Shown here: one piece after another, positions 1 through 60,204 of the stretch | Layout: each line of letters starts with the position of its first letter | How positions within the stretch are numbered: the stretch's first letter is position 1 | Assembly: GCA_002269645.1 (NCBI GenBank) | Contig: NIVC01001825.1 | Coordinates: forward strand, 1 to 60,204 | DNA from: Macrostomum lignano | Taxonomy: Eukaryota | DNA length: 60,204 bases | Direction of reading: 5' to 3' | Translations under genes and position numbers: made by a program | Notes under the pieces: generated by a model | What the model saw: only the letters and a program-made list of their open reading frames with translations | What the model was told of the DNA's origin: nothing | The model's database searches: none

Positions 1-559
1 CAAACTTAAAATTTTTAAATAATCCATGTCCCAAAACATGTTTCTTATTATTTAAACCACACAAAAGTACTATTAGTAGTATTGTTGTCTTATCTTTGAA
101 GAAATCTCTTTTAGCTCGTGTTAGCGACGAATTTCCGGTTATTCGTGTAAGAAGACTTACTTGTATAATTAATTAGTTTTAGTTCCTTTATAACATTAAA
201 ATACTACAGTCTCAAACATTTGTTTAAATAAATTGCACCGGTGTGTTCTTCTCACACGACGTACTACTTTGTATACCTGTACCTGTGCCCGTGCACTGTA
301 CATGCAGTACTACATTCTCAATGTTGTTGCACTTTGCAATGTTAAACTGAAGCTGAATTTGGCTAGCAACGTTTGTTTCATTTTTGCTGTTTTCTGCTAG
401 TAATCGCGTGATTATGCTTTCTTGCACTATGCGACTTGAGCTACTCAGAGAGTAGAAATATACGTGTTTTATTGTTAATTTAATTTATGTGCTGTCAAAA
501 AATTGCATTAGTTTCTATTAAACAGGATATTAAATTCATTTTTTCATTTGGTAAATAGA

Positions 560-890
560 CAAATGCCGACATGTATCGACACTGACGTTTCCAGTTAAAA
601 CCTAGCAACGGATATTACAAACATCTGTCGATGGAAACTGCCGATATGTATCGAAGTTAATATATCCAAGTAAAATCTAGCATCGGATATTAACCAACCT
701 CGGTCAATGGAAACTGCCGATATGTATCGAAGTTAATATATCCAAGTAAAATCTAGCATCGGATATTAACCAACCTCGGTCGATGGAAACTGCCGATATG
801 TATCGAAATGAATATATCCAAGTAAAATCTAGCATCGGATATTAACCAACCTCGGTCGATGAAAACTGCCGATATGTATCGAAATGAATA
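560..890. repeat. 76-bp tandem repeat (~4.5 copies, first copy degenerate)
   Basis: GATGGAAACTGCCGATATGTATCG... recurs at 630, 706, 782 and 858 (period 76). Confidence 0.9.
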
Positions 891-1286
891 TTTTAAGCTG
901 AGCTTAAAGCTGGCTATGGATTACTTCCTTGCTGACAGCGTACAAAACGATGCACGGCCTTTGCCAATGTAATTTGATTGCTTTTTGCAACAAAAATGAA
1001 GAGGAAAGAAGAAGATGCAGCATGAATATTGGTTCCTCTTTCCATCGACCAACAGAATCTGAGCATTTTCCTCTGCTTAATCCAAATAAGCGCGAGGGAC
1101 CAAAGCCGAACAAAAAGCAACTTAAGCCGTCTGTGCGCGCAGAGCAGCTTCAAAGCAAAAAAGCTGGCTTTGAAGATTTCAATGCAATTCGCAGCTGTAT
1201 AGTTAGGGGATAAAAATCCCGCCGTAACACCTGCTTTCCCTGAGCTGAATCAATTCGAGGTGTTAAGCGCAGAATTACCTGGCAAG

Positions 1287-9003
<7,717 letters not shown>

Positions 9004-10289
9004 ATTTTTTACTTTAATTTTACTCGTAGCTCTTACTGCCTCTTAGTTGTTTAAGTTTTTAATTATAGCAGGTTGAGAATTGAACTTGTTCGTTGAACCG
9101 GCTGTTGCTGTTGTAGTGCTGTTTGTTAATGGCGTAAAAACATTTTAATTAAATCGAAACAGTCATTTCACTGGGGTGGAGGGGGGGTATAATAGATAAG
9201 CAAGGCTATATAAACTGGACCAAACAAATGTACTTTTACTGCAGCCAATAGGCGCTGATTAGGGGGCAAGAGAGAGGCTCAGGGAACAGAACTATTTCTA
9301 GCTCTGTTGCACGGTTAACTGTACATTGGTGGTGTACATTTATTGGTTGGCTTCTAGACTATAGTGGCAGTTGAATAATATGTACATTTTTGCTGTTCAA
9401 TCGAAAACCCCAATTTATTTAAGTATCATTTTTCTTTCTAAGAAAAGACGCTTTAATTATATTCTCTGTCAGCATTTTTAAATTGTCAGTTTTTCACTTC
9501 AAATATTCAACTGGTCCAACAAAAATTGTTTAATGTTACAAAAAGACAAAAAGTATGCTTTGTTATTTGCTAAAGCATCCGATTGCGATCCGATCCGACT
9601 GTAGTTCTGAAAGACATGACTCTTCACTCTTTTGTCGAAACAGATTTTTTAATTATATTGAGCTTTGCCTTGCCGGCTCTGTTGCATGGTTGTTTTGAGT
9701 TTTTGAGAGAAATAACTTTTGGCATAACAATAATAAACAATAGTAAAAAGTACGCGTTTTTATGAATAGTAAAAGCAAAATGTTGATGACAAATCCACTC
9801 AATCGCTAATAACGATTAAAACATCAACTTCTTTTCTTTCCCTAACTACTCTTGCTACATGCGTTCTTTTAGTAGATAGAAAGTGCCAGTCTACTAATTA
9901 CAAAAGTAAAAGTCAAGGTAGCAGTGTCATGATATATTACTTCGTGTAACATGTAGTTGTAGAAGATATTCTGTTCCTTTTATTACTTTCTTCTTATTTC
10001 TCTTCGGCTATTATATAAAGCTGGGTGCTCCAACGAGACGAGATTAATAAATAATTAATTTTAGCCAGGCGCTAGTAGCTGATAGATTGCGGTATTAGCA
10101 TCGGGGCCATCCGACATCACACGGCCGAAAAGCAGCGACAGGGCTGAAAACCGCAAAATGCACACGAGAGAAAGAGAAGTATAGTAAATTTTAGAGACAG
10201 AACTCATACATGCACAGGGTTGCTGTAGTAGTTTTCGAAGGATAAACAACTGTTTTCTTATCTTATTGCTAATGCCTGTGATCTCTGAA

Positions 10290-11480
10290 AGCAGGTGAAG
10301 GAAGGGTAGAGATGCCCCTGATAAAGTTGGAAGGGAGGTTAGAGATGTCCCTGAAGGACGGTGAAGGGATCGGGTAGAGATTTCTCTGAAGGACGGTGAA
10401 GGGATAGGGTAGAGATTTCTCTGAAGGACGGTGAAGGGAGGGTAGAGATTTCCCTGAAGGACGGTGAAGGGATCGGGTAGAGATTTCTCTGAAGGACGGT
10501 GAAGGGATCGGGTAGAGATTTCTCTGAAGGACGGTGAAGGGAGGGTAGAGATTTCCCTGAAGGACGGTGAAGGGATCGGGTAGAGATTTCCCTGAAGGAC
10601 GGTGAAGGGATCGGGTAGAGATTTCTCTGAAGGACGGTGAAGGGATCGGGTAGAGATTTCTCTGAAGGACGGTGAAGGGATCGGGTAGAGATTTCTCTGA
10701 AGGACGGTGAAGGGATCGGGTAGAGATTTCTCTGAAGGACGGTGAAGGGATCGGGTAGAGATTTCCCTGAAGGACGGTGAAGGGAGGGTAGAGATTTCTC
10801 TGAAGGACGGTGAAGGGATAGGGTAGAGATTTCCCTGAAGGACGGTGAAGGGAGGGTAGAGATTTCTCTGAAGGACGGTGAAGGGAGGGTAGAGATTTCC
10901 CTGAAGGACGGTGAAGGGATCGGGTAGAGATTTCTCTGAAGGACGGTGAAGGGATAGGGTAGAGATTTCCCTGAAGGACGGTGAAGGGAGGGTAGAGATG
11001 TCCCTGAAGGACGGTGAAGGGAGGGTAGAGACGGTCCTGAAGGACGGTGAAGGGAGGGTAGAGACGGTCCTGAAGGACGGTGAAGGGAGGGTAGAGACAG
11101 TACTGAAGGACAGTGAAGGGAGGGTAGAGACGGTACTGAAGGACAGTGAAGGGAGGGTAGAGACGGTACTGAAGGACAGTGAAGGGAGGGTAGAGACAGT
11201 ACTGAAGGACAGTGAAGGGAGGGTAGAGACGGTACTGAAGGACAGTGAAGGGAGGGTAGAGACAGTACTGAAGGACTGTGAAGGGAGGGTAGAGACGGTC
11301 CTGAAGGACAGTGAAGGGAGGGTAGAGACGGTACTGAAGGATGGGACGTGAAGGGTGGGTAGAGACGGTCCTGAAGGACAGTGAAGGGAGGGTAGAGACA
11401 GTACTGAAGGACAGTGAAGGGAGGGTAGAGACGGTACTGAAGGACGGGACGTGAAGGGTGGGTAGAGAAGCCCCTGAATG
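10290..11480. repeat. 33-35-bp purine-rich minisatellite with polarised variant gradient
   Basis: CTGAAGGACGGTGAAGGGATCGGGTAGAGATTTCT on the left grades into CTGAAGGACAGTGAAGGGAGGGTAGAGACAGTA on the right. Confidence 0.95.
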
Positions 11481-11679
11481 ATAGTAAAGGATGAGTATAC
11501 TCAGTCAGGAAGTGATTTTGGCGGGCTTGTGTGCAGAGGCAGAGGCTACACAGCTGGCAGGAGGGCATGATTTCTAGGAAAGTCACCAGAGCAATGGGTT
11601 ACACGCATGGGTTAGGTGGAAAAAATGGCAGTTGATCGGTTTTAAATAAACATACTGTAGATAGACAGTTATACTTTAC

Positions 11680-14600
11680 CGTTTTTGTACCAGTTTGCGG
11701 AGAGATTTTGACTTTCTCTGATCTGGTTCAGTTCGGTCTTTTAAAATTTGACTGAAGAAGTCAATACATATTTATTTCGCTCTTATGGCTTTGTATGAAC
11801 TCAAATTCAGCCAGAGCTGATTGAATATTCTGTCTGATTCAGTAGATAAACAGCACATACTACCCATTTGCCAAAGTGCTTCATGTTTTATTTATGAATT
11901 GAATCTCTGCCCGTTTTTCTAACGGACACCTTAGTGATGCACATTACTGTATTCAGAACACTACTTTGTATTGTTTTAATTAGAGCAGTGTGTGCCCTGT
12001 ACCACGAGCAGTGTGTGCCCTGTACCACGAGCAGTGTGTGCCCTGTACCAAGAGCAGTGTGTACCCTGTACCAAGAGCAGTGTATACCCTGTACCAAGAG
12101 CAGTGTATACCCTGTACCAAGAGCAGTGTATACCCTGTACCAAGAGCAGTGTATACCCTGTACCAAGAGCAGTGTATACCCTGTACCAAGAGCAGTGTAT
12201 ACCCTGTACCAAGAGCAGTGTATACCCTGTACCAAGAGCAGTGTATACCCTGTACCAAGAGCAGTGTATACCCTGTACCAAGAGCAGTGTGTACCCTGTA
12301 CCAAGAGCAGTGTGTACCCTGTACCAAGAGCAGTGTGTACCCTGTACCAAGAGCAGTATGTACCCTGTACCAAGAGCAGTTTGTACCCTGTACCAAGAGC
12401 AGTGTGTACCCTGTACCAAGAGCAGTATGTACCCTGTACCAAGAGCAGTGTGTACCCTGTACCAAGAGCAGTATGTACCCTGTACCAAGAGCAGTGTATA
12501 CCCTGTACCAAGAGCAGTGTGTACCCTGTACCAAGAGCAGTGTGTACCCTGTACCAAGAGCAGTATGTACCCTGTACCAAGAGCAGTGTATACCCTGTAC
12601 CAAGAGCAGTGTGTACCCTGTACCAAGAGCAGTGGTACCACACATCCACGCACATCCATGCCTATTTCACAAATGAATAGAACTTCTTGCTTCTATATCC
12701 ATCTCATTGTATCATGATGTATTTTTCTATATTTCCTGTTTACCCAATGCATTAGCTACTCAAGAAGAAAAAAGATTTGAGCAAATCCTTGCAATGCAGA
12801 ATCTACATTTGCTCATCTGGAAGTTTGTTCAACTGCTCAGAGGGGGAACCAGGTGTCTATATTTATAATTATAACACAATAATCTTTATTTGAGCTGCAT
12901 TAATCTTAGTTAAAGTGCAACGGGCCCTGGTTTGTACAACCTATATGGCCGTGGAAAAAATCCCTAAAAATATTATTCCTATCAAAGAAACTGTTTTCTT
13001 ACGCTAATGACCATGCATTCTGTTGCTTTCCTGTTTGCTTCTCGGCTGCTTTTTGAATTTTTTTCAAGCAGAATTCCTGCTTCATCTTCAGATGAGGGAA
13101 TTGGTCAAGCCGAGCTCTCGAGGAGAGTAGCTTGTGTTGTCCGTTGATTTTGAAAATCTTGTATGTTTGCTTTTGCTTCTGGTCACGTTTCTTCTGCCTG
13201 AAAGCGACTCGGTGAAATCCAGTTCTTCTTTTGTGCTTCTTGGATGCGCGCGAATAAAGCGAAATAGGGTTTCAGACAGATTCAGGTGCATGAACACTGA
13301 TGTTTTCATTAGGAATACTAATTATTGCACTCAAAATGACATTTTAGTAGTGACATTACCTGTTAGATAAATGTATCACCTTTTACTCAAAGATTCGGAT
13401 GTCACCTGATTGATAAGGATGTCACCTGATTGATTAGGACGTCACCTGATTGATTAGGACGTCACCTGATTGATAAGGATGTCACCTGATTGATTAGGAT
13501 GTCACCTGATTGATTAGGATGTCACCTGATTGATTAGGACGTCACCTGATTGATAAGGATGTCACCTGATTGATAAGGATGTCACCTGATTGATTAGGAC
13601 GTCACCTGATTGATAAGGATGTCACCTGATTGATAAGGATGTCACCTGATTGATTAGGACGTCACCTGATTGATAAGGATGTCACCTGATTGATTAGGAC
13701 GTCACCTGATTGATAAGGATGTCACCTGATTGATAAGGATGTCACCTGATTGATTAGGACGTCACCTGATTGATAAGGATGTCACCTGATTGATAAGGAT
13801 GTCACCTGATTGATAAGGATGTCACCTGATTGATAAGGATGTCACCTGATTGATAAGGATGTCACCTGATTGATAAGGATGTCACCTGATTGATAAGGAT
13901 GTCACCTGATTGATAAGGATGTCACCTGATTGATAAGGATGTCACCTGATTGATTAGGACGTCACCTGATTGATAAGGATGTCACCTGATTGATTAGGAC
14001 GTCACCTGATTGATAAGGATGTCACCTGATTGATAAGGATGTCACCTGATTGATAAGGATGTCACCTGATTGATTAGGACGTCACCTGATTGATAAGGAT
14101 GTCACCTGATTGATAAGGATGTCACCTGATTGATTAGGACGTCACCTGATTGATAAGGATGTCACCTGATTGATAAGGATGTCACCTGATTGATAAGGAT
14201 GTCACCTGATTGATAAGGATGTCACCTGATTGATTAGGACGTCACCTGATTGATTAGGACGTCACCTGATTGATTAGGACGTCACCTGATTGATAAGGAT
14301 GTCACCTGATTGATAAGGATGTCACCTGATTGATAAGGATGTCACCTGATTGATTAGGACGTCACCTGATTGATAAGGATGTCACCTGATTGATTAGGAC
14401 GTCACCTGATTGATAAGGATGTCAACTGATTGATAAGGATGTCATTTGATTGATTAGGATGTCACCTGATTGATTAGGATGTCACCTGATTGATAAGGAT
14501 GTCACCTGATTGATAAGGATGTCATTTGATGGATTAGGATGTCAACTGATGGATAAGGATGTCATTTGATTGATTAGGATGTCACCTGATTGATTAGGAT

Positions 14601-14697
14601 GTCACCTGATTGATGGGGATATCACTTGTCAGACACTGACACAACTAGTCAGACACGAACATCACCTGCTACAGCGCCGTGTATCATTTATATCGGT
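11680..14697 (-). CDS. Candidate internal exons of an unrecognised K/Q-rich protein (partial)
   Basis: Exons 14666-14697, 13003-13197 and 11680-11751 have canonical AG/GT ends and compatible phases (0-2, 2-2, 2-2). They join into a stop-free 299-nt frame (TDINDTRRCSRQKKRDQKQKQTYKIFKING...QILKDRTEPDQRKSKSLRKLVQK). No homology recognised; start and stop unresolved. Confidence 0.35.
11985..12635. repeat. 23-bp minisatellite
   Basis: Unit ACCAAGAGCAGTGT(A/G)TACCCTGT, ~28 copies; stop-free in all six frames. Confidence 0.95.
13396..14613. repeat. 20-bp minisatellite, ~60 copies
   Basis: Unit GTCACCTGATTGAT(A/T)AGGA(T/C), in exact 20-bp register across the 60-nt lines. Confidence 0.97.
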
Positions 14698-15011
14698 CTA
14701 AAGAAGCAGACAGATCAATGAGCGCAACTGTAACGAACACAAATGTTTTGTTTCGCTTTTTTTCGTTTCATTAAATGACCAACTACAGATAGTCAAATCG
14801 CAGTAAAAATCTTTTGTTAGCTGAATACAATTGCTAGAATTGCAACTGTGATTGCAAATCGATAGCAGCTATGGAGTCAATTAGTCTAATGATGACAGAA
14901 CTAGTGAGGCTGCTTGGACCAGCACTAAAGTGCGTTCTTTGTGCCTGGTGCATGGGTGTGGTAGACATGGAATCATATTCATAGCGCTGGTTTACGAGTC
15001 CATAGCTCTTC

Positions 15012-15390
15012 AGGAAGATCTTGACTTGCAAGTCAATAAATTTAGAGAAGATCTTGACGAGTCTATGGATCCAGAGTAGATCTTGACTTGCGAGTCTATA
15101 GATCTAGAGTAGGTTTCGACTTGCGAGTCTATAGATCTAAAGTAGGTTTCAACTTGCAAGTCTATTATAGATCTAAAGTAGATTATGACTTGCGAGTCTA
15201 TAGATTTAGAGTAGGTTTTGACTTGCAAGTCTATAGATCTAGGGTAGATTTTGACTCGCGAGTCTAATTAGATCTGAGTAGATCTGAGTAGATCTGAGTA
15301 GATCTAGAGTCACACGAATCTATAGATCTAGAGTAGGTTTTGACTTGCAAGTCTATAGATTTCGAGTCGATTTAAAGTCACACGAGTCCA
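15012..15390. repeat. Degenerate ~32-bp tandem repeat
   Basis: GACTTGC(A/G)AGTCTATAGATCTAGAGTAGGTTT-like units. Confidence 0.8.
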
Positions 15391-15482
15391 TAGATATTGT
15401 ATGAACAGACATGGACTCATGCCTTATAGCTGTTAATTAAATCTGTAGTTGAATATCTATATTTTTTGCCCAAAATTTTCAG

Positions 15483-16918
15483 TACTACATCAAGATCCGC
15501 TCAGGTGTAAATTCCCTTAAAACCGAAGCAGGCAAAAGCCGCCTGAAAAGAGAGCAGTACGCAGCAGCCACTCCCGTCACAGATTTTATGACACGCCGCT
15601 GCCCTAAAAAAATTCTCATGCCTTTGAAAAAAACGCAAAAAGAGGCACAAAGGCTGTCAGGTCTCATTAACACTTCTTGGCACAGAAGCGCCTTTTTCTC
15701 GGCTCATGAGCTACAGCTTCAACTCCAACTCTACCCGAATCCCAAGTTTGACGATCTTTCAGCGAGTAGGGAAGAAAGTATCTACTTGTAGTTGAGATAG
15801 CTAATCATTACACTAAACTTTGTCAGGCAAGGCTTGGGTGCTCGAGCAGATAGATCTCATTGCCTAATCTCATCGTCTAATCTCATGTAGATCTATTCTT
15901 TTAGCCTAATCTCTTTGTCTAATCTCGTAGATCTAAGCTCATAGCCTAATCCTCTTGTCTAATTTTATGTAGATCTAATCTCGAGTCTAATCTCTTTATC
16001 TAATCTCATGTAGATCTAATCTCATTGCCTAATCTCTTTTTCTTATCTCACGTAGATCTAATCTCTAGTCTAATATCCTTATCTAATCTCATGTAAATGT
16101 AATATCTAGTCTAATCTCTTCTCACTCTCACATAGATCTATCTCATCTCTAGTCATATCTAGTCTATAATCTCTCCTTTCACTGCCATTTAGATCCCAGT
16201 TCCAGTCTGAGAGAATGGGCTACACAGGGTTTGAAGATGATACAAGATCACCCGGAAGAAAAATCAACAGTATGCAATTTAGCAATGGTAATCTGGTTTC
16301 ATTCTTTTAGTACTGCCGTCCGCTATTTTATTTATTTTTTCTGCTTGCTACATTTCTTTTCTGTTCTTTGTGACGCGCCTCAAACACGGGAAAAGTAGCT
16401 AATGGATTGTACTCTTGCTGACGTAATCAAAATATTATTGAATTCAAGTAGCAGATCGAGGGCCACTTTCCTAATGTCGGGTGCCGCTTTCCTAATGTTG
16501 AGTGTCACTTTCCTAATAACGGGTGCCACTTTCCTAAATGTTGAGTGTCACTTTCCTAATATCGGGTGCCGCTTTCCTAATGTTGAGTGTCACTTTCGTA
16601 ATATCGGGTGCCGCTTTCCTAATGTTGAGTGTCACTTTCCTAATAACGGGTGCCACTTTCCTAAATGTTGAATGTCACCTTCCTAATATCGGGTGCCGCT
16701 TTCCTAATGTTGAGTGTCACTTTCCTAATATCGGGTGCCGCTTTCCTAATGTTGAGTGTCACTGTCCTAATATGGGGTGCCACTTTCCCTAATATCGAGT
16801 GCCACTTTCCTAAGCTTGCCGCCACTACCTGAAAGCTGTGTGCGCCATATTTCTCTCTCATTCCACCTTTAATCATCGGCAGAAGCCGCACAGTAAAAAA
16901 GCAGAAACTAATTGCTGA
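15483..16918 (+). CDS. Candidate 3' exons of an unrecognised protein (partial)
   Basis: Exons 15483-15660 (ttttcag|TAC ... TCA G|gtctca), 16193-16287 (atttag|AT ... ATG|gtaatc) and 16883-16918 (ggcag|AAG ... TGA) are phase-compatible and give ~102 stop-free codons (YYIKIRSGVNSLK...DPSSSLREWATQGLKMIQDHPEEK...KPHSKKAETNC*). One donor is weak; no homology recognised. Confidence 0.3.
15850..16165. repeat. Degenerate ATCTA/ATCTC-based low-complexity repeat
   Basis: Recurrent TAGATCTAATCTC motifs. Confidence 0.75.
16463..16812. repeat. 42-bp dimeric minisatellite (2 x 21 bp)
   Basis: Alternating TGCC(G/A)CTTTCCTAATGTTGAG / TGTCACTTTCCTAATATCGGG subunits. Confidence 0.9.
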
Positions 16919-17186
16919 AAAAATTAAAGCATGTTTTTCGCAGGTTTTGCATCGTAAAAGAAGAAGATAAACAAGCACTCTGCGAGTTCAGTTGCTATGC
17001 GCCTTAATATTCGAATTCCAAGCGCGCACTTTATCGGCGACGGGGAGTCAATTTTGTATTTTTCTTGTTTTTTCGCAACTTGAGACATCTGGAAAATTGA
17101 CAGAGATGGCGCACAAAACATTTGATGGGAATTGTTGTTGCTGGGGTAGTGAGCTTTTTGTTAAAACTCAGAAGTTTGCTCAGAAG

Positions 17187-17192
17187 TTTATT
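17187..17192 (-). terminator. Possible polyadenylation signal of the neuropeptide gene
   Basis: AATAAA on the minus strand ~34 nt after the TGA. Confidence 0.4.
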
Positions 17193-17225
17193 TCTTGGAT
17201 GAGGTCGGGTGGGCGGGGGGCGGCT

Positions 17226-17585
17226 TCAGCCCCTCAGCGGGTGGAAGATGCCGCCGCGCTTCTTTCCGCGCAGAGGATAAAATTGGCGCTTCTTGTTGGC
17301 GCCGTGGCCGCGCGCCGGCAGAATGCCGTAGCGATTGGGCAGCTCAGCCTCCGAGCTCTGCGACATCTCGACTAGAGCGTCGGCCAGGAGTTGCATCTGG
17401 GCCGGCGTCAGCTCGAAGCCGGGGAACTGGCGGCCAGGCTCCGTGACCTCCTCGAGGCCTTCGTCAGCCTGGCGATGCGGCTGGCGACTCTCGTAGCCGT
17501 GATGAGGCACCCGGGAGGCTGGGGCCGCCAGAGTGGCGCCAATTAGTAGCGCGGCCGATACGACCAGAACGGAGACTGCGGACAT
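17226..17585 (-). CDS. Neuropeptide prohormone (119 aa) encoding two FxPLRamide peptides
   Basis: Signal peptide MSAVSVLVVSAALLIGATLA|AP, acidic spacer, then ...KKR-QFYPLRG-KKR-GGIFHPLRG-stop. This gives convertase sites, two Gly amide donors and an N-terminal Gln (pyroGlu); codons are GC-rich like the other true exons. Confidence 0.9.
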   Translation of the reverse strand: MSAVSVLVVSAALLIGATLAAPASRVPHHGYESRQPHRQADEGLEEVTEPGRQFPGFELTPAQMQLLADALVEMSQSSEAELPNRYGILPARGHGANKKRQFYPLRGKKRGGIFHPLRG

Positions 17586-17712
17586 TGCGGCTTCAGTTCT
17601 AACGACTGCTCAGGCTGTTCTGCTCAGTATAGAGAGTGAGACTCCAATAGATGCAGCGGGGAAGCTGACTGCTCGAGGATGGGGTAGTGGCCTTTATCCA
17701 GATGGGAGCCGG

Positions 17713-17723
17713 CCTGATTGGCT
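17713..17723 (-). promoter_or_regulatory. NF-Y-type CCAAT box upstream of the neuropeptide gene
   Basis: Minus strand AGCCAATCAGG ~130 nt upstream of the ATG; motif match only. Confidence 0.35.
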
Positions 17724-17740
17724 GCAGTCTGGTTGGCCGG

Positions 17741-18274
<534 letters not shown>

Positions 18275-18808
18275 GTCAGTTACATCAGATTTGTAGATTC
18301 TTTCCTGTGAGATCGGTGAGCAGAGGAACATTTCTAAGTTTCTTTGCTTCATAAAAGCAGGAAGTGCAGCCGCCTTGCACTCCCGTGTTTACTCAGCAGA
18401 GTGCCAAATTTTCCCCCACCCATCGGTCTATCGCCTCTTTTTTTAGCTCCTTGCCATTATCTGGACTGACTTTGACGTTGCATTTGCTTCGGATGCGAAA
18501 AAAGTCAAGCAAAAAACCATCGTGTCAGCTTAGTAGCAATGAGTTGGTTTTCACTGGCAGGTTGCAGCTCAGTCTGCTGCCTTTCCCGGGCAAGAAAATC
18601 CATGAAAGTTTCTCTCAATTTCAGGGAAGACGAACAAGTTTTTTTTATAGAACTTAGCGTTTGGGTGCATGCAACAGGAGGCAGGATATTCTTTTCTGTG
18701 GATCGATTCTTTAGCATGAGTCTCGCTCTGGACTGCTTTTTGTGCTTTGCATTGCTCTGTTCCTCAATTCTTACCTGCGCTTGAGTACTGTTGTCCCTTT
18801 ACTGACGC

Positions 18809-19141
<333 letters not shown>

Positions 19142-19825
19142 TTAGTGTCAGTGTCTGCCTGTCCGCCTATAGGTCAGACTGTTTTCGATAGCTGAAAGCA
19201 GTATTTTCTAACTAAAAAGTCAACTTTGCACAAATGCTCACTTGTCTCATTTCTGGCTCTGAGTCAAAATACCTTCGTACCACTTATGAAAAGCTTAATT
19301 GGTAAGTAGGCAATGTCTCTCAAGCATGTTTACTAGCAATTTCCAATTCAATTCTCTTCTCTTAAAGTCAGTTTTTCTGCCTTTAAATTATTGCCTCTTT
19401 TACTCGTTTTACGAGCTAGCAGAAAATTTTTCTCTCTAATCTTTGATAATCACAAAGTTTTTGAGTCTAGTAGAACCTTATAATTCTCCGTCTTAGAAAG
19501 CTTTCTTCATGCAGACTACTCGTTGGCTTGGTTATCAAATTCTCCCGGTGTTCTCAAGGGATTGGGAGTCTCAGAGTCTCTGCTGTTAATCCGCTTGAAA
19601 TCTGCTCGCCGTATCCTGCAAAAAAGGATTAGTGGGTCAGATCAGCCTGCTGGGTAGCTACAGAGTCTGCCGGTGGACGCCTGCTCAAATCTAGTTTTGG
19701 GAAATTTCTTCAGCAAGGTGCATTGAATAGATTCTGTTGGACTGTGGAGCGCCTTTTGCATGCCCGCCTTCAACCAGATTCTTTAGAGTTATCAAAGCGC
19801 TGCAGCTGGCGAGCGCTGGTAGATA

Positions 19826-20428
19826 GAGGATGGGAGCAGGGATGGGATCGGGGATGGGATCGGGGATGGGATCGGGGATGGGAGCGGGGATGGGAGCGGG
19901 GATGCGATCGGGGATGGGAGCGGGGATAGGATCGGAGATGGGATCGGGGATGGGATCGGAGATGGGATCGGGGATGGGATCGGGGATGGGATAGGGGAAT
20001 CGGGATGCGATCGGAGATGGGATCGGAGATGGGATCGGGGATGGGATCGGAGATGGGATCGGGGATGGGATCGGGGATGGGATAGGGGAATCGGGATGCG
20101 ATCGGAGATGGGATCGGGAATGGGATCGAGGTCGGGAAAATTATTGTCTCAGGGATGGCTAGAATTTGGGGTCCGGGGTTGGAATAGGGTAGAACGTGGG
20201 GTTGGGGTGAGGTAGAATGTGAGGTTCGGATGGGGTAGAATGTGGGGTTCGGATGGGGTAGAATGTGGGGTTCGGATGGGGTAGAATGTGGGGGTTCGGA
20301 TGGGGTAGAATGCGGGGTTCGTATGGAGTAGAATGTGGGGTGCGGATGGGGTAGAATGTGGGGGTTCGGATGGGGTAGAATGTGGGGTTCGGGATGGGGT
20401 AGAATGTGGGGTTCGGGATGGGGTAGAA
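19826..20428. repeat. Two adjacent G-rich arrays: 12-bp GGGGATGGGATC and ~23-bp GGGGTTCGGATGGGGTAGAATGT
   Basis: Arrays at ~19826-20127 and ~20165-20428. Confidence 0.9.
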
Positions 20429-20844
20429 TACATATTTTTATTCTACCAGGGCATGCCTTGGTGAGTACATATCGCTTTAAAATTTCTTGATTTTCACTTT
20501 TAAAAGTCGTTATGCTCTACTTACAGTAAGAAGATGCAGATAAAATATCAATAATTTTTTTCGAAACACACGTTTTTAGCTTCTTTAGGTTATTATAGAG
20601 CACTCGCTAGCCTAGAGTTGAGTCTACAAATAGCGCTACTGCAGAGCTCAGCTCTCAGAAAAAAATGACAAGAGCCAAGGTGCAGAGGCAAGCAAAAGAA
20701 AAAGTTGTTCCATACACACACAGATACACCACTGCAGTGCCAGCTGGCAAGCGAAAGAAGAATGAATTAAAGAGAAAAGCGAAGGCAAGGTAATGGAACA
20801 GAGGGGTATAGGGTTTGGGCAAGGTTAGGTAGACGCCCCGTGCG

Positions 20845-20877
20845 CACGTAGGTCACGTGTCGTCATTGTTACACGTG
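20845..20877 (+). promoter_or_regulatory. Cluster of three ACGT-core elements upstream of calumenin
   Basis: CACGTA (20845), GTCACGTG (20852) and CACGTGG (20872) lie 170-200 nt upstream of the ATG. These are bHLH-ZIP/bZIP (UPR-type) cores; motif match only. Confidence 0.4.
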
Positions 20878-21048
20878 GACAAAATTGAATTGAATAAATT
20901 TGAATATGAGCGCGACGGAGATTGGGGAGGGGTCGCAACTGGAGGCTTGAGCGCAGGTATATTAGATAGAGCAAGCCTATAGTGAGTCTAATAACTCGCA
21001 TTGCTCTGTGAATTTGCTTTGAAAGCTAGACATTCCTGCCAATTCACT

Positions 21049-23705
<2,657 letters not shown>

Positions 23706-24236
23706 TGCGCGTGCAACATTATGTGTAGCTAAACTGAACTAACAATAATATTACTCGAAAAACATGTGCCAAATTAAATTTTCTTGACTCGAGCAAATAT
23801 AGTTATTACTTGTACTAGTCAATTAATTTTTATTGGACCATATATTGTTCCGTGTGCGAAGTTTCCATTGTCGCTGCTGGTTTTCAAGCAAATGATTTAC
23901 GAGTATGTTGAGCAATGTGAATTTTAGTAAAGCTGAAGAAATAGACTGAATTGAATTTTTGCGTAAAATTTGCTGAAGAAAACAACTAATTTAAGTTGGA
24001 GTTAATGTTAACTGTGCGGTTTTACATGTGACTATCTTGCAGGAAATTTAGAGCTTATATCAATTGCTAGCTGTATTGCTCTTGTTATAGATAGTCTGCA
24101 AGCTAGTTGTCCACGTTAACCTATATGAAGTTGACAACTTAAGTTTTAATGTAGGTTTTTGCAGTTTTTATGCAGGCTGTTAGCGATTTATTGACTTTAA
24201 TTTTAAAATTTAGCTCAGTAAGACTACTTGCATGAT

Positions 24237-24433
24237 CAGTGGCTTAGCCGGGATTTCCTTCTGGGGGGGGGGGGGGGGGTCACATGGTCACAGGCTCACA
24301 GCGGCAACCGGGGGCAGGGGGTGCTAGGCCTCTGCGACGGGGAAGGGGGGTGCTGAAAATTTGGCCTGGATCAGCCGGCTGGGGGGGGGGTCATATTGAC
24401 CCCCATGATCCCCCTTAATTGGCTACGCCCCTG
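24237..24433. mobile_element. Non-autonomous hAT-like MITE (197 bp)
   Basis: TIRs CAGTGGCTTAGCC / GGCTACGCCCCTG (11/13 complementary); flanks TGCATGAT (24229-24236) and TGCATCAT (24434-24441) form a 7/8 match to an 8-bp TSD. Confidence 0.75.
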
Positions 24434-26381
24434 TGCATCATATTTTATCTATTCAATCAAGCTAGGTTTCCTTTTTACCATTATAAAGAAATTCTGTTTG
24501 ACAAGCAGCCAAAAATATTCAATCTACAGGGGCACAAACATTAAACTTCGGTGAGGGTGTATCTATAGGGGTCAATTAACAGCTGACGACTGGCCTGTTT
24601 TTTGGTCCTTCAATTGTCCCCCAATTCTTTAAAGTCGTCTTTTAAGGGACCTATCTCGATCTTTAATTGTTACGCCACTGGTTATCCACACATGTAGGTG
24701 ATGTAGCACTGTAAATGTTGCTCTGGTTTATGTATTTACAATTGCATCCTTCATTATAGTAAAAAGTTTATGGAAATAATAAAAGTACACTTCAATGGTA
24801 GTGGTAAACAAATAACAGACTACACATTGGCAATGCTACTGATGAATGGGAAGGTAAGTCGATCTTTCCCTAATCCCTTGGCAGAAGCAGAATTATGGAC
24901 TGCTCTGCCGACAAATAAACGCGAATACGCGATAGTATCAAGCTGCACGCTAACTTTTTCAACTTGAAAATCTGCCTCCTCATTTATCGAGTAGATGAAA
25001 CTCTTAAGAGTATCTGCTGTGTCCTTGAAATCATAAAAAGAGCCATAAAGAATTGTCAAAGCGACATTGTTTGATATTGTCTCCGCCGAAAAACAATTTT
25101 ATCAAAATTGTTTGAATAAGTTATTTAAATTTCGCTTTCTTGGAAGTTCGGATGATTTTGTGGCAGGCGGATGCCACTATTGATTTTTTAGTGAACGGGA
25201 CCTGTGACGGTGACTAATTTTTGACTGTCCGCGTGATGCTTCGTTTCTGTTTTTTTCCTTAGCGTGGTTCGAGTCCAACCTTTCCCCGAGTTGGACTTCG
25301 TCCATCGGGTTTGTCCACCGTTTAATCCACGCGGTGTTCATGCATGCCCTCATACTGGAGGTTTGTTAAAATGCGCTCATTACGGTAACTTTTGCGAAAA
25401 TCCATGTTGTGAATGGTGCGTGCCCATCACCTAGCCCAGCCGTTGCTCCATTGTGAGAACCATTTCTGCGGTCTATTTAAACCCCTTATCTTTTGGTGTA
25501 ATTGCTATTCTGCTCCTCTCCTTCTCTCTCTCTCTCCCTCGCTCTCCCGCTCCCTTTCTCTTCCTCTTCTGTGCCCGCGTTTTTCCTTTCTGTTCGTACT
25601 TAATATTCAGCGCGCCCAGTTGTATTAAATCCCGATCGCATTCAGCACCCAGGTACCGCCTGCGAACATCATCCTCGTCGATAATAATAATATTATTTAC
25701 CTTCGCCTGCTTTCAGTTAATAATAATAACGTTAACCATTAACCATACATTAATCTATATTTATCTGCTGACATAAGCCATAGCATTTATTGAGTCATTT
25801 GCCCGTGGGGCGTAAAATAACCAAGTCCTCATCTCAAAGATAGCTCTGGGACTTATCCGTTCCGTAATACGTAAATTACGGTGGTGGCAGCAACTACCCT
25901 ACTGAAAGTAGCAAACTCAGCTATTCGACGCATTATTTTACGGAGTCAGGAATCTCCAATTACAGTGTTTCATCGATTTGAACGACCTCGCCGCTACACG
26001 ACCGCTCCGCTACGATTACGACTACCCTCCCCCGGACTTGAGAACCCGGCAGCCGGAGTAAAAGGAGAAAGATTTTCCTGTTGAGATTCGTCTGCGCGAT
26101 TTTCCCGGTTTTATTCGTGCGAACTCAACATTCGGCGGAAATTCAAACGAGGAATCCGCCCCAGCTCACTGGTGTCAGCAAATTTTCAAAACCGCCCAAT
26201 TTCCAAGAAAATCTCCTCCACCCCCGCCTCAATTTCTTCAGCTTGAGCTGCTGAAGCTGATCGACTGTCTTAAACCATTGGTGATCTATTAAGCTACTTT
26301 TGTGAGTTGTCTATTATTGTTGCAGCTAGCTAACAATACCAACAGATAATACTGCTGAAATACTGAAATTACAAAAACAAA

Positions 26382-29300
26382 ATGTCCGTGAATAAATTGT
26401 TACTTGAAGAGGCCATCGAGGATAGCCCCCAGGTAAACTGCAATAATGTATTAACCCTTACCTGATTTTTCATTTCCATATGTATATGCAAAGCAATAAT
26501 TTCCTTTGGAATTATTAGTCTACTAATTCTGAAATTAATCTACTTTCTGTAGATTTACTTAGGAGTAGGTTATTATAATGCTTGTGGGAATATATTTAGC
26601 TTCTACTCTTACTAATACTAGATCACTAGATGACTTACATTTAAAAAGGATTTTTTAAATGTTTAATTGATATTTAATTATTAATATTTTTGTTTGGCCT
26701 AATACCAACACTAATAAATACTAATAGCCATGGCATTGGTTATATTTAGTACTTAAAGATACTAGATGAATAATCTATGAATAGGCCTTTAAAATATCCT
26801 TATAATATAACTATTAATAAGATATGTGCAATGGCTACCTGACCTGGCATAATTTTTTAGACTAGTAACTTCCATATTTGATCCTTTTTGGCACTTTTTT
26901 TGATAAATTTGCTATTATTTTCTTTGACAATATTTAACAACTTCTTTTTGTTTAAATAAATATTTATCTTGTTTTTAAATAAGTTGCAACACTAAAATTG
27001 CATTTTCTGTCAAACTGCCAATGTCATTTCAGAGATAATTACTTTTAATATAAGGGTTGTCATTTATTTTTATGGGATCTTTTTGCTAGAAACATTAGTC
27101 ATTAGATAAAATTATTGTTTTTTTTCTTAATCACTATATGTTAATACTCCTTAGTAATTATAATCATAAAAGTAGGTATTGATTACTATATATTCATAGC
27201 TGCTATAGGTATCTTTAAGTAGTATGAATAGGCCTATTTTACTATGACTCATATGAGGAATAAGGTTTGACTATAAAGTTTGATAGCTTTGATGTACAGT
27301 AGAACAAAGTAACCATTTTCTTTTTGGCAACATTAATTAATAAGATGGTGAAATATTTACCACATACTAAAAAGTGAAAAAATCTTCATTTATAACATTG
27401 TCTGGAACCTCAATATTTTAGTGTACTAAATTCTATAAATCAAATATTTTAATTTCATTTTAGACACACAACTTCCTTACTGTATTTGAAGAAGATGCTG
27501 GTCTTGTCAGGCAATACACTGAGGAGTTTCATGGCTACTGCCAGCAGATACAGAAGGCTCAGGCAGATCTGGCCTCTGCCACCCATGGCCTGGCCCAGCT
27601 AATGAAGAAGTACTCTGCAATTGTAAGTCTTTTATTGAATTTATATGTTGCAATTGATTGCATCTGTCTTCAAGTGTAAAAAATAGACTGATCGACTAAG
27701 CAAACAAACACCAAGATTGTAACTAAGACAGGCAGATACTTGGACAGATACCAAGACAGATGCAATGACAGATGACAATGTAAAAATAAAATTACTGTAT
27801 AATTTACTGTTTAAACAATTTGTAGAGGTTTCCATTGGAAAAGGAGGACTCCTACATGACCACAACGTTTCCACTGTTGGCAGAATACATGGACGAGGTG
27901 ATGTAGTCTGAAAATTTTAGCTTAATAAATTTTCGCTAGTAAGCCTACTGATTCCAATAATATTCTGAATAATTTTATTTGCAGATTAGCACAATGCAGC
28001 AGATTCTGGCTAGCCAAATTTCCGATACTCTCATTTATCCGATCAATCGCTTTCTATCGGCAGATTTGGAAGGTACGACACTATTAGTAGTATGCAGTGT
28101 ATTTTTCTCAAATCTTTAATGCTAAAAGAAGTTCGATGCGTAACTTTGATTTGAACTTATTTTCAGAGCTATCGCAGCTGCAGAACCTCTACAAGATGGT
28201 TAGCGATGGTACGTGACAATGTGACAAAGTTTTTATTTGCTTTAGCAGGTCAATTTACTGAATTTACCATATTTTTTGCAGAGCACGAGCTCGCGGTGCA
28301 GAAGCACATGAAGCTGGCTAAACGATGCAGCGAGAAACAGCGAGTTGAAGCTGTAGAAGAAGTTTTTCAAATGCGCAAAAAGCAGCATAAGGTTTGTTTC
28401 TTTAAATTGTTATTCAGTAATTTCTGTAAAGATTTTTGTGTTCTACGAAGTTATTTTCGTTACATATCGACGGGATTAAATCTAGAATAGAAACGCGAAT
28501 TTCGCTTTATTAAGCTGTTTTCGAAACATGTCGGTTCTTTCATAAGAATAAATTAATATGATTGTAATAGAAAACTTCCCAACTACTCTTTACTATAGAA
28601 AGTCCTGCAAACACTTATTTAATGATATTTCCCTGAACTAAAACTACTAACAGTAGTGTAAAAGCAAACTCGGGTTACAAGTAATAAGCCATAGCCATCG
28701 AAATTTATTCCATACTACAAAACAATTACAGACAGCCTTGCACTACTTCTCGGCAATGAATTTGATGCAGCACAAGCGTCAATTCGTCTTCCTTGAAGCC
28801 ATCGCTGGTCACCTGCAAGCGCATCTGTCATTTTTTAAAATTGGTTCCGACTATATTGAGAAGCAAGAGTTGGAAACAGTGCATAGCAATACAAAAGGGC
28901 TGCTATTATGGTGAGTTGATTACATGCGATCAAATCCATAAGTAATGAGTTCTAAAGCCTAGCTTATTAATTTTCTGTAATATATAAATCTACTAATATA
29001 CTTTTTACCTAGTGATGACGCAACTTTGAGTAGTAGCATTTAAGTATTTTTGCGACAAATTTTACGATTTAAAATTGTTTGTTTTACAGCGGCCAACGAG
29101 AGTTGGATTTGGAACGGACTCGAACCTCCGATCTAGTTGGCTCTATTGAAGAGTCCTGCTCAGACGCTGTCTACCAACCGGAGCCCCTGGCCCCGCCAGC
29201 TTCGCCTTCGTCGCATTCGCAGCACGCGCGCGCTTCAAATCCGCATCTGGCTCACAAGAGCGGCTATTTGATGCTGCGCAGCCGGGCGGGCCTGTTGCAG

Positions 29301-32300
29301 ACCCGCTGGGATCGGGAGTTCTTCTTCACCCAGACTGGCAATCTCATGCGGCAGGGTAGGCGTGATGTAGCGGGCTGCCTGCTGATTGATCTGGCCGAGC
29401 CGGGGATTTACGCTGAGCCCTGCGACGCCGACGATCGGCGACACGTGTTTCAGATTGGCGGCCCGGCTGGCAGGAAGTGAGTTGTCAGATTAAAGTTTTT
29501 TCGATACATATCGGAGATTAAGAATATGTTTATCAGTATAAGTTTGTAGATCTTCAGCAGATAGTTAAATCGTTTTTTTTTCGCATCCCTTTTGCTTTAT
29601 TTCTGGCTTAAGCCCGTCTAATCTCTACGTTTTTCTGTGTTATGATCTCTTATCTCTATCCTGATCTCTCGTCTGTATCCTGATCTCTCATTTGTATCTT
29701 GATCTCTCATCTCTGATATGATCTCTCATCTCTGTTATGATCTCTCATCTCTGCTATGATCTCTCATCTCTGCTATGATCTCTCATCTCTGCTATGATCT
29801 CTCATCTATCTCTGCTATGATCTCTTATCTCTGCTATGATCTCTCATCTCTTCTATGATCTCTCATCTCTGCTATGATCTCTCATCTCTGTTATGATCTC
29901 TCATCTCTGATATGATCTCTCATCTCTGTTATGATCTCTCATCTCTGCTATGATCTCTCATCTCTGCTATGATCTCTCATCTCTGCTATGATCTTTTATC
30001 TCTGATATGATCTCTCATCTCTGATATGATCTCTCATCTCTGTTATGATCTCTTATCTCTGCTATGATCTCTTATCTCTGCTATGATCTCTCATCTCTGC
30101 TATGATCTCTCATCTCTGTTATGATCTCTCATCTCTGATATGATCTCTCATCTCTGCTATGATCTCTCATCTCTGCTATGATCTCTCATCTCTGCTATGA
30201 TCTCTCATCTCTGCTATGATCTTTTATCTCTGATATGATCTCTCATCTCTGCCCTGATCTCTCATCTCTGCTATGATCTCTTATCTCTGCCCTGAATCTC
30301 TCATCTCTGCCCTGATCCCTCATCTCTGCCCTGATCTCTCATCTCTGCCCTGATCCCTCATCTCTGCCCTGATCCCTCATCTCTGCCCTGATCTCTCATC
30401 TCTGCCCTGATCCCTCATCTCTGCCCTGATCCCTCATCTCTGCCCTGATCTCTCATCTCTGCCCTGATCCCTCATCTCTGTTATGATCTCTCATCTCTGC
30501 TATGATCTCTCATCTCTGTTATGATCTCTCATCTCTGATATGATCTCTCATCTCTGCTATGATCTCTCATCTCTGCTATGATCTCTCATCTCTGCCCTGA
30601 TCTCTCATCTCTGCTATGATCTTTTATCTCTGATATGATCTCTCATCTCTGCCCTGATCTCTCATCTCTGCTATGATCTCTTATCTCTGCCCTGAATCTC
30701 TCATCTCTGCCCTGATCCCTCATCTCTGCCCTGATCTCTCATCTCTGCCCTGATCCCTCATCTCTGCCCTGATCCCTCATCTCTGCCCTGATCTCTCATC
30801 TCTGCCCTGATCCCTCATCTCTGCCCTGATCCCTCATCTCTGCCCTGATCTCTCATCTCTGCCCTGATCCCTCATCTCTGTTATGATCTCTCATCTCTGC
30901 TATGATCTCTCATCTCTGTTATGATCTCTCATCTCTGATATGATCTCTCATCTCTGCTATGATCTCTCATCTCTGCTATGATCTCTCATCTCTGCTATGA
31001 TCTCTCATCTCTGCTATGATCTTTTATCTCTGATTTGATCTCTCATCTCTGCCCTGATCTCTCATCTCTGCTATGTTCTCTTATCTTTGCCCTGAATCTC
31101 TCATCTCTGCCCTGATCTCTCATCTCTGCCCTGATCCCTCATCTCTGCCCTGATCCCTCATCTCTGCCCTGATCCCTCATCTCTGCCCTGATCTCTCATC
31201 TCTGCCCTGATCCCTCATCTCTGCCCTGATCCCTCATCTCTGCCCTGATCTCTCATCTCTGCCCTGATCCCTCATCTCTGCCCTGATCCCTCATCTCTGC
31301 CCTGATCCCTCATCTCTGCCCTGATCCCTCATCTCTGCCCTGATCCCTCATCTCTGCTATGATCTTTTATCTCGGCTATGATATCTTATCTCTGCCCTGA
31401 TCTTTCATCTCTATCCTGATCTCTCATCTGCCCTGATCTCTGATCTCTATCCTGATCTCTCATCTCTATCCTGATCTCTCATCTCTATCCTAATCCCCGA
31501 TCTCTCATCTCTATCCTAATCCCCGATCTCTACCCTGATTTCTCATCTGTATCCTGATCTCTCATCTGTATCCTGATCTCTCATCTCTATCTCGATCTCT
31601 CATCTGTATCCTGATCTCTCATCTCTACCCTGATCTCTCATCTGTATCCTGATCTCTCATCTCTACCCTGATCTCTCATGTCTATCTTAATCAATATAAT
31701 CTCTATAATATTCTCCCTGATCCCTCTAATTTATGCCTTGATCTCTTATCAGTAAATAAATCAGCTCCACCTGTCATTTCTTTCGTCCGCACCGATCTGC
31801 TTCTTGTCTGACATACTCTTAACATCTAAACATCTAATCTGATGCTCCTGTATTCTAATCTATCAGGCCGATTGTGCTACAGGCGGAGAATGAAATCGAC
31901 CGAGACGAATGGATCACGGCCATCACTAATATTGTGGTCAGCGGCGGCGGCTTCACAAAGGACACCTGCGCCAGTCTAATTAGCACTGCCCAGCAGTCCC
32001 AGTCGCAGGCGTCACCTTCTGTACAAAGTAATTATCGGCGCTGTGTCTTATCTTATCTTAGTTTTAAGCACTGATCAGATGACGAGGTATTTGCGTATTA
32101 AAATACGGGTTATTTTTACTCCCGCCTTTTACCCATACCTAAAAGTGCCACATTGTAAAATCACACTCGTTACCGTGACCAGAATCGCTACAAAGTCATT
32201 GCAAACAAGTCACTAGTGACTTTAGCCACTCTGGTACGACTCTGTTGAGTCACGGGGGCATCACGCGAATTGTAGGATCGTAAATGAGTCGCGAAAAAGT

Positions 32301-34625
32301 CGTCCAATAGTCGTTGTGTTGGCAATAATTCATAAAGCGACGCAGATGTGATTATTCTACAGCGACCCTGGCACGTCTCAGATTTACCTGTGTTACCTGC
32401 AACAGCTCTGAAACGATTCTGAGGCTTCTTAGCGTAGTTACCGCTTTCATCGGGTTTTGAAACATTGAAAGTTGAAATAAATAACAACTGTTATTCCGCC
32501 TACTCAGGTCAGCACAGTCAGGAGTTGCCAAATAAAGAAAAGTCAGCATCTTCTGCGGCATCAAAAGATGTTGCTCAAGCTGGCGGCTTTGACGATTCCT
32601 GGTTCGATCGGGTGCCAATTCAATTCGATTTGCCTCACCTGACCGAGGCTGAGGAGAAATCGGCCGCGCTCTTCGATCAGCAGCTGACCGTTGTTGATTC
32701 GAAATTCTCCGTTAATTACAGCGTGAGATTCACCGGCTCCATGGAGGTGCCCGGCGATCGTGGCGACGCTCTGGTGGCTCGAACTATTCGGCAGATTCTG
32801 ACGGCCAGGGCTGTGCATAATATATTCAAGTCTACGGATTATAACTTGATTGTTTCCGATCGGGGCATCTGGCTGATTGAACCGCAGTCTAAATTGATCA
32901 GGTGCGAGCATGCGCTAATTAGATAGATCAAGGTGTTGGGATTAGGTAGATCAAGGTTTTGGGATTAGGTAGATCAAGGTGTTGGGATTAGGTAGATCAA
33001 GGTTTTGGAATTAGGTAGATCAAGGTGTTGTGATTAGGTAGATCAAGGTGTTGGAATTAGGTAGATCAAGGTGTTGGGATTAGGTAGATCAAGGTGTTGG
33101 AATTAGGTAGATCAAGGTGTTGTGATTAGGTAGATCAAGGTGTTGGAATTAGGTAGATCAAGGTGTTGGGATTAGGTAGATCAAGCTGTTGGGATTAGGT
33201 AGATCAGGGTGTTGGGATTAGGTAGATCAGGGTGTTGGGATTAGGTAGATTAATGTGTTGGGATTAGGTAGATCAGGGTGTTGGGATTAGGTAGATTAAT
33301 GTGTTGGGATTAGGTAGATCAGGGTGTTGGGATTAGGTAGATCAGGGTGTTGGGATTAGGTAGATCAGGGTGTTGGGATTAGGTAGATCAAGGTGTTGGA
33401 ATTAGGTAGATCAAGGTGTTGGAATTAGGTAGATCAAGGTGTTGGGATTAGGTAGATCAAGCTGTTGGGATTAGGTAGATCAGGGTGTTGGGATTAGGTA
33501 GATCAGGGTGTTGGGATTAGGTAGATCAGGGTGTTGGGATTAGGTAGATTAATGTGTTGGGATTAGGTAGATCAGGGTGTTGGGATTAGGTAGATCAGGG
33601 TGTTGGGATTAGGTAGATCAGGGTGTTGGGATTAGGTAGATCAGGGTGTTGGGATTAGGTAGATCAGGGTGTTGGGATTAGGTAGATCAAGCTGTTGGCA
33701 TTAGGTAGATCAGGGTGTTGGGATTAGGTAGATCAAGCTGTTGGCATTAGGTAGATCAGGGTGTTGGGATTAGGTAGATCAAGGTTTTGGGATTGGGTAG
33801 ATCAAGGTTCTAGGATTAGGTAGATCAAGGTTTTGGGATTGGGTAGATCAAGGTTCTAGGATTAGGTAGATCAAGGTTTTGGGATTGGGTAGATCAAGGT
33901 TCTAGGATTAGGTATTTGATTTGATCTAATTTTTTTGAGGTAGATAATACAGCCAGATAGGGTTTAGATGAAGGTTCAGTGCAAGTTATCGAAGGTGTAG
34001 CATCATAATTAAATAATTACTTTTTTACTACACAAGCAGTAATATGTTTGCAGTTTCGCCTTAAGCTCCAAATTTAGCGTACAACAATCAATAAATATCC
34101 AGGTGCGAATTTCTCCTAGAAGACATCTCATTCTGGGCCAGCCACGCGGAGAACACCCGCCTGCTAGGCCTGATCTGCCGCAGTCGGGCAGTTGACGACG
34201 GCAATCTGTTTGCCTGTTTCACCTTCGAGTGCGACAGCGCCGCTGAGCAGGTGTGCGCCAGCATCAGGCAGGCAACTCGGATTGCCTACCAGGCTTTTGT
34301 CAGTCGAAAGAGCGAAGCTGACAAGAAGAAGTCTAAAGAGATGGTGAGTGCGGAGTCTGAGTTTTCTTATGCTGATTTGCTAATGCTTTCTGTTGATTTT
34401 TAAGCATGAATCGTTTCATATAAAACTGCATCTCCCTCTGTGTTTAGTTAAAATGCTAGTTAATAAGATAGTTAGATACTTAGTCAGTTAAGTTAAGTTA
34501 GTTAGTTGAAGGTAGTTAGTTAGTTAGTTAGTTAGTCAGTTAGTTACTTAGTTAGTTAGTTAGTTAGTTAGTTAGTCAGTTAGTTAGTTAGTTAGTCAGT
34601 CAGTTAGTCAGTTAGTTAGTTAGTC

Positions 34626-34664
<39 letters not shown>

Positions 34665-34669
34665 CAGTC

Positions 34670-34724
<55 letters not shown>

Positions 34725-34813
34725 CAGTTAGTTACTTAGTTAGTTAGTTAGTTAGTTAGTTAGTCAGTTAGTTAGTTAGTTAGTCAGTCAGTTAGTCAGT
34801 TAGTTAGTTAGTC

Positions 34814-34852
<39 letters not shown>

Positions 34853-34861
34853 CAGTCAGTC

Positions 34862-34897
<36 letters not shown>

Positions 34898-34902
34898 GAA
34901 GG

Positions 34903-34966
<64 letters not shown>

Positions 34967-34971
34967 CAGTC

Positions 34972-35024
<53 letters not shown>

Positions 35025-35131
35025 CTTAGTTAGTTAGTTAGTTAGTTAGTTAGTCAGTTAGTTAGTTAGTTAGTCAGTCAGTTAGTCAGTTAGTTAGTTA
35101 GTCAGTTAGTTAGTTAGTTAGTTAGTTAGTC

Positions 35132-35170
<39 letters not shown>

Positions 35171-35175
35171 CAGTC

Positions 35176-35219
<44 letters not shown>

Positions 35220-35224
35220 GAAGG

Positions 35225-35284
<60 letters not shown>

Positions 35285-35362
35285 CAGTCAGTTAGTTAGT
35301 TAGTTAGTTAGTCAGTCAGTTAGTTAGTTAGCTAGTTAGTTAGTTAGTTAGTTAGTTGAAGG

Positions 35363-35410
<48 letters not shown>

Positions 35411-35435
35411 CAGTTAGTTAGTTAGTTAGTCAGTC

Positions 35436-35471
<36 letters not shown>

Positions 35472-35476
35472 GAAGG

Positions 35477-35536
<60 letters not shown>

Positions 35537-35565
35537 CAGTCAGTTAGTTAGTTAGTTAGTCAGTC

Positions 35566-35605
<40 letters not shown>

Positions 35606-35610
35606 GAAGG

Positions 35611-35662
<52 letters not shown>

Positions 35663-35667
35663 CAGTC

Positions 35668-35703
<36 letters not shown>

Positions 35704-35708
35704 GAAGG

Positions 35709-35780
<72 letters not shown>

Positions 35781-35809
35781 CAGTCAGTTAGTTAGTTAGT
35801 TAGTCAGTC

Positions 35810-35845
<36 letters not shown>

Positions 35846-35850
35846 GAAGG

Positions 35851-35914
<64 letters not shown>

Positions 35915-35939
35915 CAGTCAGTTAGTTAGTTAGTCAGTC

Positions 35940-35975
<36 letters not shown>

Positions 35976-35980
35976 GAAGG

Positions 35981-36044
<64 letters not shown>

Positions 36045-36073
36045 CAGTCAGTTAGTTAGTTTGTTAGTCAGTC

Positions 36074-36116
<43 letters not shown>

Positions 36117-36181
36117 CAGTTAGTTAGTTAGTCAGTCAGTTAGTTAGTTAGTCAGTCAGTTAGTTAGTTAGTTAGTCAGTC

Positions 36182-36216
<35 letters not shown>

Positions 36217-36305
36217 CAGTTAGTCAGTTAGTTAGTCAGTTAGTCAGTTAGTCAGTTAGTTAGTTAGTTAGTTAGTCAGTTAGTTAGTTAGTTAGTCAGT
36301 TAGTC

Positions 36306-36344
<39 letters not shown>

Positions 36345-39124
36345 CAGTTAGTTAGTCAGTTAAGTTAGTTAGTTGAAGGTAGTTAGTTAGTTAGTTAGTC
36401 AGTTAGTTACTTAGTCAGTCAGTTAGTCAGTCAGTTAGTTTATACTATTATTAGTGATAAGCAGTAACTATTTGTTATTGATATTAGTTATTTACCCATT
36501 AAAAGGCTCACTGAACATTGATTAGCATAAGGTGCTCGTATTTGAGCTTGTAAGACTTGTGTTGCATTGCGCTAATCCTACTCAGACCTAAACCTGAGTT
36601 TCTGTGTTGTGTTGAGCACTGAACTTCTGGTTTTTGTGCGTCAATTTGTTTATAATTTATACAACTATTAATCATACGAGTAGTAACAATATTAATTATG
36701 CATATTAATAATTCTGTTCATTTCCCTTCAGCCGATGTATCACTATTTGTTTCAGGACGAGGCCGTAAGTCTCTATTAGAAAATTGACAATAATAAAATA
36801 TTATTAAACGGAGTACTTTGAAATCAATTAGTATGCCAATGTAAATCAATAATTTGGAAATGAGTAAGTTGCATTAAACTGTCCTCAAGGCGTATTAACT
36901 GGTTTGCTTTGATAGTCGGATAATTATGTTTAAATGTCCATAGGCACGTTTTAGATTAGTAAGTACGTTGTCGAGCGAACAATGTGATCTCGGGTATTTC
37001 GCTAGGTGGGATTTTTTAGAATTGTGGGGAATTTCCGCATGGGAATTCTGGTGATTTAGCGAGTGGGGAATTTCTGCATGAAAATTTCGGTTATTTAGCG
37101 AGTGGGGGAATTTCTGCATGGAAATTCGGGTGATTTAGCGAGTAGGGAATTTCTGCATGGGAATTCGGGTGATTTAGCGAGTGGGGAATTTCTGGGAATT
37201 CTGGTGATTTAGCGAGTGGGGATTTTCTGGGAATTCAACGAGTGGGGAATTTCTGGGAATTCGGCGGATTCTGCAAGTAGGGAATTCGGGTGATTTAGCA
37301 AGTGGGGAATTTTTTGTGATTCGGGCGATTGAGCAGGTGGGGAATCTCTGGGAATGTGGGGATCTAGCGAGTGGATGATTTTAAAGAAATGCGGGGGATT
37401 TAGCGAGTGGGAACCTCTAGGATTTCAAGACTCGGGGAATCGAATATTTGTAGCAGTTTTAGATATGGTGGAACAAGCTCTTAGAAATGCACTCGTCAAT
37501 ATTTGTAAGTCACGCAATAATAAATCTGCCTAACCTTTTTTGCATTTTTCTACTTACTGCGCACAACTGTTTCTGTACTTGATTGACGATTATTTATTCA
37601 ATTCAACCTCTTGCTTGACGATTGAAGCTTTAAAATTAACAAACTATCACGCCTATTGCGCACCTTTGAAATACTCGAGTATGGCACAAATCATACGGTT
37701 GTCTTCTTTAATTTTGTGATTACCTTAGCAATAGCTTTTGTCAATTGTGATAATTTCCTTCAATGTGAATGTGAATCTTGTGATTTATTTCTATTTCACT
37801 ATGGGTTAATCGTGACATCAGTATCAGTATCAGTAGTATCTGTATATATAATTACTGCGTGTCTAATGAACAGAAATAAGGCCTTGTTTAAAATTCCAAT
37901 ACCATAATAAATTAAAAGTTCATTCATCGGCGCATATGCTAATAAGCTACTCAATTCAGTAGTCAGTTTATCTAATCTAATCAGGTCGGGGTCCCTAATT
38001 CCGCTATTCAAATTTATACGAGCCCGCAAATTACTGAACCCCTTTCACATTTTATGGCCAAACCTCTACACGCGCCCAGGAGTTTAGCTGCAATGTACAT
38101 TGAATTTCCACGCTGACTTTAAATGTACACTGTGCCTATTCGGGCCCCTACTTAAAAAAAACCCGACGCCCCTTCTCTACCCTTACTATTTTATGGCCCA
38201 TCTTCTAGCGCCGGAAAGTTTAAACTGCAATGTACATTCAACTGTCGGAGCTGATTGTACATCGTGGCAATCCTCGCACTTAAAAAAACCTTGTGTCGCT
38301 TCCCTCGCTCATCTAACACTTTAATGGCCCATTTTCTCGAGCGAAGGCTTTTATTAGCTGGGCTTGCATCAGATAGGCTTAAACTGCTGCAAGTGCAAGG
38401 GAATATTTCTCTTGCACTTTCCCGCAGTTTTCCCGCAGGGTTTTTACAGTCGGAATTTCAAGTCAAATCCAGTACTGTCTATAGACAGTACTGGACTAGA
38501 TTAGAACTAACCTAGACTAGACTAGACTGGACTAGGCTAGGCTAGACTAGACTAGACATAAACTGGACTAGATTAAAAACTAGACTAGATTAAAAACTAG
38601 ACTAGATTAAAAACTAGACTAGATTAAAAACTAGACTAGATTAGAACTAGACTAGATTAGATTTCAAATCCGATTGGATTTGACTTGAAATTCTGACTGT
38701 GGAACGCCGCGGGAAAATCTTGGCGGGGAAATCTCGGCGGGAAAAGCCCGCCGCCGGAAAAGCTCGCGCGGGAAATTTTCCTGCGGGAAATTCTCATAGA
38801 CCCATAAAAAGCCATTTTCGTGTTAAAAATCGCCACTACTTTCTTTACTTGCTATCAAAAGTAGGCTATGTCACAAACTTTCTCTAAATATCGTACGGAA
38901 ATCTTTCTGACATGATTTCATCCTTCTGTTCTTCATTAAAATAACGCGTACCTTTGTCTTCAAACCCTTTCACCATTCAATTTCAGGCGCTGCTCTTATC
39001 CAACATCAATCGACTGCCAGATATGACACCGACATCAGAGGAGGCGCCTAGTGCTCAGTCAGCAGCTACTCAGCCTCCAGTTACCGAGTCCGAGTCTGAC
39101 GAACAGCAGCAGCCTGCGGCATGA
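26382..39124 (+). CDS. APPL1: APPL/DIP13 endosomal adaptor (BAR-PH-PTB), ~673 aa, 12 exons plus a candidate microexon
   Basis: Exons 26382-26432, 27464-27622, 27826-27897, 27985-28072, 28167-28208, 28282-28391, 28732-28910, 29090-29476, 31867-32027, 32508-32901, 34103-34343 and 38987-39124 are all GT-AG and phase-consistent. Motifs: LLLEEAIEDSPQT..L.VFEED (BAR start), KSGYLMLRSRAGLLQTRWDREFFFTQTGNLMRQ.R.DVAG (PH), PIQFD, VRFTGSMEV...RQILTARAVHNIF (PTB). Confidence 0.95.
29640..31700. repeat. 19-bp minisatellite in APPL intron 8 with 400-bp higher-order repeat
   Basis: Units TCTCTCATCTCTGCTATGA / TCCCTCATCTCTGCCCTGA; the marker CCTGAATCTC recurs at 30291, 30691 and 31091. Confidence 0.96.
32925..33915. 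repeat. 23-bp minisatellite in APPL intron 10
   Basis: Unit GATTAGGTAGATCA(A/G)GGTGTTGG, ~43 copies. Confidence 0.96.
34480..36440. repeat. ~2-kb (GTTA/GTCA)n microsatellite in APPL intron 11
   Basis: Tetranucleotide run punctuated about ten times by GTTGAAGGTA. Confidence 0.98.
36732..36764 (+). CDS. APPL1: Candidate APPL microexon (33 nt PMYHYLFQDEA, or 9 nt DEA from 36756)
   Basis: tttcccttcag|CCGATGTATCACTATTTGTTTCAG|GACGAGGCC|gtaagt: two pyrimidine-rich acceptors and a consensus donor. Both forms are phase 0-0 and stop-free between phase-0 flanking exons. Confidence 0.6.
36995..37420. repeat. Degenerate G-rich tandem repeat in APPL intron 11
   Basis: GGTGATTTAGCGAGTGGGGAATTTCTG... units of variable length. 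Confidence 0.8.
38447..38699. mobile_element. Foldback/MITE-like element with 25-bp inverted ends
   Basis: CAGTCGGAATTTCAAGTCAAATCCA (38447-38471) vs TGGATTTGACTTGAAATTCTGACTG (38675-38699), 24/25 complementary. TA on the left, TG on the right; internal 28-bp palindrome and (CTAGA)n. Confidence 0.6.
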
Positions 39125-39526
39125 GAGTAATTTAATTGACCGAATTTCAAAAGAGGGACCGTCCCATTGTCAGTGATGAAGTCAAGCAATGCTAACGGTT
39201 AATTTTCAAAAGAATAATATAAAATTGATATGTAGCAAGAAATATTATTATTATTATATTTGCTATATTTTAGATTGACCTATATTATCCAGAAGTGGGT
39301 CTTCGAATTGAGTAGGGTCTGTTTTGTATATGCCTGCTTGAATCATTTATGCAGTAATCTGCTAATTTAATTTGTGTTTTTATTGTCGTTTTTATTGTCC
39401 ATATAATTTTCCATTTCTCGCTTATTAAATGCTTTAATCAATGTTTTACTATTATATGTTTCCTATTTTTTCTGCTTTTGTTGTGTTTAGAAAAACTTCT
39501 TCAACCCGCTTCGAACAACTCTTGCT

Positions 39527-39532
39527 AATAAA
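39527..39532 (+). terminator. Possible APPL polyadenylation signal
   Basis: AATAAA ~400 nt after the stop, at the end of an AT-rich UTR-like stretch. Confidence 0.35.
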
Positions 39533-39629
39533 GTTTTTCCCAACAAAGCAGTTCTATGAAGTGCTTCGTTTGTTCAGATCAAGTGGGTTATGTCGTTGAA
39601 ACCAAGTGGCTCGTTGATATCATTACTAT

Positions 39630-40354
39630 GTCACGTGACTCATTGATATCGTTAGTAAAGTCCCGTGACTCATTGATATCGTTAGTAAAGTCACGTGACT
39701 CATTGATATCGTTAGTAAAGTCACGTGACTCATTGATATCGTTAGTAAAGTCACGTGACTCATTGATATCGTTAGTAAAGTCACGTGACTCATTGATATC
39801 GTTAGTAAAGTCACGTGACTCATTGGTGTCGTTAGTAAAGTCACGTGACTCATTGGTGTCGTTAGTAAAGTCACGTGACTCATTGATGTCGTTAGTAAAG
39901 TCACGTGACTCATTGGTGTCGTTAGTAAAGTCACGTGACTCATTGGGGGCGTTAGTAAAGTCACGTGACTCATTGGTGTTGTTAGTAAAGTCACGTGACT
40001 CATTGGGGGCGTTAGTAAAGTCACGTGACTCATTGATATCGTTAGTAAAGTCACGTGACTCATTGGGGCGTTAGTAAAGTCACGTGACTCATTGGTGTTG
40101 TTAGTAAAGTCACGTGACTCATTGGGGGCGTTAGTAAAGTCACGTGACTCTGGTGTCGTTAGTAAAGTCACGTGACTCATTGGTGTCGTTAGTAAAGTCA
40201 CGTGACTCATTGGGGGCGTTAGTAAAGTCACGTGACTCTGGTGTCGTTAGTAAAGTCACGTGACTCATTGGTGTCGTTAGTAAAGTCACGTGACTCATTG
40301 GGGGCGTTAGTAAAGTCACGTGACTCATTGATATCGTTAGTAAAGTCACGTGAC
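39630..40354. repeat. 30-bp minisatellite carrying the GTCACGTGAC palindrome, ~25 copies
   Basis: Unit GTCACGTGACTCATTG(ATAT/GTGT/GGGG)CGTTAGTAAA. Confidence 0.97.
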
Positions 40355-41014
40355 AACTTTAGATTTTATTTTGTATTAACTACAATTGAATGCCATTTAT
40401 TTAGGCCTATAGGTTTATGAGAGTCTATCTAGATATTCCAACAGAGTCATTTATGCTCTGATACAGCTAAACACCCGCTATTGTTTTATTAATATCAAAT
40501 ATTGCTTTTTTGAACTTCTCGTGACCTTTTTTGACCTTTTTCACAGCTGCGACTTTCTATTGGCATACAGCTTAGTTCTGTATAGTACATTTACGCCTTA
40601 CTTTTGAACCCTATTAAGAGCTGTACACACGCATGCAGGTGGCAGTAAAGCCAGAGAGAACCAATTGATACAAAATTAGTTAATTTGCTTCTCAACATTA
40701 TTTAAGCAGCTTGCCATTATATCTACTTATTCTCATTATTTTTGGTGTTTCACATCTAAACAAGTTATATAACTCTCACCGTCACACTATGTAATGCTGG
40801 AAACTGGATGTATTTACTATTTGCTTTTAAACAAAAGACAAATCTTATTTGTTGAGAAAGTAAAATAAATTTCTGTTTTTTTACCTAACGTTTAATGAGT
40901 TTTAATTAAAAATAGACTGTAAATTAATCGGTGAACAGGTGTCTTCATTCGCCGTTTTAACAAATATTTCATTATCTGACTACTTAGAGTAACCTTGTCG
41001 CGTTTGTTTGTTTG

Positions 41015-42175
41015 AGGTGGGCGCCCCTGTCTCTGAGGTAAGTGCCCCTGTCTCTGAGTTGGGCGCCCTGTCTCTGAGTTGGGCGCCCTGTCTCTGAGTT
41101 GGGCGCCCTGTCTCTGAGTTGGGCGCCCTGTCTCTGAGTTGGGCGCCCCTGTCTCTGAGGTGAGTGACCCTTTCTCTGAGTTGGGCGCCCCTGTCTCTTA
41201 GTTGGCGCCCCTGTCTCTGAGGTGAGCGACTCTGTATCTGAGGTGAGTGCCCCTGTCTCTTAGTTGGCGCCCCTGTCTCTGAGGTGAGTGCCCCTGTCTC
41301 TTAGTTGGCGCCCCTGTCTCTGAGTTGGGCGCCCCTGTCTCTGAGGTGAGTGACCCTTTCTCTGAGTTGGGCGCCCCTGTCTCTTAGTTGGCGCCCCTGT
41401 CTCTGAGGTGAGCGACTCTGTATCTGTGGTGAGTGCCCCTGTCTCTTAGTTGGCGCCCCTGTCTCTGAGGTGAGTGCCCCTGTCTCTTAGTTGGCGCCCC
41501 TGTCTCTGAGGTGAGCGACTCTGTATCTGAGGTGAGTGCCCCTGTCTCTTAGTTGGCGCCCCTGTCTCTGAGGTGAGTGCCCCTGTCTCTTAGTTGGCGC
41601 CCCTGTCTCTGAGGTGAGCGACTCTGTATCTGAGGTGAGTGCCCCTGTCTCTTAGTTGGCGCCCCTGTCTCTGAGGTGAGTGCCCCTGTCTCTTAGTTGG
41701 CGCCCCTGTCTCTGAGGTGAGTGCCCCTGTCTCTTAGTTGGCGCCCCTGTCTCTGAGGTGAGCGACTCTGTATCTGAGGTGAGTGCCCCTGTCTCTTAGT
41801 TGGCGCCCCTGTCTCTGAGGTGAGTGCCCCTGTCTCTTAGTTGGCGCCCCTGTCTCTGAGGTGAGCGACTCTGTATCTGAGGTGAGTGCCCCTGTCTCTT
41901 AGTTGGCGCCCCTGTCTCTGAGGTGAGTGCCCCTGTCTCTTAGTTGGCGCCCCTGTCTCTAAGGTGAGTGTCCCTGTCTCTTGGCTGGCGCCCCTGTCTA
42001 TTGGTTGGCGCCCTTCTCTCTGAGGTTTAGCCCCTGTCTCTGAGTTGGGCGCCCTGTCTCTGAGGTGAGCGCCCCTGTCGAGGTGGGCGCCCCTGTCTCT
42101 GAGGTGAACGACTCTGTCTCTAAGTTGGGCGCCTCTGTCTCTGAGGTGGGCGCCCCTGTCTGAGGTGGGCGCCCC
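41015..42175. repeat. 20-21-bp composite minisatellite
   Basis: Alternating GCCCCTGTCTCTGAGGTGAGT and GCCCCTGTCTCTTAGTTGGC units. Confidence 0.95.
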
Positions 42176-42638
42176 GGCCACCCGCGCTTAACGTGTTTTA
42201 AAATATTAACTTTCCCGAAGGCACTTCGCATTCCATGAAAAAGCCAATAGCCAAGCTTTAACGAACTACATGTAAACAGTCTCACTCACTGCTCAATTCT
42301 GAAACCTTATCAACAGTTAGTGAATTTCTATGAAACATCAAATATTTCAACTACGAGCTGCACGGTAAGGGGAAGGCAAAATGTTGCAAGTGCTATATGC
42401 AACTCGCGCATGTGAGCAGTTCCATGCTCCAATGTACTCGCGGGCTAGGGTAGGCAATGAAAGGCATTTTGTAAGTTTAGAAAGATAAGAAAGATTTTAA
42501 AAATCTGCACATGTACAAAAAAGTATAAAAAACATGCAAGTTTTTAGTGTGCTATTAAAATTTGTCATCCTTAATATTGATGGGAATCACGTGCAGTCTC
42601 TTGAGTTACTGGCTATATGACAAGATCTCTGTAGCCCT

Positions 42639-44438
42639 ATGTCTCCTGGAAGAACAGCACTAATAAGAGTATTCATAGTTTTATTGATTCTGCAGACATG
42701 GTGCCAGAGCTTGCGTCTGGACTCTGCTGCTGCCAACCAGAACTGGCTGAGCAATGCGCAGCCACTGACTGGAGGAGTCACGGTGAGATGGAGCTGTTTT
42801 TGTGTTCTCTTGAATCACATCCATTCACCAAATTTAAAGAAATCACAACCCATTTACTAATTTTACATAAATCGCATCTTTCACCAACTTGAGAAATCAC
42901 ATCTATTCACCAACTCGAGAAATCACATCTATTCACCAACTCGAGAAATCACATCTATTCACTAACTTGAGAAATCACATCTATTCACCAAGTTGAGAAA
43001 TCACATCTACTCACTAACTTGAGAAATCACATCTATTCACCAAGTTGAGAAATCACATCTACTCACTAACTTGAAAAATCACATCTAATTCACCAAGTTG
43101 AGAAATCACATCTATTCACCAAGTTGAGAAATCACATCTATTCACCAAGTTGAGAAATCACATCTATTCACAAACTTGAGAAATCACATCCATTTACCAA
43201 CTTGAGAAATCACATCTATTCACCAACTTGAGACAAACATATCCATTCTTTAGAAAACTACCATGGAGCCAATGGAAACTTTCACCGGAAGTACTCCTAC
43301 GTCTGAAGCAACGGAAGCTGCCACCGGAAGTACATCTGAAACAATGGAAACTGCCACCGGAAGTACATATGAAACAATGGAAACTGCCACCGGAAGTACA
43401 TATGAAACAACGGAAATTGCCACCGGAAGTACATATGAAACAACGGAAATTGCCACCGGAAGTACATATGAAACAACGGAAATTGCCACCGGAAGCACGG
43501 CTAAGACAACAAAAATTACCTTCGGGACTACCGCTCAACAAACGGCCACTTTCACGACAACAATAGGCTTACTAACGGCTACTCCCACCATCAGGATGAC
43601 TGCGACAACAACAGGACCCACGCTTCAACCGCACACGAGGTCCACCTTCCAGACTTCGTCGGAGGCTTCCACAACCATTCAGTCTTTAACCGGTTCTACC
43701 GTTGCTGGAACCACCGAAAGCACCATCGAAATCACACCCGGAAGCACCGCTGGAAGCACCACTGGAAGCACTTCCGGAAAAACCACCGGAAGCACCACTG
43801 GAAGCACTTCCGGAAGAACCACCGGAAGCACCTCCGGCAGCACCTCCAGAAGAACCACCGGAAGCACCTCCGGCAGCACCTCCGGAAGAACCACCGGAAG
43901 CACCTCTGGCAGCACCTCCAGAGGAACCACCGGAAGCTCCACCGGAAGAACCACCGGAAGCACCTCTGGCAGCACCTCCAGAGGAACCACCGGAAGCTCC
44001 ACCGGAAGAACCACCGGAAGCACCTCTGGCAGCACCTCCAGAGGAACCACCGGAAGCTCCACCGGAAGCACCACCGGAAGCACCTCCGGCAGCACCTCCG
44101 GAAGAACCACCGGAAGCACCTCTGGCAGCACCTCCAGAGGAACCACCGGAAGCTCCACCGGAAGAACCACCGGAAGCACCTCTGGCAGCACCTCCAGAGG
44201 AACCACCGGAAGCTCCACCGGAAGCACCACCGGAAGCACCCTGTCAACGGAAGCTTCCACAATGGAAGCGTCGACAACAGACTCGGAGCTGGAAGGCAGT
44301 CCAGAACGCAGTCCCCGACTATTGGCCATCATCGGTGGCGCGGTGCTGGCGCTAATGTCGCTGACGGCGTCGGTGCTGCTGATTCTATTCGCAACTTCTC
44401 GTCGGCGACGTCGGAGAAGGTGCGAAAATGCGGCCTGA
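42639..44438 (+). CDS. Orphan mucin-like Thr/Ser/Gly-rich single-pass (type I) membrane protein, ~442 aa
   Basis: Exon 42639-42782 (signal-like MSPGRTALIRVFIVLLILQTWCQS, ACG|gtgaga) joins exon 43254-44438 (ctttag|AAA ACT ACC ATG), both phase 0. It encodes a T/S/G repeat stalk, TM helix LLAIIGGAVLALMSLTASVLLILFA, stop-transfer RRRRRRR and tail CENAA. A possible donor AG|gtgcga at 44419/44420 means the tail could be longer. Confidence 0.75.
42888..43232. repeat. 26-bp minisatellite in the mucin-like gene intron
   Basis: Unit TTGAGAAATCACATCTATTCACCAA(C/G). Confidence 0.93.
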
Positions 44439-44547
44439 AGATGCTTGTTGGAACATTAGCGCGATACTACTGTAAGGCATAGATGTGTAAGCTGTAATCT
44501 CTACATGTATTCTACAGGTGCTTCTTAGAGAGCGCTATTGTGTACAT

Positions 44548-44715
44548 ACAATTCCCCTCTGATGCTTTTGTGTTACTAAAATACCCCTCTGATGCTTTTG
44601 TGTTACTAAAATTCCCCTCTGATGCTTTTGTGCTACTAAAATTCCCCTCAGATGCTTTGGTGCTACTAAAATTCCCCTCCGACGCTTTTGTATCACTAAA
44701 ATTCCCCTTTGATGC
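44548..44715. repeat. 30-bp tandem repeat (~5.5 copies)
   Basis: Unit ATTCCCCTCTGATGCTTTTGTG(T/C)TACTAAA. Confidence 0.85.
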
Positions 44716-44860
44716 TTAATGTGTCTTGCCTTTATGTCAAAAGCAAAAGTACAAAATGAACAGTCCTTCAATTTGCTTATTACTATTTAATATTTGGTTT
44801 AAATAGCAATGCACTTTTTACACTCAAATTCTTCGCTCATGCACATGTAGGGACTGTAGG

Positions 44861-46459
44861 CTAGCAATCCAAGCTCCTAGGAGCCAAGGCAACGCACTTT
44901 GAAATTGTCCCACAATTAAGTCTGTCACTATGTCGATGAAACTGACAGTTTGGGTTGAAAGTCAAAGATTGTCGAATTTTCTTCTTCACTTTCGAGAGCC
45001 CCATTGAGTTGCTTCTCGAGTGGCGTGAGCGAGACTTCAACGGCTCACTTGACAGCGCCAACTGCTTGGGCTTGCGTGCTGGTTTATAAAAAGTGCAAAA
45101 TAAGAGGCGATCTAAATTTGGACAAAGAATTCCATCTGACTGCAGAATTGGTTAATCTTGAAGGTGTCTTAAACTTCAGTAAAGCAGGTGAGTTAGCCTT
45201 ACAAAATCAGTGTTCGGTATAGAGTCCTGTAGATGGGTCAGCCTCGGGTCATGCAGATGGGTCAGCCTCGGGTCATGCAAATGGGTCAGCCTCTGTTCAT
45301 GCAGATGGGCCTCGGGTCATGCAGATGGGTCAGCCTCGGGTCATGCAAATGGGTCAGCCTCGGGTCATGCAGATGGGTCAGCCTCGGGTCATGCAGATGG
45401 GTCAGCCTCGGGTCATGTAGATGAGTCAGCCTCGGATCATGCAGATGGGTCAGACTCTGGGTCATGCAGATGGGTCAGCCTCGGGTCATGCAGATGGGTC
45501 AGCCTCGGGTCATGCAGATGGGTCAGCCTTGGGTCATGCAGATGGGTCAGCCTCGGGTCATGCAGATGGGTCAGCCTCGGGTCATGCAGATGGGTCAGCC
45601 TCGGATCATGCAGATGGGTCAGACTCTGGGTCATGCAGATGGGTCAGCCTCGGGTCATGCAGATGGGTCAGCCTCGGGTCATGTAGATGAGTCAGCCTCT
45701 GTTCATGCAGATGGGCCTCGGGTCATGCAGATGGGTCAGCCTCGGGTCATGCAGATGGGTCAGCCTCGGGTCATGCAGATGGGTCAGCCTCGGGTCATGC
45801 AGATGGGTCAGCCTCGGGTCATGCAGATGGGTCAGCCTCGGATCATGCAGATGGGTCAGACTCTGGGTCATGCAGATGGGTCAGCCTCGGGTCATGCAAA
45901 TGGGTCAGCCTCGGGTCATGCAGATGGGTCAGCCTCGGGTCATGCAGATGGGTCAGCCTCGGGTCATGCAAATGGGTCAGCCTCGGGTCATGCAGATGGG
46001 TCAGACTCTGGGTCATGCAGATGGGTCAGCCTCGGGTCATGCAAATGGGTCAGCCTCGGGTCATGCAGATGGGTCAGCCTCGGGTCATGCAGATGGGTCA
46101 GCCTCGGGTCATGCAGATGGGTCAGCCTCGGGTCATGCAGATGGGTCAGCCTCGGGTCATGCAGATGGGTCAGCCTCGGGTCATGCAGATGGGTCAGCCT
46201 CGGGTCATGCAGATGGGTCAGCCTCGGGTCATGCAAATGGGTCAGCCTCGGGTCATGCAGATGGGTCAGCCTCGGGTCATGCAGATGGGTCAGCCTCGGG
46301 TCATCCTATGCAAATGGGACAGCCTGATCGAGTTATACCACATTAATCGGTCGGCAATGGCCCCTCATGCAGCACCTCACTTTGTCGCCAGTCTGTCTGT
46401 CCAGTTCGCTTGGGCAGTTTTTTCGTCCATTTTTCCATCAATTTGCAAATTTTCAGTTT
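44861..46459 (-). CDS. Candidate two exons of an unrecognised basic protein or spliced ncRNA
   Basis: Exon 46381-46459 (cttgtgcttttcttag|AAA ... AAA|gtgagg) joins exon 44861-45078 (ttttgcactttttataaaccag|CA) in phase 1. The frame gives ...MEKWTKKLPKRTGQTDWRQTRKPKQLALSSEPLKSRSRHSRSNSMGLSKVKKKIRQ...LDC*. Confidence 0.3.
45231..46305. repeat. 24-bp minisatellite, ~45 copies
   Basis: Unit GGGTCATGCA(G/A)ATGGGTCAGCCTC. Confidence 0.97.
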
Positions 46460-46869
46460 CTAAGAAAAGCACAAGAAGCGCGGGGTACAGCAGGCCCCGA
46501 GGCATGCATCAAGTCGTCAGGTCGATCTTCTCCATGTAATGACAGTCCGCAACAAACGATGGGTGTTCGGCTTTTTTTAACTGAGGCCACAGCCGGACTC
46601 AATAATCACAGAGGTACATGTATCGTGCAGGTGGACTCCAGCCTTCAATTTTTCAGCTTTCGAGTTAGCATGTGCAGCCATAATTACATGGCATGGGACT
46701 CTTTATCGGCTGCATCACTGCCTTGCCATCAGAGAAGTGGATATCTTTGACTCGAGTCTTAATTGGCTTTTAAATCGCTTCACTCTTGCTGGGAATTCTT
46801 CCTATCGGTCTGTGGGGAATTTCTTCCCCTTTTCTATGGGGATTCTTGTTGAGTTTGTGGGGATTTCTC

Positions 46870-48028
46870 TTGCTCTCCGTCTCAATTGGTGGGGGAATTC
46901 TCCGTCTCAATCGGTGGGGGAATTCTCCGTCTCAATCGGTGGGGGAATTCTCCGTCTCAATCGGTGGGGGAATTCTCCGTCTCAATCGGTGGGGGAATTC
47001 TACGTCTCAATCGGTGGGGGAATTCTCCGTCTCAATCGGTGGGGGAATTCTCCATCTCAATCGGTGGGGGAATTCTCCGTCTCAATCGGTGGGGAATTCT
47101 CCATCTCAATCGGTGGGGGAATTCTCAATGTCAATCGGTGGGGAATTCTCCATCTCAATCGGTGGGGAATTCTCCGTCTCAATCGGTGGGGGAATTCTCC
47201 GTCTCAATCGGTGGGGGAATTCTCCGTCTCAATCGGTGGGGAAATCTCCGTCTCAATCGGTGGGGGAATTCTCCGTCTCAATCGGTGGGGGAATTCTCCG
47301 TCTCAATCGGTGGGGGAATTCTCCGTATCAATCGGTGGGGGAATTCTCCGTCTCAATCGGTGGGGGAATTCTCCGTCTCAATCGGTGGGGGAATTCTCAA
47401 TCTCAATCGGTGGGGAATTCTCCGTCTCAATCGGTGGGGGAATTCTTCGTCTCAATCGGTCGGGAATGCTCCGTCTCAATCAGTGGGGAATTCTCCGTCT
47501 CAATCGGTGGGGGAATTCTCCGTCTCAATCGGTGGGGAATTCTCCATCTCAATCGGTGGGGAATTCTCCGTCTCAATCGGTGGGGGAATTCTTCGTCTCA
47601 ATCGGTGGGGAATGCTCCGTCTCAATCGGTGGGGAATTCTCCATCTCAATCGGTGGGGAATTCTCCGTCTCAATCGGTGGGGGAATTCTTCGTCTCAATC
47701 GGTGGGGGAATTCTCCGTCTCAATCGGTGGGGAATTCTCCGTCTCAATCGGTGGGGGAATTCTCCGTCTCAATTGGTGGGGGAATTCTCCGTCTCAATCG
47801 GTGGGGGAATTCTCCGTCTCAATCGGTGGGGGAATTCTTCGTCTCAATCGGTGGGGGAATTCTCCGTCTCAATCGGTGGGGGAATTCTCCGTCTCAATCG
47901 GTGGGGGAATTCTTCGTCTCAATCGGTGGGGAATGCTCCGTCTCAATCGGTGGGGGAATTCTCCGTCTCAATCGGTGGGGGAATTCTTCGTCTCAATCGG
48001 TGGGGAATGCTCCGTCTCAATCGGTGGG
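46870..48028. repeat. 26-28-bp minisatellite varying in G-run length
   Basis: Unit G(4-6)AATTCTCCGTCTCAATCGGT, with an EcoRI site in most units. Confidence 0.96.
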
Positions 48029-49725
48029 AATTTATTGTCTCATTTCAGGGGGAATTCTACATCCCTTTACATAGGGAATTTTGTCCATAATTCTGTTTCA
48101 TATTTTGGCAGAATTTATCTAAAAATGAGCAAGACCAGCAAACAAGGTGAATAACTTTATAATCGCATTTACAATAGACTAATAATGATATAGTAAGTAC
48201 ACGGGTATAAACTTTCCAGTGTTCTCAATTTTATTCCTTTATTTTTTCTTTTTATTTATAACCAAAATCGGCTCGACTGGTCATTGAAAAAGTCATTCCA
48301 TTTTGAGAATAGAATTAATTAATGTCAGGGTATACAGTTGTGAAAAAGCCTGTTTAAGATAAGCGATAATAACAATATTGTGTAACTATAATTCATGCTC
48401 AGTAAGCGATAATTGTTAGTCTCAGTGATCCACTGTTGGCGTCCAGCCATTCATAAAATTGAAATTCAAATTCACAAACAAAGAGTGGCATTAATCATAA
48501 CAAAAACTGTCAATTTGACTCCGGTTAAGGAGGCCAATATTCTGGTTATTAAGATAATGTTGTTACCATTAGTAATTCCGACATTATAACACAATGCATG
48601 CTTTAATAATAGTTATTAAACTTCACCATTATAAGTGTGCAGTGCAAATTATGATTATTATGACTATTATTATAAAATTAAAAAATCGCTTCCAAGTCAA
48701 ATAGTATAACAAATAAATTAAATTCGAGAGCGCACAGTTGTATAAACTAAAGCAGACAGGCAAATCAACACTTAGATTTAGCGAAATTAAACAAATTCAA
48801 ATCAATGAAGAGTCTTTGTGCGAAAAACTCCTATAGAAAAGTTTTAACCTCTCTAAAGCCACTTTGAAGTTATATATAAATCATAGTATTATTATTTGAG
48901 TCTGAGATGATTGGTAATTGCAGTTAAATTATCACTACTTTATTCGATTCAATATAACAATAAATATTAATCATATTATTAATAACTCGAACAAAAGTGC
49001 TCACATATAAAGATCAAAGATATTGTGAATTATAATATAATATATCTAGATATCAACTCTGCCAAGAGGCTCCATCATATAAACAACAAATAACTGTGCA
49101 AGTGCGCCAGAAAAAACTTCTGATTTTTAAATAAAAAACTCTTAAATAATGTCGTTTGTTATAATAATATTAATAATAATATTAAAACAATTTTTTTCGG
49201 TTTGATGCACACTATTTCATGTCAAAAAAATCTTGAATTGATAAAACACTTCTTTCATTATTAATAAGAGACACAAGCAACAAATGGAAACGAAGCAATG
49301 ACTAGCTTATAAGTAGAAATATATAAAACACGTGACACAATATTCCAGATATAATAAGAATTATTGCACAGGTAAGAAGCTGTACTTGCCGTTTACTAAG
49401 ACAGACAGGTAGCGCAGCTGATGAGGCTATTATTGCAATTATTATTGCTCTATAAGTGTACTATATGATAGATAAGTGTATAAAGCATAACAATAACAAT
49501 AGCTTACAATAAGAATAAAATAGAACACTAGCATTTCTAATCTCAGGTGCTTGACAACAATTAGCAACAACAGAGATTTGAGTAGGAGAGGGTCGAGAGG
49601 GAGGCCGATTGGGGATAGGGGGTAGGGCAGCTCTCTGTTCCAGATTCATTCAGTCATGCCAACAACAGGTAGAGATAGAACTGCCAGTTACATTATTAAT
49701 AATAATTTTTATTGCACTCTAGCAT

Positions 49726-56282
<6,557 letters not shown>

Positions 56283-56800
56283 CGCTGCGAGTTCGCGTTA
56301 TACCAACTGGTCTAGCACTGGTAGTGGATCAAAGAAACAATTACAGAGAAATTAATTAATCGAAGACAGGATTTGCTTCGAATAATGCTGGAAAAAACAC
56401 GGAAAAATTGTTTATATAAAAATACTTGCAATCAACTCTGCATGGTATTGAAAAACCAGTTAGTTATTCAACAATTTTTGAACGTTTTTTTCTCTCTCTC
56501 TCAAACTATAAATTAGCCTATATAGAGTTTCCAAATAGATAGCTAGCTTAGTCTCAGTTCCTTTCGCGAGAGGCTCTTATTTAAAGAACAGACACACACA
56601 GAGAGGGACAGAGAGAACTGTAGAGAAAGAGGGGAAAGCAGAATAGGGAAGCAGTTGAATTGCTGGTGTACACACGGGGAAGAGAGAGGGAGAGAGAAAA
56701 AAGAAGATACAACAGATCCTTGGGGGATGGGATACAGATGGAGAGGAGAGGAGGGATGGGGCGGGGGCACAACTGAACGCACGCAGACGACCGCCGCTCG

Positions 56801-56806
<6 letters not shown>

Positions 56807-56886
<80 letters not shown>
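56807..56886. repeat. (CT)n dinucleotide microsatellite
   Basis: ~40 CT units upstream of Gbeta. Confidence 0.98.
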
Positions 56887-56890
<4 letters not shown>

Positions 56891-57639
56891 CCTCTCAAAT
56901 GCTCGCTCGGGTCGAAAACCCAGCCAGCCGAGTTCAAGATCTAAGAGAGAGAGAGAACAGGAAAAGAAGACGGAGATGAAGAGAGAGAGAGAGAGAGATA
57001 AGACGCACAGGACAGGGAGCACCGGAAGACAGACGTGGGGCGTGTCGGAGACGCCACAACCCCCTCCATCCATCCTAGCCATCAGTTCAGACCTCAGGCC
57101 TTCAGGCCTCGCCAACTACAGCAAGGCATTACAGGGCGGGGCGCAGTGTGCGGCAGAGAGGCTGGGTGGAGGATGGAGAGAAGCATTTCAAGCAAGAAAG
57201 AGGCAGCAACGGCGGCGGCGGCGGCAGTAGCAGTTGAGGGGGCAAGAAAGGAACATGCAAAAATAAGACGCATGGCATGGCATGAAAGAATGGCTCCGGT
57301 TGCTGCTGGAGCAGATGCGCAGTGGCAGCCCCACCCATGCAGGACAGGGGGGGGGGGGGGCTTACCCCGCCCAAAACCTGGGCAATTGCCGGTCAAATTA
57401 TCGTTTCATTAAATCCCAGAAATTTCAATTTTCATTTGCGCTTTCAGCGTGGAGGACAGCCGTTTGTCGGCCCAATCTAACACTAACTTCATCCTATTCC
57501 GGAGTGCGTTAACAAGGGCTTAGCTAACTATTACCAATGAGATTGAAGATTTTGGGATAGCGAACTCTTTGGACCTGTGAAGGTTTGAGATTCTGAAGTT
57601 GTTGATTGCGAATGTTGAGAATTGTGAATAAATGGGACC

Positions 57640-58670
57640 GTAAGTGCAGGGGATCACGAATGTAGGGGATCGCAAACATAGAGGATCGTGAATTCTAGCG
57701 ATCATGAATTTAAGGGATTGTGCATTCAAAAAGATTGTGAATTCAGACAATCGTGAATGAAGACAATCGTGAATGCAGGGGATCGTGAATCTAGGGGATT
57801 TTGAATGTGGGGGATCGTGAATGTAGAAAATTCTGAATGTAGGGGATCGTGAATGCTGACAACTGTGACTGTAGGGATCGTGAATGTAGAAAATTGTGAA
57901 TGCAGGGGATCGTGAATGTGGGGTATCGTGAATGTAGGGGATCGTGAATGTTGGGGATTTTGAATGTAAGGGATTCTGATCTGAATGTAGGGGATCGTGA
58001 ATGTAGACAATTGTGAATGTAGACAATTGTGAATGTAGACAATTGTGAATGTAGACAATTGTGAATGTAGGGGATCGTGAATGTAGACAATTGTGAATGC
58101 AGGGGATCGTGAATGCAGGGGATTGCGAATGCGTGGTATCCTCAATGTAGGGGATTGTGAATGTAGACAATTGTGAATGCAGGGGATCGTGAATGCAGGG
58201 GATTGCGAATGCGTGGTATCCTCAATGTAGGGGATCGTGAATGTAGACAATTGTGAATGCAGGGGATCGTGAATGCAGGGGATTGCGAATGCGGGGTATC
58301 GTAAATGTAGGGAATCGTGAATGTAGGGGATCGTGAATGTAGACAATCGTGAATGTAGACAATCGTGAATGTAGACAATCGTGAATGTAGGGGATCGTGA
58401 ATGTGAACAATTCTGAATGTAGACAATTGTAAATGCAGAGGATCGTGAATGCAAGGGATTGCGAATGCAGGGTATCGTAAATGTAGGGAATCGTGAATGT
58501 AGGGGATCGTGAATGTAGACAATCGTGAATGTAGGGGATCGTGAATGTAAACAATTCTAAATGTAGACAATTGTGAATGTAGGGAATTGTGAATTCAGAA
58601 GATCGTGAATGCAGGGGATCGTGAATGTAGAGAATTGTGAATTCAGATGATCGTGAATGCAGGGGATTGT
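57640..58670. repeat. 16-bp minisatellite with two main variants
   Basis: GTGAATG(T/C)AGGGGATC and GTGAATGTAGACAAT(T/C). Confidence 0.93.
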
Positions 58671-60204
58671 TGATGGATTAAAGCATGGTGCGACTCCACC
58701 CAGTTGCTACCCCAAATAAGGGCGGTGGCCACTGCCTCTTTCTTCTTTCACCCCTTCCTCTCCCTCACTGAAGTGGCGACTTGCAACAAAACAGGATGAA
58801 AACTGAAATGCATTTTTTCACAAAAAACCTGACGAATTGATTTTTTCTATCTTCTATCTTCTTCTATCTATACTCAACATTTTACCATCCCTGTGTAAGC
58901 AATGTAATCAATTACCATTATCAATGTCAAGTATACATATTTGAAAATATGTAGCCTACTTAGCTAATAATCTGTAATTGATCAGTAATATATTGGGTGT
59001 TATTTATTTTGACTGACTGATTCTGTACCCAGATAGTATATCATTCAATTACATATCTGAGTTTTTTAATTAAAAAGACAGGTGCCCTATCGGCACAAAA
59101 CTGAAAAGGTCAAAGTGTTATTTTTCTAAGTCAATTTACTAATATGCATAAATATAAATTTATATATTATTAATTTTAAGTATAGGTGGAAGTTAAAGTT
59201 TAAAGTATGTATACAGAGATTTAACATTATAAACTTTACAAAGCTATAAAGCTATAAAGCCAATCTAAGCCAATATTACAATAATAAATGACCTTTTTGG
59301 TTAATAATTTTGTTGATTATTTATCTTTCTTACTAAATATAGCAGAAAACAATACTCATAAACATTTGTTTAAATGCCTTATTATGCACTTGAAAATTAG
59401 AAAGCATTAAATTTATGCTTAAAAATGAACTCTTTCAATTTTTTGCCACTTAATACTAAACTCTTTTATATGATTCTATGAAGTGCATAATAATAAATAT
59501 GCACACCATTTTTAGGAGTCATCCATACTAACTGTACAGTCTGTACAGGCTTCAAAGCCAATGCATACCCAATTTTTTAGGCATATACTAATGATCTAAG
59601 TATAGAGATTAGGTTATAATTTTTACTTGATAAGTAGGCCTATCTCAGCTGCAGATATTACTAGGCATATTGACGATAAATGAATCCCTAGACAATTGTG
59701 CTCCCAGTAGTTATAATCCTAGGATATAGGCCTAATCAAAATCTTAGGATTCTAGAGGGAACTTTTACTTCATAGATAGTCATTTTGGTATCATCTATTT
59801 TGGTAATAGGTTACTTTGGTGACAAAGTGTATAGAGTGCTGGGATTTGTTTAAAGTTTTTATTTGTTTTTTTAAAGTTATTATTAAATAATTAATTAATT
59901 TTTTATTATTGTTCATTGTCATTCTTTGAAATACTACTTTGTCATAATAGGCCTATTATAAAAATTATGAAATTTTTATAATTCAATGTTGCTAAGCAAC
60001 TAATTTCAAAACATATGCTTTTGTCTATATTCTCTAAATGAGTCAATAGTAAAATACTTGTTTTAGATTGTACACTCGCCCTATCACCTACACCCTAATC
60101 ATGTATATGATTTATTGATGCTTAGTGCTCTACTTGATTAAAAGTAAATATTTATATTGCCATAAACAGCATTAAAACAAATATAAAAGTTTTAGCTCTC
60201 TTTA

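Follow-up and report, generated by a model that had tools for sequence, protein, structure and literature searches.

Does the short open reading frame (ORF) at positions 17226 to 17585 of a Macrostomum lignano contig encode a genuine precursor of amidated peptides, and to which family of neuropeptides would its products belong? The window analyzed is the entire 60,204-bp contig NIVC01001825.1 of the GCA_002269645.1 assembly (Mlig_3_7), and the suggestion of an earlier note on this DNA that the host might be a flatworm or another non-arthropod is confirmed. The ORF runs from ATG to TGA on the minus strand, a strand that the note had not stated, and comprises 119 codons in a single exon, with the TGA at 17226-17228. 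The signal peptide, the two KKR sites, and the two Gly-extended peptides, which had been noticed in this interval before, are all present. The translated product of 119 aa is MSAVSVLVVSAALLIGATLAAPASRVPHHGYESRQPHRQADEGLEEVTEPGRQFPGFELTPAQMQLLADALVEMSQSSEAELPNRYGILPARGHGANKKRQFYPLRGKKRGGIFHPLRG, and its layout is MSAVSVLVVSAALLIGATLA / APASRVPHHGYESRQPHRQADEGLEEVTEPGRQFPGFELTPAQMQLLADALVEMSQSSEAELPNRYGILPARGHGAN / KKR / QFYPLRG / KKR / GGIFHPLRG / stop. As judged from the sequence, this is very probably a real gene for a secreted precursor, from which two peptides would be processed and amidated. The features of the locus are as follows, with the basis of each given in brackets.

17226 to 17585, minus strand: complete coding sequence (CDS) of the predicted prepropeptide (ORF translation, copies in the assembly, GC contrast).

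17526 to 17585, minus strand: predicted signal peptide, aa 1-20, MSAVSVLVVSAALLIGATLA (hydropathy, AlphaFold helix at 3-18, -3/-1 small-residue rule).

17295 to 17525, minus strand: pro-region or spacer, aa 21-97 (copy alignment, composition, AlphaFold).

17307 to 17330, minus strand: putative degenerate third copy of the motif, YGILPARG, aa 86-93 (read from the sequence, motif scan).

17286 to 17294, minus strand: first tribasic convertase site, KKR, aa 98-100 (sequence).

17265 to 17285, minus strand: peptide 1 with its amidation donor, QFYPLRG, aa 101-107 (sequence, invariant in all three genomic copies).

17256 to 17264, minus strand: second tribasic convertase site, KKR, aa 108-110 (sequence).

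17229 to 17255, minus strand: peptide 2 with its amidation donor, GGIFHPLRG, aa 111-119, then the stop (sequence, invariant in all three copies).

17187 to 17192, minus strand: AATAAA, a presumed polyadenylation signal, 33 nt past the stop (sequence, conserved in NIVC01001430.1).

17693 to 17721, minus strand: putative core promoter with a CCAAT box at 17717-17721 and a TATA-like GATAAA at 17693-17698 (inference from sequence).

The N-terminal residues 1-20 are uncharged and hydrophobic, with a mean Kyte-Doolittle value of 2.2-2.5 per 9-mer. They end in TLA, followed by AP, and under the -3/-1 small-residue rule the signal peptide would be cleaved after TLA. The AlphaFold model built from the single sequence has a pTM of 0.23 and contains helices only at aa 3-18 and 61-76, the remainder being coil. 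The spacer (aa 21-97) is acidic, cysteine-free, and mostly coil with the one helix at aa 61-76, and a Pfam search with the precursor returned no domain match. At the C-terminus, the TGA directly follows aa 119, so the Gly-stop ending of GGIFHPLRG was read correctly in the earlier note. A predicted signal peptide, basic-flanked Gly-extended peptides, repeated copies, and the lack of a globular domain, which together characterize amidated multi-copy neuropeptide precursors in general, are all found here. A small globular secreted protein or toxin was also considered and was ruled out by the zero cysteines and the pTM of 0.23.

The spacer segment YGILPARG has the form hydrophobic-x-P-x-R-G, and its I-L-P-A-R-G can be set against the F-Y-P-L-R-G and F-H-P-L-R-G of the two peptides. 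It is preceded by NR and followed by H, or by R in the copy on NIVC01001826.1, so it lacks canonical cleavage sites. To judge by these residues, it is probably a relic copy that is not released. Another stretch of the spacer, at 17427-17441 on the minus strand (aa 49-57), reads PGR-QFPGFE, and its R-QF-P start echoes KKR-QFYPLRG. The likeness may be coincidental, or the stretch may be one more decayed peptide copy.

Two peptides, each preceded by Lys or Arg plus Arg and each followed by Gly and then a dibasic site or a stop, were found in this ORF only among the 117 ORFs of the window that start with ATG and are at least 50 aa long. A comparable ORF, with two such peptides that are identical in their last three residues, occurred in 0 of 600 simulated 60-kb sequences (300 generated by a second-order Markov model of the window and 300 random sequences with the base composition of the ORF itself). 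Of the five residues shared by the peptide copies, four are encoded by different codons: TTT and TTC for F, CCT and CCG for P, CGC and AGG for R, and GGA and GGC for G. Thus, the repeat has been preserved as amino-acid sequence and did not arise from a recent duplication of DNA. The CDS has a GC content of 66% and a GC3 of 78%, compared with 44-57% for the flanking DNA. A number of ORFs of 50-127 aa overlap the precursor or lie antisense to it, for example those at 17195-17546 and 16992-17375 on the plus strand. They are by-products of the high GC content of the CDS and should not be annotated.

Long antisense ORFs in the same GC-rich stretch, together with the zero homologues found, might suggest that the precursor ORF is itself spurious or belongs to a non-coding transcript. 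We consider this barely credible, since the architecture does not arise in the simulations and the repeat persists despite the differing codons; the ORF is, moreover, intact in three diverged genomic copies with indels in their flanks, and its gene model is transcript-based and followed by a polyadenylation signal.

As for the copies, an identical 119-aa protein is encoded on NIVC01001430.1, while the third copy, on NIVC01001826.1 (PAA63647.1, "hypothetical protein BOX15_Mlig029340g1"), differs from the window protein in two residues. GenBank calls the 119-aa gene at all three loci and names it a hypothetical protein only. The level of identity of the CDS among the copies is 98.6-100%, and that of 700 bp of the 3' flank is 92-96%, with indels. 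Five differences can be noted between the coding sequences, three of them synonymous and the other two being Q39L and H94R; none affects the peptides or the cleavage sites, and both amino-acid changes fall in the spacer. The neighbors common to the three loci are an EF-hand (reticulocalbin-like) gene and a BAR/PH/PID adaptor gene. The whole locus, comprising the precursor, EF-hand, and BAR/PH/PID genes, is present three times in the assembly with about 88-98% identity, and this triplication reflects the chromosome duplication in the DV1 line. Any RNAi or knock-out experiment on the precursor gene will have to reckon with all three copies. A motif scan of the window and of the NIVC01001430.1 and NIVC01001826.1 loci revealed no neighboring paralogue and no further exon with the motif.

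The GenBank models of NIVC00000000 were built on RNA-seq data assembled into a transcriptome with guidance from the genome, with TransDecoder ORFs as a filter (PMC5730564). Given that the annotation was built from RNA-seq, a transcript of the precursor gene probably exists, and the gene is probably transcribed. Upstream of the ATG, the CCAAT and GATAAA elements lie at a distance of 108-136 nt and closely follow a (CTAT)133 microsatellite, and the 5' flank of 160 nt is 99-100% identical among the three copies.

The (CTAT)133 array begins about 155 bp upstream of the precursor ATG, and a 42-bp minisatellite lies about 400 bp downstream. Micro- and minisatellites occur throughout the contig (17741-18274, 18809-19142, 16464-16813, 5556-6009, and 10339-12717), with further arrays, among many, at 39556-40231, 45210-48154, 50539-53143, and 57520-58570. 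Most long "ORFs" of the window come from these arrays, which vary in length among the three genomic copies. The density of repeats agrees with the 15% of simple and tandem repeats reported for the M. lignano genome. Three other coding-like features of the contig can be mentioned. An exon-like ORF at 3056-3487 on the plus strand encodes a paired-type homeodomain over its first 46 positions (Pfam Homeodomain, E 2e-12), resembles the Pitx/Otx class, and is interrupted after RIRV by an intron. The minus strand carries, at 55367-55732, an exon of a heterotrimeric G-protein beta subunit (Pfam WD40_Gbeta, E 1e-37). The plus-strand ORF at 43263-44438 encodes a repetitive Thr/Ser/Gly-rich protein of 391 aa with no Pfam match, which ends with a hydrophobic segment and then RRRRRRR. 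In this it resembles membrane proteins of the mucin type, and the ORF could be either a genuine gene or an artefact of a minisatellite.

The processing of the precursor would proceed as follows. The signal peptide would be removed co-translationally, a PC2-type prohormone convertase would cut after both KKR sites, and a carboxypeptidase would trim the basic residues. Peptidylglycine alpha-amidating monooxygenase would then turn the C-terminal Gly of each product into an amide, and the N-terminal Gln of peptide 1 would cyclize. Peptide 2, which already ends at the stop, would need the amidating enzyme only. The predicted end products are pQFYPLR-NH2 and GGIFHPLR-NH2. Most likely, both would serve as neuropeptides or peptide hormones and signal through a rhodopsin-beta G-protein-coupled receptor, although we infer the neuronal expression and the receptor class. 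Prohormone processing depends on pc2 in planarians (PMC2953531), and the M. lignano homologue of this gene is expressed in the nervous system, its knock-down being lethal (PMC4490696).

The sequence features indicate secretion and processing and not the cell type, and many gland-specific secreted transcripts exist in M. lignano. The peptides might therefore be non-neuronal products, likewise processed at KKR, such as a secretion of the prostate or another gland transferred at mating, an antimicrobial peptide, or an adhesive-gland peptide. This is improbable, since the combination of repeated short copies with a tribasic site and a Gly amidation donor is typical of neuropeptides, the peptides lack a cationic-amphipathic character and are very short, and the PC2 of M. 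lignano is neuronal.

A word-indexed search of 5.8 billion proteins matched the precursor to itself only. A phmmer search of 1.84 billion representative proteins returned the precursor itself and one Ala/Gly-rich repeat protein, but no homologue; the latter match was rejected as spurious, since the same 26 spacer residues were matched eight times. A query with the C-terminal 45 aa gave zero candidates and also missed its own source protein, so it is a weak negative. Small precursors seldom keep detectable similarity outside their peptides, and the absence of matches therefore says little.

The 51 prohormone sequences in the planarian table of Collins 2010 contain no LRG or PLRG, and an R-G-KR site occurs only in npy-9. 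This is the kind of catalogue comparison that the earlier note had proposed, and no LRG-containing sequence emerged from it. Nothing matching the precursor was present in the supplements of the Taenia npp and Schistosoma papers. Nothing relevant on the peptide sequences, "PLRamide", or Mlig029340 was found in openly accessible full-text papers. Within this literature, the precursor and its peptides are undescribed; a prior npp name is possible in the flatworm neuropeptide catalogues McVeigh 2009 and Koziol 2016, both of which reportedly cover M. lignano data. The earlier impression that the precursor is uncharacterised thus agrees with its GenBank status as a hypothetical protein and its absence from the open full text and from Collins 2010.

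The peptides might be orphan amidated neuropeptides restricted to Macrostomum or to flatworms, acting on a flatworm-specific receptor, with an ending that resembles tachykinins or natalisins by chance or convergence; the precursor mechanism would be unchanged and the family alone would differ. No precursor homologue appeared in any database searched and nothing in the planarian catalogue ends in LRG, most flatworm neuropeptide families are reported to be flatworm-restricted, orphan rhodopsin families have expanded in flatworms (PMC6114109), and no flatworm tachykinins have been reported (PMC6880623). Against this, both peptides match the spiralian tachykinin pentapeptide at all positions, and missing matches count for little in precursors this short. 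We put this orphan origin close to an even chance, though just under it.

The most economical family reading is nevertheless that of a divergent spiralian tachykinin-type (FxxxR-amide) ligand, an assignment we make tentatively and with clearly less than even confidence. The link to this family consists of a five-residue motif that fits natalisins too. Pro replaces Gly in both peptides, which therefore depart from the strict protostome tachykinin consensus F-x-G-x-R-amide. The earlier note took this consensus as the fixed ending of invertebrate tachykinins; however, spiralian tachykinins do not retain its Gly (Nassel 2019, Supplementary Table S1, PMC6880623). The examples from the same source (PMC6880623) include pEYGFHAVRa, which was chemically isolated from Anodonta, YGFHALRa and NYGFHALRa of Patinopecten, and Cragi-TK1-3 of Crassostrea (FGFAPMRa, ARFFGLRa, and FRFTALRa). 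Among annelids, they include MDSNQFFHMRa, QPPKGFAVVRa, and QPPQGFHAVRa of Platynereis, GPPMGFHFVRa of Hirudo, and LSRGFYAARa of Capitella. Since these ligands lack the conserved Gly, the M. lignano peptides fit ordinary spiralian tachykinin-type ligands. FYPLRa and FHPLRa agree with the relaxed spiralian form F-x-x-x-R-amide, with H, Y, or F at -4 and L, V, or M at -2. When compared with the table in PMC6880623, each of their residues is present at the same position in at least one spiralian tachykinin. FHPLRa differs from the scallop FHALRa by one change, Ala to Pro, and that Pro is found in the oyster Cragi-TK1 (FGFAPMRa).

According to the 2019 review, no tachykinins are known from flatworms (PMC6880623). 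For receptors, the evidence from flatworms is sparse: phylogeny placed a receptor in the tachykinin clade in one of two monogenean flatworms (PMC9645230). In Schistosoma and Schmidtea, only "weak or insignificant homology" links the receptors to a list in which tachykinin receptors figure (PMC3261222), and tachykinin is not mentioned in the receptor profile of Fasciola (PMC6114109). If the tachykinin assignment is right, the M. lignano peptides would be the first tachykinin-type ligands of Platyhelminthes, with an F-x-P-x-R-amide core that arose independently inside the spiralian tachykinin lineage. We regard this as possible but doubtful. It would mean that tachykinin signaling survived in early-branching free-living flatworms and that this core, held to be a natalisin signature, evolved separately within spiralian tachykinins.

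Flatworm neuropeptide repertoires are regarded as highly divergent, and tachykinins are listed in the 2019 review as undiscovered in the phylum (PMC6880623). The candidate ligand makes the retention of tachykinin signaling in flatworms directly testable, and the test is practical, since M. lignano is an early-branching flatworm amenable to transgenesis and RNAi. A positive outcome would fill a gap in the bilaterian neuropeptide map and provide a search motif for parasitic flatworms, in which peptide receptors are being pursued as drug targets. A negative outcome, useful but ordinary, would lengthen the list of lineage-specific amidated peptides in flatworms by one.

When the precursor is compared with known systems, its similarity to the npp, spp, mpl, ppl, ppp, and npy prohormones of Schmidtea mediterranea, which are processed by PC2, can be noted. 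Like them, it is small, would be secreted, and contains dibasic sites along with Gly donors for amidation. Unlike any of the 51 Schmidtea sequences of Collins 2010, however, the M. lignano peptides carry PLRG. The families in that planarian catalogue comprise RL/RM-amide, RF-amide, RRVV-amide, W-amide, pedal peptide, planarin, and NPY (Collins 2010).

With the pyrokinin/PRXamide (FxPRL-amide) system, the peptides share an aromatic residue, then Pro, then an amidated end of basic and aliphatic residues, as well as a multi-copy precursor. A pyrokinin-like prohormone, ppl-1, is known in planarians, and the planarian peptides of that group end in RL- or RM-amide (Collins 2010). The pyrokinin/PRXamide family was rejected, since the peptides lack F-x-P-R-[L/V/I/M]-amide and end in PLR-amide, with Arg last instead of second-to-last. 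The swap of the last two pyrokinin residues described earlier is thus read directly from the sequence (PLR-amide against PRL-amide). The C-terminal residues also rule out an LPXRF-amide peptide.

The natalisins call for closer comparison. The F-x-P-x-R-amide ending equals the consensus of the Drosophila natalisins DmNTL1-5, with the same five-residue C-terminal pattern of Pro and an amidated Arg (PMC6880623), and it might be proposed that the peptides are natalisin-type ligands of a branch older than Panarthropoda. The natalisin likeness pointed out before holds for this motif but not for length, copy number, or distribution. Natalisins have 15-24 residues and many-copy precursors, while the two copies here have 6 and 8 residues; they are known from arthropods and tardigrades only, presumably as descendants of a duplicated tachykinin gene of that lineage, and Pro at the same position is also present in an oyster tachykinin (PMC6880623). 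An older natalisin-type ligand, which the earlier note had offered as one option, is therefore the least economical explanation, and we consider it very improbable.

The tachykinin-type reading leads to the spiralian tachykinins as the remaining system. The M. lignano peptides are unlike them in having Pro at the third-from-last position in both copies and in lacking the Gly usual before Phe, in place of which Ile or Gln is found, and similarity at the level of the precursor is not detectable in the M. lignano protein. Otherwise, the resemblance concerns both the ligands and the way in which they would be produced. Spiralian tachykinins are amidated peptides of 6-10 aa, and the M. lignano peptides are likewise short, with the F-[H/Y/F]-x-[L/V/M]-R-amide ending. 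The precursors are small in both cases, those of spiralian tachykinins containing 2-7 dibasic-flanked copies, usually 2-3, and an N-terminal pGlu, as predicted for peptide 1, occurs among spiralian tachykinins as well.
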